The notes below the pieces were generated by a model. That model was not told the DNA's origin and searched no databases. It was given only the letters and a program-made list of their open reading frames with translations. A program made the translations under genes and the position numbers. This document shows, piece by piece, positions 1 to 64,000 of a stretch of 64,000 bases of DNA (within the stretch, counting starts at the first letter, position 1; every line of letters starts with the position of its first letter). This DNA comes from Anaerolineae bacterium (GTDB lineage Bacteria; Chloroflexota; Anaerolineae; Aggregatilineales; Phototrophicaceae), in NCBI GenBank assembly GCA_022820125.1, contig JAJEGA010000014.1:18567-82566 (forward strand), in the 5' to 3' direction.

Positions 1-18
1 GCGAATGTCGCGCTATGC

Positions 19-43
19 GGGCGACCCAATGGCTCGCCCCTAC
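19..43. repeat. Partial REP-like arm (GGGCGACCCAATGGCTCGCCCCTAC) of the GTAG/CTAC double-hairpin repeat family
   Basis: Ends in CGCCCCTAC like the right arm of the full copies at 2533-2611, 16009-16078, 18772-18841, 19481-19553 and 38647-38716. No left arm is visible; the window edge is 18 nt away. Confidence 0.45.
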
Positions 44-124
44 AATTCGCCGGCGTGGCGCGGTCGAGATTAGCCTCCCCTCATTGCTATGGGGGGACCG
101 AGGGGACGGATTTAGCAAGCCGCG

Positions 125-1303
125 CTAGCCACCGTGCCGCCGCAGCAATCGCAGCGCGCTCTCCGCCATGACGCCGACGCCGATCGGCAGGCAGCCCTCA
201 TGGATATCGAAGATGGGACTGTGATGCGGTCGATTCAGTTCATCCAGCTGGGCGCCCAAGCGCATCATCGCGCCCGGCGCTTTCCGCGTCATGAAGGCGA
301 AGTCTTCGCCCGCCATGATCGGCTCGCCCTCGCCCGACCGCTCTTCGCCCAGCAAATCGGCGCCGACCGACCGTATCAGCGCGGCGACTTCCGGGTCGTT
401 CCACAGCGCCGGATAACCGGTCGAGATATTTAGTTCATAATCACCGCCGAAGTGACGAACCAGCGCGAACGCCTCTTCCACCAGGCGATGGATCTCTTCG
501 CGCGCCTCTTGTTCAAAAGTGCGGATCGTCCCGGTCATGATCACTTCGTTGGGGATGACGTTATCGGCGATGCCGGCATGGATGGTGCCGATGGTCACCA
601 CCGAGCGTTCGGTCGGGTCGCGCCGGCGCGAGCGAATCGCCTGCAGCGCGTTGACCACCTGCGCCTGCAGCCAGATGGGATCCAAGCCATTATGCGGCGC
701 TGCGCCATGCGTGCCTTCACCGATGATCTTCGCTTCAAAGACATCGGGCGCCGCCAGCGAAAAGCCATCGGAGACCTCAACCAATCCCATCGGCGATCCG
801 CTGGAGACATGACAGGCGATCACGGCATCCAGTCCATCAAGCGCCTTTTCCTCAACCATCAAGCTGCCGCCGCTGTGCCCGTCTTCGAGCCGCCATTTCT
901 CTTCGCTCGGCTGAAACAGCAAACGAATCTCGCCGGCGGGGCGGTCGGGCAAGTCGTTCAGCAGTTTGGCCACGCCCAGCAGCATCGAGGTATGGGCATC
1001 GTGCCCGCAGGCGTGCATCAAGCCCGGCGTTTGCGACTTGTAGGGCACATCGTTGGCTTCGTTTATCGGCAGCGCGTCCATGTCCGCGCGAATGCCGACC
1101 GCGGGCCGCCCTTCCCCAATCCGCGCTACGACGCCGGTCTCAGCCACGCCGACTTCAATCTCAATGCCCATCTCGCGCAGCGTATCCGCCACCAGCCGCG
1201 ATGTCCGCCGCTCCTCGAAGCCGAGCTCGGGGTGCATGTGAATCTCGCGCCGCCAGCCGACCAACTGTTCTTTGAGTTCATTGGCTTTGTCCAACATCGT
1301 CAT
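125..1303 (-). CDS. M20-family amidohydrolase (N-acyl-L-amino acid amidohydrolase / hippurate hydrolase-like)
   Basis: 392-aa ORF. WRREIHMHPELGFEE near the N-terminus and the MHACGHDAHT metal-ligand block are typical of M20D amidohydrolases. Confidence 0.85.
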   Translation of the reverse strand: MTMLDKANELKEQLVGWRREIHMHPELGFEERRTSRLVADTLREMGIEIEVGVAETGVVARIGEGRPAVGIRADMDALPINEANDVPYKSQTPGLMHACGHDAHTSMLLGVAKLLNDLPDRPAGEIRLLFQPSEEKWRLEDGHSGGSLMVEEKALDGLDAVIACHVSSGSPMGLVEVSDGFSLAAPDVFEAKIIGEGTHGAAPHNGLDPIWLQAQVVNALQAIRSRRRDPTERSVVTIGTIHAGIADNVIPNEVIMTGTIRTFEQEAREEIHRLVEEAFALVRHFGGDYELNISTGYPALWNDPEVAALIRSVGADLLGEERSGEGEPIMAGEDFAFMTRKAPGAMMRLGAQLDELNRPHHSPIFDIHEGCLPIGVGVMAESALRLLRRHGG

Positions 1304-1367
1304 AATCCGCTCCTTTGATTCCGCTTCGAAGTCGCTTTATCATACCGTCGTCCAGTTACCCTCAGAA

Positions 1368-2315
1368 TCATGCCTTGTCGCGGGTCAGCGCCTGATTAGG
1401 CTTGTCGTTGACCGAGAACTTGAATACATCCGGGCGGTTATAATGCCCCACCGCATCAAAATCCAGATGTCCCTGATAAACCTGACCCATTTCGAGATCG
1501 GCATAGAGTATGCCTTCCGCCCCGTAAAGCGGTTCACAAATATACTCGCCGAAGGGATCTACGATGGCGCTGCCGCCGCGGCAGAGTTCTTCCGGTAGCT
1601 CCGCCAATTCGTCATGGAGCGCCAGATCATCGGGATACATCGAGCGCTCAAAATACTGGTTGCAGCCAAGTACAAAGCAGCGCCCTTCGCAGGCGATATG
1701 CCTGAGCGTCGCCTGCCAGGAATCTCGCTGGTCGGCGGTCGGCGTCAAGTAAATGCTTACCCCCTTGGCGTACATCGCCATCCTCGCCAGCGGCATATAA
1801 TTCTCCCAGCAGATCAACCCTCCAAGGACGCCAAAAGGCGCATCCACCGTGGTTAGGGTGCTGCCATCGCCACAGCCCCAAATCAGCCGCTCGCTTCCGG
1901 TCGGCATCAGTTTGCGGTGCGCGCCCCGCAGCCCGCCAGCGGGATCGATGTAGAGCAGCGAATTGTAGAGCGTGCCGCCTTTGCCTTCGCCGCTGCGTTC
2001 GGAAATGCCCAGCGCCACGTAAGCGCCCGCCTCCTGCGCCGCGTCGCGCAGCGGCTGCGTCTCGGCCTCATCAAGCGTCATGGACGCTCGCCAGTAGCGC
2101 TCAAAGTCTCGCCGACCGGCCGGCGAACGGCTGCCGACAGCAGCGCCGTAGGTGAAGCCGCGCGGATAACCCGGAATCATCGCTTCCGGCAGCAGCACCA
2201 AGTCCGCGCCCTGCTCCCCCGCCTCGCGGATTGCGCTTGCCGATTTGTCAATGCAGGCGCTCTTGTCGGCGAAGACCGATGCCAACTGCGCCACCGCCAC
2301 GCGTACCGTATCCAT
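1368..2315 (-). CDS. Nitrilase / carbon-nitrogen hydrolase family protein
   Basis: 315-aa ORF with Glu-Lys-Cys triad contexts: LLPEAMIPGY, HRKLMPT and LICWENYMP. Confidence 0.85.
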   Translation of the reverse strand: MDTVRVAVAQLASVFADKSACIDKSASAIREAGEQGADLVLLPEAMIPGYPRGFTYGAAVGSRSPAGRRDFERYWRASMTLDEAETQPLRDAAQEAGAYVALGISERSGEGKGGTLYNSLLYIDPAGGLRGAHRKLMPTGSERLIWGCGDGSTLTTVDAPFGVLGGLICWENYMPLARMAMYAKGVSIYLTPTADQRDSWQATLRHIACEGRCFVLGCNQYFERSMYPDDLALHDELAELPEELCRGGSAIVDPFGEYICEPLYGAEGILYADLEMGQVYQGHLDFDAVGHYNRPDVFKFSVNDKPNQALTRDKA

Positions 2316-2385
2316 TGCGAAAGAATCCTAAAGCCGCCAAACAACCCGGCAATTCCAAGTAAACAGTTCAAACAAAAGGGAACGT

Positions 2386-2454
2386 GTAGGGGGTCTCGCT
2401 GAGACGCCGCTTTTTCCGCCACACTTCGTTGGGCGTATCACCCAGACCCCCTAC
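2386..2454. repeat. GTAG...CTAC repeat, diverged copy (outer stem GTAGGGGGTCT / AGACCCCCTAC)
   Basis: 11-bp perfect outer inverted repeat. The left arm contains a GTCTC-GCT-GAGAC hairpin. The left flank AAGTAAACAGTTCAAACAAAAGGGAACGT resembles the left flank of the 174-nt elements. Confidence 0.6.
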
Positions 2455-2532
2455 AAGGCTTGTCCGGTACTGTCAGGATTTCAACTAAACATGCTGCCAA
2501 TCGGCCAAGATCTGTTCGCATAAGCGACCTGT

Positions 2533-2611
2533 GTAGGGGCGACATATTATGTCGCCCGCTGGGTTGCTCCAAACGCGCTGTCAAGCGGGCGATCAGGTTG
2601 ATCGCCCCTAC
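2533..2611. repeat. GTAG...CTAC double-hairpin (REPIN-like) repeat
   Basis: GTAG-GGGCGACAT-ATT-ATGTCGCCC ... GGGCGATCA-GG-TTGATCGCCC-CTAC. Intergenic. Confidence 0.75.
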
Positions 2612-2808
2612 AGCCAGCAAGCAAACTAAAGAAAAATGCGCGTCTGACTCGTTTAATTCCAAGTACCGGACAAGCCTTACAGATTTAATTTGCATGATGT
2701 ACATGCTACTCGCTCCTGTATGGATTGTAACCTACACCGGGTCCTATGCCGAAAACGCTGGCGAAGCGCCCCGAGAGTCGCCTGCGTTACCCCGGCAAAG
2801 GGCATGCT

Positions 2809-3543
2809 TCAGCCGCCGGCTTCAGCCTCCAGCGGGCAACCCCGATTCGCCGCCGGTCCCGCTTCGCGCGGGCAATCGTCTTCGGATGTATCCAAGCCGT
2901 CGTCATCAAAATCGCGGCAGCCGCGGGGCGAATTCGGCGCGAACTCGTTCGGGCAGCGGTCGTCGGCATCGCGAATCCCGTCGCGGTCGGCATCGTCAGA
3001 CCAGGGGCAGCCGCCGTTTTCAACCGAACCCGCCTCGTTCGGGCAGCGGTCATCCGCGTCGGCGACGCCATCAAGATCGGCATCAGCGCCGCCTTCAGTG
3101 GCGGGAGCTTCGGCTGTTGCCGATGCCACGATCGGGATCGGGGTCGGGCTAAGCACCGTCGGCGCCACGATGGTTTGCGCCGGCAGCGGCGTCGGCGGCA
3201 CATACTGAGCCGGCGTGGCCGGCAGGGCGCGCTGGGGCGTATTCGCCGGGAGTGGACGGGCGAGGGGCGTGAAGGTGGGCGCGCGCGCCTGCCCGGCGCC
3301 CAGCGGCGTGAAGCTCGGCGCCTGCGCTGCTGTCTGCGTGATCCTGACCGCCGCAATTTCAACCGGGGCGCTGCCGATGATGAATATCGCGAGGCCATAA
3401 AAGGGAAAGGTGCCGACGATGATCAGCAGCATCAGCAGACGCAAGCACTGGTTGCGTTCGCTCTGACCTTGCACGACATCAATGGTTCTCATTGGAGGCT
3501 CGCGGGCGGGAATTGGCGACAGCGGCGTCGGGGACCGCTTCAA
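2809..3543 (-). CDS. Membrane-anchored protein with Pro/Thr-rich linker and three thrombospondin type-3-like calcium-binding repeats
   Basis: 244-aa ORF. It has one TM helix (LLMLLIIVGTFPFYGLAIFIIG) and repeated D-x-D-x-D-G-x-x-D-x-x-D-x-C-P units (DADLDGVADADDRCP, DADRDGIRDADDRCP, DFDDDGLDTSEDDCP). The start overlaps the stop of the upstream gene as ATGA. Confidence 0.65.
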   Translation of the reverse strand: MKRSPTPLSPIPAREPPMRTIDVVQGQSERNQCLRLLMLLIIVGTFPFYGLAIFIIGSAPVEIAAVRITQTAAQAPSFTPLGAGQARAPTFTPLARPLPANTPQRALPATPAQYVPPTPLPAQTIVAPTVLSPTPIPIVASATAEAPATEGGADADLDGVADADDRCPNEAGSVENGGCPWSDDADRDGIRDADDRCPNEFAPNSPRGCRDFDDDGLDTSEDDCPREAGPAANRGCPLEAEAGG

Positions 3544-5483
3544 GGTAATTCTAGCCCAGTTGCCGTATCGCGCGTCGCGCTCTCATCAAGATCGCGGAAT
3601 TGATAAAGCGCGCCATCACAGAAGCCGCGCGCCCGGTAATACTCGCGCGTGCCAATGGATGAGATGACCGCCAGCCGCCGGCAGCCGCGCGCCGCCGCGA
3701 TTTCAGCCGCCCGGTCAATCAGACGCCTGCCAAGCCCGGCGTGCTGCGCCCGGCCCCTCTGCTCCCGGCCGATGCCGAGCGCCAGCCCATATACATGCAC
3801 TTCGCGGATCATGGCGGCGGCGCGCAGCTCCTCCACCAGCGGCCCCTCGTTGGCTGCGGGCAGAGACAGCCGCAGGAATCCGGCGATATCGCGCTCGGCG
3901 GTGATGTATTGCAGGAAGATTTCCGCGCCTGCGCTCGATTCATAACGCGTCTCATCCAGGCGCAGATCGCCCGCGCGCACCGGTTTCACGCCAATTTCGC
4001 GCGCGCGGATATCAACGCTGCCTTCACCCCGCCCTTCCAGCTCTCGCTCCACCAATTGCCGGAAATTTGTCACTTTGTTCCCGTCGACGATATCGGTGCC
4101 CGGTATGTCGCGAATGACGCGGGTCAGACGACAATATTCCGGCGTAAGCTTGAAACAATCAACCAAGAGCTCAAGCAGCTCGTCATGCGTATAGGGCTGC
4201 CAGTCGCCGGCTTGATACTGCCGCATCAACTCGGCGCTTTCGATCAGCGAGCAGGGGTAGATTTTCAGTTCATCGGGCTTGAAATCCCGATCGCTGAAAA
4301 GCCGTTCATAATCATCAAGATCATCAGCCGGCGTCGAGCCGTAAAGATTGGGCATCCAGTGCGCGTGAATCTTGAAGCCGGCTTTGCGCAGCAGCCTGAA
4401 CGCGCGCCTCGTCGCCGCCACATCGTGCCCGCGCTTGTTCATTGCCAGCACGCGGTCGCTCAAGCTCTGGATGCCAATCTGCACTTTGGTGCAGCCGAGC
4501 CGCCGTACGCGAATCACCTCCGCCTCGCTGATGTGGTCCGGGCGCGTTTCGATCACCAAGCCCACAGCGCGGCAGGCCGCAAGCTCATTCTCGCGCTGCG
4601 CCGCTTCAAGCTCTTCCCAAGTCGCGTATTCGTCGACGATGCCGCGCTGGCGGATGCCACTTGCGATTTCATCTGCCATCCCGCGCGAGCGATAAATCTC
4701 CTCAGCGTAAATCGCCTGCACGGTCTGATTGTACGAAGTCATCATTTGCGCGCCCTGAATCGTCACATTGCTGACCGGCTCGCCCGTGAACATCGATTTT
4801 TCGCTTAAAGCGGCGGTGACCTCTTCCCGCCGGTCGATTCCCTGCCCGAAGTCGCGCAGCGCGTCAAGAATGCGCTTGACGAACCATATCTGGTAGGTCT
4901 CGGGATAAAAGGACCAAGTGCCGCCCAGAATGATGATTTCGATTTTGTCGGTCGAATGCCCCAGATTGTGATAGGTATTTAAGCGCATGTAGCTCTGCAA
5001 ATAAGGATCAAAGGCGTTCTTCTCCGCCCGCTGCGCGCCCGGCTCATCAGCCAGGTAACTCTTGGGCATGCGAATGTCGTTGGGGCAGAAAATGCAAGTT
5101 CCCGGGCAGGGAAAGGGTTTGGTTAAGACGGTAAGCGGCGTCACGCCAGACAGCGTGCGAACGGGCTTGCGCCTAAGCTTGAATAGCTGCGCCTCGTCAA
5201 AGTCGGGGATGCCCTCTTGGCCGGCGAAGGCGCGCCAAGCGTCCACCAAATTCGCCAGGCTGTAGAAGCCCTCGCCCGCCGGCTTGGGATAGCGCCGCAT
5301 TAACTGCTGATGCTCGCGCGAGCTGAGACGATCCGGCGCCTTGAGGATGATCTTGAGCAGAGGGATCAGCCGCTCGCGATGCGCCTCGACTTGAAACTCG
5401 TATCTGCTATTGCCCGACATTGAGCCATCCTGCATCGCTTCTCCGCCCCATTCTAGCCGCGAACGGCGCAAAACTGAACGCAA
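3540..5483 (-). CDS. elp3: Elp3-like radical SAM / GNAT acetyltransferase (putative tRNA U34 carboxymethyl-modification enzyme)
   Basis: 647-aa ORF. Radical SAM cluster motif CPGTCIFCP, central Elp3-type core, and a C-terminal GNAT with QHAGLGRRLIDRAAEIA. The exact start is uncertain (Met at residues 1, 17 and 22). Confidence 0.8.
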   Translation of the reverse strand: MRSVLRRSRLEWGGEAMQDGSMSGNSRYEFQVEAHRERLIPLLKIILKAPDRLSSREHQQLMRRYPKPAGEGFYSLANLVDAWRAFAGQEGIPDFDEAQLFKLRRKPVRTLSGVTPLTVLTKPFPCPGTCIFCPNDIRMPKSYLADEPGAQRAEKNAFDPYLQSYMRLNTYHNLGHSTDKIEIIILGGTWSFYPETYQIWFVKRILDALRDFGQGIDRREEVTAALSEKSMFTGEPVSNVTIQGAQMMTSYNQTVQAIYAEEIYRSRGMADEIASGIRQRGIVDEYATWEELEAAQRENELAACRAVGLVIETRPDHISEAEVIRVRRLGCTKVQIGIQSLSDRVLAMNKRGHDVAATRRAFRLLRKAGFKIHAHWMPNLYGSTPADDLDDYERLFSDRDFKPDELKIYPCSLIESAELMRQYQAGDWQPYTHDELLELLVDCFKLTPEYCRLTRVIRDIPGTDIVDGNKVTNFRQLVERELEGRGEGSVDIRAREIGVKPVRAGDLRLDETRYESSAGAEIFLQYITAERDIAGFLRLSLPAANEGPLVEELRAAAMIREVHVYGLALGIGREQRGRAQHAGLGRRLIDRAAEIAAARGCRRLAVISSIGTREYYRARGFCDGALYQFRDLDESATRDTATGLELP

Positions 5484-5567
5484 AATCGGGGGCGCCCGCC
5501 CGCCATTTCCCCGCCGCGCTTTTCCGCTACACTATGATTATCGCGCCAACAAGAGAGGAAGGCGGCT

Positions 5568-6347
5568 ATGCACCTGCTCCCACCCTTCACCCGCGCCTTG
5601 ATGCGGCGCCCGGCGAAAAACTTCGCCGCCGGCTTGACATCCTCAGCGCATTTGGGCGCGCCGGATTTTGCCTTGGCGCTGCGGCAGCACGAGGCTTACG
5701 CAAACGCGCTGCGTGACTGCGGGCTCGCGGTCAAGGTGCTGCCCGCTGATGAGCGCTTCCCCGATGGGCACTTCGTCGAAGACCCTTTCGTGATCTTCCG
5801 CGACCTGGCTTTCCATTGCCGCTCGGGCGCGCGGGCGCGGCGGGAAGAAGGCGCATCGCTCATACCCCAGCTCTCCGATCTACGCATAGTCGAGCCACCG
5901 CCCGCTGCCCGCATTGACGGCGGCGATGTGCTCATCTGCGCCGATCGCGCGCTCGTCGGCATCTCCGCCCGCACGAACCGCGCCGGCTACCAAGCGCTGC
6001 GAAACGCCCTCCGCTCCGTGAAACGCGACATCCGCGTCGATCCCGTTCCCTTTCACGGCGTCTTGCATTTGAAAAGCGGCTTGACCGAATTGGCGCCCAA
6101 TGTCTTGATTCGCGATCCGGCGCTGCAGACCGATTACGATTTGGCTTGGGCGGATGTGGTCGAGCTGCCGCCGGAAGAAGGTTACGCCGCCGATGTGATG
6201 CCGGTTAATGATACGCTCTTCGTCGCCGCGAATTGCCCGCGGGCCTACGAAGCCGCAGCCAAAGTTTGCCCGCGTGTGATTAGCCTGGATCTAAGCGAGT
6301 TTGTGAAGATGGATGGCGGCTTGACATGCCTCTCGCTACGCTACTGA
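5568..6347 (+). CDS. Dimethylarginine dimethylaminohydrolase-like amidinotransferase-fold enzyme
   Basis: 259-aa ORF. Contains FPDGHFVEDP, IDGGDVL, GISARTN, VLHLKSG and the C-terminal MDGGLTCLSLRY with the catalytic-Cys context of the DDAH/arginine deiminase superfamily. Confidence 0.75.
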   Translation: MHLLPPFTRALMRRPAKNFAAGLTSSAHLGAPDFALALRQHEAYANALRDCGLAVKVLPADERFPDGHFVEDPFVIFRDLAFHCRSGARARREEGASLIPQLSDLRIVEPPPAARIDGGDVLICADRALVGISARTNRAGYQALRNALRSVKRDIRVDPVPFHGVLHLKSGLTELAPNVLIRDPALQTDYDLAWADVVELPPEEGYAADVMPVNDTLFVAANCPRAYEAAAKVCPRVISLDLSEFVKMDGGLTCLSLRY

Positions 6348-7633
6348 CGCGGTCGCTGGCGCTGCTGTCGCTTTCAGCGCTCTTGCTCGCTTTCAACGCT
6401 GGCGCCGGTTTGCTGGCGCAGCAGCCAGAGGCTAGCGGATGCCGTCAACGATCGACCCTCATCTGGAGCGAATTATACGCCGATTTCTGGCGCTGGTGCG
6501 TCGACCACATATTTCACGACCGGCTGATTGAGCCGCTGTCGTTTACGGCGATGGTCGTCGCGCCCGATGGGACCTTGTTCGCCACGCGGCCTCTCAGCGG
6601 CGCGGTCGTGGTCTTTCGCGATTCGGACGGCGATGATCTGCCCGATGCAATGGAGACCTTGGCTCAGGGCTTGACGCTTCCCAACGGCCTCGCCTATCAC
6701 GCAGGCGCGCTATACGTTTCGGGCGGCGCGCATATTTATCGGCTCTCCCACAACGGCGCGGTTGAAGTCATTGTGGACGACCTGCCAAGCGGCGTCGGCT
6801 TCTGGACCGGCGGAATCACTGTTGGCGCTGACTCACGGTTGTACGTCGCCATCGGCGCCCCTTGCGATAATTGCGAGTTTGAAGCGCGCGACCGCGGCGC
6901 AATCCTCAGCATGAATCTGGACGGCAGCGACCGGCAGATCGTGGCGACCGGCTTCCGCCAGCCGGCCGATGTCGAATTCTACCGCGGCCAACTCTGGACC
7001 CTGGATAGCGCCCCGCGCCAAGCGGAACGCAACGCCCGCGACGAACTGAATCGGGTAGAGCCGGGTGGCTGGCATGGCTTCCCCTATTGCCTGGGCGCCG
7101 GCGAGCGCAATATCGCACAGCCTGATATAGATTGCGCCGACAGCATATCGCCGGTCATGCGCTTCGGCAGCGGCGCCGCGCCAATCAGTCTGGCGGCTTA
7201 TCCGCATGACTCGCTACCCGGCGCCCAAGATACGCTGATTGTCGTGCTAAGCGGCGAGCCTAGCCAGATTGATTTCGTCGGTTACAAAGTGATCATGATC
7301 AATTTTGACGCTGCCGATCAACCGCTGGGCGCCACCGTTCTGATTCCGTATCGCCGTCAATACGAGCGACAAGCTTACGTCCCCTATCGCGGTGAGGGGC
7401 TCTATTGGGAATCCTTCATCCATGTCAGCGAACTCGGATTCGGCTTTTACCCTAATCAGCCGCTGGCGGTCGCCGTTCATCCCCAGGGCTGGATCTACAT
7501 CAGCATGACGGGCGGGCGCATCATCGCTTTGCGTCCGCCGCAAACACTGCCGGATTACGCCGGGCTATACCCAATATGGACGCCGATGAACCCGGATTTC
7601 GACCCGGCTGCCGCGCCCGACGAATCCGCGTGA
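6326..7633 (+). CDS. Secreted beta-propeller protein, sorbosone/glucose dehydrogenase-like (PQQ-dependent sugar dehydrogenase family)
   Basis: 435-aa ORF with an N-terminal signal peptide. LPNGLAYHAGALYVS and GFRQPADVEF blocks resemble soluble aldose sugar dehydrogenases. Confidence 0.5.
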   Translation: MPLATLLTRSLALLSLSALLLAFNAGAGLLAQQPEASGCRQRSTLIWSELYADFWRWCVDHIFHDRLIEPLSFTAMVVAPDGTLFATRPLSGAVVVFRDSDGDDLPDAMETLAQGLTLPNGLAYHAGALYVSGGAHIYRLSHNGAVEVIVDDLPSGVGFWTGGITVGADSRLYVAIGAPCDNCEFEARDRGAILSMNLDGSDRQIVATGFRQPADVEFYRGQLWTLDSAPRQAERNARDELNRVEPGGWHGFPYCLGAGERNIAQPDIDCADSISPVMRFGSGAAPISLAAYPHDSLPGAQDTLIVVLSGEPSQIDFVGYKVIMINFDAADQPLGATVLIPYRRQYERQAYVPYRGEGLYWESFIHVSELGFGFYPNQPLAVAVHPQGWIYISMTGGRIIALRPPQTLPDYAGLYPIWTPMNPDFDPAAAPDESA

Positions 7634-7797
7634 TTGAAGGGCGCGCTGCGTTTCAATTGCCGCGCAAAGCCGCCTGAATGCGCGCCGGCAAAATGCGGCA
7701 GCGGTCCGCGCTGAAATCGAAATGAGCGGACGTCATCGCACCCTGCGCGCCCTTTCCGCTATAATCTCCCCAGGCCCACTCACGAGATGCTGACTTG

Positions 7798-8421
7798 ATG
7801 ACTACGCTAGAGATTATCGCCAAACACAAGCTCGTCGCCATCGTCCGCCTGGACGATCTATCAATTGCGCGAGCGCTTACACAAGCCTTGATCGACGGCG
7901 GCATTCGCGCTATCGAATTCACGCTGACGAACGCCGACGCCGTTTCCACCATCGCGGAGATACGCCAATGCGTCGCCGACTCGGTCGCTATCGGCGCCGG
8001 CTCGGTCATCTCTGCCGAGCAGGTGCGGGCGGTGGCTGATGCCGGGGCGCAATTTGTGGTATCGCCCGTCTGGAAGCGCGATGTCAACAGCGCCTGCCGC
8101 GCTGCGGGCCTGCCCTTTATGCCGGGCGCCTTCACGCCAACGGAAATTCTGCAAGCCTGGGAGTGGGGCGCGAGCGCCGTCAAGGTCTTCCCGGCGAATC
8201 ATCTGGGCAAGCGCTATATCAAGGATGTGCTGGCGCCCTTGCCTCATCTGCGGCTGATGCCAACCGGCGGCGTCAACATCGACAATATGCGCGAGTTCCT
8301 TGATAACGGCGCTTTTGCCCTGGGCGTCGGTTCATCGCTGATCAACAACGACGCCGTCGCCGATCAGGACTGGGCGCGGCTGCGCGACAATGCCCGTCGC
8401 TACGTCGATCAGTTGCGCTAA
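7798..8421 (+). CDS. eda: 2-dehydro-3-deoxyphosphogluconate / 4-hydroxy-2-oxoglutarate aldolase
   Basis: KLVAIVRLDD, IRAIEFTLTN, GAGSVISAEQ, QFVVSPV and PGAFTPTEI..SAVKVFPA are classic Eda blocks. The ATG at 7798 is preferred over the TTG at 7795. Confidence 0.85.
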   Translation: MTTLEIIAKHKLVAIVRLDDLSIARALTQALIDGGIRAIEFTLTNADAVSTIAEIRQCVADSVAIGAGSVISAEQVRAVADAGAQFVVSPVWKRDVNSACRAAGLPFMPGAFTPTEILQAWEWGASAVKVFPANHLGKRYIKDVLAPLPHLRLMPTGGVNIDNMREFLDNGAFALGVGSSLINNDAVADQDWARLRDNARRYVDQLR

Positions 8422-8969
8422 GTTGTCACTTCATCAATCAGCTGCAGCAATCGCTTGCAGGTATTCCAATTGCGGGCGGTGGATGGCAAGCCGAGCGCTC
8501 TTTCGATGCGGCTGTTATCCAGTTTGGAGCGGGCTTGACCGTCGGTGTAGAAAATAAACAGTTCGCTTCCATCAGCCCCGATGAATTCACGCCCGGGATT
8601 TTTCTCGCGCAGGTCTTCGACAGCAATGGGGCTCGGCGCGTCCGCCAGAAAAACGACGGCGATTTTCCTCGGTTCGTCCAGTTGCGCTTCCGTGAATGGA
8701 TGGCGCTTGAATATGGTCTCGAAAGCTGCTGGACTACGCATGATCACGGGAACATCAAAGCCAAAGGCGGCGCTGATGCCCGCCTCCAGCCGCGCCTTTA
8801 CCCGCGCCAGATCAGCCTCGTCCGTTTCGAAAACGACATTGCCCGTTTGCAGGATGGTTCGCGCGTTGCGGAAGCCCAGCGAAGCGTATACTTCACGCAA
8901 ATCAGCCATCTTTATCTTCTTGCGCCCGCCAACATTGATGCCCCGCAGAAGCGATAGCGCAAACGTCAT
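8418..8969 (-). CDS. DUF1697 family protein
   Basis: LLRGINVGGRKKIKMADLR near the N-terminus is the DUF1697 signature. The start was trimmed to the Met preceding it; an alternative ATG lies at 8993. Confidence 0.7.
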   Translation of the reverse strand: MTFALSLLRGINVGGRKKIKMADLREVYASLGFRNARTILQTGNVVFETDEADLARVKARLEAGISAAFGFDVPVIMRSPAAFETIFKRHPFTEAQLDEPRKIAVVFLADAPSPIAVEDLREKNPGREFIGADGSELFIFYTDGQARSKLDNSRIERALGLPSTARNWNTCKRLLQLIDEVTT

Positions 8970-9112
8970 GCGACCATTCCCTATTCCGCCCATACTCTGG
9001 CGCTACTATACCATGCGCCTGAGAAGCAGACCCGAGCGCCGCATTCCGCGCTTTGCCATCGCAGCGCTTTTCGCTAGACTGACAGAGTCTCCGCCAGTTG
9101 CAGGGCTTGCCC

Positions 9113-9820
9113 ATGCTTGATGAGATGCGCGCGGCTTTTTCTTTTCTGACCATCTTGCCGCTGCGCCCGCAGGCCAAGCGCAAGCCGGGCAAGACCTTGG
9201 CCTGGTTTCCCCTGGTCGGCTTGTGCATCGGCGCGATGCTGGCCGCGGTAGCGCATGTTTCGCCCTTTAACCATGACCTGACCGCCTTCTTCATCCTGCT
9301 CTTATGGGTGGTGGTCACGGGCGGCTTGCACCTGGACGGCTTCGGCGATAGCTGCGATGGCGTCCTGGCGAGCGCCGCGCCCGAAAGACGGCTGAGCATC
9401 ATGCGCGATCCGCGGGTCGGCGCTTGGAGCGCGGTCGGGCTGGTTCTTTTGCTGCTGGGCAAGTGGCTGGCGCTGCGGTCGGTCTCGCCTGAGTGGCTGC
9501 CATTGGCGCCGGTCTTGGGGCGCTGGGCGATGGTCTGGGCGGCATATCATTTTCCCGCCATCCGAGACGAGGGCATGGGCGCGCGTTTTCGCGACGGGCT
9601 GTCAATACGCGAGTTGCTCATCGCATCAGCCTGGGTCGCCATCCTGCTGACGCGCCCGGAAACCGGCGCGCTCTGGCTGTTGACATTCTGCTTCACAGTC
9701 GGTTTCGGTCGCTGGGCGGCGCGGCGTCTCGGCGGCGGACTCAACGGCGATGTTTACGGCGCCATCTGCGAGATGAGCGAGCTGATCTGCCTGCTCTTCA
9801 TCGGCTGCGTTTATGGCTAA
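9113..9820 (+). CDS. cobS: Adenosylcobinamide-GDP ribazoletransferase (cobalamin synthase)
   Basis: FSFLTILPL, GLHLDGFGDSCDG and a polytopic membrane profile. The ATG at 9113 lies inside the TTG-initiated ORF 9098-9820. Confidence 0.8.
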   Translation: MLDEMRAAFSFLTILPLRPQAKRKPGKTLAWFPLVGLCIGAMLAAVAHVSPFNHDLTAFFILLLWVVVTGGLHLDGFGDSCDGVLASAAPERRLSIMRDPRVGAWSAVGLVLLLLGKWLALRSVSPEWLPLAPVLGRWAMVWAAYHFPAIRDEGMGARFRDGLSIRELLIASAWVAILLTRPETGALWLLTFCFTVGFGRWAARRLGGGLNGDVYGAICEMSELICLLFIGCVYG

Positions 9821-10355
9821 GCGGCTGATCTTCCTGCTGGGCGGCGCCCGCAGCGGCAAGAGCCACTATGCCGAATCCTGGGCGCGCGCGCATGGCAATC
9901 GCGTGTTGCTCGTGGCGACGGCGGAAGCAAAAGACGCCGACATGCGCGGGCGCATCGCCGATCACCAAGCCGCCCGTCCGCCGGACTGGCATACCTTGGA
10001 AGCGCCCATCGATACCGCGCGGCAAATCGCGGCAACAGCATTTGAATACGACACCCTCATCCTCGATTGCATCACCCTGATGACGAGCAATATCTTGCTC
10101 AGCCTGCCGGATACGGCGACCCAAAAGGAAGCGAACGACGCGGCGCTCTGCGAAATTGAGCGATTGTTAGCGGCGCAGGCGAAATCGGACGCGACCTGGC
10201 TGGTGGTCAGCAACGAGGTGGGCATGGGCGTCGTTCCGCCGACGCGTTTGGGGAATCTGTATCGCGATATGCTGGGCCGCGCCAATCAGCGCATCGCGGG
10301 GCAAGCGGATGAGGCGCTGCTGCTGGTGGCGGGCATAGCGTGGCGGTTGAAGTGA
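9813..10355 (+). CDS. cobU: Bifunctional adenosylcobinamide kinase / adenosylcobinamide-phosphate guanylyltransferase
   Basis: P-loop LGGARSGKS. The 180-aa size fits, and the start overlaps the cobS stop. Confidence 0.85.
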   Translation: MAKRLIFLLGGARSGKSHYAESWARAHGNRVLLVATAEAKDADMRGRIADHQAARPPDWHTLEAPIDTARQIAATAFEYDTLILDCITLMTSNILLSLPDTATQKEANDAALCEIERLLAAQAKSDATWLVVSNEVGMGVVPPTRLGNLYRDMLGRANQRIAGQADEALLLVAGIAWRLK

Positions 10356-10361
10356 GGGGGT

Positions 10362-11243
10362 TCAGATGTTAGCGAAGAAGTCGGGGTGGACGGTGTACGC
10401 GGGCACCATCTCCTTTGAGACACCGAGCTCCAACTCCGCCAGTTTGTCAATTAACTGCTCGCCATCAATAAGGTCGATTTCTGGCGCTCCATCTCGCGTG
10501 GCTTCGCGTTTTGCTGCGGTCGTGAAATTGCCGGTTGTGACGATGAGCCCCTTGTCGGTTCGCCCCATCATCGCGCCGCGGAAGTCGCGAACGACGCTTG
10601 CCCCAATGGATCCCTTGTAGCGCTTGCATTGAAATAGCACCTTGAATGAGAGGAATCCTCCGATTCGCATAACTCCAATTCCGTCAATACCACCATCTCC
10701 GCTTCGTCCAGTAACCTCGACCTGCGTAAAGCCACTCTCGCGCAAGATTCTTTGAAAAAGCCGTTCAAAGGCAGACGGATCCATCTCCAGCAGCAAATCG
10801 TTGAGATCGGCGCGCCACGCTTCTTCAATTGCCGATTCATCTGTATAAGACAGCATATCGTTTGGATCATCCGAATCTGAATCGCCCGCTCTCTCTTTGG
10901 CCTTCTTTTCTCGCCTTATCTGCTCATTGACTACGCGGTCAACTTCTTTTGGGTCGACTTCGGTTGTCGCTTGACCCCTCCCCGTCAGTGCCCACACGCC
11001 TCTGCTGGAGTTTTCCAACAAACCGTACCGCTTAAGCCAGGTTCGCGCCCACGCTAAATCATATACGATTTTCGTCGGGCTGCTTTGACCGGTTTTGTGT
11101 GGAATGGCAATCTGCTGATCTGTAAGGCCAAGTATTACTACGGCTTTGTCGTGAATCTCATTATTTGACGCCGAACCGCCAAGTTCGTGAAGCGCCTGTA
11201 GAGTAGGATTCAATAGACCGCTTTTTGTCCAGTTCGTTGCCAC
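10362..11243 (-). CDS. mrr: Mrr-type restriction endonuclease (N-terminal winged-helix Mrr_N plus C-terminal Mrr_cat)
   Basis: 293-aa ORF. The C-terminal PD-(D/E)xK variant is intact: GDGGIDGIG ... FQCKRY ... GLIVTTGNFT. Confidence 0.8.
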   Translation of the reverse strand: MATNWTKSGLLNPTLQALHELGGSASNNEIHDKAVVILGLTDQQIAIPHKTGQSSPTKIVYDLAWARTWLKRYGLLENSSRGVWALTGRGQATTEVDPKEVDRVVNEQIRREKKAKERAGDSDSDDPNDMLSYTDESAIEEAWRADLNDLLLEMDPSAFERLFQRILRESGFTQVEVTGRSGDGGIDGIGVMRIGGFLSFKVLFQCKRYKGSIGASVVRDFRGAMMGRTDKGLIVTTGNFTTAAKREATRDGAPEIDLIDGEQLIDKLAELELGVSKEMVPAYTVHPDFFANI

Positions 11244-11284
11244 TTGATTCTCCCGACACTTGCTGACTTTCCACGCACGTAGTG

Positions 11285-11349
11285 CTAGCGATTATACCGC
11301 CCTCCAAACCACGCCTGGTCAATCACCACCCGCTCGACCGTCACCTGCT
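11285..11349 (-). pseudogene. 3' gene remnant of an Mrr_cat paralogue (reads QVTVERVVIDQAWFGGRYNR*)
   Basis: About 46 nt (11304-11349) are nearly identical to 12162-12207, the 3' end of the 190-aa gene. There is no upstream coding continuation. Confidence 0.7.
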
Positions 11350-11427
11350 TCGTCCAAGCACTTGGTCGTCTGGAGGAGATTGTACAATTGTGTTGTCGTC
11401 TTTCAGATTCGCAAAATTAGACAGGAT

Positions 11428-11637
11428 TTACTGGAGGAGATAGATTATCAAAGCGGCCAGCGCGATTTGCGTTCCGATGAACCACTTGATTAATTCGGCT
11501 TTCATTTTATACATATCTGTTCTCAGGTCTGCTTTCAGATCCGCCAAGTCTTCTTTTGTCGCATTGCTCTTGCTGCGCTCTTCCAATGTCGAGAGGCGGC
11601 TCTCGAATCCCAACGAGTCCATATCCGTCACAGCCAT
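11428..11637 (-). CDS. Small coiled-coil protein with C-terminal TM helix (DUF1640-like)
   Basis: 69 aa. LSTLEERSKSNATKEDLADLKADL..ELIKWFIGTQIALAALIIYLLQ. A paralogue lies at 11882-12058. Confidence 0.6.
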   Translation of the reverse strand: MAVTDMDSLGFESRLSTLEERSKSNATKEDLADLKADLRTDMYKMKAELIKWFIGTQIALAALIIYLLQ

Positions 11638-11713
11638 GTCAGATTCTCCTGCCCACCTTGCGCTACGTTACAATTCACACTATATCAAATCCTTAGCATA
11701 CTGTCGAATCACT

Positions 11714-11773
11714 TCACACCCGCTAAACTCTCCCAAACCACGCCCGGTCAATCACCACGCGCTCGACCGTCAC
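11714..11773 (-). pseudogene. Second 3' gene remnant of the Mrr_cat paralogue (reads VTVERVVIDRAWFGRV*)
   Basis: 11733-11773 match 12162-12202 with one or two mismatches. The TCACAC context of the authentic stop is also retained at 11714-11719. Confidence 0.7.
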
Positions 11774-11881
11774 ACAGTCTGGATTCACAGCAATTCAACC
11801 CTGGGGACGGACATACACTTTCTATCGAGCGGAACGCTGGCTTCGTGCGATGCGATTTAGCGGAGGCTCAAAGAAATGGAC

Positions 11882-12058
11882 TTACTGAAGGAGATAGATT
11901 ATCAAGGCAGCCAACGCGATTTGAGTGCCGATAAACCATTTGATCAGATCGGCTTTCAAATTGGACAAGTCTTCTTTAGTCGCTTGACTTGTGCTCCGCT
12001 CTTCCAAAGTGGATAAGCGACTCTCATAATTCAATGCGTCGACTTCAGTCATATTCAT
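11882..12058 (-). CDS. Small coiled-coil/TM protein, paralogue of 11428-11637 (58 aa, below the ORF-track cutoff)
   Basis: Hand translation: MNMTEVDALNYESRLSTLEERSTSQATKEDLSNLKADLIKWFIGTQIALAALIIYLLQ*. The C-terminal 19 residues are identical to the 69-aa paralogue, and there is an 11-codon internal deletion between KADL and KAEL. Confidence 0.6.
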   Translation of the reverse strand: MNMTEVDALNYESRLSTLEERSTSQATKEDLSNLKADLIKWFIGTQIALAALIIYLLQ

Positions 12059-12151
12059 GCCAAGCCCTTAATGTCCGTGTAACTGTTCGTTCCAACGGAC
12101 AGTATACCACAAAAGACATGCGACTGGCGTGACCCGTTCTTGCTAGGAGGC

Positions 12152-12724
12152 TCACACCGCCCCAAACCACGCCCGGTCAATCACCACCCGCTCGACCGTC
12201 ACCTGCTCCGTGCGCAAGCCCAGCTCCAGCTCCTTCAGCTTGCCAATCAACTCCTCGCCATCAATTAGCCGGATCTCCGGCGCGCGGTCGCTGGCCGCCT
12301 TGAGCGCCGCCTCCTGCGTGAAGCCGCCGGTGGTGATCAGCAGCCCTTTATCGGCGCGCCCGACCATGACCCGGCGCCGAAAATCATCGACCTCGGCTGA
12401 GCTGGTGCGCCCGCGCCCGCGGATGCAGCGGAAAGCAACGCGGAAGGTCAAGAAGCCGCCGCCGCCAAAGCTGCCGATGCCCTCAACCGTATCGTTGGCG
12501 CTGCTCAACTCAATCTGCCCCACGCCGTCTTTCTCAAGCAGCTGCAAGATCAGCCGCTGATACGCATCGGCGCTCATCTGCTCCAGCGTATCGGTCACTT
12601 CCTCGCGCCAGCCGGTCAAGCTCTCAATCAATTCCTGCGTGACCGCGCGCGCCTCGCCCGCGTTTTCCGGTGCCAGCGCTGTTGCAACCTCGGTCATCCG
12701 CCTGCCGTCTTCCCCGCTCATCAT
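12152..12724 (-). CDS. Mrr_cat-domain protein with degenerate catalytic motif (no Mrr_N domain)
   Basis: 190 aa. Aligns without gaps to the Mrr C-terminus, but GIDGIG becomes TVEGIG and FQCKRY becomes FRCIRG. Confidence 0.7.
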   Translation of the reverse strand: MMSGEDGRRMTEVATALAPENAGEARAVTQELIESLTGWREEVTDTLEQMSADAYQRLILQLLEKDGVGQIELSSANDTVEGIGSFGGGGFLTFRVAFRCIRGRGRTSSAEVDDFRRRVMVGRADKGLLITTGGFTQEAALKAASDRAPEIRLIDGEELIGKLKELELGLRTEQVTVERVVIDRAWFGAV

Positions 12725-12757
12725 TCACATCCTTTTTACAATTCCGCTTCCATTCTT

Positions 12758-13825
12758 TTATGCCCGCGCCAAGCTCGTCACCAGCAAATCCAAAGCCAGC
12801 CGCGGCTCAATTCTGCCCGTTTTCATATCCTGGTCATAACGCTGCAAGCGCTTCAGAATCGCGTCCAATTGCGCCGCGTTGAAACGCCGCGCCTGCGCCG
12901 CCAGCTTGCCAGCCACGAAGGGATGCGCGCCAACTGCTTTGGCAATCGCTTGCCCTTGAGCGGCACCGCCCCGGTCGATGTAGTCGCGCGTCATCGACAG
13001 CATGCGAAACTGGCGCACGATCAAGGCGAACAGCCTGAATCCCGCGTCACTCGGATTATCATGCAGCGACTGATGAATCAATGCCAAGGCGCTCGCGCCA
13101 TCGCCATTCGTCAAGGCATCAACCATTTCGAAGACGTTCGCTTCGGGCACATAGGGCGTCAAGGCGGCGACATCTTCTTCGCCAATCTCGCGCTCGCCAT
13201 CAACATAACAGACGAGCTTGTGCAGTTCATTATCCGCAGCCAGCAGCGCCAGCGCGCGCGCCTGCTTGCCTTCGCGGCGGCGTCTGGCATCCTTTGCACG
13301 GGCGTTTCGGCTATGGACATCGTAGCCGAGCAAATCGCTGATGGCGGCTACAGCTCGAGGGCTGATTTCCGTCCCATAGGACCGCGCGCGCGATCGCAGC
13401 CAATCGCGCAGATGGTCAGGCGCGCTATAATATCGAATGTAACCATTTTCCATCTTTTGCGCTGCTTTCAGCAGCTTGTTGCTGTCTTCCAAGGGCTCCG
13501 TTTCATAGAAGACCAGCCGCGCGAAAGCCGGCAATTTAGGCAGCTCGTCAATCAGCCGATCCGCCGCCGCCTTGCCCACGCGCCCCGCCCCTTTGCGCGT
13601 GATGAAGCCGATTAAGCCCTTGACAATTACAAGCCGTTTCTCCACCAGGAATGGCAGCGACTTAACCGCCGCCAGCACTTCCGCGGCCGACGTCTGCGCG
13701 CCCTCAAACTCGGAGCGGTTCAGGTCGCCTTCTTCGCCCATCGCCTCCCGCATCCGCGCCAAGGCGGCATCGCGGCTGATGCTGTCATCGCCGTGCAGGA
13801 TGTAAAAGGTGGGTGTGGCGCTCAT
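12758..13825 (-). CDS. holA: DNA polymerase III delta subunit
   Basis: 355 aa. The N-terminus FYILHGDD...SLPFLVEKRLVIVKG and the C-terminal helical domain are typical of HolA. Confidence 0.8.
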   Translation of the reverse strand: MSATPTFYILHGDDSISRDAALARMREAMGEEGDLNRSEFEGAQTSAAEVLAAVKSLPFLVEKRLVIVKGLIGFITRKGAGRVGKAAADRLIDELPKLPAFARLVFYETEPLEDSNKLLKAAQKMENGYIRYYSAPDHLRDWLRSRARSYGTEISPRAVAAISDLLGYDVHSRNARAKDARRRREGKQARALALLAADNELHKLVCYVDGEREIGEEDVAALTPYVPEANVFEMVDALTNGDGASALALIHQSLHDNPSDAGFRLFALIVRQFRMLSMTRDYIDRGGAAQGQAIAKAVGAHPFVAGKLAAQARRFNAAQLDAILKRLQRYDQDMKTGRIEPRLALDLLVTSLARA

Positions 13826-13832
13826 GGAGCCG

Positions 13833-14381
13833 CTAATCCTGGCGCGTCACAACGCGATGCAGCGTCACCTGCTGGTCGCCAAAGGGCAAGCGTTTGCTGT
13901 CGCGCGAGACGCTGACCAGCGCCATATCCCCCGGATCGCCCTCGGTTGTGAAGTGTTTCTGCAAGCTCATGCCCAGCGGCGTCGATAGCAAAACGACCGC
14001 CATCATCGCCACCACCATCGTCGGAAAGCGCTCCCAACTTTGGCGCAAGCCGCGCCCGGCGAAACCCAGAAAAGCCACCGCGGCCGCCAGAACGCCGGCC
14101 GTCACCAGATTGGTGCCGCAATTGGGATGAACCGCCAGTTTGCGCTCGCCCGCTTTCATCCGGCTCAAGGCTTCGCTCACAGCGCTCTCGACCTGCTCGG
14201 TCGGCACATCGCCCAGCAGGATGAAGCCGCCGTCGCCGCTGCGCCCGGACAGCTTGTAATTGCGCTGATTGAGAATGTGAATCGTAGCGTGCTCCAAACC
14301 GTGATTGCGCCGGACGCGCAAAATATATGGATGCCGCGTCACCGGTTCGGCATATTCAGCCAGCCGCTCCATCGGGCTCAT
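13833..14381 (-). CDS. Conserved hypothetical membrane protein (HGLEH / HPNCGT motifs)
   Basis: The ORF was trimmed to the Met preceded by AGGAAAGGA. An N-terminal soluble part with NHGLEHATIHIL and AVHPNCGTNL is followed by 2-3 TM helices. I do not recognise the family with certainty. Confidence 0.55.
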   Translation of the reverse strand: MSPMERLAEYAEPVTRHPYILRVRRNHGLEHATIHILNQRNYKLSGRSGDGGFILLGDVPTEQVESAVSEALSRMKAGERKLAVHPNCGTNLVTAGVLAAAVAFLGFAGRGLRQSWERFPTMVVAMMAVVLLSTPLGMSLQKHFTTEGDPGDMALVSVSRDSKRLPFGDQQVTLHRVVTRQD

Positions 14382-14468
14382 CGCGATTCCTTTCCTGGGA
14401 CTGCAAGCAGGCATAAACTTAGCACAAAGCGAGGCTGCTTTCGAGAGCCGCGTAGCGAAACCTGGCTA

Positions 14469-14477
14469 TGCTATAAT
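14469..14477 (+). promoter_or_regulatory. Extended -10 promoter element (TGcTATAAT) placed 7 nt before the ATG of the phosphatase gene, which implies a leaderless mRNA
   Basis: TGCTATAAT at 14469-14477 and the ATG at 14484. There is no room for a Shine-Dalgarno sequence, and no in-frame alternative start lies between the divergent gene and this ATG. Confidence 0.5.
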
Positions 14478-14483
14478 GCCGGC

Positions 14484-15065
14484 ATGAGCGAGCAAGCCAA
14501 ACCAGCCAGCGCCATCAAGCGCTTCGGTTCCTTCCTTAGAAACGGTCCCCGCGCTATAAGGCTTCGGGGATACGATGCCTACCACCGCCGCGAGACCGGC
14601 GCGCCCGTCTGGAAATACAGTGAGATCACGCCACAGTTATACGTCGGCGGGCAGCACAGAAAACAAGGCTACGCCGAAATGCGGGAATTCGGCATCACCG
14701 CCATCGTCAACATGCGGGAAGCCCAATTCAGTGATGCCCAGCAGGGTATCGGCGGCGAGCGCCACCTGCACCTGCCGACGGTTGATCACACCCCGCCCAG
14801 CGTTCAGGATTTGATGCGCGGCGTGGCATTCATCAGCGGCCACATCAAGCATTGCCCAAGCGCCAAAGTGTATATCCATTGCGCCGCCGGCTGCGGGCGC
14901 GCCCCCACGATGGCGGCCGCCTATCTCGTCTCTTTGGGCGAGGGGCCCGCCGAAGCCTGGAAACGAATCAAGGCTGCGCGGCCCTTCATCAACCCGACGA
15001 GCACGCAGAAACTGGCTGTAAAGCAATTCGCCGCCGCCTGGGCTGCTCAGCTCAATGAACGCTAA
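14484..15065 (+). CDS. Dual-specificity / tyrosine protein phosphatase family protein
   Basis: Active-site loop HCAAGCGRAP (HCx5R). The ORF was trimmed from 14040 to the first ATG outside the divergent gene. Confidence 0.8.
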   Translation: MSEQAKPASAIKRFGSFLRNGPRAIRLRGYDAYHRRETGAPVWKYSEITPQLYVGGQHRKQGYAEMREFGITAIVNMREAQFSDAQQGIGGERHLHLPTVDHTPPSVQDLMRGVAFISGHIKHCPSAKVYIHCAAGCGRAPTMAAAYLVSLGEGPAEAWKRIKAARPFINPTSTQKLAVKQFAAAWAAQLNER

Positions 15066-15859
15066 TGCCAAAGCTGATCATCACCGCCGATGATTGCGGC
15101 TTGACCGACGCCATTAACCAGAAAGCGCGCGAGCTGCATCAAGACGGTTACATCAGCGCCGCCAGCGTGATGACCAACTACCCGGCGCATCAGCGCGCGC
15201 TGAGACTCTTCCGCGCCTGCCCTGATCTCGATCTCGGCATCCATCTGTCTCTAACCGACGGCCACCCGGTCAGCGATGACGAAGAGCATCATCCGCATTT
15301 GCTAAATGAAGACTTCAGCTTCCGCAACAACCTCAGCCTCTATCTGCGCTCGCATTTCTTCAGGTCCGACGCCGTCCGCTGGATTCGCAACGAACTGGAC
15401 GCGCAGCTGCGCCGCTTCACCGACGCCGCTTTGCAGCCCCGGCACATCTCGACTCATCATCACTTCCATTCGATACCCCTGCTGCGCCGCATCGTGCACG
15501 ACCTGGCAAGCGAATATGGCGTGGACTGGGTGCGCGCTCATGACTTCCGCGCCAATGTCTCCCCGCATAATTACTGGCTGCGGCGGCAGCGCCAGCGCGC
15601 AAACGACGCCTTCACCATGCCTGATTATGTGACGGCGATCCAGGCGCATTTGAAACATTCGGTCGCCGACTTCTGCGCGCGCATCGCCCGCCTGAGCGGC
15701 GTCATCGAAATCGTCGTGCATCCGGCGCCGCGCCATGACCCCGACTTCCCGCCCGATTGGCATTATGGGCTGGCGCCCCGCCGCGCCGAAACCCAGTTCC
15801 TCATTCAAGCCGTCGACCGCCTGCGCGATATGGGAATCGGCAGCGAGCCAATCAGTTGA
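15065..15859 (+). CDS. YdjC/ChbG-family carbohydrate deacetylase
   Basis: MPKLIITADDCGLTDAIN and LGIHLSLTDGHP are YdjC signatures. Confidence 0.75.
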   Translation: MPKLIITADDCGLTDAINQKARELHQDGYISAASVMTNYPAHQRALRLFRACPDLDLGIHLSLTDGHPVSDDEEHHPHLLNEDFSFRNNLSLYLRSHFFRSDAVRWIRNELDAQLRRFTDAALQPRHISTHHHFHSIPLLRRIVHDLASEYGVDWVRAHDFRANVSPHNYWLRRQRQRANDAFTMPDYVTAIQAHLKHSVADFCARIARLSGVIEIVVHPAPRHDPDFPPDWHYGLAPRRAETQFLIQAVDRLRDMGIGSEPIS

Positions 15860-15964
15860 CAGGTCGCCAAGCGCAAGCGTCTCAATTCGTTTTTTGAAAA
15901 AGGAGTAGGCAGAAGGAGCGGAGATTTTCGTCCCTCGCGACCAATCTGCAAGATCGCTGCGGTC

Positions 15965-16138
15965 CTCAGTAAGTCCAATAAAGTAATGCAACAAAATGAA
16001 GGAACGTCGTAGGGGCGACTCTTGAGTCGCCCACCTGTACAATGGCGACATAGTGGGCGAGACAAGTCTCGCCCCTACAGATCTCGAATCAGATTAGCAT
16101 CGCCCTTTTTCGCATTACTTACTTTGTTCTACTTCTGT
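15965..16138. mobile_element. About 174-nt MITE-like element carrying a GTAG...CTAC double hairpin at its core (core 16009-16078)
   Basis: Roughly 94% identical (about 10 mismatches by eye) to 38603-38776 in the same orientation. The flanks are an imperfect inverted repeat (AAGTAATGCAACAAAA vs the reverse complement of TTTTTCGCATTACTT). Confidence 0.7.
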
Positions 16139-16182
16139 GCTTTATGCGCTTTCTTTTTTTTGAATCCGCTCACGGCGCAACT

Positions 16183-16210
16183 GTAGGGGCGTCTGACCCG
16201 CTGTGTCTAC
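16183..16210. repeat. Truncated or degenerate GTAGGGGCG... repeat arm
   Basis: GTAGGGGCGTCTGACCCGCTGTGTCTAC. Only the left-arm signature is present. Confidence 0.35.
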
Positions 16211-16257
16211 GCGCGGCGCCGAGGGGCTGTGTTGGGATTGCTATTTTCCAACCTTGA

Positions 16258-16286
16258 TTGACAGCGCCAATGCCTTGCCCTACAAT
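16258..16286 (+). promoter_or_regulatory. Consensus sigma-70-type promoter upstream of mutS2 (TTGACA-N17-TACAAT)
   Basis: TTGACA at 16258-16263, a 17-nt spacer and TACAAT at 16281-16286, 60 nt upstream of the ATG at 16346. Confidence 0.6.
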
Positions 16287-16345
16287 GACCCGCGCCTGTT
16301 CCAGCTTCGGATACAAGCCAATAACTTAAGCGGACAACTCGGCGC

Positions 16346-18745
16346 ATGATCAGCGAAAAAACGCTTGCCACCCTCGAACTGCACAAGATCCTGCAGGACC
16401 TCGCGTCCTACACCACCTTCGGCGCCGGCGAGGAATTCGCGCTGGAATTGCAGCCCACGACCGAACTGGAAGAAGCGCAGCTCTGGCAGCGGGAAACGGC
16501 GGAAGCGGTCGCCTTGCTGGAAGAGCGCTCCAGCATCACCGTGCGTGGCGCGCGCGATGTCCGCGAGCCGGTCATCAAAGCGCAACGCGGCGTCGTGGTT
16601 GAACCAAGCATGTTGCTCGATATCCGCTATACGCTGCGGCGCGGCACGACGCTCAAGCGCACGCTCGGCCGAATGCACGCTGCATTCCCCCTGCTCGCTG
16701 AACTGGCGAGCGAAATTGAAGAATGCCTTGAACTGCAAAACACTATCGAAAAGACGGTTGACGACAATGCCGAAATTAAAGATACCGCCAGCGCCCGCCT
16801 GGCGATCATCCGCCGCGGCTTGAAGGTCGCCTTCGACCGGCTGCAAAACAAGCTCAATCGCATCGTCGCCAATAAAGCCAATCAAGCCAAGCTGCAAGAA
16901 GCGATCGTCACCATGCGCAACGGTCGCTATGTCATCCCGCTAAAAGCCGAGCATAAAGGCAAAATCAAAGGCATCTTGCACGACTCATCGGCTTCGGGCG
17001 CCACCATCTTTATCGAGCCGCTGGAAACCGTCGAGCTCAACAACAAATGGCGCGAGCTGCAAGTGGAAGAAGAGAAGGAAATCCGCCGCATCCTGGCGGA
17101 CTTGACTGAGGAAATCGCCGGCGAAAGCGAGCGAATCGTGCGCACGGTGCAGCTGCTGGGTTATCTTGATCTGACCTTCGCCAAAGCGCGCTACGCCAGT
17201 GAGAACAATTGCGTCCAGCCGAAGCTGGTCGATATCCGACCGCGCCCGGGCGGATTCGCTCACCCGGGCACAACCATCCAGCTCAAAGGAGCGCGGCATC
17301 CGCTGCTCAAGGGGGTGGTGGTGCCGCTCGATCTCAACTTCGATGATGACAGCTGGGTGCTGGTGGTCACCGGTCCCAATACCGGCGGCAAGACGGTCGC
17401 GCTCAAGACCGTCGGCTTAATCGTTTTGATGGCGCAGTGCGGCTTGCAGGTCCCGGCGGACGAAGCGGAGCTCTCCGTCTTTCGAGGCCTCTTCGCCGAT
17501 ATCGGCGACGAACAAAGCATCGAGCAATCGCTATCCACCTTCTCCTCGCACTTGACCAATATCATCGACATCCTGGAACGCGCCGACCACCGTTCGCTGG
17601 TGATTCTGGACGAAGTCGGCGCCGGCACCGACCCGACCGAAGGCTCGGCACTGGCGCGCGCCCTGCTCAATTGCCTGCGAAATCACGGCGTGACCACCAT
17701 GGTCACCACCCATCATCCCGAGTTAAAAGTCTACGGCGTGGAAACAGCGGGCGCGCGCAACGCCAGCGTCGAATTCGATCTGGAAACGCTGCAGCCGACC
17801 TACCGCCTGATCGTCGGGCTGCCGGGCCGCTCCAACGCATTGGCAATTGCAGAGCGCCTCGGGCTGGACCCCGCCATTGTCGCGGATGCCCGCGGCTTGG
17901 TCGCCACCGAAGACTTGGCCGCGGATGACTTGCTCGACGAGATCCAGCGCACCCGTGCCGAGATCCGCCTGCAACACGAAGAAAACGAGTTCCTGCGCCA
18001 GCAGATGACGGCGCAGCGCGACGAGCTGCAAGCCCGGCTTGATAATATCGAAGACGAGCGCCGCGATGTCATCCGCGCCGCGCGCCGCCACGCGGAAGAT
18101 GATCTGGCCGACTTCAACAATCAACTGCGCAAGATGCGGGTTGAATTGCGGTCGGCGGGCATGCCGGCACAGACGCTCAACGCGCTGAAAGCCGCCGCCG
18201 ATAAAATGGCGAACTGGACCAACGCGCCGCTTGACGAAGACGATGTGGCGCCGCTGGAAGATATCGATTGGCTGCCGCGCATAGGCGATACCGTCTTTCT
18301 CGATACGCTTAATGCCGAAGGCGTCATCGCCGAACTCGATGACAAAGAAGCGCATGTGCAGGTCGGCACCTTGCGTGTGCGCGCGCGCTACAACGATATG
18401 CGCAAACGGACCCGCAGCGAGAAGCGAGCAGCTGAGCGGGGCCATGCGCGCCAATTCGAGCCCGCTGAAACGCAGCTGCCAAAAGCGGAATCGCCCGGCA
18501 TGGAGCTCGATATCCGCGGCAAACGCGTTGATGAAGCCATCGAAATCCTCGACCGCTACATCAACGCCGCCTACAATGCCGGCTTGCCTTTCGGGCGCAT
18601 CATCCACGGCAAAGGCACCGGGCGCTTGCGCCAGGCGGTGCGCGGCTACCTCCGCGAGCATTTTCTCGTGAGCAAGGTGACGGGTGGGCAGCAGCAAGAA
18701 GGCGGCGCCGGCGTCACCGTCATTCACATGGCGCCAATTACGTGA
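16346..18745 (+). CDS. mutS2: Endonuclease MutS2 (MutS ATPase core plus C-terminal Smr domain)
   Basis: 799 aa. Walker A GPNTGGKT, DEVGAGTDP, and a C-terminal Smr with LDIRGKRVDEA...HGKGTGRLR. Confidence 0.9.
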   Translation: MISEKTLATLELHKILQDLASYTTFGAGEEFALELQPTTELEEAQLWQRETAEAVALLEERSSITVRGARDVREPVIKAQRGVVVEPSMLLDIRYTLRRGTTLKRTLGRMHAAFPLLAELASEIEECLELQNTIEKTVDDNAEIKDTASARLAIIRRGLKVAFDRLQNKLNRIVANKANQAKLQEAIVTMRNGRYVIPLKAEHKGKIKGILHDSSASGATIFIEPLETVELNNKWRELQVEEEKEIRRILADLTEEIAGESERIVRTVQLLGYLDLTFAKARYASENNCVQPKLVDIRPRPGGFAHPGTTIQLKGARHPLLKGVVVPLDLNFDDDSWVLVVTGPNTGGKTVALKTVGLIVLMAQCGLQVPADEAELSVFRGLFADIGDEQSIEQSLSTFSSHLTNIIDILERADHRSLVILDEVGAGTDPTEGSALARALLNCLRNHGVTTMVTTHHPELKVYGVETAGARNASVEFDLETLQPTYRLIVGLPGRSNALAIAERLGLDPAIVADARGLVATEDLAADDLLDEIQRTRAEIRLQHEENEFLRQQMTAQRDELQARLDNIEDERRDVIRAARRHAEDDLADFNNQLRKMRVELRSAGMPAQTLNALKAAADKMANWTNAPLDEDDVAPLEDIDWLPRIGDTVFLDTLNAEGVIAELDDKEAHVQVGTLRVRARYNDMRKRTRSEKRAAERGHARQFEPAETQLPKAESPGMELDIRGKRVDEAIEILDRYINAAYNAGLPFGRIIHGKGTGRLRQAVRGYLREHFLVSKVTGGQQQEGGAGVTVIHMAPIT

Positions 18746-18771
18746 GCCCCTTTTCGCCCCTCCGCACGTTT

Positions 18772-18841
18772 GTAGGGGCGACTCTTGAGTCGCCCGCCGG
18801 CATCATTGTGGAGTTTTGGGCGATTCAAGAATCGCCCCTAC
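18772..18841. repeat. GTAG...CTAC double-hairpin (REPIN-like) repeat
   Basis: GTAG-GGGCGACTC-TT-GAGTCGCCC ... GGGCGATTC-AA-GAATCGCCC-CTAC, followed by AGAT. Lies between mutS2 and the methyltransferase. Confidence 0.75.
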
Positions 18842-18863
18842 AGATTCTCCCAATACCCGCGCC

Positions 18864-19451
18864 ATGACCGAAGACCGCCATGCTCGTTTCAGCGAACGAT
18901 ACGCCAGCGGCGAAACACCCTGGGACAGCGGCATCACCCCGCCGGAAATCGTCGAATTGCTGGCGATTCTGCCGGCGGGAAGCGCGCTTGATCTCGGCTG
19001 CGGCACCGGCACCGTGATCCGTGATTTGCTGAGCCAGGGCTGGCGCGCCGACGGCGTCGACTTCGTGCGTAAAGCGATCGACCTGGCGAGCGCCAAGCTG
19101 GCCGATTTCCATTCTGACAGCTACCGCCTCTTCCGCCATGATGTGACGCGCCTGGACGAATTGCCCGAGCTGCGAAGCGATTACGATCTCATCATTGATA
19201 TTGGCTGCGGGCATACGATCAACGGCGCCGCGGGAATGAACGCTTACGCCCAAGCCATCGCCGAGCGGCTGGCGCCAGGTGGGATCTTCATGCTCTACGC
19301 CAGCCATCCGCGCCCCGATTCCACCGTCGGCTGGGCGCCGGTGCAAGTCGAGCGGGCATTTGGGCGCCGCCTGGATCTCCTGTGGGAACAGCGCAGCCAT
19401 GACCAGGCGATCAGCGCGCCGACCAGCTGGTACAAGCTGCGTAAGCCATAG
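18864..19451 (+). CDS. Class I SAM-dependent methyltransferase (TPMT-like)
   Basis: PWDSG...ALDLGCGTGT motif I. Trimmed to the ATG at 18864, because the TTG-initiated extension runs through the repeat. Confidence 0.75.
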   Translation: MTEDRHARFSERYASGETPWDSGITPPEIVELLAILPAGSALDLGCGTGTVIRDLLSQGWRADGVDFVRKAIDLASAKLADFHSDSYRLFRHDVTRLDELPELRSDYDLIIDIGCGHTINGAAGMNAYAQAIAERLAPGGIFMLYASHPRPDSTVGWAPVQVERAFGRRLDLLWEQRSHDQAISAPTSWYKLRKP

Positions 19452-19480
19452 ACGCCGTAAGCCACGAAAATTGTGAAAAT

Positions 19481-19553
19481 GTAGGGGCGTATCGCCGATA
19501 CGCCCGTTGAATATGACATAAATTTTGCGGGCGTTTCAGCGAAACGCCCCTAC
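19481..19553. repeat. GTAG...CTAC double-hairpin (REPIN-like) repeat
   Basis: GTAG-GGGCGTATC-GCC-GATACGCCC ... GGGCGTTTC-AGC-GAAACGCCC-CTAC, followed by AGAT. Confidence 0.75.
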
Positions 19554-19712
19554 AGATTACGAAATGTGAGGGGAAATTGTTATCTATCAGCACAATTTAA
19601 TTTGATGCGATTGCCTTGGCAAAGCGACCAAGAGTTGTGAATGCATATCTGATGTGGTAACTTCGTGCGATTGCAACTGCGCGCCAGGATGAATCTGTAA
19701 CCGGAATCATAT

Positions 19713-20564
19713 ATGATCAATGGCATGTCGCGGCGTCAGTTTCTGCAAGGTAGCGCGGGTTTGGCGCTGGCTTCCGCCTTTGGCTTGCCTGGAAATGGCG
19801 CCCGCGCAAACAATGCCCGCGTCATTCGGCACGTCTACACAAATGCGCGGAAAGTTTCCATCAGCTACGATGACCTGTGGAGCGAGCATTTCGCATTGCG
19901 CATTGGGCGCGAATATTACCAGCGCAACATCAAGCTGACCTTTTTCCCGGTCGGCATCGCTGTTCTCAACAACCTCAGACGACCCAATCCCGGCTATGAA
20001 AACCTCTACCCGCGCCTGCGCGACATGGGGCACGAATTCGGCTGCCATCTCTTCACCCACCGGGTTATCACCGATTTCAGCCTGCAGCAGCTCATCGATG
20101 AAGAAATGGAACCGGCTTTGCATCACATGCGGCGCGCGCTCGGTCCTGGATTTCGTCCGGTGGGCATCCGCCCGCCTTACGGGCATGTCACTGATGCCGT
20201 GAAGGAACTGTCGGCGCGCTACGGATTGCCACTGGTCCTCTGGGGCTTGGATTCTCAAGACGCGATCTGCACAAAGCAAAACGAAGATAAACCCTGCGAG
20301 TGCTCGGCACAGGCGAATTTCGAATCTTACGCGCGCGTTTGGGGTCCCGATTTGCCCGATGGCATGTGCAGCGACCAGCAATGTACGGACAATTGCGTCG
20401 ATACCATCCTGCAGAATTACGAGAGCTACCTGCGCCCCGGTACGATTATCCTCCATCACGCGCTCAAGAGCTCATTCGAGGCGATTCAGCCAACCGTGGA
20501 TCTCCTGCGCGCCTGGAATATGCAGCCCGTTCCCGTATCCGAATTGCTGACTCTCGCTTCTTGA
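19713..20564 (+). CDS. Secreted polysaccharide deacetylase (NodB homology domain) with Tat-type signal
   Basis: SRRQFLQGSAGLALA twin-arginine leader. Contains VSISYDD, HEFGCHLFTH and RPPYG blocks. Confidence 0.75.
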   Translation: MINGMSRRQFLQGSAGLALASAFGLPGNGARANNARVIRHVYTNARKVSISYDDLWSEHFALRIGREYYQRNIKLTFFPVGIAVLNNLRRPNPGYENLYPRLRDMGHEFGCHLFTHRVITDFSLQQLIDEEMEPALHHMRRALGPGFRPVGIRPPYGHVTDAVKELSARYGLPLVLWGLDSQDAICTKQNEDKPCECSAQANFESYARVWGPDLPDGMCSDQQCTDNCVDTILQNYESYLRPGTIILHHALKSSFEAIQPTVDLLRAWNMQPVPVSELLTLAS

Positions 20565-20792
20565 CAATCCTTGACTTCGGCTTCAAGGGAAGCGCCTGAC
20601 CAGTCGCCAATTGATCGCGCTCTGGCGCTTAAAGAACGCAGCCAACATGAACACGCGCACTGGCGCCCATCAAGCGCTGCGAGACTGGCAGACGGCGTCA
20701 TCGCTATTCAGCATTCAATTATTCTTCACTGTGTACTAAGCTTTGAGCAATGACGTTAAACGTGATCGCAGGACGAATAAGGAGAGCTTGAT

Positions 20793-21800
20793 ATGACGAC
20801 TCGCGTCGGCATCAACGGATTTGGACGCATCGGCCGCCAGGTGCTGAAGGCGATCCGCGAATATTATCCCAACGATATTGATGTGGTTGCCTTTAATGAT
20901 CTGGGCGACTTAAACACAATGGCGCATCTCTTTCGTTACGATTCCAACTATGGCGTCTACCAGGGAACGGTTGACGTTTTGGACGGCGCGCTGATTGTCG
21001 ACGGCGATGAGATAAAAGCGCTTTCGGAACGGGACCCGGCGCAGCTGCCCTGGGGCGAAATGGGCGTTGAAGTAGTCATTGAAAGCACCGGCATATTCAC
21101 CGACAAAGCCAGCGCCTCGAAACATATCGCCGCCGGCGCCCAAAAGGTCATCATATCGGCGCCCGCGAAAGGCGAAGACATCACCATCGTGCTCGGCGTC
21201 AACCAGGATTCTTACGACCCAGCGTCGCATCACGTCTTGTCCAACGCTTCTTGCACCACCAACTGCTTGGCGCCCGCCGCCAAAGTGGTCAATGACGCCT
21301 TCGGCATTCAACAAGGATTTATGACGACAATCCACAGTTATACCAACGACCAGCAAATCCTCGATCTGCCGCATAAAGATCTGCGCCGCGCGCGAGCGGC
21401 CGCCGTTAATATGATCCCGACCAGCACCGGCGCCGCCCAAGCTGTCGCCCTCGTCGTGCCCGAGCTCAAGGGCAAATTCGACGGCATGGCGGTTCGCGTG
21501 CCGACGCCGACTGGTTCCCTGGTCGATTTCGTGGCTTCGGTGGATCGCGTTCCCGGCAAATCCGAATTGATTGACGCCTTTGAAGAAGCGGCGGCTGGTC
21601 CTATGCGTGGCTATCTTGATGTATCGCACGAGCCTTTGGTATCCAGCGATTATATCGGCAATCCTCACTCCAGCGTCATTGACGCCATGGCGACAGATGT
21701 CGCCGGCAACCTGGTGAAAGTCATCACCTGGTATGACAACGAGTGGGGTTACTCCTGCCGAACAGCCGACTTAACCAAATTCGTCGGCGACCGCCTGTAG
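20793..21800 (+). CDS. gap: Type I glyceraldehyde-3-phosphate dehydrogenase
   Basis: [21 protein letters not shown] and WYDNEWGYS. Confidence 0.95.
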
Positions 21801-21872
21801 CGGCGCGAGTTGAACTGCCGCAACAGCAAGGGGCGGACCTCGCCTCTTTTGCTTACAGCGGAGAGCAATGAC

Positions 21873-23060
21873 ATGAACAAGTTGACCCTTCGTGACATAG
21901 CGCTGGGCGGCAAACGGGTGCTTATGCGGGTGGATTTCAATGTCCCGCTTGACGGCGATACGATCACCGACACAACCCGCATCCGCGCCGCTTTGCCGAC
22001 CCTGAAATATATTCTCGATCGCAATCCGCAGGCGGTAATCCTGCTGTCGCACCTGGGGCGTCCCAAAGGCTTGCCCGCAGCGGAGATGTCGCTGGCGCCG
22101 GCCGCGCCTGCCCTAGCCCAACTCTTGGGCCAGCATGTGGCATTCGCTGCGGATTGCATCGGCGCCCAAGCCGAAGCCGCCATCAGCGCCCTGCCACAGG
22201 GTGGCTTGATCCTGCTGGAGAATACGCGCTTTCATCCGGGTGAAACCAAGAATGACCCTCGCTTCGCAGCGAAACTAGCGAAGCACGGCGATGTCTTCGT
22301 CAATGACGCATTTGGCGCAGCCCACCGCGCTCACGCGTCTAACGTCGGCGTTTCGGCGCATTTAACCGCTGTGGCCGGCCTGCTGCTGGAGCAGGAAATA
22401 AACTACCTGGCAACAACGCTGGAGCGCCCGCAGCGACCATTCGTCGCCATTCTGGGCGGGGCGAAAGTATCCGGGAAAATAGAAGTGATTGACGCGCTCC
22501 TGGGCAAGGTGGACAAGCTCTTGGTCGGGGGCGGCATGGCGAATACTTTCTTCGCCGCCCAAAACCGCGACATGGCCGATTCATTGGTGGAAACCGAAGC
22601 GCTTGCCATCGCGCGCAACATACTCGACGCCGCCGGCGACAAGCTCGTCCTGCCCCTCGACCAACGCATCGCGGACGCCTTTCGCGCCGACGCCGCTCAG
22701 CAACTGATTGCCGCCGACTCCGATGTGCCGCCCGGCTGGCAATCGCTGGACATCGGTCCGGCGACCGTGGACGCCTACGCCAAAGTGATACAGAGCGCCA
22801 AGACCATCGTCTGGAACGGACCGATGGGCGTCTTTGAGCTGCCAGCCTTCGCAAGCGGCACGGTCGCCTTGGCGCAAGCGCTTGCCGACGCTGCCGCCAA
22901 TGGCGCGACCACGATAATCGGCGGCGGCGACTCGGCTGCAGCGGTGGAGCAAGCTGGTCTGGCGGCGCGCATGTCGCATATTTCCACCGGTGGCGGCGCC
23001 AGCCTTGAATTGCTCGAAGGCAAAGCGCTGCCGGGCATTGAAGCCTTGTCCGAGGCTTAG
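21873..23060 (+). CDS. pgk: Phosphoglycerate kinase
   Basis: RVDFNVPL, HLGRPKG and GGGDSAAA. Trimmed to MNKLTLRD. Confidence 0.95.
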   Translation: MNKLTLRDIALGGKRVLMRVDFNVPLDGDTITDTTRIRAALPTLKYILDRNPQAVILLSHLGRPKGLPAAEMSLAPAAPALAQLLGQHVAFAADCIGAQAEAAISALPQGGLILLENTRFHPGETKNDPRFAAKLAKHGDVFVNDAFGAAHRAHASNVGVSAHLTAVAGLLLEQEINYLATTLERPQRPFVAILGGAKVSGKIEVIDALLGKVDKLLVGGGMANTFFAAQNRDMADSLVETEALAIARNILDAAGDKLVLPLDQRIADAFRADAAQQLIAADSDVPPGWQSLDIGPATVDAYAKVIQSAKTIVWNGPMGVFELPAFASGTVALAQALADAAANGATTIIGGGDSAAAVEQAGLAARMSHISTGGGASLELLEGKALPGIEALSEA

Positions 23061-23159
23061 CCCGCCAGTCATCTCCTGGCGAAAGCGCCCATCCCATTGG
23101 CGCAGGCTGCGGACTCATTGTAGAAATAGACTGGAGATTTCAATTCTCCTGAGGAGCGC

Positions 23160-23936
23160 ATGATGGCGAGGACGCCGATAATCGCGGGCAACTGGAAAAT
23201 GAACAAGACGCCGGATGAGGCGGTCGCCTTCGTCCGCGAGCTATCGCCCAAACTGGCCGAGCGCAGCCAAGTCGATCGGGTGGTCGCGCCGACCTTCCTC
23301 GCCCTGCCCGCAGTCGCCGCGGCGCTTGGCGGCTCGCCGGTCAAGGTCGCGGCGCAAAATGCGCATTGGCAGGCGTATGGCGCCTATACGTCACAGATAT
23401 CGGTTGAGATGCTGGCGCCCTACGTCGATTACATCATCATTGGCCACTCCGAGTGCCGCGCCTATCTAAACGAGTCTGATGAAAATGTGAATCGCAAAGC
23501 GCAGGCAATCCTGGCGGCTGATATAAATCCGATCATCGCCGTCGGCGAGAGCCTGGCGCAAAACGAAGCTGGCGAAACCCTGCCTTTCGTCCGCGCTCAA
23601 GTGACAGCGGCACTGAAGGGAATCGCGCCGCAAGACATGCCCAGGGTCGTCATCGCCTATGAACCAATATGGGCGATTGGCACGGGCAAAAGCGCCAGCG
23701 GCGCATTAGCCGAGCATATTATCAAGACCGCAGTGCGCGACACCCTTGCTGGTCTTTTCGGGCGCGACATCGCCGAAGCCGTGCGCGTGCAATACGGCGG
23801 CAGCGTCAAGCCCGCAAACATGGAAGAATACATGACGCAGCCCAATATCGATGGCGCGCTGGTCGGGGGCGCTTCGCTTGATGTTGAAGACTTCGCCGCC
23901 CTGATTGCCATCGCCGCTCGCTCGAAAGGACCTTGA
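23160..23936 (+). CDS. tpiA: Triosephosphate isomerase
   Basis: IAGNWKMN, IIGHSECR and YEPIWAIGTG. Confidence 0.95.
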   Translation: MMARTPIIAGNWKMNKTPDEAVAFVRELSPKLAERSQVDRVVAPTFLALPAVAAALGGSPVKVAAQNAHWQAYGAYTSQISVEMLAPYVDYIIIGHSECRAYLNESDENVNRKAQAILAADINPIIAVGESLAQNEAGETLPFVRAQVTAALKGIAPQDMPRVVIAYEPIWAIGTGKSASGALAEHIIKTAVRDTLAGLFGRDIAEAVRVQYGGSVKPANMEEYMTQPNIDGALVGGASLDVEDFAALIAIAARSKGP

Positions 23937-25401
23937 TCTGCGCGCGCTTGATATCCTGGCTTTATTCGCGACGCTCGCGCTGCTGCTTGTCGTCTTCCGC
24001 CAAATTGAGCGCTGGCTGCATCAGCATATCTTCAAAGTCGGCTGGCTGCTTTGCAACAACTTCCAAGTCACCACCATCCTCTATTACATTTTGTTCTTGC
24101 CCGGCATCCTGCTGCATGAAATCACACTCTGGCTAGCCGCCGGCATCCTGAGAATCAGGGCTGAGCGCGCCATCGCGTTTCCCGCGCGGCAGGAGATCGG
24201 CGAGCTGCGACTCAACTTCATCCGCCTATCGCCGAGCTCGGGAAGGGCGCGCCGCAGCCTGGCAACACTGGCGCCCTTTGCAGCCGGAGCGCTATGCCTG
24301 TGGCTTGTCGCGATACACGTCTTCAATTGGCGCGAGCTGGCAGCCATCGCCGCCGCGGGAAGCATTGATGCGCTTGCGCGCGCAATCGCCCGCCTAACGA
24401 AAACACCCGATTTCTGGCTCTGGTTCTACCTTGCCTTCACCATCGCCAATACCATGTTCCCATCCCCGCCGCAGCAGCCACTCAGCGGGCGGCAAAAGGG
24501 CGCGATTGCTTTCGCCGCCGGCGCCTCGCTTATGACCCTCTGGCGGATCGGCGGCGCGACCCTATCCCTAGGCATTGAGAGCCTCTTGTTCAGCCTCGCC
24601 CTAATCTTGCTGCAGACCATCTTCATTAACATCGCGGTCCTGCTGATATTGGGAACCCTGGAAGCCGCTATCGAGCGCCTTACTGGCAGAAGCGCGACCT
24701 TCACTGGCAGCAAGATGATCACAATGTCGCGCGCGGAAGCGCAAGCGCAAAAGGCACGGCAGGCTCGCGAGCGAAGCGCCGCCCGCCAGGCGCCGCAAGC
24801 CATGCGGAATGCCCAGATCATCACTTCGATTTATGATTTGAAGCTGCCGATTCCAGGACCGCCAGGCAGAGAGCCGGTGAGCCGGAGCGCGGTATCGGTC
24901 ATTACCGCGAGCGAAGCAGAGACGGAGCTCAGCGAAAGCGCCGACGCCGCAGCCAAGCCGGCGAGCTTGCCTCTGAACGCCAACTCGCAACCACATCGTC
25001 CGCCCGAATCGAGCCAGCTGGCGGCGGCAATCGACAGCCCGGCGCCCTTGCCCGCGGGCAAATCCCCAAAGCAGGAAAAGCCGCGCCAGCAGTCCAGGGA
25101 GTACGGCGCAATACATGAAGCCAGCGACGGAGAACAAGCCCCTTTCAGCCGTCCCTTCGCCTTATCGGAGACCGGGGAGCGCGACAGAGACTCAGCAAGT
25201 GCCAGCGCAAGCGCAGCCGCAAACGATGGCTATTTCCCTAGGCCCTTCGCCATGCGCGCTCGCGCCGATGATGATACTGAGCCCGGCGGCCAGCCAAGCG
25301 CTGAACCGCAAGCGGACAGAAAGCCCCGACGGGCGCGCGACGAGCTGACATACGAGCCGCTCGACGATGAAGGCAATTATCTCGCTGACGATGAGGATTG
25401 A
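23905..25401 (+). CDS. Polytopic membrane protein of unknown function with long disordered acidic/Ala-Pro-rich C-terminal tail
   Basis: 498-aa ORF, TTG start overlapping the tpiA 3' end. At least six hydrophobic segments in the first ~270 aa. No recognisable motif and the start is uncertain. Confidence 0.45.
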   Translation: MPSPLARKDLDLRALDILALFATLALLLVVFRQIERWLHQHIFKVGWLLCNNFQVTTILYYILFLPGILLHEITLWLAAGILRIRAERAIAFPARQEIGELRLNFIRLSPSSGRARRSLATLAPFAAGALCLWLVAIHVFNWRELAAIAAAGSIDALARAIARLTKTPDFWLWFYLAFTIANTMFPSPPQQPLSGRQKGAIAFAAGASLMTLWRIGGATLSLGIESLLFSLALILLQTIFINIAVLLILGTLEAAIERLTGRSATFTGSKMITMSRAEAQAQKARQARERSAARQAPQAMRNAQIITSIYDLKLPIPGPPGREPVSRSAVSVITASEAETELSESADAAAKPASLPLNANSQPHRPPESSQLAAAIDSPAPLPAGKSPKQEKPRQQSREYGAIHEASDGEQAPFSRPFALSETGERDRDSASASASAAANDGYFPRPFAMRARADDDTEPGGQPSAEPQADRKPRRARDELTYEPLDDEGNYLADDED

Positions 25402-26462
25402 GGCGCCGCGACCTTATCATCCTGCGGCGCCGAGATGCGCCCTACCGCGACAAAACCGATCGCGATGCAGATTAACATGAAGGCGAAGGCGATGAATTTG
25501 AATATCTGGCTGGTGGTCACCAAGGTGAGAAAGCCGAAGAAAGCGCAAATCGAATAATAGACGAGCGCGATCTGGCGCGGCGTGAAGATGCCGTTGTCCA
25601 GCAGTCGAAAATGCAGATGTCCGCGGTCGCCGCTGAAGGGATTGTTGCCATAACGCACACGATTGAGGATCTGCCAGCCTAAATCCATCAGCGGCAAACC
25701 CATCACCAGCAGAATGGTCGCCATTTTGGCGCCGCCGATAATACTCAGCGCGCCCAGCGCATAGCCCAGGAACCAGGCGCTGCCGCCCATATATACCCGC
25801 GCCGGATGAAAATTGTGAATTAGAAATCCCACCAACGCGCCCGCTAAAGCCAGCGGCAACAGACTGACGCTCGTCTGCGGCGGCGTCTGACGCACCGCGC
25901 TATTGAGAAACAGCACGATTGCCGCAATCAGCGCAATGCCGCCCGCCAGCCCATCCGAGCCGTCAAGCAGGTTCACCGTATTCATCATCAGCACAAGCCA
26001 AAACATCGTCAGCGCGACAGTTACAATAGGAGACCACTCGCCGGTCTGGGCGCCAGTGAAGGGGTTGTTAAAGAAGGCGATAAAGATCTGAAAAACGATG
26101 GCGGTCGCTGAGGTAAAGATCTGACCCAGGAAAATCTGAAACCAATTTAAGCCGAAAATATCATCGACAAGACCCAGCAGGAAAATCACCGCGCTGCCCA
26201 GCATCAAACCGGCCAGGCGGAAAATCTCGTAGGGATCACTGCGCTCAACCGGAATGAACTGCGCCAGGATGACGGCAAGGGTGAAGCCGCCAAATATCAC
26301 CAACCCGCCCAGCTTCGGCATCGCGACGCGTTCCTGCCGCCGGCCGCCCGGCACTGAGGTGACGCCAAAGCGCAGGCTCAATCTGCGCGCCAGTGGAACG
26401 ATCAACAGCGCTGTCGCCAAGGCCGTGCAAAATACGATGATGAAGGCGTACAATCGCAGCAT
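25377..26462 (-). CDS. MraY/WecA-family polyprenyl-phosphate N-acetylhexosamine-1-phosphate transferase
   Basis: 361 aa, polytopic. Contains NTVNLLDGSDGLAGG and the DD motif LVDDIFG. Confidence 0.8.
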   Translation of the reverse strand: MLRLYAFIIVFCTALATALLIVPLARRLSLRFGVTSVPGGRRQERVAMPKLGGLVIFGGFTLAVILAQFIPVERSDPYEIFRLAGLMLGSAVIFLLGLVDDIFGLNWFQIFLGQIFTSATAIVFQIFIAFFNNPFTGAQTGEWSPIVTVALTMFWLVLMMNTVNLLDGSDGLAGGIALIAAIVLFLNSAVRQTPPQTSVSLLPLALAGALVGFLIHNFHPARVYMGGSAWFLGYALGALSIIGGAKMATILLVMGLPLMDLGWQILNRVRYGNNPFSGDRGHLHFRLLDNGIFTPRQIALVYYSICAFFGFLTLVTTSQIFKFIAFAFMLICIAIGFVAVGRISAPQDDKVAAPQSSSSAR

Positions 26463-27082
26463 CAGGTTCCAAACATTCGATCGCCCGCATCACCCAAGCC
26501 GGGCACGATGAAACCGATGTCGTTGAGCCGTTCGTCCAACTCGGCGACATAAATCGGCACCTCCGGATGGGCTGCCGATAAAGCCTCGACCCCTTCCGGC
26601 GCCGCCAGAATGCCGAGGTACTTGATGCGGCGCGCCCCCCAGCGCTTCAAGATATCAACCGTCGCAATAGCCGAGCCGCCAGTCGCAAGCATCGGGTCCA
26701 GCACCAGGCATACTTGCGCCGTCGGCTCGTCCGGCAGCTTGTTGTAATATTCCACCGGACGCAAGGTTTCTTCATCGCGATACAAACCAATATGCCAGAC
26801 TTGAACTGTCGGCAGCAGCTCCTGGATGCCATCGACCAAGCCCAGCCCGGCGCGCAAAATCGGCACCAAGCCGATGATTTCACTCGCCTCCCAACCTTTC
26901 GCTTCGCCCATCGGCGTATTAACCGACATCGACTTCAATTGCAAATCCTGCGTCGCCTCGTAACATAGCAGCAAAGCCAACTCCCGCACGAGCTCGCGGA
27001 ATTTGCGATGATCGGTGGCGGTATCGCGCAGCCGCGTCAGCTTATGTTTCACCAGCGGATGAGACGAGACATGCAGCTGCAT
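26462..27082 (-). CDS. upp: Uracil phosphoribosyltransferase
   Basis: [20 protein letters not shown] start, VPILRAGLG and [13 protein letters not shown]. Trimmed from the TTG at 27193. Confidence 0.9.
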
Positions 27083-27146
27083 AATAGTCCTTTCGCATCT
27101 GCGCAGCCCGGAACGGCGCGCTGCCCTCGATTTTATAAAGCGAGCA

Positions 27147-27174
27147 TTGAATCCGCAATCCACTCGTCTATACT
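27147..27174 (+). promoter_or_regulatory. Putative promoter of ruvB-queA (TTGAAT-N16-TATACT)
   Basis: Located in the 127-nt divergent upp/ruvB spacer. The -10 context CACTCGTCTATACT closely matches the rplU promoter. Confidence 0.4.
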
Positions 27175-27209
27175 GACGCCTGAACGTAGGCAAAGCGACT
27201 GCGCCTCAC

Positions 27210-28241
27210 ATGTCTGAAGATGAGCGTTTCGTCAGTGGCCGACCCAAGCGGAGCGACCGGGAAAGCATCGCCCTGCGGCCGCAGCGCTTGCGAGATATGG
27301 TTGGTCAAGATCTTGTGCGCGAGAACTTGAGCATCATCATCGACGCGGCCGCCGCCCGTGGCGAATCGATTGACCACGTTCTCTTCTATGGTCCGCCCGG
27401 CTTGGGCAAAACATCCCTCGCTTACGTGATCGCCAACGAAGTTAATACCAATATACGAGTGACGGCAGGTCCCGCCATTGAACGCGCCGGCGATCTAGCG
27501 GCGATCCTCACACACCTCAAAAAAGGCGACATTCTTTTCATCGACGAGGTGCATCGCTTGGGCAAAGCCATCGAAGAAATTCTTTATCCGGCGATGGAAG
27601 ATTTTGTGCTCGACATCGTCATCGGCAAAGGACCAGCCGCGAAGACGCTGCGCCTGAACCTGCCGCGCTTCACCGTGATTGGCGCAACCACGCGCCTGGC
27701 ATTGCTGGCGTCGCCCCTGCGAGACCGCTTCGGCGCCCGCTTCCGTCTTGACTTCTACGATCCAGCCGCAATAGAGCAGATTGTCTTGCGCGCGGCGCGA
27801 TTGCTGGATGTCGAGATTGTGGGTGAAGCGGCGGTTGAAATCGCGCGGCGGGCTCGCGGCACCCCTCGCGTTGGCTTGCGCCTCTTGCGCCGCGTTCGCG
27901 ATTATGCCGAAGCGCGCGCCGACGGCGTGATTACCTTAAAAGTTACCCAAGACGCGCTCGCCCTTTTAGAGATTGATCATCTAGGCCTCGACGATGTAGA
28001 CCGGCGCATCCTGTCGACAATCATCGAAAAGTTTGGCGGCGGTCCCGTCGGGCTTGATACCATTGGCGCCGCCATCAGCGAAGAAAGCGCCACCATCATG
28101 GATGTCTACGAGCCTTACCTGATTCAACTGGGTTTTATTGATCGCACGCCGCGCGGACGCGCCTGCACCGAACACGCTTACCATCATCTCGGCATCGATT
28201 TCCCCGAAGACCCGTCCGCGGGCCAGCAGCGCCTTCTATGA
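27210..28241 (+). CDS. ruvB: Holliday junction branch migration helicase RuvB
   Basis: [17 protein letters not shown] and the RuvB C-terminal winged helix. Confidence 0.95.
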
Positions 28242-29305
28242 ACGTCGCCGATTTCGATTACAACCTGCCTTCGCGTTTCATCGCACAGACGCCGGCCGAG
28301 CCAAGAGACTCCGCTAAACTGCTGTGGTTGGACCGACGCACAGGCGCGCTTTCGCACCATCGGTTCTTCAATATCGTTGACATGCTGGAAGCCCCCGATG
28401 TGCTGGTGCTCAACGACACGCGCGTGATGCCGGCGCGCCTGAAGGCTATCAAGGCAGAGTCCGGCGGCAAGGCGGAAATCCTGCTCTTGAAGCAGTTGAC
28501 CGAAAGACGCTGGCAGGCGCTGGTTGGCGGCAGAAATATAAACACTGGCATGCGGTTGACTATTCCTGACAGCGAGCTTTCTTGCGTGGTCGTCTCCAAT
28601 CTGGACAAGTCCCAGCGCGTCATTGAATTCAGCCAGCCTGTGGGCGAGCGCCTTACTGAGCATGGCGAAATGCCGCTGCCTCCCTACATCCGCGGGAAAC
28701 CAACAGACCGCGAGCGTTATCAGACGGTGTACAGCCGGGTGGAGGGCTCGGCGGCCGCGCCAACCGCCGGGCTGCATTTCACGCCGGAACTGCTGTGCAA
28801 GCTCCAGCAAAAGGGGCTGCGGCTGGCGAGCTGCACCTTGCATATCGGCCTCGATACCTTCCAGCCGGTCACGGTCGAGCGCGTTTGCGATCACAAGATT
28901 CACCGCGAGCGCGCAACGCTGGACCAGCTTAACGCAAGCATCATCAACGAAGCCAGGCGAGCGGGCGGGCGGGTCATCGCCGTTGGCACCACCTCGGCGC
29001 GTACGCTTGAAACAGCGGCGATACTGGCGGCCGGCGGCGAACCGGCTGGCTCAAGCCCCAATATCCCCTTCGATCGCGCCCAGCCCTTGGCGCCATTTGA
29101 AGCGGATACCGGCCTCTTCATTTATCCCGGCTACCACTGGCGCGCGGTTGATGCGATGATTACCAACTTTCATCTGCCCAGATCGACGCTGCTGATGATG
29201 CTCAGCGCTTTCGCGGGTAGAGACGTTTTGCTCGGCGCCTACGAAACGGCGAAGCAGATGAATTATCGCTTCTATTCTTTTGGCGACGCCATGTTGATCA
29301 CCTGA
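28238..29305 (+). CDS. queA: S-adenosylmethionine:tRNA ribosyltransferase-isomerase
   Basis: [19 protein letters not shown] and [10 protein letters not shown]. The start overlaps the ruvB stop. Confidence 0.9.
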
Positions 29306-29326
29306 TATCGCAGGCTCAACTCAGAC

Positions 29327-29356
29327 TTGACCAAAGGCGCAACACTCGTCTACAAT
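29327..29356 (+). promoter_or_regulatory. Putative promoter of rplU-rpmA-rpmE (TTGACC-N18-TACAAT), followed by a ~115-nt leader
   Basis: TTGACC at 29327-29332 and TACAAT at 29351-29356. The leader contains the imperfect hairpin CCGCAGATAGAGCC...GGCCTCTGTTGCGG. Confidence 0.5.
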
Positions 29357-29471
29357 GCCCTTTGCCCTGCCGGACGCTGTAGGGTATTTTAGTGTAAGAC
29401 CAATTTTCCCCGCAGATAGAGCCGCGCGGGCCTCTGTTGCGGAGAAGCGAAGCGAAGATTGGAGTAAATTC

Positions 29472-29783
29472 ATGTACGCAATCATACGCAGCGGCGGCAA
29501 ACAATATCGAGCGGAGGTCGGCGCGACCATTGATGTAGATCGCTTGCCGCAACAAGTTGGCGAATCGATAGAAATCGCGGACGTTCTGCTAATCGCGGAC
29601 GGCGATGAGACGCGCATCGGGCAGCCGCAGGTCGATGGCGCCTCAGTCTCGGCTACCGTAGTAGACCAATTCCGCGGCAAAAAGATCATCGTATACAAAT
29701 ATCGTCAGCGCACGAATTACCGCCGCAAACAGGGGCACCGCCAGTATTATACGCGGCTGCGGATTGAGGACATCCGGGCTTAA
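29472..29783 (+). CDS. rplU: 50S ribosomal protein L21
   Basis: [13 protein letters not shown]...; 103 aa after trimming. Confidence 0.95.
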
Positions 29784-29807
29784 GCTCGGTTAGAGGAGAA
29801 AATCGCA

Positions 29808-30095
29808 ATGGCACACAAAAAGGGCGGCGGCTCGTCAAGCAACGGGCGCGACAGCAACTCGAAGCGCCTCGGCGTCAAGAATTATGGCGGCCAATTTGTC
29901 ATCCCCGGCAACATTATCGTGCGGCAGCGCGGCAGCAGGTTTCACCCGGGCGCGGGCGTCAGCATGGGCAAGGATTATACCATCTTCGCCACCAGAGCCG
30001 GATTCGTAACCTTTGAAAAGATGCGCGGTCGCAAAGGACAGCAACAGATTTCCGTTTACGAATCGCATGAAAAGACTGGGCAGACTATCAATTGA
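29808..30095 (+). CDS. rpmA: 50S ribosomal protein L27
   Basis: [24 protein letters not shown]. Confidence 0.95.
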
Positions 30096-30153
30096 TCCAG
30101 CGGCATAAGTCATTTGCGCTACTCAAAAGAGCCGCAAATGCGCGGAGGAACCC

Positions 30154-30612
30154 ATGAGAGAAGGCATCCACCCCGTATGGCACGAGACGCCGGTGCGCTG
30201 CATGACCTGCGGCTCCACCTGGACGACAGGTTCGACCGTCGAATCGCTGACGGTTGAAATCTGTTCCAACTGCCATCCCTTCTATACCGGCGAACAGCGT
30301 ATCGTCGATACCGAAGGGCGCGTCGACAAATTCATGAAACGCTTGCAGCAGCGCGACGAGATCCGCACCGCGCTCGACAATGCCGCCGCTGAGCGCACAC
30401 CGCTCGATCTCCCAATCGCCGAACTCGATATCGACGCGCGCTACAGCAATATCCTCGAAGACAACAACATCACCATCGTATCCGATGTGCTGGATCGCTT
30501 GGGCGACGAAGATGACGAAAACAGCATTCTGACGATTGCGGGCATCGGGCGCAAAGTTGTTAGCGACATGAAGAAGAACCTACGCGCCCGCGGCTACCAG
30601 CTCAACAGCTAA
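30154..30612 (+). CDS. rpmE: 50S ribosomal protein L31 (Zn-ribbon type) fused in frame to an ~80-aa C-terminal domain resembling the RNA polymerase alpha CTD
   Basis: Residues 1-68 are L31 (IHP, CxxC...Cxx[16 protein letters not shown]). Residues ~85-150 match the alpha-CTD helix-hairpin-helix pattern ([23 protein letters not shown] ... [26 protein letters not shown]). Confidence 0.8.
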
Positions 30613-30633
30613 CCGGCGCGCGAATCGCCAGGA

Positions 30634-30669
30634 CAACAGCCAATATGGAGTTTGGCTGTTGCGGGTTTT
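30634..30669 (+). terminator. Rho-independent terminator after rpmE
   Basis: 10-bp stem CAACAGCCAA / TTGGCTGTTG, 8-nt loop, then CGGGTTTT. Confidence 0.65.
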
Positions 30670-30735
30670 GCCTCTGCCAATCAAATCACCTCGGCTCTTA
30701 AGAGCCTGCCTGAATCGTTTCGAGACGCCACGCCA

Positions 30736-31317
30736 ATGAAGCATCACTCGGGTCGCATTGAAGTCATTAGCGGCAGCATGTTCTGCGGCAAGACGGAAGA
30801 GTTGATCCGCCGACTGCGCCGCGCGATCATCGCCCGGCAGAAAGTTAAGGTCTTCAAGCCGGAAATCGATGACCGCTATGGCATTCAGCGCATCACCAGC
30901 CATTCGGGCCAATCCGTCGACGCGATACCGGTCAAAGAGTCGCGAGACATCCTCGAGCAAGCGAACGGCGAAACCACCGTTGTCGCCATTGACGAAGCGC
31001 AGTTCTTTGATGCCGGCATCGTCTCCGTGGCGCAGAGCCTGGCGGATGAATGCGGCATTCGAGTGATCATCGCCGGGCTGGATACCGACTTCCGCGGCCA
31101 GCCTTTCGGCGCCATGCCTCACCTGCTGAGCATCGCCGAAGAGGTGACCAAACTGCAAGCGATCTGCGTGGTCTGTGGCGATGCCGCCAGCCGAACGCAA
31201 CGCCTGGTGGACGGCCGCCCGGCCGCCTTGGACGACCCGATCATTTTGGTCGGCGCGCAAGAGTCTTATGAAGCGCGCTGCCGCAAGCACCACCAAGTGC
31301 TGCCCGCCAACAACTAG
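30736..31317 (+). CDS. tdk: Thymidine kinase
   Basis: [15 protein letters not shown]-loop, IDEAQFF, and a C-terminal Zn site CVVCG...CRKHH. Trimmed to the ATG at 30736. Confidence 0.9.
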
Positions 31318-31360
31318 AAACGCTTGGGAAACTTATGATTCAGATTGGCTTGCCCCAGCT

Positions 31361-32218
31361 TTAGGCAAGCAGATTGGGGATCTCTTCCGGATTGGCGGCG
31401 ACGCGCGCGCCCGCTGCTTCCAGCGCCAGGATCTTTTCTTCCGCCGAGCCCTCGCCGCCATCCACAATCGCGCCGGCGTGCCCCATGCGTTTGCCCGCAG
31501 GCGCGCTGCGGCCCGCGATGAAAGCGGCCACCGGTTTCGTCATCGCGTTCTTGATGTAATCGGCGGCGACAATTTCCGCGCTCCCGCCGATTTCACCCAG
31601 CAGCGCGACCTTTTCCGTTTCCGGATCGTTCTCGAACATCTCCAGAACATCGACAAAAGTGGTGCCGATGACCGGATCGCCGCCGATGCCGACAATGGTC
31701 GAAATGCCAATGCCTTGATTCTTCATGGCGAAGCCGACTTCATAAGTCAAAGTGCCGCTCTTGGATACAACGCCGACATTGCCCGCCGTGGCCACCATCG
31801 CCGGAATAATGCCGACCTTCGCTTGCCCCGGCGTCATCACGCCCGGGCAATTGGGTCCGATCAGGCGAGCGCCATGCCGCCGGCAAAAGGCGATCACCTT
31901 CATCATGTCCGAGACGGGAATGTGCTCGGTCAAGCAAATCACCAGCTTTATGCCAGCGTCAGCCGCTTCCATGATGGCATCGGCGGCGAAGCGCGCCGGC
32001 ACCGTAACCAGGCTCACATCGGCATTGGTCGTCTCCACCGCCATGCGCATCGTATCGAAGACCGGCGTCCCCTCAAACCACTCGCCGCCTTTGCCGGGCG
32101 TGACGCCGCCGACGACATCGGTGCCGTATTCCATCATCAGCTTGGCGTGAAAGCCGCCTTGCCGGCCAGTAATGCCCTGCACCAGGACGCGCGCCGTTTT
32201 GTCGATGAGAATTGACAT
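31361..32218 (-). CDS. sucD: Succinyl-CoA synthetase alpha subunit
   Basis: [23 protein letters not shown] and MGHAGAIV (phosphohistidine loop). Confidence 0.95.
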
Positions 32219-32219
32219 A

Positions 32220-33380
32220 TCAGCCCTGCTCCTTCACCGCAGCCACCGCTCGTTTCGCCGCCTCTGTCAGCGTGTCGGCGCCGGCGATGTTGGGAATCCG
32301 CGCCTCATTGATGATCTTGCTGCCTTCAACCGCGTTGGTGCCTTGCAGCCGAATCACCATCGGCACGCTCGGCTTCACTTCGTTGTAAGCGGTCAGTATG
32401 CCATGCGCCACTTCATCGCAGCGGGTGATGCCGCCGAAGATATTGAACAGCACGCATTTGACATTGCTGTCCGACAGGATGATGCGCAGCGCCGCCGCCA
32501 CCTGCTCCGGCGAGGCGCCCCCGCCTATATCCAGGAAGTTCGCCGGACCAATGCCGTCAGCATCGCCATACAGCTTGGTCATATCCATCGTGGTCATCGC
32601 CAAGCCCGCGCCATTGACCATGCAGCCAATCTGACCATCGAGCTTGATATAGGTGATGCCGGCTTCGCGCGCCTGCCGTTCCGATTCCGGCTCTCCGCTG
32701 CTGTCCCGCTGCTCGGTCAAAGCCGGCTGACGAAAGAGCGCGTTGTCATCAATGATTACCTTGCCATCCACCGCCAGCAACTCGCCATCGCCGGTAATAG
32801 CCAAGGGGTTGATCTCAGCCAGCTCGGCATCGCTCGCGCGGTAGCAATTGTAGAGTCCCTTTAAGACCTTGCCGAAGCTCCGCCATTGGGCGCGCGGCAT
32901 GCCCATGGCGCTGGCGATATAAGTCATCTGAAAGTCTTTTAATCCCATGATGGGATCGATATGCTCGCGGATGATGGCTTCCGGCCGCTCGCGATTTAAC
33001 TCCTCAATGTCCATGCCACCTTCCATGGAGGTCATGATCAGCGGCTTGCCCGCGCCCCGATCATTGGTGATGGCCAAATAAATCTCTTGCACGATATCAG
33101 CGCCCGGGTCGACCAGCACGCGCTCCACCGTCAGCCCCTTGATATTCATCCCCAAAATGCGCTCGGCATGATGTTGCGCTTCATCGGCGTCGCGCGCCAC
33201 TTTGACGCCGCCCGCTTTGCCGCGCCCACCGACCTGCACCTGCGCCTTTATGACGACTATGCCGCCCAACTCCTCTGCGATGGCCCGCGCCTCATCCGCG
33301 CTTGTCGCCACCTTGCCTCGCGGTATGGGAATACCATAATCGGCGAAAAGAAACTTCGACTGATATTCATGCAATTTCAA
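32220..33380 (-). CDS. sucC: Succinyl-CoA synthetase beta subunit
   Basis: (M)[11 protein letters not shown] with a TTG start 9 nt after GGAGG; ATP-grasp and ligase-CoA blocks. Trimmed from 33494. Confidence 0.9.
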
Positions 33381-33766
33381 GAGCGTTGACCTCCATGATC
33401 TAGGCGCTTGGCGATTCAGAATATCCTGCGGCGCTTTCGCCAACTGCGATTCCGCGGCCAGTCCGCCGGCTGATCCTAACAGCGATGAATTCAAGCGAGA
33501 CAGAGATTGGCAGTCGATAAAACGCGGATCAATTTGCGCAATCGCAAGCGTCGGGCGCGTGCCGCTGCCGCCAGCGCGCCCACTTTGACTTTGCTGTCTT
33601 CTTCGCGCGAGCGCAGCTAGATTACGCTAACCTGTCTGTATTCACAAGTGAGAATCCTCAGGCTGAGAATGTCGTCATATTGCTTTGTGCGCTATTCCAA
33701 TTCTGAGTAGACTATACAAAAGCGTATCCGCTGTTGAGCGATGCCGCACGATAACGGGAGTAGACG

Positions 33767-35515
33767 ATGAGAATACGATTGACGATGATTTTCATCACGT
33801 CATTATTGTTTTGCGTCACTTTGTCGATCAGCCAAGACGACGCCATCACAAATCTGCTGGCAAACGGCGAATTTGAAGGCGATTTCGTCGATTTGGAGGG
33901 CGCGGAGCCGCGTATGGTCGCCGAATCGTGGACGCCCTGGCATGTGGCGCCCACCGGCAGCAGCCCCTCCTTCGCCAATCATGATCCAAACTATGACGAA
34001 GAGACTGACCGGATTCGGCTGGACGATGACGGCAAGGCGCAGAAATACTTCACGCTATTCGCCACGCACCAAGGCGGCATCTACCAAGAAGTCGACTCGC
34101 TGACGGCTGGAACAACTTATCGTTTCAGCGTTTATGCCTATGTTTGGTCCTCCAGCTTTGAAGATGCCGAAGTCAGCGAAGATCCCGGGGATGTGGTTGT
34201 CCGCGTTGGCATCGACCCGAATGGCGGCGCCGACGGCGAAAGCGATGACATCGTTTGGTCTACCGCCGCAACTTTCTTCTACGACGCCTATCGTCAATAC
34301 GCCGTCATCGCCACCGCCGAAAGCGCGAGCATAACGGTCTTCGTCGAATCCACCGTCGGCGAGCCGCGCGCCAACAACTACATCTATCTCGACGACGCCG
34401 TTCTCGAGGTCGCCAGCGAAACGGTCGTGCTTGTGGAGCAGACGCCAACATCGGAAACCAACACCGGCTTGGTCAATGACACGGCAACGCCAACGGCGGG
34501 GACCGGGTCTGATAGCGAGCGATCCGAGAGCGATGTTCAGGAGGAAGCCAGCCCCACACCGCTTCCAACAGTTAGGCCTACCGCAACCGAGCCGCCAACA
34601 CCCACACCAACCTGGACACCGACCCTAGCGCCTACAGCGACGATCGACGCCGGGCCCGTATCCGATGAATTCCCGGAAACAGTGGCGCACATAGTTGTTG
34701 CAGACGATACGGTCAGCGGGCTGGCTCTGCAGTATGGCAGCGCGGTAGAAGCCATTCGACGGGCGAACGCTCTTGACGCCTCCAGCCTGATTGTCGTCGG
34801 TCAGCGGCTCATCATTCCAATTAATCTCTCGCCCGCCGCGGCAGTGGCTGATACGGCAACGCCGACGCCGACGCCGACCTTGACGCCGACGCCTACCGTT
34901 ACCCCAACGCCGACAGCGACGCCGATCACCCACCAGGTCCAGCCCGGTGATGTATTGGTGAACATCGCGGCGCAATACGGCACGACTGTGGATCTGCTCG
35001 TGCAAATAAATAACATAGCAAATCAGCATCAGATTGATGTCGGCCAGATTCTGCTGATTCCGACCCCGATCCCGCCAACGCTTGAGGCAACTATTCGGCC
35101 AACGGTGACGCTCTACCCCACGGACAGCGCGGCGGCGGATGGCGCTTCGGCGACAGCGGTTCCACCTTGGCACACCATATATGTCGTGCAGATCGGCGAC
35201 ACGCTCGATGAAATCGCGCGCGAACACGACACGACCGTCCAGGCTATCGTCGACCTGAATAACATTGCCAATCCCGGCAGAATCAATCCGGGCCAGGAAA
35301 TCAGAATCCCGTCGCGCTTCCCGACGCCGACGCCACATCCGACTTCGACGCCGCTCCCGACGATCATCCCGGTGACCTATACTGTCCAACCGGGCGACAC
35401 GATTGCCAATATCGCCGCGCGCTATGGCATCAGCGCAGTGGAATTGGCGCAAGTCAACGGCCTCGCCGCCGGCGCGCAGCTGACCGTCGGGCTGGAGTTG
35501 ACTATCCCCGTCTGA
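33767..35515 (+). CDS. Secreted protein: N-terminal carbohydrate-binding-like module, Pro/Thr linkers and four LysM domains
   Basis: Signal peptide present. Four LysM units: HIVVADDTVSGLALQYG, HQVQPGDVLVNIAAQYG, YVVQIGDTLDEIAREHD and YTVQPGDTIANIAARYG. Confidence 0.8.
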   Translation: MRIRLTMIFITSLLFCVTLSISQDDAITNLLANGEFEGDFVDLEGAEPRMVAESWTPWHVAPTGSSPSFANHDPNYDEETDRIRLDDDGKAQKYFTLFATHQGGIYQEVDSLTAGTTYRFSVYAYVWSSSFEDAEVSEDPGDVVVRVGIDPNGGADGESDDIVWSTAATFFYDAYRQYAVIATAESASITVFVESTVGEPRANNYIYLDDAVLEVASETVVLVEQTPTSETNTGLVNDTATPTAGTGSDSERSESDVQEEASPTPLPTVRPTATEPPTPTPTWTPTLAPTATIDAGPVSDEFPETVAHIVVADDTVSGLALQYGSAVEAIRRANALDASSLIVVGQRLIIPINLSPAAAVADTATPTPTPTLTPTPTVTPTPTATPITHQVQPGDVLVNIAAQYGTTVDLLVQINNIANQHQIDVGQILLIPTPIPPTLEATIRPTVTLYPTDSAAADGASATAVPPWHTIYVVQIGDTLDEIAREHDTTVQAIVDLNNIANPGRINPGQEIRIPSRFPTPTPHPTSTPLPTIIPVTYTVQPGDTIANIAARYGISAVELAQVNGLAAGAQLTVGLELTIPV

Positions 35516-35557
35516 GTTGATCCAGGGCGGCAATGATGTTCCAACGGCAGCATAAAA

Positions 35558-35592
35558 AGCGGCTCGCGTTAAAATATGCGCGGGCTGCTTTT
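35558..35592 (+). terminator. Rho-independent terminator after the LysM gene
   Basis: AGCGGCTCGCG / CGCGGGCTGCT stem (11 bp including two G-U pairs), 9-nt loop, then TTTT. An A-run upstream allows bidirectional function. Confidence 0.6.
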
Positions 35593-35697
35593 ACTTGCGT
35601 CTGAGATTACAATGCGGCGCGCTTGGATTGCCCAAATTCAAATCAGCAGACCGCAGGCTCCGATGCGCGGAGAAAGCCTAAAGTCAAATAGATTTGA

Positions 35698-37245
35698 GTG
35701 GCAGTTGCATGTCGCCCTCGGCGAATTAGCGCGAGCGCAAAAGGACGTCATTTGTACAAGTTATGTAGCTTTGGTCTTATCCCGCTGCTGTCATGGCTCC
35801 TAATCATGGCCGCGCCAAATGTCGCGCAAGAATCGGGCGATTCCGCCTTTAGAGTGCATGTGGTGCAGCGTGGCGAAAACCTGTTTCGAATCGCGCTGGC
35901 GTACGACCTGTTCGCCGAAGACATTGCCATAGCCAATGACATAACCGATAGCGATTCCATCGCCGTCGGCCAGCGCCTGATAATCCCCTTAACCGTCACC
36001 CCTCAGCAGCGCCTTAGCCATGTCATTTCCGCAGGCGAATCAATCGCCAGCATCGCCGCAGCTTACGGCATAACGGTATCGGACCTTTTGTCGCTCAACA
36101 GCTTAAACCCGGCCGATCCCATTTACGTGGGCCAAGAATTGACCATCGTCGCGGGCCCAGCCGAGGCGCCCCAGAACAGCAAGCCAGCAGATTTGCAGCC
36201 GACGCTTGTGCCTACCGCAGCGCCCGGCATCGGCATCCCCCATGTCTTCTCGCGCGTTGGCGCGCCCGCAAACGTCTTTGCGCACACCGTAAAGTCGGGG
36301 GAAACCCTGTCCGAAATTGCGCTGCGTTACAGCCAGACGATTGACGCCCTCGCGCGTGCCAACAATATGGCTGATCCAAGTTTCCTCAGCGTCGGCCAGC
36401 GGCTGTCTGTACCCGGCATTCTGCTGCCTCGGCTGACGACCACGCTGCCCGAAACCGTCCTGGCTTTCACAATTGAACCGCTTGTCCTTGAAGCCGGGCG
36501 CAGCGGTCGCATCGAATTGCTCACCAAAGAAGCCGTCGCCGTCAGCGGTCAGTTTCTCGGGCGCGAGCTGCAGGTCATCAAGCGCGATGAGGGCAAACGG
36601 CACAATATCCTCGTCGGCGTCCCCATGTTCACGAAGATGAGCGTCTACCCCTTATCGCTAGAGCTCTGGGATGACAAGCGCCAATCCCGGTCTATCACTG
36701 CCAATGTGCAGGTCATCAGCGGCGGCTACGGGCGCCAAACGATCAACATAGCTGATAGCGAATTGCTTGCGCCCGCGGTGGAAGAAGAAGAATTTGCCCG
36801 CCTGGCTCGCCTGACGAGCGGCTTCACGCCAGAGCGACGCTGGACCAATTCGCTCAGCCTGCCCGCGGCCGCGCCCATCAACGCCTTCTTCGGCACGCTG
36901 CGCTCTTATAACGGCAGTCCATTCGATCGCTATCACGGCGGCGTAGACTTCGCCGGCGCGCCCGGCACATCGATATTGGCGGCCGCCGATGGCGTCGTGC
37001 TCATGGTCGATCGCCTGAATATCCGCGGAAATTCCACCTTGATTGATCACGGCTGGGGACTGTACACGCTCTACGCGCATCAAGATGAAACGCTGGTAGG
37101 CTTGGGCGCGGAAGTTTCCACGGGCCAGGTGATTGGCACAATCGGTTCAACCGGGCGCAGCACCGGGCCTCATTTGCACTGGGAACTTTGGCTGAACGGC
37201 ATAAATGTTGACCCGATGCAATGGGTGCAAGAAACCTTTCCCTAG
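35698..37245 (+). CDS. LysM-domain M23-family peptidoglycan endopeptidase
   Basis: Three LysM units, then M23 motifs HGGVDFAG and GRSTGPHLHWEL. GTG start is uncertain. Confidence 0.85.
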   Translation: MAVACRPRRISASAKGRHLYKLCSFGLIPLLSWLLIMAAPNVAQESGDSAFRVHVVQRGENLFRIALAYDLFAEDIAIANDITDSDSIAVGQRLIIPLTVTPQQRLSHVISAGESIASIAAAYGITVSDLLSLNSLNPADPIYVGQELTIVAGPAEAPQNSKPADLQPTLVPTAAPGIGIPHVFSRVGAPANVFAHTVKSGETLSEIALRYSQTIDALARANNMADPSFLSVGQRLSVPGILLPRLTTTLPETVLAFTIEPLVLEAGRSGRIELLTKEAVAVSGQFLGRELQVIKRDEGKRHNILVGVPMFTKMSVYPLSLELWDDKRQSRSITANVQVISGGYGRQTINIADSELLAPAVEEEEFARLARLTSGFTPERRWTNSLSLPAAAPINAFFGTLRSYNGSPFDRYHGGVDFAGAPGTSILAAADGVVLMVDRLNIRGNSTLIDHGWGLYTLYAHQDETLVGLGAEVSTGQVIGTIGSTGRSTGPHLHWELWLNGINVDPMQWVQETFP

Positions 37246-37276
37246 CGCTGCGACGGGAAAATTTCTTACCGCCGGG

Positions 37277-38431
37277 CTAATGGGCGTAAGCGCCGTCGAG
37301 GGCTTCGAAATCGGTGAACAGAAAATGATCGTGGTAATAGTGGATCCACAAGAATGACAGGATTGCCGTGTAGTAGGCGATGTCAAAGTGGCTGTTGCCA
37401 TCAATGCCGGGTCGAACGATGGCGGCTAGCAGGTAAACCAAAACAAATATCAATGCCGAGCCAACCAGTAGCGCCGCGCTGAAGCCGTAAAGCGCGCGCG
37501 CGTCTTTCGTGCGCCGGCTGAAGCGGGCGACCAATGGCGCCTCCGCGTCTAACGCGCCCGCCATCTGCCGAATCTTTATAATGTAAAACGTGATCGCCAG
37601 GTATTGGAATGAGTGCCAGGTATTCAGCCCTTGGAACGCCGTATCCAAGTTGGGCAATAGCGGCGTGAAAAAAGCGACCAAGACCGTTAAGGCAATGAAG
37701 CTGAACTTGGGCAAATTCAAAATGCCGTGATAATACTCATAGACGCTCTTCACCACAAATGACGCCAGCGCGCAGCCAAAGATCACCGTCACCAGGATGA
37801 AAAACCAGGGATTGTCCGGCTGCTGGAAAAGATCAGGGATCGCTTCGCCCAGGTCATTCTGCCCGATTTCAAAGGCGCCTTGGCTGATTTTCCACATGGC
37901 AATCGGGAAGAGGCTGGTCAAAACGATCGCGTAATCTATCAGCCGAGAAACCGGACTCAGCGCGCTTCTGCGGACGAATTTCGCCTCTTTATGATTGTAG
38001 AGCTCGACGATGTAGGTCACTTGATGCAATACATGCAGCGACGCCCAAAAGAAGAAAAAGGTGAGCATCAAGCTAAGATTGAGAAAGGCGAGCGAAATCA
38101 CCAGGATCGGTATGATGATTGATGAGCGCACCAATGTCGGATAGCGCTCCTTGAAGCGCTCGTCCAACCCGGTGCGCAGGAAAGTCGACATCATGTGGGG
38201 ACCGCCAATGGCGACCGCGACAAAGGTATTCACCAGATTGCGGCTGATATCGTCTTCCAGCCCCAAGCGCACGCCAAGCAAGTACATCACATAAGGCAAG
38301 GGCACCACAACCACGCTGAGTGTAATAAAGAACAAGTCCCAGCGACGGTTGCGCAACCAGAAGTTGCGCTTGTCAATTTCAGCGGCATAAAGATCCGAGT
38401 TTGACAGCGGGATAGCTGTGGAAGCCATCAT
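37277..38431 (-). CDS. Polytopic membrane protein with His-rich motifs, unknown family
   Basis: 384 aa, about 9 hydrophobic segments. Motifs GGPHMMS, HVLHQ, WHSFQY and WIHYYHDH. GC content is visibly lower than in the neighbours. Confidence 0.55.
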   Translation of the reverse strand: MMASTAIPLSNSDLYAAEIDKRNFWLRNRRWDLFFITLSVVVVPLPYVMYLLGVRLGLEDDISRNLVNTFVAVAIGGPHMMSTFLRTGLDERFKERYPTLVRSSIIIPILVISLAFLNLSLMLTFFFFWASLHVLHQVTYIVELYNHKEAKFVRRSALSPVSRLIDYAIVLTSLFPIAMWKISQGAFEIGQNDLGEAIPDLFQQPDNPWFFILVTVIFGCALASFVVKSVYEYYHGILNLPKFSFIALTVLVAFFTPLLPNLDTAFQGLNTWHSFQYLAITFYIIKIRQMAGALDAEAPLVARFSRRTKDARALYGFSAALLVGSALIFVLVYLLAAIVRPGIDGNSHFDIAYYTAILSFLWIHYYHDHFLFTDFEALDGAYAH

Positions 38432-38602
38432 GAATCTCCAGCGAAATCAGCTATCCTGATTATACAAGAATTTATTTAGCAACACAAAGTAAATTTCTTA
38501 AGCATTGGGTAACTATGTGGGTGGAGCTCATCTCTTCGCAACGTCAATTTCACGACACAGACATTAGTGATACAAATTCAGAAGCACACTTCGTATACGT
38601 TT

Positions 38603-38776
38603 CTCAGTAAGTGCAATAAAGTAATGCAACATAATGAAGGAACATCGTAGGGGCGACTCTTGAGTCGCCCACATGTACAATGGCGACATAGTGGGCGAGA
38701 CAAGTCTCGCCCCTACAGATCTCGAATCAGATTAGCATCGCCCATTTTCGCATGACTTACTTGCGTTTACTTCTGT
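38603..38776. mobile_element. About 174-nt MITE-like element, second near-identical copy (core double hairpin 38647-38716)
   Basis: Roughly 94% identical to 15965-16138 in the same orientation. Confidence 0.7.
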
Positions 38777-38864
38777 ATACTCATGTTTCTCGGTGTTCTC
38801 GGTGGTTAAAGATGTTCCCGTATCAAACGTCGTTGGCGGCGCACGCTTTGCTTATACAAGTCCC

Positions 38865-39215
38865 TCACGGCAAAAAGCCAAACCATTGACAAAAACGCGT
38901 TGGATGCTCGGCGCAGCTTTCCGGCGCGTTCAAATATAAAAAAGTAAAACCGGCGCATGCGATTAAGCCGATGATGAGCAGCGTGCAGCCGCACCAGGCG
39001 ACCGGGCCTCCCTGCGCCACTTCAACCACAACTTCAATCACCCCAGCGATGACATCGAATATGCTGCTGATCGCCTGTAGCAAAAAACCAATGACAACAA
39101 GCGCGACGCAAAGCAGCGCGCAGCCAACTGCGATCCATGGCAGGTGCGCAGGATCAATGTTTTGCAGCAGCTCCATCACCCCGCTCCATTGCCCCAAAGC
39201 CGCGCCGAGCCGCAC
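38865..39215 (-). CDS. Small hypothetical membrane protein
   Basis: 116-aa ORF with two or three hydrophobic segments, 3 nt downstream of the preceding ORF. No recognisable motif. Confidence 0.4.
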   Translation of the reverse strand: MRLGAALGQWSGVMELLQNIDPAHLPWIAVGCALLCVALVVIGFLLQAISSIFDVIAGVIEVVVEVAQGGPVAWCGCTLLIIGLIACAGFTFLYLNAPESCAEHPTRFCQWFGFLP

Positions 39216-39218
39216 CGC

Positions 39219-39716
39219 TTAGCAGACATCGCCATAAGTCCGGGCGAATTCCCAGTCCGCGCCCGCGTCTTGCCGCGTGTAGCAGTCGCAAAAGCTGACA
39301 TTCTGATTGCCTCCACTGGCCTCCCAGAGCAAGAATCTCACCGCCGTTTCTACGCAGAGCGAATTATCATCCAACTGCGAGCCTGCTATCCAGGACCGCT
39401 CTATGCGCAGCCCGCGATCTTCCTCTTCGCTCACCAACGCAATCAGCAAGAGCGGATGCGCATGCGGCTGCGGCGCCTGTCGCTGCTCGAGACGAATCTC
39501 ACCCCTTGCCGCCAGGTAAAACAGCGCGCAGGGCATCATCAAAACGGCAAACCAAAACAGCAGAGCCAGCGCGCAGCCAAGCCGGCGCGCCTTGCCTCGC
39601 CTGGCGCCAGCACGCCTCGCCTCGCCCAGCGCCGGTTCATCCAGCGCAGCCCTTTCCGCCTCCGCCCGTGCTTCAGCCATTTGGCAACCAGTTGCATCGC
39701 CTGGACGATGCGTCAA
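39219..39716 (-). CDS. Hypothetical single-pass membrane protein with Cys-containing extracytoplasmic domain
   Basis: 165 aa: Arg-rich N-terminus, one TM helix, and a C-terminal domain with four Cys. Confidence 0.4.
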   Translation of the reverse strand: MTHRPGDATGCQMAEARAEAERAALDEPALGEARRAGARRGKARRLGCALALLFWFAVLMMPCALFYLAARGEIRLEQRQAPQPHAHPLLLIALVSEEEDRGLRIERSWIAGSQLDDNSLCVETAVRFLLWEASGGNQNVSFCDCYTRQDAGADWEFARTYGDVC

Positions 39717-39791
39717 CCATGATCACGATTTGCCGCGTCCGCCGGCGAATTGACGCCGCCTGCATGTCATCTCTGCGAGATGCGTAATTCA

Positions 39792-40268
39792 TCATCCGCC
39801 TGCATCGCCATGAAAGCGCAGCACGATGTTGTCAGCTTGATCATAGCTAACATGTGCCTGCGCCGGCGGCTCATCATCGTTCATCGCGAAGATTCTGGCC
39901 AGCAACTCCGGCAGATCTTCAACCAGGTCAAGCTCAAATACGCGGCCCTTCTCTATCCACTCCAGCTTGCCTTCGGGGCAATCGCCGCGCGCCTTTCTCG
40001 TTTCGCTGATCGCCGTATAGACAAAAAGCAGGATTCCCGTCGCGCCGCCCGCATCAATATTGTGAATGCCGCGCAGCCGCAGCGAATGCGGGCGCAAGCC
40101 GCTTTCTTCTTCGATCTCGCGCAAGGCGCTTGTCGCCGGGTCTTCGTCCCGCTCAACATGCCCGCCCAGCCCATTATACTTGTTGGGGAAGACCTGTCTG
40201 TCAGCCCCGCGTTTGATGAGCAGCACAGCATCGCCGTTCAGCACAAATGACAGCGTGCGAGGCATCAC
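39792..40268 (-). CDS. NUDIX hydrolase
   Basis: Nudix box GLGGHVERDEDPATSALREIEEESGL. Confidence 0.85.
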   Translation of the reverse strand: MMPRTLSFVLNGDAVLLIKRGADRQVFPNKYNGLGGHVERDEDPATSALREIEEESGLRPHSLRLRGIHNIDAGGATGILLFVYTAISETRKARGDCPEGKLEWIEKGRVFELDLVEDLPELLARIFAMNDDEPPAQAHVSYDQADNIVLRFHGDAGG

Positions 40269-40416
40269 CAGCCAGCGAGCCTCGGTCAGTTCCGCGCCTT
40301 GTTGTTTCGCCCCTATTTCAGCGCTCCTCCCCCGAGTGCGGCTCGTCGGACAATTGCCCAGCCGCCCGGTTCATGATAAGCTTTGCGCCTATACACCCAT
40401 TTTACAAGGTCTGGCG

Positions 40417-41235
40417 ATGAACCAGAATCCCCACAGCGTGGCGCCGCCAAAGCTGCGCATCGTGCGGGTTGAAGCTGTTTTGCCGCACGAAACAGGCGAC
40501 CCGCAGCGGTCGCGGCCCCTGATGGAACGCCTGAGACAAGCCGAGTACTTCACCAATCCGCCAGTCGTTGCCGACGTCGACCGAGACCGCTATGTGCTGA
40601 TGGATGGCGCCAATCGCCATCACTCTTTGAAAATGTTGGGTTTCCAGCACATCCTGGTTCAGATCGCTGACTACGAGACCGACAGCGTTGAGCTCGGCGT
40701 TTGGCAGCACATCATTGCCGATTGGGATGCCCAGCGGCTCTTGGCTTTGCTCAAAGCCATCCCCGATATTGAGCTGAGCCCGGGCTTATGCGCTGATGCC
40801 TTGGCGCAGGTGATCCTGCGTGATGGGCCCGAATATAGCGTCACAGCAAAGGTCGACAGCCTGGCGCAGCGCAATCTTACTTTAAGTCAAGTGGTCGAGT
40901 CTTACCACAGCAATGCGACGCTTTACCGGACGCCGCTGACCGATCCCGCTATGATTTGGTCCACATTTCCCAGCAGCGTCGCCTTGGTGATCTTTCCGCT
41001 CTACCAGCCGAAAGACATAATCAAAGCCGCGTTGCAAAACGCGTTTCTGCCGCCGGGTGTCAGCCGGCATATCATCCATGGCCGCGCGCTAAATCTCAAT
41101 TATTCTATGGCGCGCTTGCGGTCGGCGCTGCCGCTCGCCGCCAAGAACGATGAGCTGCAACAATGGCTGCGGGAGCGCTTCGCCGAGCGCAGCGTCCGTT
41201 ATTATGCTGAAGCCACTTACCAATTTGATGAGTGA
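40417..41235 (+). CDS. ParB/sulfiredoxin-fold (ParB-like nuclease domain) protein, function unknown
   Basis: Trimmed to the ATG at 40417. PPVVADV..RYVLMDGANRHHSL resembles the ParB/Srx DGxHR nucleotide-binding motif. Confidence 0.55.
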   Translation: MNQNPHSVAPPKLRIVRVEAVLPHETGDPQRSRPLMERLRQAEYFTNPPVVADVDRDRYVLMDGANRHHSLKMLGFQHILVQIADYETDSVELGVWQHIIADWDAQRLLALLKAIPDIELSPGLCADALAQVILRDGPEYSVTAKVDSLAQRNLTLSQVVESYHSNATLYRTPLTDPAMIWSTFPSSVALVIFPLYQPKDIIKAALQNAFLPPGVSRHIIHGRALNLNYSMARLRSALPLAAKNDELQQWLRERFAERSVRYYAEATYQFDE

Positions 41236-41241
41236 TGCGCG

Positions 41242-41679
41242 ATGAGCCAAACCGTCGACGGTGTTTTGCGGCGCGCCAGCCTGTACAGCGACGGGCGGCG
41301 CTACCGCATTCTGAAGCTGCCGCCGATTGCGGCTGCGCTTGCCGTCGGCGTCGTCGCCGAAATCGCAATGCCCTTCTGCGCGCTCATCGTGGATAAGGAC
41401 GAAGTCACGCTGATGATCCCGGACGAAGCGCGCTCGACATTCAGCAGCCGGCTGCGCGGCGCGATCGCGGGCGAACGGGCGTACCGCCTGATTACGCTTG
41501 ACGCGGCGCTGGACCCGGCCCTGGTCGGGCTCATGGCGCGGATTGCCGCGGCGCTGGCGGCAGCCGGAATACCAATTCTGACCTTTGCCGCCTATTCGCG
41601 CGATCATGTATTTGTATCAAGCGACGACTTTGAAGCCGCTTTACGCGCGCTTCAGCAGCTGCAGGACGAAAGCGCATAA
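41242..41679 (+). CDS. ACT-domain protein (CASTOR/ACT_7-like)
   Basis: 145 aa. YRILKLPP...ALIVDKDEVTLMIP and LVGLMARIAAALAAAGIPILTFAAYSRDHVFV are ACT-type ligand-binding segments. Confidence 0.55.
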   Translation: MSQTVDGVLRRASLYSDGRRYRILKLPPIAAALAVGVVAEIAMPFCALIVDKDEVTLMIPDEARSTFSSRLRGAIAGERAYRLITLDAALDPALVGLMARIAAALAAAGIPILTFAAYSRDHVFVSSDDFEAALRALQQLQDESA

Positions 41680-41681
41680 TC

Positions 41682-42044
41682 ATGGAAATCAACCTCTTCA
41701 ACGATGCCAGCCTGGTGCCACAGCCGAAGCGCAAGGTCGCCATTGAAGACTTCCGCGTCGAGCCCTATCCCGATCGCTTTCGCGTCAAGGTCAATCTCAA
41801 GCTCACGCCCTTTCAGGAGCGCCCCAACCTGACGATAACCGCGCGCCGCTCCGATGGGCTGCAGGTGAGCGATCTGGATGTCATCGCGACCATGCACTTC
41901 GATAACGAGTTTACCATGCACATTCGGGGCATCGACGACCCGAGCGGCGACTACACGCTGACGGCGGAACTCTATTATGAGACTCGCAATCCACCCCAAG
42001 ATTCGCGCCAGATCGATTTTGTGATTCTGCCCGAAGACGGCTGA
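41682..42044 (+). CDS. Hypothetical 120-aa protein (beta-rich, no recognised family)
   Basis: Starts 2 nt after the ACT gene, and its stop overlaps the next start (TGATG). Confidence 0.5.
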   Translation: MEINLFNDASLVPQPKRKVAIEDFRVEPYPDRFRVKVNLKLTPFQERPNLTITARRSDGLQVSDLDVIATMHFDNEFTMHIRGIDDPSGDYTLTAELYYETRNPPQDSRQIDFVILPEDG

Positions 42045-42592
42045 TGACGGCAATTAGGATACCCTACTCGGTCGCGCGCCAACTCGCCGACCACGCCGCA
42101 AGCCAGCAGCCGAATGAAGCCTGCGGATTGCTGGCGGGCAGGGACGAGCATATCCTGGCCGCTTATCCCTTAAAGAATATCGCGCCAGCGCCGAAGACGC
42201 GTTTTCAAATTGATCCGCGCGAGCAATTGCAGGCGCTAATAGCGATCGACGAGGCGCAGCTCAATTGGATCGGCGCTTACCACTCGCATCCGCGCAGCGC
42301 CCCGATACCCTCGCAATCGGATATTGAAGCCTGCGTCGACAGCGGGCTGCTTCAGTTGATCGTCTCTATCGCGCGCCGCAAACCGCAGCTCAAACTGTGG
42401 CGCATCAAACCAGACGCCATCGTCCCGATTGACTTAATCTATGAGACAGACGACCCGCCGGCGGATGAACCGGCGCTTTCGCCTTCGCAGCAAGCGGCTA
42501 TGTTAATCGTCGCCATCGCCGCCGTCCTGCTCCTGCTCTTCATTTCCTTCACCCTGCTGCCGCCCGCGCCCGAAATCGTGCCAGCGCCCTAA
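42044..42592 (+). CDS. JAMM/MPN+ metalloprotease with C-terminal transmembrane anchor
   Basis: NEACGLL (Glu) and the complete JAMM motif HSHPRSAPIPSQSD. C-terminal TM helix MLIVAIAAVLLLLFISFTLL. Confidence 0.8.
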   Translation: MTAIRIPYSVARQLADHAASQQPNEACGLLAGRDEHILAAYPLKNIAPAPKTRFQIDPREQLQALIAIDEAQLNWIGAYHSHPRSAPIPSQSDIEACVDSGLLQLIVSIARRKPQLKLWRIKPDAIVPIDLIYETDDPPADEPALSPSQQAAMLIVAIAAVLLLLFISFTLLPPAPEIVPAP

Positions 42593-42612
42593 GCGAATCC
42601 GGATCAGCAGTC

Positions 42613-43452
42613 GTGGATACCTTCATCATAGTGCTTCTCGGTCTCTTGGTCGGGGGCGTCGTCAACGCGCTCGCCGACGATCTGCCTGCCGGTCGGATGC
42701 CGAGTTTGCCCAGATATCCCGACGGCTGCCGACGCCCGCCCCTCGCCTGGCTGGGGATCGCCGCCTTCCTGCTCCGCTTGCGAGGAGCGCCCAACGCGGC
42801 GAACAGCCCCTCAACCGATGACCAGCGCGCGCCGCGAATCTTGTCCTGGCGCTATCCCTTGGTGGAAGTCGCCCTATCCGCGCTGATGACGCTGACCTTC
42901 GCCGTCGCTCGCGATGTCTACGTTTTGTCACTTTTGGAAATCCTGATTTGGCAGGCGATGGCGGCGATCTTTATGCTAATCGCCGTCATTGATCTGGAAC
43001 ACAGACGCATCCTGGCTGCCCCGCTTCTGGCTTGCGCGCTGCTCGCCTCGCTCCGCGCCATCGCCTTTCCGCACAATCCGCCGACCTTCGCCTCCATGCT
43101 GGCCGGCGCCCTGTTCGCCTGTTTCGTCTTCTCGTTTGTTTATCTGGGTGGTCGGCTCTTCGTCAAATTGGCGCTGAGGAATCACCCAGCGCCAGCGACC
43201 GCATTTGGACGAGGTGATGTCTACCTGATGACTGTAGGGGGGCTAATCGTCGGGTTTCCCCAGGTGCTGTCGGCAATGACTTTTACATTCCTGCTGGGCG
43301 GCATCGGCGCATTGGGCTGCGTCTTGGTGATGAGCGCCTCTGCCGGCTATCGGCGTTTCAGCGCCATTCCCTACGCGCCCTTCATCCTGGCGTCCATATA
43401 CCTGGCGACGCTGCTACGCGATGAATTGAACCGCCTGATCTTTGGGCTCTAG
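42613..43452 (+). CDS. A24-family (prepilin peptidase-like) intramembrane aspartyl peptidase
   Basis: 279 aa, polytopic. First Asp context VIDLEHRRI and second FGRGDVYLM (GxGD-like). GTG start. Confidence 0.7.
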   Translation: MDTFIIVLLGLLVGGVVNALADDLPAGRMPSLPRYPDGCRRPPLAWLGIAAFLLRLRGAPNAANSPSTDDQRAPRILSWRYPLVEVALSALMTLTFAVARDVYVLSLLEILIWQAMAAIFMLIAVIDLEHRRILAAPLLACALLASLRAIAFPHNPPTFASMLAGALFACFVFSFVYLGGRLFVKLALRNHPAPATAFGRGDVYLMTVGGLIVGFPQVLSAMTFTFLLGGIGALGCVLVMSASAGYRRFSAIPYAPFILASIYLATLLRDELNRLIFGL

Positions 43453-44553
43453 GCTTTCCTGCTCGTCATCAAACTTGGCGATCACCCCGCCACCCAGGCA
43501 AATCTCCCCCTGATAAACGACCGCCGCTTGACCTGGCGTGATGTCTCGCTGAGGCGCGTCAAATTCGACCCGCACGCGACTGCCCTCCAGTGGCTGCACC
43601 AGCGCCTTTTGCGGCTGAGCGCGATAGCGAATCTTGACCTCGGCGCGAAAGGACCCCGCCGGCAGCGCGCCGCTGACCCAGTTAAAGCGCTCCGCCACCA
43701 GCCGGTCGCGCCCAAGTTCATCTCGCTTGCCGACCACCAGCGCGTTTCTGATCGGATTCAGCGCCAAAACATAGAGCGGCTCGCTGTAGGATATGCCCAG
43801 CCCCTTGCGCTGACCAATCGTGTAATTGGACAAGCCTCGGTGTTCACCCAGCACTTCGCCGGCGCTCGTCACGATGGGTCCCGGGGTCATCAAGTCAGGC
43901 GCGTGCGCTCGCAAAAATTCGCGATAGTCGTTGTTGCCCAGGAAACACAAATCCTGGCTGTCCTTCCTGTTGGCGGCATCCAGCCCCAGCTCGCGCGCAA
44001 ATCGCCGTACTTCGGATTTGGGATAGTCACCCACCGGAAACAGCGTCCGTTTAAGCTGATCCTGCCCCATGACGCTGAGCACATAGCTCTGATCCTTGCC
44101 GGGATCCAGCCCCTTCTTCAGCAGCCAGCCGCCCTGCCGACGCCGCGCGACACGAGCATAGTGGCCCGTCGCCAGGTAGTCGGCGTCCAGCGCGAGCGCT
44201 TGGCGCAGCAGCCAATCGAATCGAATCTTCCGATTGCACTCCAGGCAAGGGTTCGGCGTATAACCGGCGCGGTGTTGATCGATGAAATACTCGACGACGA
44301 TGTCGCGAAAGACACCCTTGCTATCGAGCGCATAAAATGGAATGCCGAGCTTGTCAGCCACCGACCGCGCAATCCGCATCTGATCCGGCGTGCAGCAGCG
44401 ATTGTGCTCGGCGCCGCCAAGCGCCTCATCGGACCACAAGCGCATCATCATGCCGACGACATCATAGCCTTCGCGCGCCAGCAAAGCAGCCGCGACCGAG
44501 CTGTCGACGCCGCCGCTCATCGCGACCACGACGCGCGTTTCGCCCGCATTCAT
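43414..44553 (-). CDS. mnmA: tRNA 2-thiouridine(34) synthase
   Basis: PP-loop VAMSGGVDSS. CCTPDQ and CLECNRKIRF Cys contexts. Confidence 0.9.
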   Translation of the reverse strand: MNAGETRVVVAMSGGVDSSVAAALLAREGYDVVGMMMRLWSDEALGGAEHNRCCTPDQMRIARSVADKLGIPFYALDSKGVFRDIVVEYFIDQHRAGYTPNPCLECNRKIRFDWLLRQALALDADYLATGHYARVARRRQGGWLLKKGLDPGKDQSYVLSVMGQDQLKRTLFPVGDYPKSEVRRFARELGLDAANRKDSQDLCFLGNNDYREFLRAHAPDLMTPGPIVTSAGEVLGEHRGLSNYTIGQRKGLGISYSEPLYVLALNPIRNALVVGKRDELGRDRLVAERFNWVSGALPAGSFRAEVKIRYRAQPQKALVQPLEGSRVRVEFDAPQRDITPGQAAVVYQGEICLGGGVIAKFDDEQESLEPKDQAVQFIA

Positions 44554-45728
44554 GTGGCGAACTCTCGCTTCAATCCGCGTATCTTATCCACTGCCGCAAC
44601 CAGAACATCGAGCGCATAATCGATTTCCGCTTCGGTCGTCGCCGATCCGACCGAGAGACGCAGCCCGCATTTTGCCACATCCGGCGCGTATCCCAGCGCC
44701 AGAAGCGCGTCCGATGGTTCGGGGTTGCCAGTCTTGCAAGCCGATCCGCTGCTTGCCGCGATGCCATTCATGTCCAGATGCATCAACAGCGCGTTTGCGT
44801 CTATGCCGGGCAATACAAAGCTGGCATGCGACGGCAGACGATTCTCGGGGTGGCCCGTCAATTCGGCGCCGGCCACGCGCGACAATAAGCCATCCACCAG
44901 CTTGACCCGCAGGTGACGAAAGCGCGCCAGCCGCTCGCTCGCCTCCGCGTATGCCAGCTCCAGCGCCTTCGCCAGCCCAACGATGAATGCGGTATTGTGC
45001 GTGCCGGCGCGGCGCCCGCCTTCATGACCGCCACCCGTCATAATACTTGGAAGGTCAATGCCGTCGCGAAGGTACAATACGCCGACGCCCTTCGGGCCGT
45101 AAAACTTGTGCGCCGAAAGACTCAACATATCGACGCCAAGCGCTTCCACATCGAGCGTCAATTGCCCGCCCGCCTGAACCGCGTCGGCGTGGAACAAGAC
45201 CTCATGCTCGCGGGCAATCGCCGCCAGCAGCGCCAAGTCATTGATACTGCCCACTTCGTTGTTGGCGTATATGATGCTGGCGATAGCCGCCCCGCCCCGG
45301 CAGGCTGCCGCAAAGCGATCCGCCTTGACTCTTCCCTGCCGGTCCACCGGAACCGCGACGGTCTCGCAATCCATCAGTTCGCCTAGCTGCCTGACTGTAT
45401 TGATGACAGCGCTATGCTCCACCGGCGAGGTGATCAGACGCGCCGCTTTGCCCTGCCGACGCGCGCGCCAAGCGGCGCCGCGAATCGCCAGGTTGTCGCT
45501 CTCAGAGCCGCAGCTGGTGAATACAACTTCCGCCGGCTGGCAATTAAGGATTCGCGCCACTCGTTCGCGGGCCTCTTCAACCGCGCTCTCGCCGCGGCGC
45601 CCTTGATGATGGCTTGATGTCGAATTGCCGTAGACCTCGCCGAAGTAAGGCATCATCGCGTCCATCACGCGTGGATCCACTGGCGTTGAGGCCGAGTAAT
45701 CAAGGTAGACTTCGCGCTTGGCTTTCAT
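44550..45728 (-). CDS. Cysteine desulfurase (NifS/IscS class)
   Basis: SAHKFYGPKGVG (PLP Lys) and SSGSACKTG (catalytic Cys). The stop overlaps the mnmA start. The ATG at 45728 is preferred over the TTG at 45758. Confidence 0.9.
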   Translation of the reverse strand: MKAKREVYLDYSASTPVDPRVMDAMMPYFGEVYGNSTSSHHQGRRGESAVEEARERVARILNCQPAEVVFTSCGSESDNLAIRGAAWRARRQGKAARLITSPVEHSAVINTVRQLGELMDCETVAVPVDRQGRVKADRFAAACRGGAAIASIIYANNEVGSINDLALLAAIAREHEVLFHADAVQAGGQLTLDVEALGVDMLSLSAHKFYGPKGVGVLYLRDGIDLPSIMTGGGHEGGRRAGTHNTAFIVGLAKALELAYAEASERLARFRHLRVKLVDGLLSRVAGAELTGHPENRLPSHASFVLPGIDANALLMHLDMNGIAASSGSACKTGNPEPSDALLALGYAPDVAKCGLRLSVGSATTEAEIDYALDVLVAAVDKIRGLKREFAT

Positions 45729-45846
45729 TTTATGCTCTCGCCTTTGCCACGCCTTCAAACCAAGTTGAGCGATAGTAGTTTCAGCGCGGACGACGGTTTT
45801 CCGCTTGCCGCCCGATCAAGCTGCCCGCGCCACCCGCCCATTCTAA

Positions 45847-47316
<1,470 letters not shown>

Positions 47317-47400
47317 AGGCGCAGTTGCCATCAATGCCAGACGATGCGCCAGCTGGCTTGATAGAACAACTGTTGGTCTCACATTCTGGGGGGAACGCGC

Positions 47401-48858
47401 ATGCGGCTCAGTCTGGATAGCAAGCACACCAAAATCGTAGCGACGATCGGGCCCGCTTCGCGCCAGCCGGAGACCCTGCGCGCCATGATTCGCGGTGGCA
47501 TGAATGTCGCTCGAATCAATTTCTCGCACGGCGATCACCAGATGCATGGCGAGACGATCGACAACATCCGCCGGCTCGCCGCCGAAGAAGGCACAACCGT
47601 GGGCCTGCTTTGCGATATTCAAGGTCCCAAAATCCGTATCGGGGAATTGCAGGAAGAGCCGGTGATGCTGGAAATTGGCGACAGCATCACGCTTACGCTG
47701 GATGACCTGGTCGGCAAAAAAGAGATCGTCTCGCTGCCGCATCCGGAATTCCTGCGCGATATCGAAGCCGGCGCCTCCCTCTTGCTCGATGACGGCAATC
47801 TGCAATTCAGCGTGCTGCGAACCGACGGGCGCAATCTCGATTGCAAAGTCGTTGTCGGTGGGCCGCTAAAGTCGCGCAAGGGCGTTTCAGCGCCGAACGC
47901 GCGCCTGACCCTGTCCGCCATCACCGACAAGGATAGCGAGGATATCGAATTCGCCCTGGCAAAAGATTGCGATTACATGGCGATGTCCTTCGTGCGCTCA
48001 GCCAATGATATCCATGAACTCAAGGCATTGATGCGCAAGTTGGGCAAGCAGGCAGCCGTCATCGCTAAAATCGAAATGGGCGAGGCGCTGGAAAAAATCG
48101 AAGAAATTATCGCCGTTTGCGATGGCATCATGGTCGCTCGGGGCGATCTCGGCATCGAAACGCCGGCGGAGGAAGTGCCCTTTCACCAGAAACGCATCAT
48201 TAAGCTTTGCAACGAGGCAGCCAAACCGGTTATCACAGCCACGCAAATGCTGGAGTCCATGACCGATAATCCACGACCGACGCGCGCGGAAGCCAGCGAT
48301 GTCTACAACGCCATTCTGGATGGCACCGATGCCATCATGCTCAGCGCCGAGAGCGCCAGCGGCCGCTATCCGGTCCGCGCCGTCGAGGTCATGAGCGAGA
48401 TCGCTTCCATTGCCGAGCAGAATCTCAGCGACGAGCGCGCGGCGCAGGCGAACAACCATTTCGCCGGTGAAGCAACAGAAGACATTTCCGACGCCATCAG
48501 CAAGGCGACTAGCGAAATCTCACAAGCCATCAAGCCAAAAGCCATCGTAACAACAAGCATGTCCGGCTATACCACGCGGCGCGTGGCGAAACAGCGCCCA
48601 AGCGCGCCCATCCTCTGCATGACGCCGATTACAACAACTCAACGCCGCATGGCGCTGGTTTGGGGCGTTACGCCGCTGCAGATCCAGGAGTTCGCCACCA
48701 TTGACGAAATGATCAGCATCATCGTCCGCACGGCGCACGAAAAGCGGCTGGTCGATCGCGGGGATCGGCTCGTCATCATCGCCGGCGTCCCCTTCGGCAT
48801 CGACGGCCAAACCAACTTGATCAAGATTCACACCGTTGGCGAAGAAGGCGAGATCTAA
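47401..48858 (+). CDS. pyk: Pyruvate kinase
   Basis: TKIVATIGPAS, MVARGDLGIE and ATQMLESM. Confidence 0.95.
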   Translation: MRLSLDSKHTKIVATIGPASRQPETLRAMIRGGMNVARINFSHGDHQMHGETIDNIRRLAAEEGTTVGLLCDIQGPKIRIGELQEEPVMLEIGDSITLTLDDLVGKKEIVSLPHPEFLRDIEAGASLLLDDGNLQFSVLRTDGRNLDCKVVVGGPLKSRKGVSAPNARLTLSAITDKDSEDIEFALAKDCDYMAMSFVRSANDIHELKALMRKLGKQAAVIAKIEMGEALEKIEEIIAVCDGIMVARGDLGIETPAEEVPFHQKRIIKLCNEAAKPVITATQMLESMTDNPRPTRAEASDVYNAILDGTDAIMLSAESASGRYPVRAVEVMSEIASIAEQNLSDERAAQANNHFAGEATEDISDAISKATSEISQAIKPKAIVTTSMSGYTTRRVAKQRPSAPILCMTPITTTQRRMALVWGVTPLQIQEFATIDEMISIIVRTAHEKRLVDRGDRLVIIAGVPFGIDGQTNLIKIHTVGEEGEI

Positions 48859-48933
48859 ACTGCGCTATCCACTGGCTCGGCTCGCTTCATTCTCGCGCGC
48901 CGAATGCGACCGGGAGAAGCGCCGCCCTTACCG

Positions 48934-49464
48934 CTATTCCACTTGCTGCGACGCCACCCACTTGGCGTCAATAGGCGCCGGCTCGGAGGGTTTGACGTGG
49001 CGCGAGCTCGTCGCTATCGTGCCGTCTGACGTATAGTTGACCTGGCTCGTGGTGCAGCGCGGGCAAATGTTCCACGGCAATTCCAGCAAATAATCGCAAT
49101 TCACACAGGTCTTTTTCAAACGATGATGACATTGCGGGCAGGCTTGCCAATCGTGCTGCACGCGCTGGCCGCAGCCGGGGCAAGTTGGCCGTTCTTCTAT
49201 CTCTTGCAGCAGCGCCTCTTCTTCCAGCGAGCGTTCGTAAGTCTCCGAGAGCGTCGCTCGCGGCCGCAATAATATGTATACAAACAGACCGGGCACATTA
49301 AGCAGAAAGACAATTACGGCGACCAGGAAACGCGCCAAGGGATCGCGCGATCGAGAACGCATGTCGCGGTATGCCCAAATCACCAAAGCCAACCAAAAGG
49401 CGGCGAGCGTAACAATGACAAATATCGTCCCGACCAGCAGGATATCGTCGAAGCCCTCTGGCAT
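48934..49464 (-). CDS. Membrane protein with PLD_N-like N-terminal TM segment pair and C-terminal double zinc-ribbon
   Basis: WAYRDMRSRSRDP after the first TM. CPGCG...CPQCH...CVNCD...CPRC. Confidence 0.6.
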   Translation of the reverse strand: MPEGFDDILLVGTIFVIVTLAAFWLALVIWAYRDMRSRSRDPLARFLVAVIVFLLNVPGLFVYILLRPRATLSETYERSLEEEALLQEIEERPTCPGCGQRVQHDWQACPQCHHRLKKTCVNCDYLLELPWNICPRCTTSQVNYTSDGTIATSSRHVKPSEPAPIDAKWVASQQVE

Positions 49465-49509
49465 TTATCAGTCTCCCAAGTTGATCATCAGGAGCGGAAT
49501 CCGAAATCG

Positions 49510-50964
49510 CTAGCCACTCGCCACAGCGCCTGCTGATTCAACCGCCAGCAGCATCATTTCGCTGACGACCGTATCGAACTGGTGACCAGAAGCATAAAAC
49601 CGAATCGCGTTGATGAAAGCCGGGCGGTGATCTTCCGCGATCAAATTAAGCAGATTCCCTGAGTCAAAGGTATACCACACCGACGGATTCGTATCGACAT
49701 GTTCTTGCAGACAGCTGGCGCAAGTCTTCTTGTGCGTGCCGGAAGCCTGGCCTTCGTAATAAAAGCCGCGAAACCAATTGCTGCGATTATTGGGCGGCGA
49801 GTCGCCAGTTGTGTAGGTGATATGCACCATTAACGGGCACTCGCTTCCTTCTTTGCCGCATAGACTGAGCGACTGATAATTGAGACTGAATGTCGCCAAG
49901 ACACGCAAGGACTCGAAATGTCTGACGTCCAAGCCCTCAGCCTCGAATTCTTGAATGCATGAGATTTCACCGTGTGTTGCCGCGTTGCCAAAGCGTTGCA
50001 GATTCACCCCCACGCGCCCATCCGACTCGAGAATGGAAAATGAACCGGGGGGGTTCTGTTCCGACAGGCCGCTGCAGCTCCAGTTCAAAGGCTCGCCCGG
50101 AGAATAGAGCTGCCCTATGCTTAAGCTCTGTAAGCTGAAGTCGCCAGTCATTAACAGGTTTGTTGTATCCTCAAGCGTCCGAATGCTTCGATTGCCCCTC
50201 TTGACAACCAATTCACTGCCGGGATCGACCGGATTGCGCAAATTGGGATCGTCGCCAAAAAACGCGCTGACCGCGCCTGCCAGGTTCAGCAGGCGAATTT
50301 CGTCTTCGGATACGCTCAAACGATAGCGGCCATTGCTGAGGGACTGGATGTGGACGCCCTTGTCTGTATTGAGGACATCGGTATAGATGTCCATCACAAA
50401 TGGATGCGCGTCTACCCCGGTGACGAGAACGTCCAGCTGGCCCGACAAACGCGAGAATTGAATGCGCTGCGGATCTTGGCTCCAATCGAAGCGTGGGCTG
50501 ATGGCATGGTTGAAGGTGACGAAGGTGTTGCCCTGCAAGGTTACCGCTGCCAGCAGTTCGGCTCTCTCGACATTATCTTCGGTATAATCGCGAAACTGGA
50601 TCGTGGCTTGCGAAAGCGAGTCCGTGCTGACGCTCGTGACCCGGTTGGTCAATTCTTCCCGGCTCCGCTCAACCGTCTCCCGCAGGTCCGCGCCGGTTAT
50701 TCCGACCGTTCCCTTGGACACATAAAGCGTCGCCGGTATCGGCACAGTGGAACGGAACAGGTAATGCCAGACGCCAAAACCTGCCGTCAATGTCATCGTG
50801 CAAAAGAGCGCAAACGCGCCCAACAGCACTATCCAGGCGATGCGCTCCGGCGATCTGGAGCCGCCAAAATCATAGGCGCCGCCATCGCTTGCCGCCGCTT
50901 CAATGATCTCTTCCGCCTGCTGTGTAATATCCACTTTGGCAATGCCCGGAACAATGACAAACAT
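49510..50964 (-). CDS. Hypothetical N-terminally anchored extracytoplasmic protein
   Basis: 484 aa. One TM near residue 50, then a large beta-rich domain. No motif recognised. Confidence 0.5.
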   Translation of the reverse strand: MFVIVPGIAKVDITQQAEEIIEAAASDGGAYDFGGSRSPERIAWIVLLGAFALFCTMTLTAGFGVWHYLFRSTVPIPATLYVSKGTVGITGADLRETVERSREELTNRVTSVSTDSLSQATIQFRDYTEDNVERAELLAAVTLQGNTFVTFNHAISPRFDWSQDPQRIQFSRLSGQLDVLVTGVDAHPFVMDIYTDVLNTDKGVHIQSLSNGRYRLSVSEDEIRLLNLAGAVSAFFGDDPNLRNPVDPGSELVVKRGNRSIRTLEDTTNLLMTGDFSLQSLSIGQLYSPGEPLNWSCSGLSEQNPPGSFSILESDGRVGVNLQRFGNAATHGEISCIQEFEAEGLDVRHFESLRVLATFSLNYQSLSLCGKEGSECPLMVHITYTTGDSPPNNRSNWFRGFYYEGQASGTHKKTCASCLQEHVDTNPSVWYTFDSGNLLNLIAEDHRPAFINAIRFYASGHQFDTVVSEMMLLAVESAGAVASG

Positions 50965-51071
50965 TCAATTGCCCTTGTTATTATAACATTCGCGCGCTCT
51001 TTTGTCTCAGCGATCATGCGCTATAATTAAGGCATGATTGCCAGCGCTGGCGAAAAGGAGGCAATGCGGTT

Positions 51072-51818
51072 ATGTCTGGTCACAGCAAATGGTCGACGAT
51101 CAAGCGCAAGAAGGGCGCCGAGGATGCCAAACGCGCGAAGATCTTCACCCGTTTGGGGCGTGATGTCATGGTTGCCGCCCGTGAAGGCGGTGGCGATGAA
51201 AGCGCCAACCCCAAGCTCAAATTGGCGATCGCCAAGGCGCGCGCCGCCAACATGCCCAAAGACAATATCGAACGGGCGATCAAAAAAGGAACGGGTGAAA
51301 TCGCCGGTGGCGAAGTTGTCGAAATTCTATACGAAGGTTATGGTCCCGAGGGCGTCGCCTACATCGTTGAAATCCTGACCGACAACAAGAACCGCGCCTT
51401 GGCTGAAGTAAAGCACGCCTTCAGCAAGTACGCCGGCAGCCTGGCGACCAACGGCGCCGTCATCTGGCAGTTCGACCAGAAGGGCATGATCACGCTGAAG
51501 GGCGAGATGGATTTCGACGAAGTCTTTATGGACGCAGCCGAAGCCGGCGCCGAAGATGTCGTCGATGAGGACGGCGTCATGACGGTTTATACCGCCCGCG
51601 ATGACTTCGCCGCCGTCGAACAGGCGCTAAGCGACGCCGGTTATGAATTCGAAGATAGCGAACTGCGCTGGATCCCGCAGAACGAAGTGGATGTGCCGAA
51701 AGGCAAAGCGCTGCAGAATATGCGCCTTTTGGAACAATTGGAGGACGCGGATGACGTGCAGGCTGTATCCTCTAATCTGAACATTACCGACGAAGCGCTG
51801 GCCGCCTTTCAAGCCTGA
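51072..51818 (+). CDS. yebC: YebC/PmpR-family DNA-binding regulator
   Basis: MSGHSKWSTIKRKK. Confidence 0.9.
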   Translation: MSGHSKWSTIKRKKGAEDAKRAKIFTRLGRDVMVAAREGGGDESANPKLKLAIAKARAANMPKDNIERAIKKGTGEIAGGEVVEILYEGYGPEGVAYIVEILTDNKNRALAEVKHAFSKYAGSLATNGAVIWQFDQKGMITLKGEMDFDEVFMDAAEAGAEDVVDEDGVMTVYTARDDFAAVEQALSDAGYEFEDSELRWIPQNEVDVPKGKALQNMRLLEQLEDADDVQAVSSNLNITDEALAAFQA

Positions 51819-51819
51819 T

Positions 51820-52314
51820 ATGCTTGCTCTTGGCATAGACCCGGGCACAGCCTCCCTCGGGTACGGGCTGGTGCGAGAGAATGGCGATGGCTCGCTGACC
51901 TGCCTACACTACGGCGTCATCCGCACGAAAGCCGATACGCCGATGCCGCAGCGCCTAAAGCATATTCACGACGAACTCGTCGCCCTGATTGAGCGCTATC
52001 AACCCGATAGAGCGGCTGTCGAGGAGCTCTTTTTCGCGCGTAATGTGACGACCGCCATTACCGTGGCGCAGGCGCGCGGCGTGATCTTGCTCGCGCTGCA
52101 GAACGCGGGCGCCCCCATCGCCGAGTACAAGCCCAACTTCATCAAACAAGCCATCACCGGCTTCGGCGCCGCCGACAAAGCGCAAATGCAGGAGATGGTT
52201 CGCCTGCTCCTGGCGCTCGAGCATAGGCCTCGCCCGGATGATGCCGCCGATGCGCTGGCCGTCGCCATTGCCGATCTGCACAGTTATCGGCTTGCCGGCG
52301 TCAACCCAATGTAA
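51820..52314 (+). CDS. ruvC: Crossover junction endodeoxyribonuclease RuvC
   Basis: LGIDPGTASLGYG, EELFF and DAADALAVA. Confidence 0.9.
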   Translation: MLALGIDPGTASLGYGLVRENGDGSLTCLHYGVIRTKADTPMPQRLKHIHDELVALIERYQPDRAAVEELFFARNVTTAITVAQARGVILLALQNAGAPIAEYKPNFIKQAITGFGAADKAQMQEMVRLLLALEHRPRPDDAADALAVAIADLHSYRLAGVNPM

Positions 52315-52329
52315 AACAGGTCAAATCCA

Positions 52330-52905
52330 ATGATTAGCGCCATCGAAGGCAGGCTCGCCAGCAAATCAGCCGATCATATCGTCCTGACAATTGGCGGCAT
52401 TGGGGTCGAAGTCTGCGCCCCATTCAGCACGATTGAGAAACTGCAAGCCGACCGCGTATGCTTGCAGACGCGCCTCGTCGTTCGCGAAGACTCGCTGACC
52501 CTTTACGGCTTCGCCACAACGAACGAACGCGACCTCTTTGACGCCTTCCTCAAAATCAGCGGCATTGGACCCCGGCTGGCCATCGCCATACTCAGCACCC
52601 TGAGCGTGGACAACATACACAGCGCCGTGCGCAGCGACCGTCCCGAGCTCATCAGCCGCGTGCCGGGCATCGGCAAAAAAACCGCCCAGAAGATCGTGCT
52701 TGAACTGCAAGACAAGATCCCGTCGGCGCTGGAGGCGGCACCACTGGGCGAAGACGGCGATACCAGCGCCGAGATTATGGATGCGCTGACTGCGCTCGGC
52801 TACAGCGTGGTTGAAGCGCAGACGGCAATCCAGTCCATTCCGATTGACGCGCCCGATAGCGTTGAAGCGCGCGTGATGATCGCGCTGCGGAACTTGGGTG
52901 GCTGA
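52330..52905 (+). CDS. ruvA: Holliday junction DNA helicase subunit RuvA
   Basis: MISAIEGRL; HhH motifs ISGIGPRLA and PGIGKKTAQKIV. Confidence 0.9.
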   Translation: MISAIEGRLASKSADHIVLTIGGIGVEVCAPFSTIEKLQADRVCLQTRLVVREDSLTLYGFATTNERDLFDAFLKISGIGPRLAIAILSTLSVDNIHSAVRSDRPELISRVPGIGKKTAQKIVLELQDKIPSALEAAPLGEDGDTSAEIMDALTALGYSVVEAQTAIQSIPIDAPDSVEARVMIALRNLGG

Positions 52906-52968
52906 CTTTTTTCGCTTCAAGCGTGGCGCCCTTGGCGAGCGCGGATTGAACAAACGCGGGAGCAGCAT

Positions 52969-53691
52969 ATGGCGGACACATTAATCGGCAAGCGCGTCGA
53001 CGTCCTCGACAAAGGCTGGATCGAATTGGTCGACCTGATGCCGCACCCGGCCTCGGACGTGACCGGCGACCTCGCCATCGTCAATGCGGCGCGCGTCAGT
53101 TTCCTTGGCGAGAGCAAGGGACCGGAGCGCGACAAAAAGCTGCTCTTCTATCTGCTCCGCCAGCGCCATACTTCCCCCTTTGAGATGGTCGAATTCAAAT
53201 TTCGCGTGCGCGCGCCGCTGGTGACTTGGTGGCAATGGGTGCGGCATCGCACCTGGAGTATGAACGCCCAATCGGGACGCTATACGCCCTTCCAGGAAAG
53301 TGACTTTTATGTGCCCGACCCCTGGCGCAAACAGAGCGCCGACAACAAGCAAGCCAGCGAAGGCAGCCTGGAGGCCGCCGCCGGGCTAGAACTCACTGAG
53401 AAGCTGCTGGCGCACTATGACGAAGGCTTCCGGCTTTATTCGGAAGCGTTGGAGAAAGGCGTTTCCAAAGAAATGGCGCGGCTATTCTTGCCCGGCTTCA
53501 GCGTCTATTACACCTGGGTGACCAAAATAGACGCGCATAATCTGATGCATTTTCTCCGATTGCGAATGGCGACCGACGCCCAATATGAGATCCGAGTCTA
53601 CGCCGCCGCAATCTATGAGCATTTCTTCAAGCCGGCCTTGCCCTGGACGGCGGAGGCTTTCCGCAAATTCATATTACAAATCGAAAACTGA
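52969..53691 (+). CDS. thyX: FAD-dependent thymidylate synthase
   Basis: ThyX motif RHRTWSMNAQSGRY. Confidence 0.9.
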   Translation: MADTLIGKRVDVLDKGWIELVDLMPHPASDVTGDLAIVNAARVSFLGESKGPERDKKLLFYLLRQRHTSPFEMVEFKFRVRAPLVTWWQWVRHRTWSMNAQSGRYTPFQESDFYVPDPWRKQSADNKQASEGSLEAAAGLELTEKLLAHYDEGFRLYSEALEKGVSKEMARLFLPGFSVYYTWVTKIDAHNLMHFLRLRMATDAQYEIRVYAAAIYEHFFKPALPWTAEAFRKFILQIEN

Positions 53692-53700
53692 AAGCGACGC

Positions 53701-54102
53701 TTAGTCTTCAATTTCAATCGTATCCGGGCGATTGATGAGAAAAGCCGAAGATCGTTCAAAATAATCACGCATCATGGAGCGCGCCGGCTCTTCGATTCCG
53801 GTTTCGTCAATCGCAGCGCACATATGATCAAACCAATGATCGCGCGCCCGTCGATCGATCGCAAACGGAAAATGCCGCATGCGCAGGCGCGGATGGCCGC
53901 GTTCTTCGCTGTAACGCGCTGGTCCCCCGAAGAATTGCACGAGGAAGAGGAATAAGCGCCGCTTCGATTCGGCAAGGTCAGCCGGATACATCGGGCGCAG
54001 AACAGCGTCCGCCTCGACCTTGTCGTAGAAAGCATCCACGATCAGTCGCAGGCTTTCTTCACCACCGAGCAATTCGTAAACGCTTCGCGGTTTGAAACTC
54101 AT
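53701..54102 (-). CDS. glbO: Group II truncated hemoglobin
   Basis: 133 aa. VYELLGGEE...FYDKV...LRPMYP...FLVQFFGGP..Y...RGHPRLRMRH. Confidence 0.8.
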   Translation of the reverse strand: MSFKPRSVYELLGGEESLRLIVDAFYDKVEADAVLRPMYPADLAESKRRLFLFLVQFFGGPARYSEERGHPRLRMRHFPFAIDRRARDHWFDHMCAAIDETGIEEPARSMMRDYFERSSAFLINRPDTIEIED

Positions 54103-54275
54103 AAGTTGCGCTATCCCACCCGATGCCGATTCTGATTTATCGCCCGGCTTATGCCGTTAATGATTGTATCCGCAGTTGCGGCGCTGCCCCAGCGAGAAAC
54201 TTTGACTTTACAATCGTCGCGCCAACTGTACAATCCATTCGTTAACTCAAATGGCGAGCGAGGTTACCGCAAAAT

Positions 54276-56162
54276 ATGCGAAACATCATCAAATTGGCGG
54301 CGTTGCTTTCGCTGCTGCTGACGCTGCAACTGAGCCTGGCGCAGGAATCGGCGTCCGTCAGCGTCATCGGCTCGGGCATTGGCAATTCGCTGCTGAGAGC
54401 CCTGGCCGAGCAAGCCGAGCAGGCGCCGCTGGACCTAAGCACGGTTGGCACCGCGGCCGGCATCGACCAGTTTTGCAACGGCGATATTGACCTGGCGACT
54501 GCTATACGTCCGATGTCGGGTACAGAAAAAGCGATCTGCGGCGCAAACGACATCGCGTACAGCGAATTGCTGATCGCCCACCGCATCCTCGCCTTTGTCG
54601 CCCATCCAGACGCGCCGCTCGAATGCTTGACTGAAAGCCAGGCGCAAGCGATATTGAAGCCCTCCGCCAGTGGCTTGGCGACGGATTGGACCTTCAGCGG
54701 CGATGATGAAAACGACACCCCCTTATCGCTAATCTTGCCGCCGGACGGACTAATCGAGTTCGTCATCGCCGATGATCTTGTGCCCGGCGATGGCTTGCGC
54801 CGCGACGCCCGCGCCTACGAAAACACCGCCGACGCGCTGGCAATTGTCGCCGAGACTGAAGGCGCCCTGGCCTTGGTGGGCTGGCATGAGCCGCTCGCTG
54901 AAATCGACTCCCTTGCCCTCCTGGCTTTTGACAGCGGCGAGCTTGGCGAATGCGCTTTGCCCTCAGCCGAAAATGTCGAGCAAGAGCAATACAGCACCGC
55001 CATCTCACTGATCGTCTATGTGAATCGCCCCCGCATGGCGTCAAACCCGCGCGTCTCTGAGCTATTGCAGTTTGTCACGGACAAGGCGAATCAAGCTCTC
55101 ATTCGCCTGAACGATGCGACCCCGCCGAGCGAAGCCGCTTATGATCTGAATAGTCGCGTGCTGATGGACGAAGCCGCCGCAGTGGACGCCGCGGACTTCC
55201 AGGCGCCTGGCGGCTTGACCGGCAGCCTGCGGATCGTCGGCGCCGCAAGCGCAGTGGATGTGCTTGACCTAGCGGCAACGGCGCTCACGCAAGTCAACGA
55301 GAGCCTGGCGATCAACCTGGACTTTGCCGGTCAAGCAAACGGAATTGCGGCGCTATGCGCGGGAGAAGCCGATATCGCGCTGCTGGATGCGCGCTTGACT
55401 GATGACGACCTCGCAGCCTGCAGCGCCAGCGACATCGCAACCCGGCCGATAACGCTAGGCTCGCAAGCCACCGTGTTGATCGGCAACGCCGCTGACGAGC
55501 ATACGCGCTGCCTGACCACCGATCAGGTCAACACAATATGGCGCGCCGAATCCGCCAAGCTCGTGACCAATTGGTCCGCCGTCGATCCGACATTTCCCGA
55601 TTTGGCCATGACGCTATTTGGCTGGACGCTGCTCGATCAGTCAACTGACATCCTGCTGCAAACAGCCGGCGATGTGATCCCGCCGATCAGGCGCGATACG
55701 GAAATAGATTATAACCCCTTGTATCGGGCGGCGGCGGTAGGCAATGTGCCCGGCGCCTTGACCTATGTCAACTGGAGCGACTATCAACGCGTCATCGAGG
55801 GCAACCAGGCGAATATCCAGCGGGTCGCGGTCGACGCCGGCGCCGGCTGCGTGACGCCAACGCCCCAAACGATTGCAGACGACAGCTACGCCCTTTCCCG
55901 ACCGGCGACCTTGCTCATCCGTCAGCGGGCTTTAACCGACATCAATAGCCAGTCCTATCTGTGGACGCTCTTTGGCGCCGACAACTGGCATAATGTTGAG
56001 CGAGAAGGTTTTGTCGGGCTGTCATCGCTGGAACTGCCCGCCGTCCGCCTGGAATTGCAGCGCTCATTCGCTGAAGCGCAAGCGAGATACCCGGACGCAG
56101 CCGATTCCGCCGCCGATGTCGCTACCCAAGATGACGAATCGGCCGCTGCGGATGAAGGTTGA
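54276..56162 (+). CDS. Secreted protein with two tandem PstS-like (PBP_like_2) periplasmic-binding domains and acidic tail
   Basis: Signal peptide present. VIGSGIGNS...GTAAGIDQFCNGDIDLATAIRPM recurs as VGAASAV...GQANGIAALCAGEADIALLDARL. Confidence 0.65.
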   Translation: MRNIIKLAALLSLLLTLQLSLAQESASVSVIGSGIGNSLLRALAEQAEQAPLDLSTVGTAAGIDQFCNGDIDLATAIRPMSGTEKAICGANDIAYSELLIAHRILAFVAHPDAPLECLTESQAQAILKPSASGLATDWTFSGDDENDTPLSLILPPDGLIEFVIADDLVPGDGLRRDARAYENTADALAIVAETEGALALVGWHEPLAEIDSLALLAFDSGELGECALPSAENVEQEQYSTAISLIVYVNRPRMASNPRVSELLQFVTDKANQALIRLNDATPPSEAAYDLNSRVLMDEAAAVDAADFQAPGGLTGSLRIVGAASAVDVLDLAATALTQVNESLAINLDFAGQANGIAALCAGEADIALLDARLTDDDLAACSASDIATRPITLGSQATVLIGNAADEHTRCLTTDQVNTIWRAESAKLVTNWSAVDPTFPDLAMTLFGWTLLDQSTDILLQTAGDVIPPIRRDTEIDYNPLYRAAAVGNVPGALTYVNWSDYQRVIEGNQANIQRVAVDAGAGCVTPTPQTIADDSYALSRPATLLIRQRALTDINSQSYLWTLFGADNWHNVEREGFVGLSSLELPAVRLELQRSFAEAQARYPDAADSAADVATQDDESAAADEG

Positions 56163-56292
56163 TCCCTTGCAAACTGGCGCGCCTGATACAATCGCATGAC
56201 CATTAACGTGGGCGTCCGGCAACGCGCGGCTTTATTCTTAGGTCGTTGACGCATTCAACCCGAATCGCGCGCCGTCCAGATCGGAGACTCCT

Positions 56293-59073
56293 ATGCGTGG
56301 CGAATTCATCGCCTTTGATCTCGAAACCACCGGACTGGACGCCGCATCAGACGAGATCATAGAAGTCGGCATCGCCCGCTTTCGCGACGGCGAACTCGTT
56401 GACCAATACCAATCGTTGGTTAATCCGCTGAAGCCCATCCCGCCCGAGATTACGCAGCTGACGGGCATCGACCAGGAGGACGTCGAAGACCAGCCGCGTA
56501 TCCAAGACATCCTGGCGGACGTCGACCGCATCATTGGCAATTTGCCCCTCGTCGCCCACAATGCGCAATTTGATGTGGCTTTCTTGGGCAAGCATCATCC
56601 GCTTGCCGCCAATCTGGCGATTGACACCGTGGAACTCGCTTCAATCATCTTGCCATCGGCGCCACGCTACAACCTAGGCAGCCTGACGCGGGGCTTGGGG
56701 ATTGAACTGGAGCGCGCCCACCGCGCCTTTGATGACGCTCTGGCGACCGGGTATCTCTACTGGTCGCTCTGGCAAATGCTTTGCCAACTGCCCGCCAGTC
56801 TCTTGGCTGAAATCATTGAAGCTAGCGGACGGCAGAAATGGGAATTGCGCGAAGTCTTCCAGGCTGCCATGACCGAAGCGCTAAAAGCCAATGGCATGAC
56901 CCGCGCGCGCAGCCCCTTCAAACCCGAACGGCTGACCGCGCCTGCGCTCGATATCGCGCAAGCCGGGCATCAACCGCTGGCGCCGGCCGAGGTCGATCAA
57001 GTCTTTGCCGAAGGCGGCGCCCTGGCAGCTCACCACGGTGGCTACGAAAGGCGAGACCAGCAACTGAATATGGCGCAAGACATCGCGCGCACGCTCAACC
57101 GCGGCGAGCAGCTCATGATTGAAGCGGGAACCGGCACCGGCAAATCAATCGCCTATCTGGTTCCTGCAGCGCTTTGGGCGCGGTCCAACAGCCAACGAGT
57201 GACCGTGTCAACGCACACGATCAATTTGCAGGAACAACTGCTCAAGCAAGACATCCCCCTCTTGCGCAAAATAGTCGGCGACGACCTGCAAGCCGCCTTG
57301 ATGAAAGGACGCGCCAACTATCTCTGTCCCCGGCGGCTGAACACCTTGCGGCGGCGGAAACCGGCTAACCGAGAAGAACTGCGCGCCTTGGCCAAAATCC
57401 TCGTCTGGCTGGAAAACAGCTCATCCGGCGACCGCGGCGAGATTAACTTGCGCGCCGGCGAGCGGGCAGTCTGGGCGCGATTAAGCGCGCAGGATGAGGA
57501 CTGCAGCGCCTTTCGCTGCGCCAGCGAAATGGAGGGCGTCTGCCCCTATTACAAGGCGCGCAAAAAGGCGGAGACCGCTCACATTCTCATAACCAATCAC
57601 GCGCTGCTGATCGCCGATGCCCGCATCGACAATCGCGCCCTGCCGGATTACCGCCACCTGATTGTAGACGAAGCCCACCAGCTCGAAGACGCGATCACCG
57701 ATGGCTTGAGCCGGCGAATCGATCAGCCCTTGATCCTGTCGCGATTGCGTGATCTCGGCGCCGTCAAAAGCGGTACATTCGGCGCGTTTCTCGCTGCCGC
57801 GCGCGATTACTTCCCGCCGAATGAACTCGAGCGACTCGCGACCTTCATTTCCAATATCAGCGACGCCGTCGCCGAAATGAAACGGGAGGTTCGAGCGTAC
57901 TTCCGCGCCCTGTATGATTTTGCCAAAGGCAGCGGCGACGGCGGTCGCTACGCCAGACGGCTGCTGAACTCGCAGCGAGAATCCGGCGGCTTCGTCAGCG
58001 TGCAGGCGGCATGGCGCCGCTTTGCCGAATACCTCCTCGCTGTGACCGATTCGCTGGAGCATCTGTGCCAAGCGCTGCCGCGCTACGAGCGGTTCCAAAT
58101 GCCGGATTACAGTGGCTACAGCAGCGAAATCCGCTCGAGTTGGCGCTTCCTGGCTGAGATTCACGAGCAGCTGGAGCGCTTTACCAACGATCCCGAAGCC
58201 AACGCCATTTATGCCATCACCGCCAGGGAAGGTCCCGAGCGGCTGCAAATTCATATTTCGCCTCTGCATGTTGGCCCCATGATGGACGAATACCTCAATC
58301 AGCGGATGGAAAGCATCGTCCTCACCAGCGCGACCTTAACGACGCAGGGCAGCTTTGACCATATTTCAGAACGGCTTTTCACCGACGATTATCAGAAGGT
58401 AGCGCTGGGTTCGCCATTCAACTACAAAGCGTCAACCATGTTGTACCTGCCGAACGATATGCCCGAGCCGAGCCAGCGGCGCGATTATCAGCGAATGCTG
58501 GAGCGCGGCATCATCGAATTGGCAGCCGAGCTGCAGGGGCGTGTAATGGCGCTCTTCACCAGCTATGCCCAGCTGCGAGAGACTTCCCGCGCAGTAACGC
58601 CCCGCCTCGCCCTTGGCGACATTATGGTCTACGATCAAAGCTTTGGCGGCAGCCGCGACGCGCTGCTCGAAAGTTTCAAGAAAGCCGATAAAGCCGTGCT
58701 CATGGGCACGCGCAGCTTTTGGCAAGGCGTGGATATCCCGGGAGATGACCTCAGCGCCCTCGTCATCGCGCGGCTGCCATTTGCGGTGCCTTCCGATCCG
58801 GTGTTCTCCGCTCGCTCCGAAACCTATAGCGACCCGTTTCAGCAATTCGCCGTGCCCGACGCCATCCTGCGTTTTCGGCAAGGGTTCGGCCGCCTGATTC
58901 GCAGCCGCAGCGACCGCGGCGTCGTCATCATATTTGACAGTCGCGTCACCAGCAAGCGCTACGGCAGTGATTTTCTTGAATCGCTGCCCGATTGCACAGT
59001 AGAATACGGTTCACTGGAGAATCTGCCAAAGGTCGCCTCCGACTGGATCCATGAAAGGCGGCGCAAAAAATGA
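56293..59073 (+). CDS. dinG: DnaQ-type 3'-5' exonuclease fused to DinG/XPD-family Fe-S helicase
   Basis: Exonuclease motifs FDLETTG, HNAQFDVAFL and HRAFDDALA. Helicase motifs GTGTGKS and DEAH. Cys cluster CPRR...CSAFRC...CPYY. Confidence 0.85.
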   Translation: MRGEFIAFDLETTGLDAASDEIIEVGIARFRDGELVDQYQSLVNPLKPIPPEITQLTGIDQEDVEDQPRIQDILADVDRIIGNLPLVAHNAQFDVAFLGKHHPLAANLAIDTVELASIILPSAPRYNLGSLTRGLGIELERAHRAFDDALATGYLYWSLWQMLCQLPASLLAEIIEASGRQKWELREVFQAAMTEALKANGMTRARSPFKPERLTAPALDIAQAGHQPLAPAEVDQVFAEGGALAAHHGGYERRDQQLNMAQDIARTLNRGEQLMIEAGTGTGKSIAYLVPAALWARSNSQRVTVSTHTINLQEQLLKQDIPLLRKIVGDDLQAALMKGRANYLCPRRLNTLRRRKPANREELRALAKILVWLENSSSGDRGEINLRAGERAVWARLSAQDEDCSAFRCASEMEGVCPYYKARKKAETAHILITNHALLIADARIDNRALPDYRHLIVDEAHQLEDAITDGLSRRIDQPLILSRLRDLGAVKSGTFGAFLAAARDYFPPNELERLATFISNISDAVAEMKREVRAYFRALYDFAKGSGDGGRYARRLLNSQRESGGFVSVQAAWRRFAEYLLAVTDSLEHLCQALPRYERFQMPDYSGYSSEIRSSWRFLAEIHEQLERFTNDPEANAIYAITAREGPERLQIHISPLHVGPMMDEYLNQRMESIVLTSATLTTQGSFDHISERLFTDDYQKVALGSPFNYKASTMLYLPNDMPEPSQRRDYQRMLERGIIELAAELQGRVMALFTSYAQLRETSRAVTPRLALGDIMVYDQSFGGSRDALLESFKKADKAVLMGTRSFWQGVDIPGDDLSALVIARLPFAVPSDPVFSARSETYSDPFQQFAVPDAILRFRQGFGRLIRSRSDRGVVIIFDSRVTSKRYGSDFLESLPDCTVEYGSLENLPKVASDWIHERRRKK

Positions 59074-59417
59074 AGACCCCGGCCGGTCGCGAGTGCCCCC
59101 ACTATTACGCCGACCATAATCGCCACACGCGCGACATAGAAGAATGCCGCCTGGCTAAGAGCAATCCCGAGTCCGAGACCTGGCGCCCAAAAGATTGCGT
59201 CAAATGTCCTGTTCCCGACATTGTCTTAGCCAACGCCAGCCCCGATACCCGGCTCGTGCTCACAATCAAAGCCGGTTTCCTCGGCTTTGTCCGGCGGGTG
59301 GAAGTCGAGGCGATCTGCCTCAAAAATGGCGAAAAGGTTGATCCATTCGTCGGCTGCCCGGATGATCATCCTGGTCTTGACATTTTCCGCCAGGCATTGG
59401 AAAGCAGCGATGATTAA
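59070..59417 (+). CDS. Small Cys-rich hypothetical protein, translationally coupled on both sides
   Basis: 115 aa. Cys at positions 9, 26, 43, 46, 92 and 106. The ATGA overlap with dinG and the ATGATTAA overlap with the next gene support expression. Confidence 0.5.
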   Translation: MKTPAGRECPHYYADHNRHTRDIEECRLAKSNPESETWRPKDCVKCPVPDIVLANASPDTRLVLTIKAGFLGFVRRVEVEAICLKNGEKVDPFVGCPDDHPGLDIFRQALESSDD

Positions 59418-60573
59418 GGCGGTCCTGCTCGATCTCGACAATACGCTGCTGCACAATCCCGATGAAGAATGGGTCGCCGCCTTTCGCCAGCAATGGGACC
59501 TGCACTTTGCCCAAACCTGCGGGATCAACCATGCCTCCAGCGCCCTGGGCAATGCCATCGGACGCTTGAATCGTGAACCGGCAACCGGCCGCGCGAACGC
59601 AGACATCATTTTTGAGGCGCTGTCATTGGCGCTGCCGCTGACCGACGCCGCGCTCTCGGCCGCCATCGCCAGCTTCTACCAAGGCAATTATCGCCGGCTC
59701 AGAGAAAACACCGCGCCAATCGCCCACGCCGCCAACTTGGTAAACGCCCTGCTGGAGCAGGATCTGCTCGTCGCAATCGCTACCAATCCCTTCTTCCCGG
59801 AAGCGGCTACGCGCGAACGAATCGGCTGGGCCGGCTTGTCCGGCTTCATATCGGATTTCGCCTACATCACCCATAGCGAGAATATGCGCTACGCCAAACC
59901 GAGCCCCGCCTATTATGCCGAGACCATTGCCCGCGTCGGCGTTGAACCCGATGAGGCATTGCTCGTCGGCGACAGCATGCGCAACGATATCGAACCGGCG
60001 CGGGCGATCGGCATCCACACCTGGCATGTAAACGCGAAGGGCGCGCTCTTGTCCCTTCTTGAGCGCGTGCGCGAATCCGGCTGGCGGCAGAACTATCTTG
60101 CGCGTCAGCTCCAGCCGGGCATGATCTTGCCGCAATTGCGGGGCAATAACGCCGCGCTCCAGGGGCTGCTGGCGGAGGCGCAGCCACATCACTGGCGGCA
60201 GCGTCCCGATCCGCAAGAATGGTCAATACTTCAGATTCTCTGCCACCTTTGGCAGACAGAAGAACCGGTGCACCGCGCACGCCTGCAAGCCATCCGCGAT
60301 CGCGATAATCCCTTTATCGCCGCGCTGCCTCCGCCCGGCCCCGATATCCCGCACTGCCACGATGACGGACGCGAAGTGCTGAACTGCTTCCTGGGCGAGC
60401 GCGAGGAGACGATTCGGCTGCTGGCGGGTTTGACGCCGGCGCAATGGGGGAGGACTGCAAGGCATAGCATATTTGGCTTGACAACCATGTTGGAGATGGC
60501 TCACTTTACCGCTCAGCATGACCGCCTTCACATCACCCAGCTCTGTCAGACCTTGGGCAAATGCGCCGAATGA
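59410..60573 (+). CDS. HAD-superfamily hydrolase fused to a DinB/YfiT-like four-helix-bundle domain
   Basis: HAD motif I VLLDLDNTLL and motif IV VGDSMRNDI. C-terminal DinB-like His pattern (CHLWQTE ... HFTAQHDRLH). Confidence 0.65.
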   Translation: MIKAVLLDLDNTLLHNPDEEWVAAFRQQWDLHFAQTCGINHASSALGNAIGRLNREPATGRANADIIFEALSLALPLTDAALSAAIASFYQGNYRRLRENTAPIAHAANLVNALLEQDLLVAIATNPFFPEAATRERIGWAGLSGFISDFAYITHSENMRYAKPSPAYYAETIARVGVEPDEALLVGDSMRNDIEPARAIGIHTWHVNAKGALLSLLERVRESGWRQNYLARQLQPGMILPQLRGNNAALQGLLAEAQPHHWRQRPDPQEWSILQILCHLWQTEEPVHRARLQAIRDRDNPFIAALPPPGPDIPHCHDDGREVLNCFLGEREETIRLLAGLTPAQWGRTARHSIFGLTTMLEMAHFTAQHDRLHITQLCQTLGKCAE

Positions 60574-60627
60574 TGGTGACCCCATCCGTAAGCTGCGAAC
60601 TCGCGCCATACAAGAGAGCCAAACGCG

Positions 60628-60655
60628 TTGACGAATGACGTACCTACTGTACAAT
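60628..60655 (+). promoter_or_regulatory. Putative promoter of the polyprenyl synthase gene (TTGACG-N16-TACAAT)
   Basis: TTGACG at 60628-60633 and TACAAT at 60650-60655. A GGAG sits 6 nt before the ATG at 60703. Confidence 0.5.
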
Positions 60656-60702
60656 ACGTTTAGATAGTTCTAAACTTCACGATTATCAAGTTGGAGTCCA
60701 CC

Positions 60703-61650
60703 ATGTCTGGCGCGCTAATTGAACAAGTGAAGTTGAATGACTCGCTGGACGAGTGGATGGCGGCGGTTGAATGCGCGATGTTCGCCGCCACAGACAGCGA
60801 CGTCCAGATCCTGCGGGAAGCCAGCCGCCATATCTTGAGCGCCGGCGGCAAACGCGTTCGTCCGCGCCTGCTGCTGCTCAGTTATCTGGCGCTCGGCGGT
60901 CGCGATCTGGCACAGGTTGCGAAACCGGCGGCCGCCATCGAGTTGATGCACACAGCCAGCGTCGTTCACGACGATATCAACGACCACGGGACGCTTCGCC
61001 GCGGGCGCCCGTCGGTCAATGCGCTATGGGGGCGTACTTTCGCGCTCTTGACCGGCGACTTTCTGTTCACCGCCGTATACGAATTGATGGCGCCCTATCA
61101 CGATCTCAACATCGATCTGGCGACGGCGGCCACTGGCTTGGTCGAAGGCGAAACGCTGCAGGCGAGCGCCGTGAAAAACAGAACCTTCACGCGCGAGGCA
61201 TATATGGAGATCATAGCGAAGAAGACCGCCGCCCTTTTCCAAGCCGCTGGGGCGATCGGCGCTAAATTGGCCCGCGCCAATAAAAGCGAAGTCAGCATCC
61301 TTTCCGCCTTTGGATTCAACCTCGGTCTCGCCTTTCAGCTTGTGGACGACATCCTTGATCTGGTGGCGGATGAAAGCAAACTGGGCAAAACCAGCGGAAT
61401 TGACCTCAGCCAGGGACGCGGCGTTGCCGTCGCGATGAACGATGTTCGCAGCAACGGCAATGCCCCGCGGATGGATCCCTTGGATGAAATTCGACAAAAG
61501 ATGATGGAGGACGACACCCTGGCCAAAGCGCGCGAACAAGCCGACCAGCTCGTTAACAGCGCGATTGCGAGCCTGGCCGCGCTGGATGACTCGCCCGCCA
61601 AATCGGCGCTTATTGACTTTGCCCGCCAAATCATCGACAGAGACAACTGA
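60703..61650 (+). CDS. Polyprenyl diphosphate synthase (trans-isoprenyl diphosphate synthase family)
   Basis: First Asp-rich motif VHDDINDHGTLRRGRPS and second VDDILD. Confidence 0.85.
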   Translation: MSGALIEQVKLNDSLDEWMAAVECAMFAATDSDVQILREASRHILSAGGKRVRPRLLLLSYLALGGRDLAQVAKPAAAIELMHTASVVHDDINDHGTLRRGRPSVNALWGRTFALLTGDFLFTAVYELMAPYHDLNIDLATAATGLVEGETLQASAVKNRTFTREAYMEIIAKKTAALFQAAGAIGAKLARANKSEVSILSAFGFNLGLAFQLVDDILDLVADESKLGKTSGIDLSQGRGVAVAMNDVRSNGNAPRMDPLDEIRQKMMEDDTLAKAREQADQLVNSAIASLAALDDSPAKSALIDFARQIIDRDN

Positions 61651-61782
61651 AGCCCGCCAGATCTTGCGCAGACGCAGCGTATCCCTGTAATCAAAATAGA
61701 AACGCTCTCTGCTCTCCTTGTGTACGAACATACTGCAAGTAAATATGCAAAATGCGGACCGTGATTCTTGTTGTCGGAATCT

Positions 61783-61853
61783 GTAGAGGCGAGACTAATC
61801 TCGCCCGTATTAGTGACAGATTGCATACGGGCGCCTTGGCGAGACGCCCCTAC
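61783..61853. repeat. GTAG...CTAC repeat, diverged copy within a diverged relative of the 174-nt element
   Basis: GTAGAGGCGAGA-CTAA-TCTCGCCC ... GGGCG..CGCCCCTAC. The flanks GCAAGTAAATATGCAAAATGC and GCTTTTTGCATGACTTGCTTGG resemble the flanks of 15965-16138. Confidence 0.6.
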
Positions 61854-62047
61854 ACGTTTTATGCTTTTTGCATGACTTGCTTGGTTCTATTTCTATGCCC
61901 TCAGTGTTGAAATTCTCTGTTCAAAACTCGGCAAAAGCGCTTGCCGGCGCCATCCGCCAACCTTAAGCAAAACGCAATCTCATTGCCAACAGGCGAAACT
62001 GGCAGCATAATGATTCGCGCCATACTTGCTGGACTGCGAGGCAAACA

Positions 62048-63610
62048 ATGAAAGTTGCGAGCATTGCGCAAGTGCGGGAAATCGAACGAGCCGCCGACCG
62101 CTCGCTGCTGAGCTTTCAGCAGATGATGCTGAACGCGGGCGCCGAAGCCAGCGAGCTTTTGCAGAAGCGCATCCCGATCGATGCCGCGAGCAAAATCACT
62201 TTTCTGATCGGCAAAGGCAATAACGGCGGCGATGGCTTGGTGATGGCGCGCGAACTGGCGCGAACCACCCGCGCCGACCTCCAGCTCTACCTGCTGGGCG
62301 CGCGCGACCGAGCCGATTTGAACTACCGAGCCGTGCTTGACGCCGGGCTATCGCTCGCCTCAGCCGCCGATGATCATAATGGAAAACAGCTCTCAAGTCT
62401 TGTCGAGAGCGCCGACATCATTGTCGACGCCATACTTGGAATCGGCGCGCGTCTGCCGCTGCGAGGACTCGCAGCCAAGACGCTGGAAACGGTGAACGAC
62501 TGCTTGCGCAAAAGGAAGGCGCGTCCATTTGTGCTGGCAATTGACTGCCCCAGCGGTATCGATTGCGACGCGGGCGACGCCGATGCCAATGTCATTGCCG
62601 CCGACCTCACCATTTCTTTCATCGCTGGCAAACCGGGCTTATTCGTCTTTCCAGCCGCTCGTTACGTCGGCGACCTGGAAATCGCCGCGATCGGCATCCC
62701 GGAGCGTTTCCCTCAATTGGCGCGCATCAAGACGACGGTCGTCGACGCTCGCCTCGCGTCTTCGCTCTTGCCTGAAAGACCGCTCGATGGCCACAAAGGC
62801 AGCTTCGGCAAAGTCTTGCTGGTGGCCGGCTCGGAACACTATATCGGCGCAATCGCCCTGGCCGCCGAAGCGGCCTATCGTTCGGGCGCCGGTCTGGTCA
62901 CGGTCGCTACAACTCGCCTGCTGATCGAAACGGTCGCGGGCTCCCTGCGCGAACCCACCTGGCTGCCTTTGCCGGAAAGGGATGGCGGCATTGCCGAGAC
63001 CGCCGTAGACGCCGTCCTCGCAGCAGCAGAGGCCTGCGATGCCCTGCTCATTGGATGTGGACTCGGTATGCGCGAGAGTACGCGGGAATTCCAGCGTCAA
63101 CTGTTTGCGCGAGGCTCCCTGCCCGCTTTGGTGCTGGACGCCGACGCCCTGAATCTTCTGCAACGGGACGCTCGCTGGTGGGATGCCTTGCCACCCGGCA
63201 CGATCATAACGCCCCACCCGGGCGAGCTGGCGCGGCTGACGGATCTAAGCGCGAACGAAATCAACGCCGATCGCTGGGATGTCGCGCGCCAATGCGCGGA
63301 CCGCTGGAAGCTTGTGCTCGTGCTCAAAGGCGCGCATACGCTGATTGCAGCGCCCGACGGTCGAACCTGCGTCCTGCCAATCAAGACGGACGCCCTCAGC
63401 ACCGCCGGAACCGGCGATATCCTTGCCGGGCTGATTACGGGCTTGCGCGCGCAAGGGCTAAACGCTTTTGACAGCGCCCGCCTCGGCGCTTACATTCATG
63501 CTTCAGCTGGCATAATCGCGGCTCAAAATGCGGGCAGCAGCCGCAGCGTCATCGCCGGCGATGTACTGTCTGCCTTGGGCTCGTCGTTCGCCGCGCTTGA
63601 AAGGCTTTAG
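62048..63610 (+). CDS. nnr: Bifunctional NAD(P)H-hydrate repair enzyme (epimerase plus ADP-dependent dehydratase)
   Basis: YjeF_N motif GKGNNGGDG. C-terminal kinase-fold GKVLLVAGS and GTGDILAG. Confidence 0.9.
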   Translation: MKVASIAQVREIERAADRSLLSFQQMMLNAGAEASELLQKRIPIDAASKITFLIGKGNNGGDGLVMARELARTTRADLQLYLLGARDRADLNYRAVLDAGLSLASAADDHNGKQLSSLVESADIIVDAILGIGARLPLRGLAAKTLETVNDCLRKRKARPFVLAIDCPSGIDCDAGDADANVIAADLTISFIAGKPGLFVFPAARYVGDLEIAAIGIPERFPQLARIKTTVVDARLASSLLPERPLDGHKGSFGKVLLVAGSEHYIGAIALAAEAAYRSGAGLVTVATTRLLIETVAGSLREPTWLPLPERDGGIAETAVDAVLAAAEACDALLIGCGLGMRESTREFQRQLFARGSLPALVLDADALNLLQRDARWWDALPPGTIITPHPGELARLTDLSANEINADRWDVARQCADRWKLVLVLKGAHTLIAAPDGRTCVLPIKTDALSTAGTGDILAGLITGLRAQGLNAFDSARLGAYIHASAGIIAAQNAGSSRSVIAGDVLSALGSSFAALERL

Positions 63611-63831
63611 CGCGTCGCTTCCAGCCGCGATCGCGCCAGCCGCTTCGCTTCAATGAGGCTCGCTTCCATCTCCGCCTCGGCGCTGCCGGCGCCAAATTGC
63701 CTCAGGTCTTTCCGCCGCACTTCGCCGCTGTGCTTGATTCGCGTGAGCGCGAAGAGCGTCCCGATGATGATGCCGAGCAGGATACCGACGAAGGTGGCGC
63801 TGTCGTCCAACTCAGGAAGTTTGAGACTCAT
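63607..63831 (-). CDS. Small YtxH-like membrane protein
   Basis: 74 aa. N-terminal TM FVGILLGIIIGTLFAL followed by a charged helical tail. Confidence 0.45.
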   Translation of the reverse strand: MSLKLPELDDSATFVGILLGIIIGTLFALTRIKHSGEVRRKDLRQFGAGSAEAEMEASLIEAKRLARSRLEATR

Positions 63832-64000
63832 CCTTATGATCCGTTATTGGCGCTTCCGTTGAAACAAGATTGCGAATCCGTATCAGTTCGCGCAGAAATA
63901 CGAGTAAACCGGAGAGAAAACTCTTGATCTGAATCAAGGGATCAACGGCGTTGCTATTGATGAATTGCGCCGTCGCGCGGCTCAGGCGCGTCGTCTCCCT
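63812..64000 (-). CDS. 3' end of a gene running off the window edge (unknown product)
   Basis: Hand translation of the minus strand from 64000 is open for 62 codons (RETTRLSRATAQFINSNAVDPLIQIKSFLSGLLVFLRELIRI...) and stops at 63812-63814, overlapping the next start. Not in the ORF track because it has no start codon in the window. Confidence 0.35.
   Translation of the reverse strand, partial: RETTRLSRATAQFINSNAVDPLIQIKSFLSGLLVFLRELIRIRNLVSTEAPITDHKDESQTS

Follow-up and report, generated by a model that had tools for sequence, protein, structure and literature searches.

Does a small membrane-protein gene that repeatedly follows the 3' end of a restriction-endonuclease gene mark a functional partnership between the two products, or do the repeated gene ends record how this DNA was acquired? 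The question is raised by a minus-strand block in a 64,000-nt stretch of DNA (hereafter, the window) from an uncultured Anaerolineae (Chloroflexota) lineage, labelled Phototrophicaceae by NCBI. A preliminary description of the window had identified in this block a degenerate Mrr_cat gene, two small coiled-coil genes, two gene remnants and a full-length Mrr gene, and had suggested a duplicated two-gene unit whose members act together.

A low-GC block between holA and cobU

Using the ORF listing and Pfam, we recovered all six elements of the block, four ORFs and two remnants, at the positions first assigned to them (Table 1). The order holA, cat190 (the 190-aa dead Mrr_cat gene), variable segment and cobU is syntenic in 64 of the 68 genomes of the genus. 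The drop in GC content that had been noticed by eye was borne out by calculation, with values of 0.47-0.52 over about 10450-12100 compared with 0.60-0.66 in the flanks, and this 1.7-kb stretch lies in the 1.6th percentile among all 1.7-kb windows of the genome. GC3 also separates the islet (Mrr, 0.55; 69-aa ORF, 0.63; 58-aa ORF, 0.53) from its surroundings (cat190, 0.83; holA, 0.71; cobU, 0.78); the overall GC of the Mrr gene is 0.52, and that of cat190 is 0.65, in keeping with the host-like composition ascribed to it. The same pattern, about 0.50 in the variable segment versus 0.62-0.65 in the flanks, was seen in 45 of 45 loci. The block minus cat190 is compositionally foreign. No recombinase ORF was found between holA and cobU, either in the ORF list or by a Pfam scan of the window.

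Table 1. Features of the block, with positions numbered from the first nucleotide of the window.
Feature	Position	Strand	Basis
cat190, stand-alone Mrr_cat protein, 190 aa, adjoining holA	12152..12724	minus	Pfam Mrr_cat 5.2e-14
Core copy 1, last 14 cat190 codons (VTVERVVIDRAWFG), functional gene tail	12162..12202	minus	
Extended -10-like TGgTATACT upstream of the 58-aa gene, candidate cassette 1 promoter	12101..12109	minus	read from sequence
Cassette 1 gene, predicted 58-aa tail-anchored coiled coil	11882..12058	minus	ORF; family HMM 4e-28
Core copy 2, non-coding cat190-tail remnant between the two cassettes	11733..11773	minus	40/41 nt identical to copy 1
Sigma-70-like match TCGACA-17-TATAGT with TG, upstream of the 69-aa gene	11679..11707	minus	consensus match only
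Cassette 2 gene, 69-aa allele of the same protein	11428..11637	minus	ORF
Core copy 3 (rep3), most distal cat190-tail remnant	11304..11344	minus	40/41 nt identical to copy 1
Perfect TATAAT shortly beyond core copy 3, some 48 nt ahead of the Mrr start codon	11291..11296	minus	read from sequence
Full-length Mrr-type (type IV) restriction endonuclease, 293 aa, low-GC allele	10362..11243	minus	Mrr_N + Mrr_cat

A degenerate Mrr_cat gene beside an intact Mrr

The cat190 product matches Pfam Mrr_cat (52.8 bits) and NA-iREase1 (9e-06), and a Pfam scan found no Mrr_N domain in it. In an alignment of 61 orthologues, drawn from the 64 of 68 genus genomes in which the gene was found, the catalytic site reads F[RK]C[ILVM]RG in every sequence where full-length Mrr has FQCKR[YW]. 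The lysine of the catalytic Q/E-x-K motif is missing from all 61, whereas full-length Mrr retains the motif; the second acidic position is E or D throughout. Based on these residues, we predict that cat190 is a catalytically degenerate or dead Mrr_cat protein, as the preliminary description had proposed. It resembles NA-iREase1, the NACHT-associated, inactive restriction endonuclease, in carrying an Mrr_cat fold signature without Q-x-K, and its score of 26.0 bits falls just under the curated cut-off of 27; unlike NA-iREase1, cat190 stands alone at 190 aa with no NTPase fusion.

The 293-aa ORF scores well above the Pfam cut-offs for both Mrr_N (1.7e-16; 60.6 bits, cut-off 29.5) and Mrr_cat (1.2e-31; 109.6 bits, cut-off 21), and in PADLOC it matches mREase_IV (7e-27, residues 8-290) and PDC-S02 (2e-31). 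Its GDGGIDG and FQCKRY motifs are intact, as in 42 of 42 full-length homologues in the genus. By its domains and predicted PD-(D/E)XK catalytic residues the protein is a member of the Mrr family, in which the N-terminal winged-helix domain would read modified DNA and the PD-(D/E)XK domain (D...QxK) would cut. Its sole solved structural relative by sequence is MspJI (E 0.008). With E. coli Mrr and other type IV modification-dependent enzymes it shares both full-length domains, GDGGIDG and QCK; it differs from E. coli Mrr in lying in a hypervariable hotspot where the recognition domain is swapped between strains, and in being paired with a conserved dead paralogue. The TATAAT that follows core copy 3 is a possible Mrr promoter formed at the junction.

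Small tail-anchored coiled-coil proteins

The 58-aa protein has an N-terminal helix with a QATKED beta-layer-type motif and a C-terminal TM segment, IKWFIGTQIALAALIIYLLQ. The 69-aa protein differs from it by an 11-residue (hendecad) insertion within the coiled coil, and AlphaFold2 models it as a single continuous helix over residues 3-68 (pLDDT 84-92 over the C-terminal 30 residues). In family alignments the ATK and D of the motif are invariant or nearly so, and the TM segment terminates the protein. The family dN/dS is 0.11 (0.03 in the TM segment), and the small gene is under purifying selection. Of 172 Chloroflexota genera sampled, only 4 have the family, and a single genome may hold up to about 18 members.

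These features predict a strongly conserved tail-anchored coiled coil with an ATKxD beta-layer motif. The earlier label "DUF1640-like" holds at the level of the motif, the coiled coil and the C-terminal TM segment but not at the level of curated Pfam cut-offs: the 69-aa ORF reaches 17.3 bits (E 0.0045) against CCDC90-like/DUF1640 (PF07798; gathering threshold 33.5), and the 58-aa ORF gave no PF07798 match in the Pfam scan. A resemblance to the XhlA haemolysin family (PF10779; E 0.0084) was rejected as an identity, its 16.7 bits being below the gathering threshold of 34.7; the corresponding PHROG "hemolysin" match has an E of 0.0037. Neither small ORF matched any PADLOC-DB 2.0 family at E up to 1. 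The best PDB matches of the family profile are the ATKED-repeat protein 6H9L (E 0.0015) and Tcar0761 (5APZ; E 0.08).

The DUF1640/CCDC90-like and DUF3782 beta-layer coiled coils (Hartmann et al. 2016, eLife; PMC4786415) likewise combine an N-terminal coiled coil with a C-terminal TM helix and have a stalk that opens with [aliphatic or Q/N]-A-T-K-[polar]-[D/E]; in DUF3782 such ATKxD coiled coils are fused to PD-(D/E)XK nucleases. The present family differs from DUF1640/CCDC90-like proteins in being just 56-69 aa long, below the Pfam threshold and confined to its lineage. By analogy, the small protein may form trimers and a beta-layer. Our guess would be a trimeric stalk anchored in the membrane, encoded as accessory cargo, that acts at the membrane in conflicts with phage or mobile DNA. 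Expression could start from promoters within the cassettes: a TGnTATAnT motif aligns in both units, and the candidate upstream of the 69-aa gene has 10 of 12 consensus matches plus the TG extension.

Copies of the cat190 tail

A 50-nt direct repeat is present three times at a spacing of exactly 429 nt (12162-12211, 11733-11782 and 11304-11353), the other two copies being 96% and 82% identical to the reference copy. Its 41-nt core differs by 1-2 nt between copies (95-98% identity), and no further core copy was found in the 4.2-Mb genome with up to 3 or with up to 11 mismatches. The repeats translate to VTVERVVID(R/Q)AWFG, the C-terminus of the 190-aa protein, and nucleotide alignment agrees with the earlier reading of the remnants as copies of this end. 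Homology of core copy 2 begins abruptly at GTGACGG.

The window contains three tails for two cassettes, that is, n+1 tails per n cassettes. From rep3 into the Mrr start, the window sequence aligns without a break to the stretch that runs from the cat190 end into the Mrr start at two "empty" junctions (L059 and L077), both in species with the same Mrr allele type as the window. Across genomes, gene tail and remnant have a mean identity of 0.91 when both come from one genome and 0.77 when they come from two. The core forms no significant hairpin (fold z-scores -0.7, -2.4 and -0.8).

Age and relationships of the two cassettes

The two small genes of the window are separated by a dS of 1.36, compared with a between-species median of 1.30 in the genus. 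Their products are 78% identical to each other, less than to their closest relatives in other species (86-89% for the 58-aa and 86-90% for the 69-aa protein). The closest species by holA (G061) carries the two cassette types in the opposite order to the window genome (G000), and unit 2 is collinear with the [cat190 tail - first small gene - remnant] of that species at 79% nucleotide identity. The two window units are themselves collinear over their full length, spacer and promoter-like motif included.

The preliminary description had read this as a unit of about 430 bp that was duplicated and has since diverged. The units are indeed homologous copies of [190-aa gene tail + spacer + small gene], but simple local duplication does not fit, because of the dS value, the closer relatives in other species, the reversed order in G061 and the n+1 tails, and because the tails are 95-98% identical although neutral sequence of this age should be unrecognizable. 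A recent local tandem duplication is ruled out by the dS, the best matches elsewhere and the three tails for two cassettes.

Variability of the segment across species and strains

We mapped 61 loci between cat190 and cobU in the genus. Intact small genes number zero in 35 of these loci (6 with broken copies only), one in 24 and two in 2, and the segments otherwise hold 0-3 Mrr copies, IS elements or a 12-kb insert. Another occupant is a gene for a 1166-aa P-loop protein with an N-terminus that looks nuclease-like by eye. Comparison of strains, which had been suggested as a check for copy-number variation, revealed that cassette and tail content differs among assemblies with 97% identical flanks: rep3 is absent or the first cassette is truncated, and the Mrr N-terminal domain is different, so that conspecific assemblies differ in array content and have swapped Mrr N-terminal domains. 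Pairwise identities of cat190 track those of holA (Spearman 0.53), whereas those of the Mrr catalytic domain do not (rho 0.02), and small-gene identities are unrelated to either flank (0.14 versus holA, -0.20 versus cat190). The variable segment evolves independently of its flanks.

Within this segment, an intact Mrr occurs without a small gene in 21 of 61 species, and an intact small gene occurs without a full Mrr in the examined part of the locus in 4 of 61. Only 22-35 nt separate the end of the small gene from the Mrr start in many species, a gap that is compatible with co-transcription and a functional link.

The same layout at rluD and lepA, and family members elsewhere

At rluD in the same genus, a member of the small-gene family abuts the stop codon in convergent orientation in 17 of 30 species, and there are clean empty sites. 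On the far side of the small gene, the rluD tail is present a second time in 11 of the 17 occupied species. Where occupied loci were inspected, this distal tail still has the original TAG stop, followed by the same native sequence as in empty sites, and the live gene ends in a TGA that abuts the small gene; in one species (G076), three tails accompany two cassettes. In genus g78, a small gene and/or a RelB/YafQ-like pair lies at lepA between tail copies of 51-140 nt, cassette order is swapped between species, and n+1 tails are again found (G262). The small gene runs in the same direction as cat190 at that locus and converges on rluD and lepA at the other two; the duplicated tails are 41 to about 160 nt long at the first of these and 20-44 nt long at rluD. 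As this layout recurs at two housekeeping genes, the Mrr_cat tail is most likely an insertion or recombination footprint, and the regular position of the small gene behind an Mrr_cat 3' end does not support a partnership as first proposed: tail copies that are acquisition junctions would not mark a functional Mrr_cat/small-protein pair.

A broader look at co-localization gave a divided answer. The window genome has 16 family members in 13 loci, of which 7 (5 loci) adjoin restriction-type genes: Mrr_cat-containing genes in three places (C53, C112 and C32), HSDR_N proteins (C76) and a split Type ISP gene that encloses the small gene (C64). About 9 of the 16 lie in unrelated contexts, such as sufC-sufB and transporters. 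In 10 of 15 related loci, which are not independent of one another, members of a 71-aa subfamily lie behind an N6_N4_Mtase-Mrr_cat fusion. A specific partnership between Mrr and the membrane protein is weakly supported at best.

Flanking repeats were found around 8 of 49 family members outside the three documented loci, mostly as tandem paralogues, compared with 21 of 300 random sites, which is no excess; genome-wide, gene-tail duplication is just about twofold over internal control windows. Small inserts between gene tails occur elsewhere in the same genome too; by sequence reading, their genes are Phd-like, VapC-like and Uma2-like, and one encodes a further small membrane coiled coil.

Explanations for the locus

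From these data, we think it probable that this block represents the changeable portion of a recombination hotspot that is found across the genus and carries Mrr-type genes, with the cat190-tail copies as footprints of cassette acquisition. The left border would be fixed by cat190 next to holA and the right border by cobU, with low-GC DNA between them exchanged among species and strains. Each of the two diverged cassettes of about 430 bp carries a promoter-like element and a small tail-anchored coiled-coil gene. An incoming [gene tail + small gene] would be anchored by homology in the conserved gene and push the resident tail downstream, a C-terminal displacement for which homology-facilitated illegitimate recombination, or Campbell-type re-integration of circles that had popped out, would be the simplest route; later gene conversion would keep the tail copies alike. 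We infer this mechanism (one-sided homology plus an illegitimate join) from the anatomy of the loci alone. Displacement predicts what is seen at rluD, namely a distal remnant with TAG and native downstream sequence beside a live gene with a replacement TGA end, and at cat190, where rep3 to Mrr is collinear with the empty junctions. Counted against this explanation are the 5 of 13 loci in the window genome beside restriction-type genes, the gap of 22-35 nt ahead of Mrr in many species, the lack of a repeat excess elsewhere and the modest tail enrichment. Those restriction-type neighbors would be expected if dead cat190 (as sensor) or full Mrr formed a defence module with the small membrane protein (as anchor, regulator or membrane-damaging effector), the pair being co-selected and duplicated. 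The subfamily behind the methyltransferase fusion, the short gap ahead of Mrr, the nuclease fusions in DUF3782 and the weak matches to XhlA and phage small membrane protein families also speak for such a module. We nevertheless consider it quite improbable, as Mrr and the small gene each occur without the other, small-gene type and Mrr N-domain type do not co-vary, the same family has the same tail-bracketed layout at rluD and lepA, about half of the members in the window genome are in unrelated contexts, and the small proteins have no PADLOC model; in other genera, a hand count among the matches listed gave at least about 5 small-gene/Mrr_cat pairs within 5 kb, with about 1.5 expected.

Much of the same data would also fit an ancient array: a tandem duplication of [cat190 tail + small gene] in place in the genus ancestor, followed by differential loss and gene conversion from the live tail. 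The collinearity of the units through spacer and promoter-like motif, a dS at the between-species level, as expected of an event older than the genus radiation, and the within-genome concerted evolution of cores in many species are consistent with it. This history is unlikely, however, because duplication predicts n tails for n cassettes where the window, rluD and lepA show n+1. Further objections are that native downstream sequence follows directly on the distal tail, that G000 and the nearest relative sampled have the cassettes in opposite orders, that similarity among the small genes departs from the phylogeny of the flanks, and that conspecific assemblies differ. We give no more credence to an autonomous or trans-mobilized mini-element that targets and restores gene 3' ends by means of a recombinase acting in trans on an att site within the gene tail, as for elements that integrate into icd or tRNA genes, or of a mechanism that generates long target duplications. 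Such an element would account for the shared architecture at three unrelated targets in two genera, the presence/absence polymorphism, arrays and shuffled order, the toxin-antitoxin (TA) pairs as alternative cargo and the other tail-bracketed inserts; against it, no recombinase is encoded in or consistently beside the cassettes, tail length varies at one target, no site motif or orientation rule is common to the targets, the core lacks a significant hairpin and the genome-wide enrichment of tail duplications is modest. Somewhat less doubtful, and offered tentatively, is the reading that these are undescribed integrase-less gene cassettes of 0.37-0.76 kb for tail-anchored coiled-coil proteins or TA pairs, which would insert at the 3' ends of conserved genes (dead Mrr_cat, rluD and lepA) with a replacement tail, stack as n+1, shuffle and turn over between strains.

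Overall, the locus behaves as a fast-changing Mrr-type restriction hotspot whose tail copies look like acquisition scars, not like parts of a new two-protein defence system. It illustrates how a defence hotspot builds up in an uncultured lineage, with a dead-nuclease anchor, exchangeable restriction alleles with swapped recognition domains and stacked cargo. Where gene-tail remnants lie beside small genes, recombination scars should be considered before a partnership is deduced from adjacency. The locus also draws attention to a family of very small membrane coiled-coil proteins that is strongly conserved and has expanded in this lineage.

Comparison with known systems

[quoted passage not shown] 2017, PMC5361080, which cites Jackson et al. 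2009 on the same theme). There, as here, a conserved gene is the homology anchor, the old 3' end is left as a remnant, and arrays accumulate and differ between strains. The displaced tails of the present loci, in contrast, are short (14-54 codons) and near-identical rather than polymorphic toxin tips; they belong to a dead nuclease gene, rluD and lepA as hosts; and the cargo is a small membrane coiled coil or a TA pair where those systems have an immunity gene that fits the tail.

Some integrative elements restore the 3' end of the gene that they enter, as e14 and phage 21 do in icd, and tycheposon or cargo arrays lie between partial tRNA repeats. These likewise duplicate the target 3' end, leave the gene intact with the old end as a remnant, and have n+1 repeats in arrays. 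The loci described here differ from them in having no integrase, inserts of only 370-760 bp and a tail length that varies at one target.

Integron cassettes also form arrays of small, promoter-proximal single-gene or TA cassettes that vary in number and order. An integron cassette array was rejected for this locus, as the repeats are the cat190 tail rather than attC and the locus has no IntI gene; unlike attC, the repeats are the locus-specific tail of the neighboring gene, with no GTTRRRY box and no significant fold. The recurrence at rluD and lepA and the TA cargo hint at a general, possibly new, recombinase-independent route of gene acquisition in Chloroflexota. If integrase-less cassettes of this kind exist, they would be a functional analogue of the integron array in which the tail of a host gene serves as the recombination site.

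A delimited low-GC block between cobS-cobU and holA

The ORF list recovers the islet laid out in the preliminary description between cobS-cobU and holA, with identical gene order and coordinates, and the block is real and well delimited. Its lower GC, earlier judged by eye, was borne out by windowed calculation: GC falls from 0.60-0.66 in the flanks to 0.47-0.52 across about 10450-12100, a stretch at the 1.6th percentile of all 1.7-kb windows in its own genome, and GC3 is concordant. A 50-nt direct repeat occurs in three copies within the block, spaced exactly 429 nt apart. The 41-nt core of this repeat (GTGACGGTCGAGCGsGTGGTGATTGACCrGGCGTGGTTTGG) varies at one or two positions among copies, and a search of the whole 4.2-Mb assembly found no further core copies outside the block. 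A structured RNA or terminator within the core was ruled out (fold z-scores -0.7, -2.4 and -0.8), and the region's sole terminator-like site lies on the opposite strand, at 10392-10407. An integron/attC reading was likewise ruled out, as the repeats are a neighboring gene's tail, with neither a significant hairpin nor an integrase.

Coordinates of the features discussed (C, contig; L, fetched locus; G, genome; own genome, the assembly that contains the window)
Feature	Position	Strand	Remark
cobS-cobU	9098-10355	+	one border of block
Mrr (293-aa ORF)	10362-11243	-	Pfam Mrr_N + Mrr_cat
69-aa ORF	11428-11637	-	small gene, cassette 2
58-aa ORF	11882-12058	-	small gene, cassette 1
cat190 (190-aa ORF)	12152-12724	-	Pfam Mrr_cat alone
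holA	12758-13825		other border of block
Replacement of Mrr	L042:1727-5227		G044
Split small gene	L035:1815-4797		G017
Metabolic insert	L045:1761-14106		G020
Variant Mrr N-terminal domain	L156/L160 4130-4609, L159/L161 3716-4343		compared with window 10636-11243
Mrr as two ORFs	L154:4316-5196		98%-identical assembly
Family member at rluD	C76:68440-68990		own genome, outside window
lepA loci	L141 / L183 (G262:C6:1113089-1114686), L184-L203		g78, another Chloroflexota genus
Tail-bracketed inserts	C80:64134-64626, C31:2788-3207, C4:14547-15969, C41:67516-68381, C62:44727-45596, C29:20837-22113		own genome
Split Type ISP gene	C64:558-4500		own genome, outside window
N6_N4_Mtase-Mrr_cat fusions	C112:40790-42728, C32:31335-35673, C38:14008-16183, C33:27303-28961		own genome

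A paralogue without the catalytic lysine beside an ordinary Mrr gene

We found an orthologue of cat190, the Mrr_cat-only gene adjoining holA, in 64 of the 68 genomes of the genus. The catalytic motifs GDGGIDG and FQCKR[YW] are kept in all 42 full-length Mrr proteins (42/42); at the same sites, 61/61 cat190 orthologues carry an xxDxIEG-like motif and F[RK]C[ILVM]RG, and have therefore lost the catalytic lysine. The earlier view of cat190 as a degenerate paralogue with host-like GC agrees with this loss and with its host-like composition. Its Pfam score for NA-iREase1 is slightly below the cut-off, and cat190 is almost certainly a conserved, non-catalytic protein of nuclease fold. The PADLOC mREase_IV match to the 293-aa Mrr protein spans its full length, and on the basis of family membership we infer that this protein is an ordinary modification-dependent restriction enzyme.

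The segment between cat190 and cobU varies across the genus and within the species

We fetched and mapped this locus in 60 species and tallied small genes and Mrr genes over 61 loci. Most mapped loci have fixed borders, holA-cat190 on the left and cobU-cobS on the right, between which lie one to three full-length Mrr genes, duplicated Mrr_N pieces, IS elements, a 1166-aa P-loop gene, a 12-kb metabolic insert, and zero, one or two small genes. One intact small gene is present at 24 of the 61 loci and two at 2 (the window and G061), with broken copies only at 6 and no small gene at 29. Both borders are present in 45 loci, and in every one of these GC is ~0.50 in the variable segment versus 0.62-0.65 in the flanks. 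Low GC therefore belongs to the exchangeable segment genus-wide, and here it is no mark of recent arrival in this strain. Comparing pairwise identities with those of holA gave Spearman coefficients of 0.53 for cat190, 0.02 for the Mrr catalytic domain and 0.14 for the small gene, the latter two being decoupled from holA. The Mrr catalytic domain is just 56% identical in G061, the nearest species by holA (84%), and up to 85% identical in species with 70% holA identity.

Individual loci contain larger replacements. In G044, ~3.5 kb stands in place of Mrr, with like gaps in L043 and L053 (three species); the 1166-aa ORF of G044 lies in the opposite orientation, encodes a P-loop and, judged by eye, has a nuclease-like N-terminus. 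A 2.6-kb insertion that, by our reading, holds a putative IS1595-type transposase ORF splits the small gene of G017. In G020, 12 kb of metabolic and ABC-transporter genes separates cat190 from the small gene, with the cat190 tail on one side of this block and a second copy of the core (L045 position 13958) on the other. Loci in which the small gene lies directly against cobU (G010, G013 and others) showed no duplication of the cobU tail.

Conspecific assemblies with flanks 97-100% identical to the window have three array types. The first is the array of the window, in one assembly with an apparently frameshifted Mrr; the second keeps both cassettes but lacks the third core, and its Mrr, only 22 nt away from the 69-aa gene, has a different N-terminal domain; the third has a 5'-truncated first cassette, then the 69-aa gene and an Mrr whose N-terminal domain differs from both. 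The locus has therefore been remodelled within the species, and the strain comparison suggested in the preliminary description does reveal differing array content, with core 3 absent or the first cassette truncated. The part of Mrr exchanged between strains is the recognition domain. In four loci (L156/L160 and L159/L161) the N-terminal (recognition) domain differs while flanks are 97% and the catalytic half 91-93% identical, a domain swap within one species. In L154, Mrr is read as two ORFs of 224 and 69 aa, through a frameshift or an assembly error.

The repeat units bear the signature of insertion or displacement

Units 1 and 2 are collinear end to end, with a TGnTATAnT element (putative promoter) 5' of each small gene. 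The earlier proposal that a ~430-bp unit was duplicated and has since diverged thus stands as to the homology and collinearity of the units, and meets opposing evidence as to their origin. The dS between the two small genes of the window is 1.36 (between-species median, 1.30), and their proteins are 78% alike. The 58-aa copy is nearest to genes of G060, G056, G064 and G004 (86-89%) and the 69-aa copy to genes of G020, G024, G061 and G068 (86-90%). Unit 2 aligns contiguously, at 79%, to the cat190 tail, first small gene and remnant of G061, where the 69-aa type comes first and the 58-aa type second. The non-coding cores match the live cat190 tail at 95-98% identity, and in 10 genomes with at least two cores, mean identity between gene tail and remnant is 0.91 within and 0.77 between genomes, which argues for concerted evolution or repeated regeneration of the cores. 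Because of the dS, the outside relatives, the G061 order, the core identity and the 0.91/0.77 contrast, a recent local duplication is disfavoured. It is unlikely that the same units stem from an ancient array shaped by differential loss and gene conversion. The window has three cores for two cassettes, and the most distal core and the sequence following it are collinear with the cat190-Mrr junction as it stands, uninterrupted, in L059 and L077, from species that share the window's Mrr allele type. Together, these two features are the signature of insertion or displacement rather than of simple tandem duplication.

Tail copies flank cassettes at rluD and lepA

Homologues of the small genes occupy other gene ends in the same manner. 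In the window's own genome, an 83-aa family member faces rluD in convergent orientation, directly against the rluD stop codon, and beyond this small gene stands a perfect 25-nt copy of the rluD tail. Across the rluD site of 30 species (loci L084-L113), the family gene is present in 17, 11 of which have the tail copy as well; in G076, two cassettes come with three tails, and the site is cleanly empty in at least five species. In the occupied loci that we inspected, the distal tail copy still ends in the original TAG stop and runs on into the native sequence found downstream in empty sites, and live rluD has a different tail that ends in TGA and abuts the small gene. Downstream of lepA in g78, one or two tail copies of 51-140 nt flank a family member and/or a two-gene pair that, by our reading, is probably a toxin-antitoxin of RelB/YafQ type; cassette order is swapped between g78 species. 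Given this recurrence at rluD and lepA, the Mrr_cat tail beside each small gene is best read as a footprint of cassette arrival. We propose that cassettes would arrive at gene 3' ends by C-terminal displacement, leaving tail copies behind.

Genome-wide, tail duplications occur at 19 of 3991 gene ends versus 7-13 in internal control windows, an enrichment of about twofold. None was found at other family members of this genome (C112, C32, C64, C85, C125 and others). In a blind test for flanking repeats, 8 of 49 family members from other genera were positive, compared with 21 of 300 randomly placed control sites. The positives were mostly tandem paralogues, with lepA (L141) as the only clear case; flanking repeats at family members do not exceed the control and are not a general signal. 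That a dedicated, so far unrecognised mobility mechanism moves the cassettes is conceivable but rather doubtful.

Other genes of this genome have exact 25-46-nt copies of their 3' tails 0.3-1.3 kb downstream, flanking small inserts. By our reading, these encode a 79-aa N-TM coiled-coil protein, an 84-aa TM protein, a Phd-like and NYN-like pair, Uma2-like nucleases, and VapC with a pentapeptide-repeat protein.

The small protein is a predicted membrane stalk with varied neighbors

The small protein has an N-terminal helix (..RLS.LEERS..(Q/N)ATKEDL..LKADL), an optional 7- or 11-residue insertion that yields length classes of 56/58, 65 and 69 aa, and a nearly invariant C-terminal hydrophobic segment (IKWFIGTQIALAALIIYLLQ). 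With a dN/dS of 0.11 over the whole protein and of 0.03 in its transmembrane part, this is a real gene under strong constraint. The AlphaFold2 model is a single continuous helix, with high confidence over the C-terminal 30 residues. ATK-x-D is the beta-layer motif described by Hartmann et al. for DUF3782, a coiled-coil stalk in a PD-(D/E)XK endonuclease family, and for DUF1640, a membrane protein family (PMC4786415). The best PDB matches to the family profile, 6H9L (E 0.0015) and Tcar0761 5APZ (E 0.08), are of this ATK-x-D beta-layer kind and share the motif with the small protein, which is probably a trimeric, tail-anchored stalk. Pfam matches were sub-threshold only (XhlA, E 0.0084; CCDC90-like, former DUF1640, E 0.0045), and PHROG matches, to phage proteins of unknown function and 'hemolysin' (XhlA), were weak. 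PADLOC and NCBIfam have no model for the small protein, and membership of a known defence system was set aside, with no match in either. We count about 16 family members in this genome. Among the 172 genera sampled across the phylum, just 4 showed the family, and in two of these each genome carries 9-18 copies.

From the position of a small gene at each Mrr_cat 3' end, the preliminary description had suggested a two-gene partnership. Neighborhoods within this genome lean that way: restriction-type genes adjoin 7 of its 16 family members, at 5 of 13 loci (the Mrr locus, two N6_N4_Mtase-Mrr_cat fusions, an HSDR_N pair and a split Type ISP gene). A 71-aa subfamily comes after a methylase-Mrr_cat fusion at 10 of 15 related loci, and the ATKxD coiled coil occurs fused to PD-(D/E)XK nucleases (DUF3782). 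However, 21 of the 61 Mrr loci have an intact Mrr without a small gene, 4 have an intact small gene but no full Mrr in the fetched part, the family also occurs at rluD, lepA and suf, and small-gene type does not co-vary with Mrr N-domain type. The neighborhood signal is weak in other genera, where a hand count of the matches listed gave ~5 small-gene/Mrr_cat pairs within 5 kb versus ~1.5 expected. We consider a specific functional pair quite improbable.

Two of these contexts have further features. The split Type ISP gene comprises a 612-aa coupler/methylase part and a 370-aa Type_ISP_C specificity part, separated by ~1 kb with two tandem family members (75 and 102 aa). Two of the four paralogous methylase fusions are followed by 65-/71-aa family members, one by an unrelated 71-aa N-terminal-TM coiled-coil ORF and one by no small gene; on C32, two genes, one XRE/ImmA-like, intervene between fusion and family member.

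Relation to known systems

The Mrr gene belongs to a known family and is ordinary within it, and the dead paralogue and the hotspot form an arrangement of a known kind. Recurrence of stacked cassettes at unrelated genes may hint at a more general phenomenon. [quoted passage not shown]

Follow-up and report, generated by a model that had tools for sequence, protein, structure and literature searches.

The 64-kb stretch of DNA analysed here (hereafter the window) has a G+C content of ∼59%, and its genes include those for MutS2, a DinG-exonuclease fusion, pyruvate kinase, and LysM proteins. Relatives of the MutS2 protein, at 76-99% identity, are labelled Chloroflexota wherever they are named, and the hairpin variants of the window recur in MAGs of Anaerolineae and Phototrophicaceae. 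By these sequence comparisons the host is an Anaerolineae-like Chloroflexota bacterium, which agrees with a preliminary description that had considered the gene content non-proteobacterial. Calls based on open reading frames assign 89.6% of the window to genes, and the remaining non-coding 10.4% holds all nine sites of a dispersed repeat whose units are hairpins preceded by the tag GTAG. The placement of every copy between genes, as first described, was thus confirmed; the copy at 18772 seemed to overlap a gene by 26 nt, but no longer does so when the metagenome gene start, 18864, is used. The sites, under the labels REP unit and REP doublet, and the larger repeats that contain two of them are as follows.

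19-43, minus strand: lone REP unit at the edge of the window, GTAGGGGCGAGCCATTGGGTCGCCC, with one mismatch in the stem; a partner arm, if there is one, would fall beyond the window.
2386-2454: degenerate REP doublet, GTAGGGGGTCTCGCTGAGACGCC ... GGGCGTATCACCCAGACCCCCTAC, with the outer 12 nt still paired; DNA fold -18.3 kcal/mol, z -3.95.
2533-2611: REP doublet with tags outward, stems ACAT/ATGT and ATCA/TGAT, spacer 29 nt.
15960-16138: composite repeat of 179 nt holding the doublet 16009-16078, with outer imperfect inverted arms at 15968-15995 and 16106-16133.
16009-16078: REP doublet, GTAGGGGCGACTCTTGAGTCGCCC, a 22-nt spacer and GGGCGAGACAAGTCTCGCCCCTAC, stems ACTC/GAGT and AGAC/GTCT; DNA fold -25.3 kcal/mol, z -6.7.
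16183-16210, plus strand: a GTAGGGGCG head only, its 3' half without a match; since the downstream GACCCGCTGTGTCTACGCGCGGC is kept in relatives, the unit may be old or decayed.
18772-18841: REP doublet beginning 27 nt past the mutS2 stop codon, stems ACTC/GAGT and ATTC/GAAT.
19481-19553: REP doublet past a methyltransferase gene, stems TATC/GATA and TTTC/GAAA, with a synteny break 62 nt downstream.
38598-38776: second 179-nt copy of the composite repeat, 93% identical to the first, holding the doublet 38647-38716.
38647-38716: REP doublet, 99% identical to 16009-16078, between divergent genes.
61783-61853: REP doublet whose left tag is mutated (GTAGAGGCG, 5' head) and whose right stem is imperfect; the flanks show partial resemblance to the composite element.

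The nine sites comprise six clean head-out doublets, one degenerate doublet, and two partial units, at a density of 0.2 REP units per kb. The seven doublets are 69-79 nt long, their GTAG tags point outward, and spacers of 18-30 nt separate the arms. All coordinates listed in the preliminary description were recovered, as was its 3' flank common to four copies, which reads CTACAGAT. The reported excess of GTAG double-hairpins is equally clear: hairpins of the form GTAGGGGCG-N(5-25)-CGCCC occur 12 times in the window where 0.02 are expected, and none of 100 dinucleotide-preserving shuffles reached 12. A tag-plus-stem detector, requiring GT[AG]G and then a G+C-footed stem of ≥7 bp, returned 15 units in the window against 0.54 in Markov simulations. 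The exact GTAG+GGGCG...CGCCC hairpins (n = 12) have 9-bp stems and loops of 2-3 nt, with a gap of N10-11 between GTAGGGGCG and CGCCC, and a 9-bp stem follows 12 of the 13 exact heads (11 perfect, one with a single mismatch). A stem foot of three G-C pairs, GTAG-GGG...CCC-CTAC, is present in all copies except at the mutated 61783 head. For the copies at 16009 and 38647, the moved unit was possibly larger than the doublet, since their identity is found only within the larger 179-nt repeat.

When 15 hairpins (12 distinct) were aligned, the five outer pairs were essentially fixed and all four inner pairs showed double-sided changes; each inner stem variant named in the preliminary description is present, with both sides changing together. 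Paired cells make up 93.4% of this alignment and 76.4% after shuffling. For covariation the alignment scores 0.431 and shuffled data 0.107; none of 500 shuffles reached the observed value, and slid controls stayed at ≤0.09. Folded as single-stranded DNA, four of the five intact doublets folded gave z-scores of -5.4 to -8.1 relative to shuffles, and the 61783 doublet gave only -2.6; the minimum-energy fold was one long hairpin in three of the five and two hairpins otherwise. The inner stems are not alike in the two arms of each doublet in the window, which makes the doublets heterodimers and sets them apart from classic Pseudomonas REPINs with their near-perfect inverted pairs. Counts, placement, covariation, and folding together show that the repeats had been accurately described.

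Stable, G+C-rich stems close past stop codons, as at mutS2 (27 nt) and the methyltransferase gene (29 nt), are what one would see if the copies were immobile host terminators or attenuators kept at gene ends by selection on RNA structure. However, the sequence that follows the hairpins is CTACAGAT... and not a T-run, and a terminator scan of the window gave 6 sites where 5.1 were expected, only one of which shares sequence with a REP arm, and that on the opposite strand to the flanking genes. Divergent genes flank one copy and a conserved promoter lies downstream of others, Rfam returned 0 matches to known structured RNA families in the window at the gathering score, and the same 9-nt head is found in ∼20 phyla and next to RAYT genes. 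Given hairpins without T-runs and a scan without excess, we rejected the reading as intrinsic terminators, and regard the wider proposal of immobile RNA structures as very improbable.

A different origin is suggested by the ∼70-nt length and inverted ends of the doublets and by the two copies inside a 179-nt unit with outer inverted arms: the GTAGGGGCG...CGCCCCTAC ends could be terminal inverted repeats of a DDE-type MITE, a deletion derivative of an insertion sequence. The flanks of all doublets were read for direct repeats or target-site duplications, and none were found beside any copy. This absence led us to reject the MITE reading. It is further contradicted by single arms that are found alone and by the identity of the sole recurrent protein beside the repeats across genomes, which is a Y1/HUH RAYT and not a DDE transposase; we give this origin hardly any credence.

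Comparison with close relatives showed that the copies turn over. Four relatives were used, at nucleotide identities of 99.94% (L001), 97% (L207, on the 4.42-Mb contig ena:ERZ25072384:ctg341754_138x_l), 92% (L208), and 85% (L209). In the window and in L207, the ydjC-mutS2 spacer contains the doublet together with its carrier sequence; both are absent in L208 and L209, and the promoter-like TTGACA-17-TACAAT adjoining the site is conserved in the window and in L207, L208, and L209. At the mutS2-methyltransferase spacer the window has a doublet, L207 just one unit, whose stem differs (ACCCATTGGGT), L208 a doublet with one stem swapped, and L209 nothing recognisable. The left arm at this site reads GACTC/GAGTC in the window and GAGAC/GTCTC in the 92% relative, within a homologous spacer, and both variants exist elsewhere in the genome. 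From the sequences, the swap looks like replacement by another member of the family.

This exchange bears on the earlier interpretation of the stems as a product of selection on structure. The covariation itself is real, but stepwise compensatory mutation is not required to produce it, because a whole stem variant has been swapped at an orthologous site for one present elsewhere in the genome. The pattern fits coexisting palindromic subfamilies combined with copy replacement. Since close relatives gain, lose, or swap units at orthologous sites, the comparison argues for recent REP activity in the lineage of the window. Unit density in 22 kb of L207 is 0.49 per kb, and extrapolation from such local densities, as distinct from a count, suggests on the order of a thousand units per 4.4-Mb genome. 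The L001 metagenome scaffold ends 6 nt past one doublet and leaves the gene order of the window 62 nt past another.

The doublet is not confined to this lineage. A strict doublet pattern with 23 specified bases matched at least 119 genome stretches from ∼20 phyla, nearly every match coming from a separate genome, where by our own estimate ∼2 matches would be expected by chance over 596 Gb of uniform base composition. Among the matches listed are Chloroflexota, Clostridia and other Bacillota, Actinomycetota, Acidobacteriota, Alpha-, Beta-, and Gammaproteobacteria, Desulfobacterota, Myxococcota, Bdellovibrionota, Bacteroidota, Planctomycetota, Verrucomicrobiota, Armatimonadota, Cyanobacteria, Parcubacteria, and several candidate phyla, and the G+C content of the listed stretches ranges from 35 to 73%. 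In many of these other genomes the arms are exact inverted copies, the classic REPIN form, whereas they differ in the lineage of the window. The pattern also occurs on 111 viral contigs of IMG/VR, on which the RAYT HMM had no match.

Clustering of open reading frames over the REP-bearing stretches (at least 119) revealed no dominant neighbour: the largest clusters were ordinary gene families, and the RAYT cluster had three members. The absence of a common neighbour is expected if a RAYT acts in trans from a single gene. The three stretches with a RAYT reading frame beside or around the doublets are from a gammaproteobacterial sponge symbiont (L019), an Oscillospiraceae MAG (L032), and a deltaproteobacterial MAG (L006). 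In the sponge symbiont, arrays of doublets flank the RAYT gene on both sides, and the encoded protein scores 81.7 bits against NCBIfam REP_Tyr_transpos (cut-off 80) and also passes Pfam Y1_Tnp. A 20-member profile of the RAYT family had E. coli TnpA-REP (4ER8) as its best PDB match, with an E-value of 1.7e-8.

The association also holds in the reciprocal direction. Eighty metagenomic RAYT loci were chosen by protein alone, with the peptide patterns MPNH.H and DY..GxYF. GTAG hairpins lie in the gene in 67 of the 80 and ≤500 bp away in 41, with one or the other in 72; hairpin density is 2.64 per kb inside the gene, 1.21 near it, and 0.09 farther away. The heads at these loci are GTAGGGGCG (138/238) or GTAGGGGCA (84/238), so that GTAGGGGC[G/A] accounts for 222 of 238. 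By these counts the head found in the window is the signature REP of this RAYT clade. The stem variants of the window itself were not found beside any of the 80 genes. At E ≤ 1e-10 there are >7,400 RAYT homologues; several of those listed are labelled Chloroflexota or Dehalococcoidia, and many carry the JGI name 'REP element-mobilizing transposase RayT'.

REP units also lie in frame inside RAYT genes, as seen at DNA level in loci related to this clade and outside the genome of the window (L123 at 3265-3353, L006, and L032). The loop that follows the motif PNHxHGIIxI in RAYT proteins of this clade often starts with VGAG (GTAGGGGCGGG) and ends with APT, PLQ, or RPY, which are the three reading frames of CGCCCCTAC. 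We considered such in-frame units as a novelty and rejected this, because they are a known hallmark of RAYT subclass 2.4 (PMC6006769). At three Chloroflexota-like RAYT loci, REP units occur in the RAYT gene and none are dispersed in the surrounding 6-19 kb; the presence of a RAYT and a large REP population are therefore not always coupled.

The window itself encodes no RAYT-like reading frame, either by phmmer with E. coli RayT or by an HMM built from 20 RAYTs, which upholds the same statement in the preliminary description. No RAYT was found in 12.7 kb of the 99.94%-identical strain, no Y1_Tnp is listed in the stored gene table of the 97% relative (22.4 kb), and among the best 120 of >7,000 RAYT matches, too few to weigh either way, no protein came from the 4.42-Mb relative contig. 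These absences from the window and the searched part of L001 would be accounted for if the RAYT that spread the copies had since been lost, leaving them as neutral or host-used structured DNA or RNA (3'-end protection, protein-binding sites) changed only by recombination and gene conversion. The survey by Di Nocera (2013) does state that REPtrons can be missing from REP-bearing species (PMC3733652), gene conversion from another copy could account for the stem swap at the orthologous mutS2 site, and the synteny break by a doublet suggests that copies serve as recombination substrates. Presence/absence and single-versus-doublet differences at 92-97% identity, on the other hand, indicate recent gain and loss and no frozen relic; most copies are intact, with a 9-bp stem after 12 of 13 exact heads; and RAYTs of the clade are common in Chloroflexota, in whose genomes close homologues are present. 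Loss of the enzyme therefore appears unlikely to us.

GTAG-tagged REPs have been described as a superfamily of 24 families in >80 species of 8 phyla, including Chloroflexi (Di Nocera 2013, BMC Genomics 14:522; PMC3733652). As described there, the units form HH dimers with tags outward and spacers of 20-100 bp, among them heterodimers with unlike stems; subfamilies carry 'alternative complementary stem residues'; some dimers are nested in longer palindromes; and a RAYT gene with its REPs is called a REPtron. The repeats of the window share all of the structural traits named there: a 5' GTAG directly at the base of a stem of 6-13 bp that ends in a short loop, a position outside genes, HH dimers and heterodimers, subfamilies with complementary stems, and nesting in longer palindromes. 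The paper already records the superfamily in Chloroflexi (GTAG-23 of Thermomicrobium roseum), Cyanobacteria, and PVC phyla. Our case differs in that the Anaerolineae-like lineage lies outside that survey and that the copies of T. roseum are clustered in a few blocks, whereas those of the window are dispersed; the match of these GGGCG-footed repeats is made at the level of the superfamily as a whole rather than of one of its 24 families (PMC3733652).

On the enzyme side, RAYT Group 4 is common in Cyanobacteria, Chlorobia, and Caldilineae (Bertels 2017; PMC5581495). It corresponds to TnpA-REP subclass 2.4, which is scattered across phyla, whose REPs have a stem foot of three G-C pairs, and which is unique in carrying in-frame REP units in tnpA between the HUH and Tyr motifs (Quentin 2018; PMC6006769). 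The window copies resemble the 'canonical long' REPs of this class, with three G-C pairs after GT[AG]G (PMC6006769), and our analysis showed in-frame REPs in homologues of the RAYTs that adjoin GTAGGGGCG doublets. A subclass 2.4 (Group 4) enzyme is thus, on sequence grounds, the most likely candidate for the responsible RAYT, an assignment that uses the published hallmarks of the class and not a tree with reference sequences. The proposal that the family is an undescribed REPIN lineage is not supported by this comparison, given that GTAG REPs with HH dimers, heterodimers, and complementary-stem subfamilies are already on record in Chloroflexi, that Group 4 is common in Caldilineae, and that subclass 2.4 occurs in many phyla. 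With a known type of GTAG REP sitting in an Anaerolineae-like Chloroflexota genome, we have a new host lineage for a known kind of element and not a new kind of element. A full-text literature search for the string GTAGGGGCG gave only eukaryotic primer or promoter papers among the 15 of 168 matches listed.

The inverted pairs resemble the REPINs of Pseudomonas fluorescens and the BIMEs of E. coli, which are extragenic, able to form one long hairpin, and served by a single-copy RAYT that reads the hairpin and its GTAG; 4ER8, from that group of enzymes, is the closest structure to the RAYTs linked to GTAGGGGCG. They are unlike them in that the doublet arms are not near-identical, in stem sequence and host phylum, and in RAYT subclass, which is 2.2 (Group 2) in E. 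coli and 2.5 (Group 3) in Pseudomonas. These REPINs and BIMEs and the structure of TnpA-REP (PDB 4ER8) were reportedly described by Bertels and Rainey in 2011, Ton-Hoang in 2012, and Messing in 2012.

We conclude, with a probability of about 0.78, that the repeats of the window are GTAG-superfamily REPs, most of them paired head-out in inverted doublets (HH dimers, REPIN-like), and that they are non-autonomous and moved by a RAYT whose gene lies elsewhere in the genome. Both the REP/REPIN reading and the RAYT link proposed in the preliminary description are supported by a GTAG at the foot of a G+C-rich hairpin, the inverted doublets, their extragenic position without target-site duplications, and the GTAGGGGCG hairpins that flank or sit in RAYT genes of other genomes. 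In the mechanism that we propose, the copies would be moved by a RAYT/TnpA-REP enzyme, an HUH/Y1 tyrosine transposase with a single gene copy elsewhere in the genome of the window. By homology with E. coli TnpA-REP (4ER8), it would bind the folded hairpin on single-stranded DNA and read the 5' GTAG at the foot of the stem; cutting and rejoining would then allow units to be copied, removed, or exchanged without target-site duplications. Such an enzyme would depend on the tag, on the G+C-rich foot of the stem (GGGCG/CGCCC), and on pairing within the stem, so the inner four pairs would be free to vary between coexisting subfamilies as long as they remain paired. This mechanism would explain the fixed tag and foot, the free but paired inner stem, the lack of target-site duplications, and the survival of copies outside genes. 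The host may in addition put some copies to secondary use, for example in transcript 3'-end protection or protein binding.

A much broader and more speculative interpretation is that the near-invariant nine-base head GTAGGGGCG and the subclass-2.4 RAYT form a single system across bacteria (∼20 phyla, 35-73% G+C, 111 IMG/VR contigs), expanded in the Anaerolineae lineage to about a thousand units that stand as heterodimers in a 180-nt palindromic carrier and mark synteny breakpoints at strain level. We think it doubtful; if true, the rearrangement of genomes and the fragmentation of assemblies in uncultured Chloroflexota would have in this system a major driver that has so far gone uncharted.

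The finding has practical relevance for the annotation and assembly of Chloroflexota genomes. Sites of this kind should be labelled as REP or REPIN-like repeats, and not as terminators, small RNAs, or unknown motifs. In view of the L001 scaffold that ends directly past one doublet and departs from the gene order shortly past another, contig breaks, mis-joins, or real rearrangements are likely to occur at REPs in Chloroflexota MAGs. To our knowledge, nearly all work on REP-RAYT systems so far has been done in Proteobacteria. The close genome pairs found here would let insertion and loss be dated, and a dense, apparently active REP population in uncultured Anaerolineae extends REP-RAYT systems beyond Proteobacteria.

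Two copies of a longer composite repeat, each enclosing one doublet of outward-tagged, inverted REP hairpins, were located in the window:

Window 15960-16138: 179-nt composite repeat
Window 38598-38776: 179-nt composite repeat, 93% identical to the first

The repeat is bounded by outer imperfect inverted arms (AGTAAGTCCAATAAAGTAATGC... / ...GCATTACTTACTTTGTTCTACT), also surrounds a doublet in another Anaerolineae MAG (L003, about 820-990), and is partially resembled by the sequence at 61745-61873. Either a composite mobile element or a palindrome favoured as a target could explain it, a situation described for Anabaena GTAG-15 by Di Nocera (PMC3733652).

Comparison with related genomes revealed several differences in and around doublets. 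In a 97% identical relative (L207), 52 nt (16134-16185) are missing, and one end of this deletion falls within the GTAG tag that belongs to the partial REP unit (16183). Downstream lies a promoter-like site:

Window 16258-16286: TTGACA-17-TACAAT, near-consensus (11/12 matches), upstream of mutS2

The block containing this site is nearly invariant in relatives as distant as 85% identity, and the REP-bearing sequence immediately upstream of it lacks such conservation. At 19615, 62 nt past the doublet at 19481-19553, synteny is lost (equivalent positions 3531 in L001, a 99.94% identical stretch, and 13219 in L207). Beyond this point the continuation of the window diverges from that of L001 and L207, and both diverge from those of the 92% and 85% relatives. 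In L207 the doublet and its flank are also duplicated in inverted orientation (162 nt) at 15467-15628, 2.3 kb away. The break in gene order reflects either recombination associated with REPs or a mis-join during assembly. The near-identical strain's ENA scaffold (L001; ERZ23491379 scaffold_178, 129 kb) terminates at window position 16085, 6 nt beyond the doublet at 16009-16078, and many RAYT-bearing database contigs among the matches listed are merely 1-5 kb long; REP doublets probably break up short-read assemblies. A further region that is not the same in L207 is a tandem repeat:

Window 11304-12283: three units of ~429 nt, 82-96% identical, adjoining Mrr-type restriction endonuclease genes

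REP units also occur inside genes for RAYT, the transposase proposed to mobilise them:

L123 (Chloroflexi) 3265-3353: REP unit inside RAYT gene
L006 (deltaproteobacterial MAG) 7709-7777: the same, a doublet
L032 (Oscillospiraceae MAG) 6754-6777: REP unit inside RAYT gene

In these loci and in the homologues P0001-P0120 the units are in frame and directly follow the HUH strand. They are translated in all three frames, with loops ending in APT, PLQ or RPY; the parts of L006 that match the RAYT N-terminus and C-terminus flank the doublet in different reading frames. In-frame internal units are already known, having been published as the hallmark of TnpA-REP subclass 2.4 (Quentin et al. 2018, PMC6006769). 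In two Chloroflexi genomes RAYT lies directly downstream of uvrA:

L123 370-3645: uvrA-RAYT locus
L210 5397-9108: uvrA-RAYT locus

Such a common location points to vertical inheritance. The 6-19 kb surrounding the two loci contain no dispersed REPs.

The doublet pattern was matched on 111 IMG/VR viral or prophage contigs (L212-L322), none of which encodes a RAYT by HMM search. These doublets could represent host DNA within prophage calls or a route of horizontal spread. The G+C-rich GTAGGGGCG doublet is unchanged in stretches of 35-40% G+C (L012, L043, L090, L025, L046), from hosts including Moraxella, Bdellovibrionales and Dysgonomonas. Since the sequence is kept in low-G+C genomes, it is under a constraint distinct from host base composition.

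What the first reader, a model, noticed from the sequence alone, without database searches (positions are those of the whole stretch)
30154..30612. Ribosomal protein L31 fused in frame to a domain resembling the RNA polymerase alpha C-terminal domain
Canonical L31 is about 70 aa. This ORF continues for another ~80 codons with no stop after [14 protein letters not shown].

The extension reads [63 protein letters not shown]. Segment by segment it mirrors the alpha-CTD helix-hairpin-helix of E. coli RpoA: [58 protein letters not shown].

The alpha-CTD is a DNA (UP-element) and activator docking module. Attaching it to a protein that sits at the subunit interface of the ribosome would be an unusual physical link between the ribosome and either DNA or the transcription machinery.

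The gene is the last in the rplU-rpmA-rpmE operon and is followed by a clean terminator, so a missed stop codon seems unlikely.
Basis: partly seen in the sequence, partly recalled or inferred. Interest (0 to 1): 0.6.

Follow-up and report, generated by a model that had tools for sequence, protein, structure and literature searches.

The report
Ribosomal protein L31 carrying alpha-CTD module
This bacterium's only ribosomal protein L31 carries a conserved extra domain descended from the docking tail of RNA polymerase's alpha subunit, and that domain's closest relatives sit on the transcription factor NusA, which hints at a lineage-specific physical link between ribosome and transcription machinery.

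Summary
ORF 30154-30612 (+) encodes a 152-aa protein made of a complete zinc-type bL31 (residues 1-65), a helical linker, and an alpha-CTD-fold (HhH)2 domain (residues about 86-150).

- **Not an artefact.** It is the genome's only L31. It is intact in 40 of 41 genomes of the genus and order. The tail is under purifying selection (dN/dS about 0.12).
- **Alpha-CTD homology is solid.** Pfam scores are above the cut-off. All 23 family tails match PF03118. The tail profile hits essentially only RpoA chains in the PDB. A confident model (pLDDT 88) has only alpha-CTDs among its top 50 structural neighbours.
- **Distribution.** The fusion is confined to part of class Anaerolineae (Chloroflexota).
- **New here.** The tails share a class-specific 3-residue insertion with Anaerolineae RpoA. 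They also form one clade (100/93) with alpha-CTD-like modules at the C-terminus of NusA in the same class.
- **Divergence.** Main-clade tails have lost UP-element residues (N268, N294 and others) and gained an invariant basic helix.

Function is inferred, not shown. I judge the most likely role to be a tethered docking module linking the 30S head to the NusA/RNAP complex. A ribosome-internal rRNA-binding role is the main rival. Databases already record the domain pair, but I found no paper describing it.

The parts
29327..29356 (+). Promoter-like site (TTGACC-18-TACAAT) upstream of rplU
   Evidence: Consensus scan, 10 of 12 matches. This is a consensus match only.
29472..29783 (+). rplU (ribosomal protein bL21)
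   Evidence: Pfam Ribosomal_L21p, 134 bits.
29808..30095 (+). rpmA (ribosomal protein bL27)
   Evidence: Pfam Ribosomal_L27, 122 bits. rpmA-rpmE adjacency is conserved in all Chloroflexota loci examined, with or without the fusion.
30154..30612 (+). rpmE fusion gene: bL31 + linker + alpha-CTD-like domain (152 aa; stop codon at 30610-30612)
   Evidence: ORF confirmed. It is the only L31 in the genome. The full length is conserved in 40 of 41 genomes of the genus and order.
30154..30348 (+). bL31 core, residues 1-65, zinc type (C16, C19, C37, C40)
   Evidence: PF01197 98.5 bits, TIGR00105 93.5 bits, NF000612 96.4 bits. PDB bL31 chains match at E 2e-19. Foldseek hits ribosome-bound bL31. dN/dS 0.037.
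30349..30408 (+). Charged linker, residues 66-85; the model predicts it continues the helix spanning residues 56-80
   Evidence: AlphaFold secondary structure shows helix 56-80. dN/dS 0.126. Sequence varies but length is conserved across the family.
30409..30603 (+). Alpha-CTD-like (HhH)2 domain, residues 86-150. R96 aligns with E. coli R265, G132 with G296 and K134 with K298. Family-specific basic helix: K140, K141, R144.
   Evidence: PF03118. PDB profile search. Fold search. Group-specific residues. dN/dS 0.124.
30634..30669 (+). Hairpin (10-bp stem 30634-30643 / 30652-30661) followed by a short U run (30666-30669); probable terminator
   Evidence: RNA fold dG -28.9 kcal/mol, z -2.9. Not flagged by the consensus terminator scan.
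30736..31317 (+). tdk (thymidine kinase), the downstream neighbour
   Evidence: Pfam TK, 180 bits. tdk follows rpmE in 18 of the 21 named fusion loci; the other three loci end before that point.

Best explanation
SHOWN. The gene encodes the genome's sole, zinc-type ribosomal protein bL31. It is extended by a helical linker of about 20 residues and a folded (HhH)2 domain of about 65 residues with the fold of the RNA polymerase alpha C-terminal domain. The module arose inside class Anaerolineae from an Anaerolineae-type alpha-CTD, because it carries the class-specific 3-residue insertion. It belongs to a paralogous clade whose other members form the C-terminal module of NusA, and of a stand-alone two-module protein, in the same class. 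The module is under purifying selection. It has diverged from RpoA: it keeps the fold core plus the equivalents of R265, G296 and K298. It loses the equivalents of N268, K271, R272, R293 and N294. It gains an invariant basic face on the last helix (K140, K141, R144 here).

INFERRED. In solved ribosomes the C-terminal segment of bL31 rides on the 30S head (uS13, uS14, uS19, h42). The module would therefore be tethered at the top of the head beside the central protuberance. I think it most likely works as a flexible docking module that connects the translating ribosome to the transcription elongation complex. It would do so by binding the acidic NusA C-terminal module and/or the RpoA alpha-CTD, much as E. 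coli alpha-CTD binds NusA AR2 in coupled transcription-translation complexes. This would add a lineage-specific ribosome-RNAP tether.
For: Reality and conservation:
- ORF confirmed; sole L31 in the genome.
- Full-length in 40 of 41 genomes of the genus and order and in 57 of 301 class genomes.
- dN/dS about 0.12 for the tail.

Alpha-CTD identity.

Origin within the class:
- The 3-residue insertion between E. coli positions 284 and 285 is shared by all class RpoA CTDs, all tails and the NusA modules. It is absent from other Chloroflexota classes and E. coli.
- The tails are monophyletic at 100/100 and group with RpoA CTDs of fusion-bearing lineages at 87/78.

Link to NusA:
- Anaerolineae NusA carries a C-terminal alpha-CTD-like module; PF03118 scores 37.0, 25.6 and 22.8 bits in three genomes.
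- In the domain tree, L31 tails, NusA modules and stand-alone P0202 form one clade (100/93), apart from RpoA.
- f113-type L31 tails are near-copies of the P0202 modules.
- 45 of 57 fusion genomes also have the NusA module.
- Main-clade tails have a basic C-terminal half (+4.5 against -0.1 in RpoA). NusA modules in the same genomes are more acidic (-4.7 against -2.5).

Precedent and geometry from the literature:
- bL31's C-terminal part contacts uS13, uS14, uS19 and h42 and moves with the 30S head (PMC7530986).
- In E. coli TTC-B, NusA AR2 binds alpha-CTD and NusA bridges RNAP to the 30S subunit (bioRxiv 10.1101/2020.03.01.972380).
Against: - No interaction was tested, and the tools cannot model complexes.
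- Co-occurrence is not strict. Fusion-bearing families f97 and f120 lack the NusA module, while fusion-lacking f12, f85 and f95 have it.
- The charge and divergence comparisons are not corrected for phylogeny and mostly reflect a few clades.
- In the window's own family the NusA module is degenerate (HMM score about 0-7 bits). This fits a hand-over of function to L31 at least as well as it fits a binding partnership.
- In E. coli coupled complexes RNAP sits near the mRNA entry side of the 30S subunit. That is tens of angstroms from the bL31 C-terminus, so contact would depend on the flexible linkers.
- Ribosomal-protein extensions usually bind rRNA.
- Other Anaerolineae families carry unrelated low-complexity extensions on L31. 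The site is therefore simply permissive.
Confidence: 0.45

Rival explanations
1. Ribosome-internal structural extension. The module binds the ribosome's own rRNA or head proteins (for example 16S h41/h42/h33 or 5S rRNA). It would reinforce bridge B1c or limit 30S head movement, with no role in transcription.
For: - bL31's C-terminal segment already contacts h42, uS13, uS14 and uS19, and its last residues matter for subunit association (PMC7530986).
- Main-clade tails gained an invariant basic stripe (equivalents of R/Q297, K298, K304, K305 and R308), which suits binding a phosphate backbone.
- The L31 C-terminus is a permissive site that carries various extensions in other Anaerolineae families and DUF4332 in another lineage.
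- Most lineage-specific ribosomal-protein extensions bind rRNA (general knowledge).
Against: - It does not explain why the closest paralogues sit on NusA, or why modules appear to have been exchanged between NusA-like proteins and L31.
- The f97, f113 and f120 tail subtypes lack the basic stripe yet are retained.
- The first half of the domain is acidic (mean net charge -3.9).
- A long charged helical linker looks more like a tether than a packed extension.
Confidence: 0.3
2. Free nucleic-acid tether. The module keeps an alpha-CTD-like ability to bind DNA, or binds nascent mRNA, and holds ribosomes at the nucleoid or transcript without a protein partner.
For: - The R265, G296 and K298 equivalents are kept in 44, 46 and 40 of 48 tails respectively.
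- In the window protein itself the N268 equivalent (N99) is present.
- HhH motifs bind nucleic-acid backbones without sequence specificity (general knowledge).
- L31 has independently acquired another HhH domain, DUF4332 (P0150), and a lysine/alanine-rich basic tail in family f108.
Against: - N268 is invariant in 26 of 26 class RpoA CTDs but is N in only 9 of 48 tails.
- K271, R272 and R293 are lost, and N294 is replaced by G in 47 of 48 tails.
- The window genus carries an acidic insert, GDEDDENS, next to the second hairpin.
- Overall net charge of the domain is about 0.
Confidence: 0.15
3. Artefact or functionless read-through. A sequencing or assembly error, or a recently lost stop codon, joined L31 to an unrelated downstream ORF.
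Against: - The same 150-160-aa architecture occurs in dozens of independent assemblies, including single-contig genomes.
- No second L31 exists in the genome.
- Tail dN/dS is about 0.12 at dS about 1.1.
- Only about 37-50% identity remains in distant members, yet the frame and domain are kept.
Confidence: 0.01

Closest known systems
C-terminal domain of bacterial RNA polymerase alpha subunit (RpoA alpha-CTD, Pfam PF03118; e.g. PDB 3K4G, 1LB2, 1DOQ)
   Same: Same fold: two helix-hairpin-helix motifs, with TMq 0.74-0.79 and about 2 A rmsd. HMM match above the cut-off. 33% identity to the genome's own RpoA CTD, E 1e-9. Shares the Anaerolineae-specific 3-residue insertion. Hangs on a linker at the C-terminus of its host protein. 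Keeps the R265, G296 and K298 equivalents.
   Different: It is attached to ribosomal protein bL31, not to the alpha N-terminal domain. Family-wide it has lost the invariant RpoA residues N268, K271, R272, R293 and N294 and has changed E297. It has gained a basic last helix (K304, K305 and R308 equivalents). The first half is acidic. It forms a separate clade on a long stem.
NusA C-terminal acidic repeats AR1/AR2 of E. coli (HhH domains; AR2 binds alpha-CTD, PDB 2JZB; NusA bridges RNAP and 30S in TTC-B)
   Same: It is an (HhH)2 module on a flexible tether at the C-terminus of a factor working at the transcription-translation interface. In Anaerolineae, NusA also carries C-terminal (HhH)2 modules, two in tandem in family f95. 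Those modules are the closest relatives of the L31 tail. The functional analogy draws.
   Different: The Anaerolineae NusA modules and the L31 tails score as PF03118 (alpha-CTD), not as the HHH_5 family of AR1/AR2. No NusA AR structure appears in the top 50 fold neighbours of the tail. These modules are therefore alpha-CTD paralogues, not AR orthologues.
Canonical bL31 type A (E. coli RpmE, T. thermophilus L31; Pfam PF01197)
   Same: Residues 1-65 are a complete bL31 with the CxxC...CxxC zinc motif. It is the sole copy in the genome, lies next to rpmA, and matches ribosome-bound L31 structures.
   Different: Canonical bL31 ends at about 66-75 aa. This protein continues for a further 85 residues or so, forming a linker and a folded domain.
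Other C-terminally extended L31 proteins (L31-DUF4332 fusion P0150; low-complexity extensions in Anaerolineae families f108 and f110)
   Same: The extension sits at the same C-terminal position. DUF4332 also contains HhH motifs.
   Different: The appended sequences are unrelated. Only the alpha-CTD-like type is paralogous to modules on NusA.

Membership tests
Ribosomal protein bL31 (PF01197 / TIGR00105 / NF000612) | Profile match above the curated cut-offs across the whole L31 domain | tested here: met
   PF01197 98.5 bits (cut-off 27); TIGR00105 93.5 bits (38.35); NF000612 96.4 bits (70); residues 1-64/68.
Ribosomal protein bL31 (PF01197 / TIGR00105 / NF000612) | Type A zinc motif CxxC...CxxC | tested here: met
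   C16, C19, C37 and C40 are present and nearly invariant in the family. The Ardenticatenaceae-type members lack them.
Ribosomal protein bL31 (PF01197 / TIGR00105 / NF000612) | Serves as the cell's L31: no other copy, and a ribosomal-gene context | tested here: met
   Only one L31 match in the genome. The gene lies in an rplU-rpmA-rpmE cluster.
Ribosomal protein bL31 (PF01197 / TIGR00105 / NF000612) | Physically incorporated into the 50S subunit at 5S rRNA/uL5, with the C-terminal part on the 30S head | not testable with these tools
   The fold matches ribosome-bound bL31 chains. Incorporation itself needs ribosome purification with mass spectrometry or cryo-EM.
RNA polymerase alpha C-terminal domain (PF03118) | Profile match at or above the gathering score | tested here: met
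   24.2 bits (whole protein) and 26.3 bits (tail alone) against a cut-off of 23.8. 23 of 23 family tails match, best E 1.5e-11. The tail profile finds about 50 RpoA chains, best E 1e-10.
RNA polymerase alpha C-terminal domain (PF03118) | Alpha-CTD fold (compact helical domain with two HhH motifs) | tested here: met
   Tail model pLDDT 88.1, pTM 0.72. The top 50 Foldseek PDB hits are all alpha-CTD, TMq 0.74-0.79.
RNA polymerase alpha C-terminal domain (PF03118) | Forms part of RpoA, linked to the alpha N-terminal (assembly) domain | tested here: not met
   The domain follows bL31. The genome's real RpoA (342 aa, with its own CTD scoring 74.7 bits) is encoded elsewhere. This is an alpha-CTD-derived paralogue, not an RNAP subunit.
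RNA polymerase alpha C-terminal domain (PF03118) | '265 determinant' for UP-element DNA binding (R265, N268, C269, G296, K298, S299) | tested here: inconclusive
   Among 48 tails, R265 is kept in 44, G296 in 46 and K298 in 40. N268 is N in only 9, and S299 is S in only 17. N294 is replaced by G in 47. The window protein itself has R96, N99, G132 and K134. Actual DNA binding was not tested.
NusA AR1/AR2-type HhH domain (PF14520 HHH_5) | Best profile and fold match to the HHH_5 / NusA AR family | tested here: not met
   Only 5 of 23 tails give a weaker HHH_5 hit. No NusA AR structure is among the top 50 fold neighbours.

The most novel reading that the evidence does not exclude
Anaerolineae may have built their own transcription-translation coupling device out of duplicated alpha-CTD modules. 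One copy sits on NusA, which is bound to RNAP. Another sits on bL31, on the ribosome's 30S head. The two would dock on each other or on RNAP's own alpha-CTDs. That would make a ribosome-RNAP tether independent of the NusG-uS10 bridge known from E. coli.
Probability: 0.25. Interest if true: 0.85.

Novelty: new variant of a known kind. Interest (0 to 1): 0.62.

Why it matters
How bacteria physically couple transcription to translation is known in structural detail for only a few model organisms. Those are E. coli, through NusG-uS10 and NusA, and Mycoplasma, through NusA. Here a ribosomal protein at the subunit interface carries a domain that descends from RNA polymerase's own docking module. The same module family also decorates NusA in the same lineage.

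If the modules interact, this would be a third, independently evolved coupling architecture. It would also be a clear example of a domain moving from the transcription machinery onto the ribosome.

The idea is directly testable with recombinant domains and with ribosomes from cultured Anaerolineae. Even if the module only binds rRNA, it shows an alpha-CTD fold re-used as a ribosomal element. It also shows the bL31 C-terminus acting as a repeated site of domain acquisition.

Tried and rejected
- **Sequencing error or missed stop: rejected.** The evidence is cross-genome conservation, the single L31 copy and the dN/dS value.
- **Generic HhH or NusA-AR-type domain instead of alpha-CTD: rejected.** Pfam, the PDB profile search and the fold searches all point to alpha-CTD.
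- **Plain recent copy of rpoA's 3' end with unchanged function: rejected.** The tails sit on a long stem branch and differ systematically at residues that are invariant in RpoA.
- **Canonical UP-element reader: weakened.** N268, N294 and other residues are lost.
- **Obligate pairing of the L31 tail with the NusA module: rejected as a strict rule.** Families f97 and f120 have the tail without the module. Families f12, f85 and f95 have the module without the tail.
- **Single clean origin of all L31 tails: unresolved.** Main-clade tails are monophyletic (98/97). The f97, f113 and f120/f124 tails interleave with NusA modules. The AU test does not reject one clade (p = 0.11).
- **Literature: nothing found.** Four full-text searches and two reviews gave no description of the fusion.
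- **Organism names:** the protein is labelled only '50S ribosomal protein L31 [Anaerolineae / Chloroflexota bacterium]'.
- **Incomplete scan:** Absence of the fusion outside Chloroflexota is therefore likely but not proven.

Full report
**What is in the sequence.** It follows rplU (29472-29783; Ribosomal_L21p, 134 bits) and rpmA (29808-30095; Ribosomal_L27, 122 bits). Thymidine kinase lies downstream (30736-31317).
- After the stop codon there is a 10-bp hairpin (30634-30661) and then only four U. The 71-nt stretch folds at -28.9 kcal/mol (z = -2.9).
- The consensus terminator scan did not flag this hairpin, so 'clean terminator' overstates it.
- A promoter-like TTGACC-18-TACAAT lies upstream of rplU.

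**Domain content.**
- Pfam finds Ribosomal_L31 at residues 1-64 (98.5 bits).
- Pfam finds RNA_pol_A_CTD at residues 79-144. The score is 24.2 bits in the whole protein and 26.3 bits for the tail alone, against a cut-off of 23.8.
- NCBIfam L31 equivalogs score 93-96 bits, and several rpoA models hit the tail at E 1e-6 to 1e-5.
- As a single sequence the tail only weakly finds alpha-CTD chains in the PDB (E 0.05-0.3).
- A profile of 23 family tails finds about 50 distinct RpoA chains (best E 1e-10) and nothing else of significance.
- All 23 tails match PF03118 individually, best E 1.5e-11.

**Structure.**
- The full-length AlphaFold model has pLDDT 74. It shows the L31 beta-strands, a long helix spanning residues 56-80, and a four-helix C-terminal domain.
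- Its fold neighbours are ribosome-bound bL31 chains for the N-terminal half and alpha-CTDs for the C-terminal half. 1DOQ gives TMt 0.74, and 3K4G_B gives rmsd 1.8 A over 69 columns.
- A tail-only model is confident (pLDDT 88.1, pTM 0.72).
- Its top 50 PDB neighbours are all alpha-CTDs, with TMq 0.74-0.79 and about 2 A rmsd.

- The genome has one L31 only. The second hit of the query in the genome is RpoA.
- It has exactly two PF03118 domains: RpoA at 74.7 bits and this tail at 25.1 bits.
- The full-length frame is intact in 40 of 41 genomes of the genus and order, at 44-92% identity.
- Across 14 species of the genus, median dN/dS is 0.037 for the L31 core, 0.126 for the linker and 0.124 for the alpha-CTD-like domain, at dS of about 1.1.

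**Distribution.**
- Among 301 Chloroflexota genomes, full-length matches occur only in the window's class. All other classes match only the L31 core.
- Among 301 genomes of the class, 57 carry the fusion. They are spread over the window's order and families f9, f10, f14, f88, f91, f97, f119, f120 and f127, plus parts of f113 and f124.
- All 21 named full-length loci are Anaerolineae MAGs, labelled Anaerolineales, Anaerolineaceae or Ardenticatenaceae.
- A search of 1.84 billion representative proteins finds only a handful of full-length clusters at 50% identity.
- Source databases call the protein '50S ribosomal protein L31', although the precomputed Pfam annotation lists both domains.
- rpmA-rpmE adjacency is the same in Chloroflexota with and without the fusion. 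The tail was therefore added to a gene that stayed in place.

**Origin.**
- The genome's own RpoA CTD is 33% identical to the tail (E 1e-9).
- An alignment of 48 tails and 30 RpoA CTDs shows a 3-residue insertion between E. coli positions 284 and 285.
- All class RpoA CTDs and all tails have this insertion. Other Chloroflexota classes and E. coli lack it.
- The window's genus adds two further residues, giving the acidic stretch GDEDDENS.
- In a maximum-likelihood tree the tails are monophyletic (100/100) on a long stem (0.65). They group with RpoA CTDs of fusion-bearing lineages at 87/78.

**Divergence from RpoA (E. coli numbering).**
- In class RpoA CTDs, E258, R265, N268, K271, R272, R293, N294, G296, K298, S299 and E302 are invariant (26 of 26).
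- The tails keep R265 (44 of 48), G296 (46) and K298 (40).
- N268 becomes variable (D 14, N 9, T 8). K271, R272 and R293 are lost. N294 is G in 47 of 48. E297 becomes R or Q.
- The tails gain K304 (47 of 48), K/R305 (48 of 48) and R/K308 (48 of 48). In this protein those are K140, K141 and R144.
- Net charge of the second hairpin plus last helix is +4.5 in tails against -0.1 in RpoA. The first half is -3.9 against -0.3.
- Canonical UP-element reading is therefore unlikely to be conserved. A new basic surface has been fixed in its place.

- I checked NusA because E. coli alpha-CTD docks on NusA AR2.
- NusA in the class has a long C-terminal extension, giving totals of 516 to over 628 aa, against about 394-441 aa in other classes.
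- In all seven sampled fusion-bearing genomes the extension contains a helical segment followed by an (HhH)2 module. Pfam calls this module RNA_pol_A_CTD in three genomes: 37.0, 25.6 and 22.8 bits.
- In the window's own family the module is degenerate.
- I built a tree of 83 domains. All L31 tails, the NusA modules and both modules of a stand-alone protein (P0202) form one clade (100/93), separate from RpoA CTDs.
- In that tree the main L31 tails are monophyletic (98/97).
- Three further L31-tail subtypes exist: f97, f113 and f120/f124. They carry the NusA-like 'G[FI]GPK' hairpin or variants and lack the basic helix.
- These three subtypes interleave with the NusA modules in the tree. The AU test does not reject a single L31-tail clade (p = 0.11).
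- The f113 tails are near-copies of the P0202 modules.
- The NusA modules also share the class-specific insertion spacing.

**Co-occurrence.**
- Using a profile of the NusA module on the same 301 class genomes, 45 of the 57 fusion genomes have the module.
- Fusion-bearing f97 and f120 lack it. Fusion-lacking f12, f85 and f95 have it, in two tandem copies in f95.
- The two traits are associated, but neither strictly requires the other.
- NusA modules in fusion genomes are more acidic (mean -4.7 against -2.5). They are also further from the alpha-CTD consensus (median 43 against 57.5 bits).
- The Mann-Whitney p for the charge difference is 2e-5, without phylogenetic correction.
- This pattern fits either charge-complementary co-evolution with the basic L31 tail or a hand-over of function from NusA to L31.

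**Mechanism.** The following are shown:
- a real fusion;
- alpha-CTD fold and ancestry;
- paralogy with the NusA modules;
- purifying selection;
- a remodelled surface.

The rest is inferred from the literature.
- The bL31 N-terminal domain sits on 5S rRNA and uL5. Its C-terminal part crosses to uS13, uS14, uS19 and h42 and moves with the 30S head (PMC7530986).
- A module placed after that segment would therefore hang from the top of the head.
- In E. coli coupled complexes, NusA AR2 binds alpha-CTD and NusA bridges RNAP to the 30S subunit (bioRxiv 10.1101/2020.03.01.972380).
- My preferred reading (0.45) is that the tail is a tethered docking module contacting the NusA C-terminal module and/or RpoA alpha-CTD on the elongation complex.
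- The main rival (0.30) is an rRNA-binding structural extension that reinforces bridge B1c.
- A free DNA or mRNA tether is less likely (0.15), given the lost determinant residues and the acidic half.
- An artefact is effectively excluded (0.01).

**Novelty.**
- The domain pair is visible in precomputed database annotation.
- Earlier AI notes of this scan reached the same basic reading in other genomes. I treat those notes as leads, not as evidence.
- Full-text searches and two reviews gave no published description.
- I class it as a new variant of known kinds: bL31 plus an alpha-CTD-family module. The added finding is that the module family is shared with NusA.

Noticed in passing
Own genome outside the window: G000:C113:9588-11069 (-), locus L157; relatives L146-L159 and L167-L170: NusA in class Anaerolineae has a C-terminal extension of 150-300 aa. 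In many families it contains one alpha-CTD-like (HhH)2 module, or two in family f95. PF03118 scores reach 37 bits. In the window's own family the module is degenerate.
   Followed up: yes
NusA C-termini in L148, L152, L154, L158, L169, L170; protein P0202: Many of these NusA proteins, and the stand-alone two-module protein P0202, end in a shared basic motif of the form KKKGRxL(V/I)FDEELGxVVAKRRRKPGR...W.D, preceded by acidic low-complexity sequence. Its binding partner is unknown.
   Followed up: no
L017 (G276, family f14), L051 (Ardenticatenaceae MAG), P0126: In this lineage the L31 core has lost all four zinc-binding cysteines (a C-minus form) but keeps the alpha-CTD-like tail.
   Followed up: partly
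L230, L231, L234 (family f108); L232, L233 (family f110): L31 in other Anaerolineae families carries different long C-terminal extensions. Family f108 has acidic proline/valine-rich repeats followed by a lysine/alanine-rich, histone-H1-like tail (280-303 aa in total). Family f110 has acidic 'DETVT' repeats (247-295 aa). The bL31 C-terminus looks like a hot spot for additions in this class.
   Followed up: partly
Protein P0150 (240 aa; from the representatives search, origin unknown): An independent fusion of L31 to a different HhH-containing domain, DUF4332 (137.8 bits).
   Followed up: partly
Proteins P0139, P0145, P0179, P0201, P0228 (592-1313 aa; origin unknown): Proteins made of 6-11 tandem alpha-CTD-like repeats. 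In P0139, PF03118 gives 7 matched stretches and 164 bits in total.
   Followed up: no
RpoA loci L113 and L116-L141, compared with L140 and L142-L145: RpoA alpha-CTD of class Anaerolineae has a 3-residue insertion between the two hairpins (E. coli positions 284/285). Other Chloroflexota classes and E. coli lack it.
   Followed up: yes
window 30126-30147, between rpmA and rpmE: A small GC-rich hairpin (GCCGCAAATGCGCGG region) lies immediately upstream of the rpmE ribosome-binding site GGAGGA. The scan flagged it as terminator-like on the minus strand. It could be a leader structure, since E. coli rpmE is autoregulated through its leader (PMC7297116).
   Followed up: no
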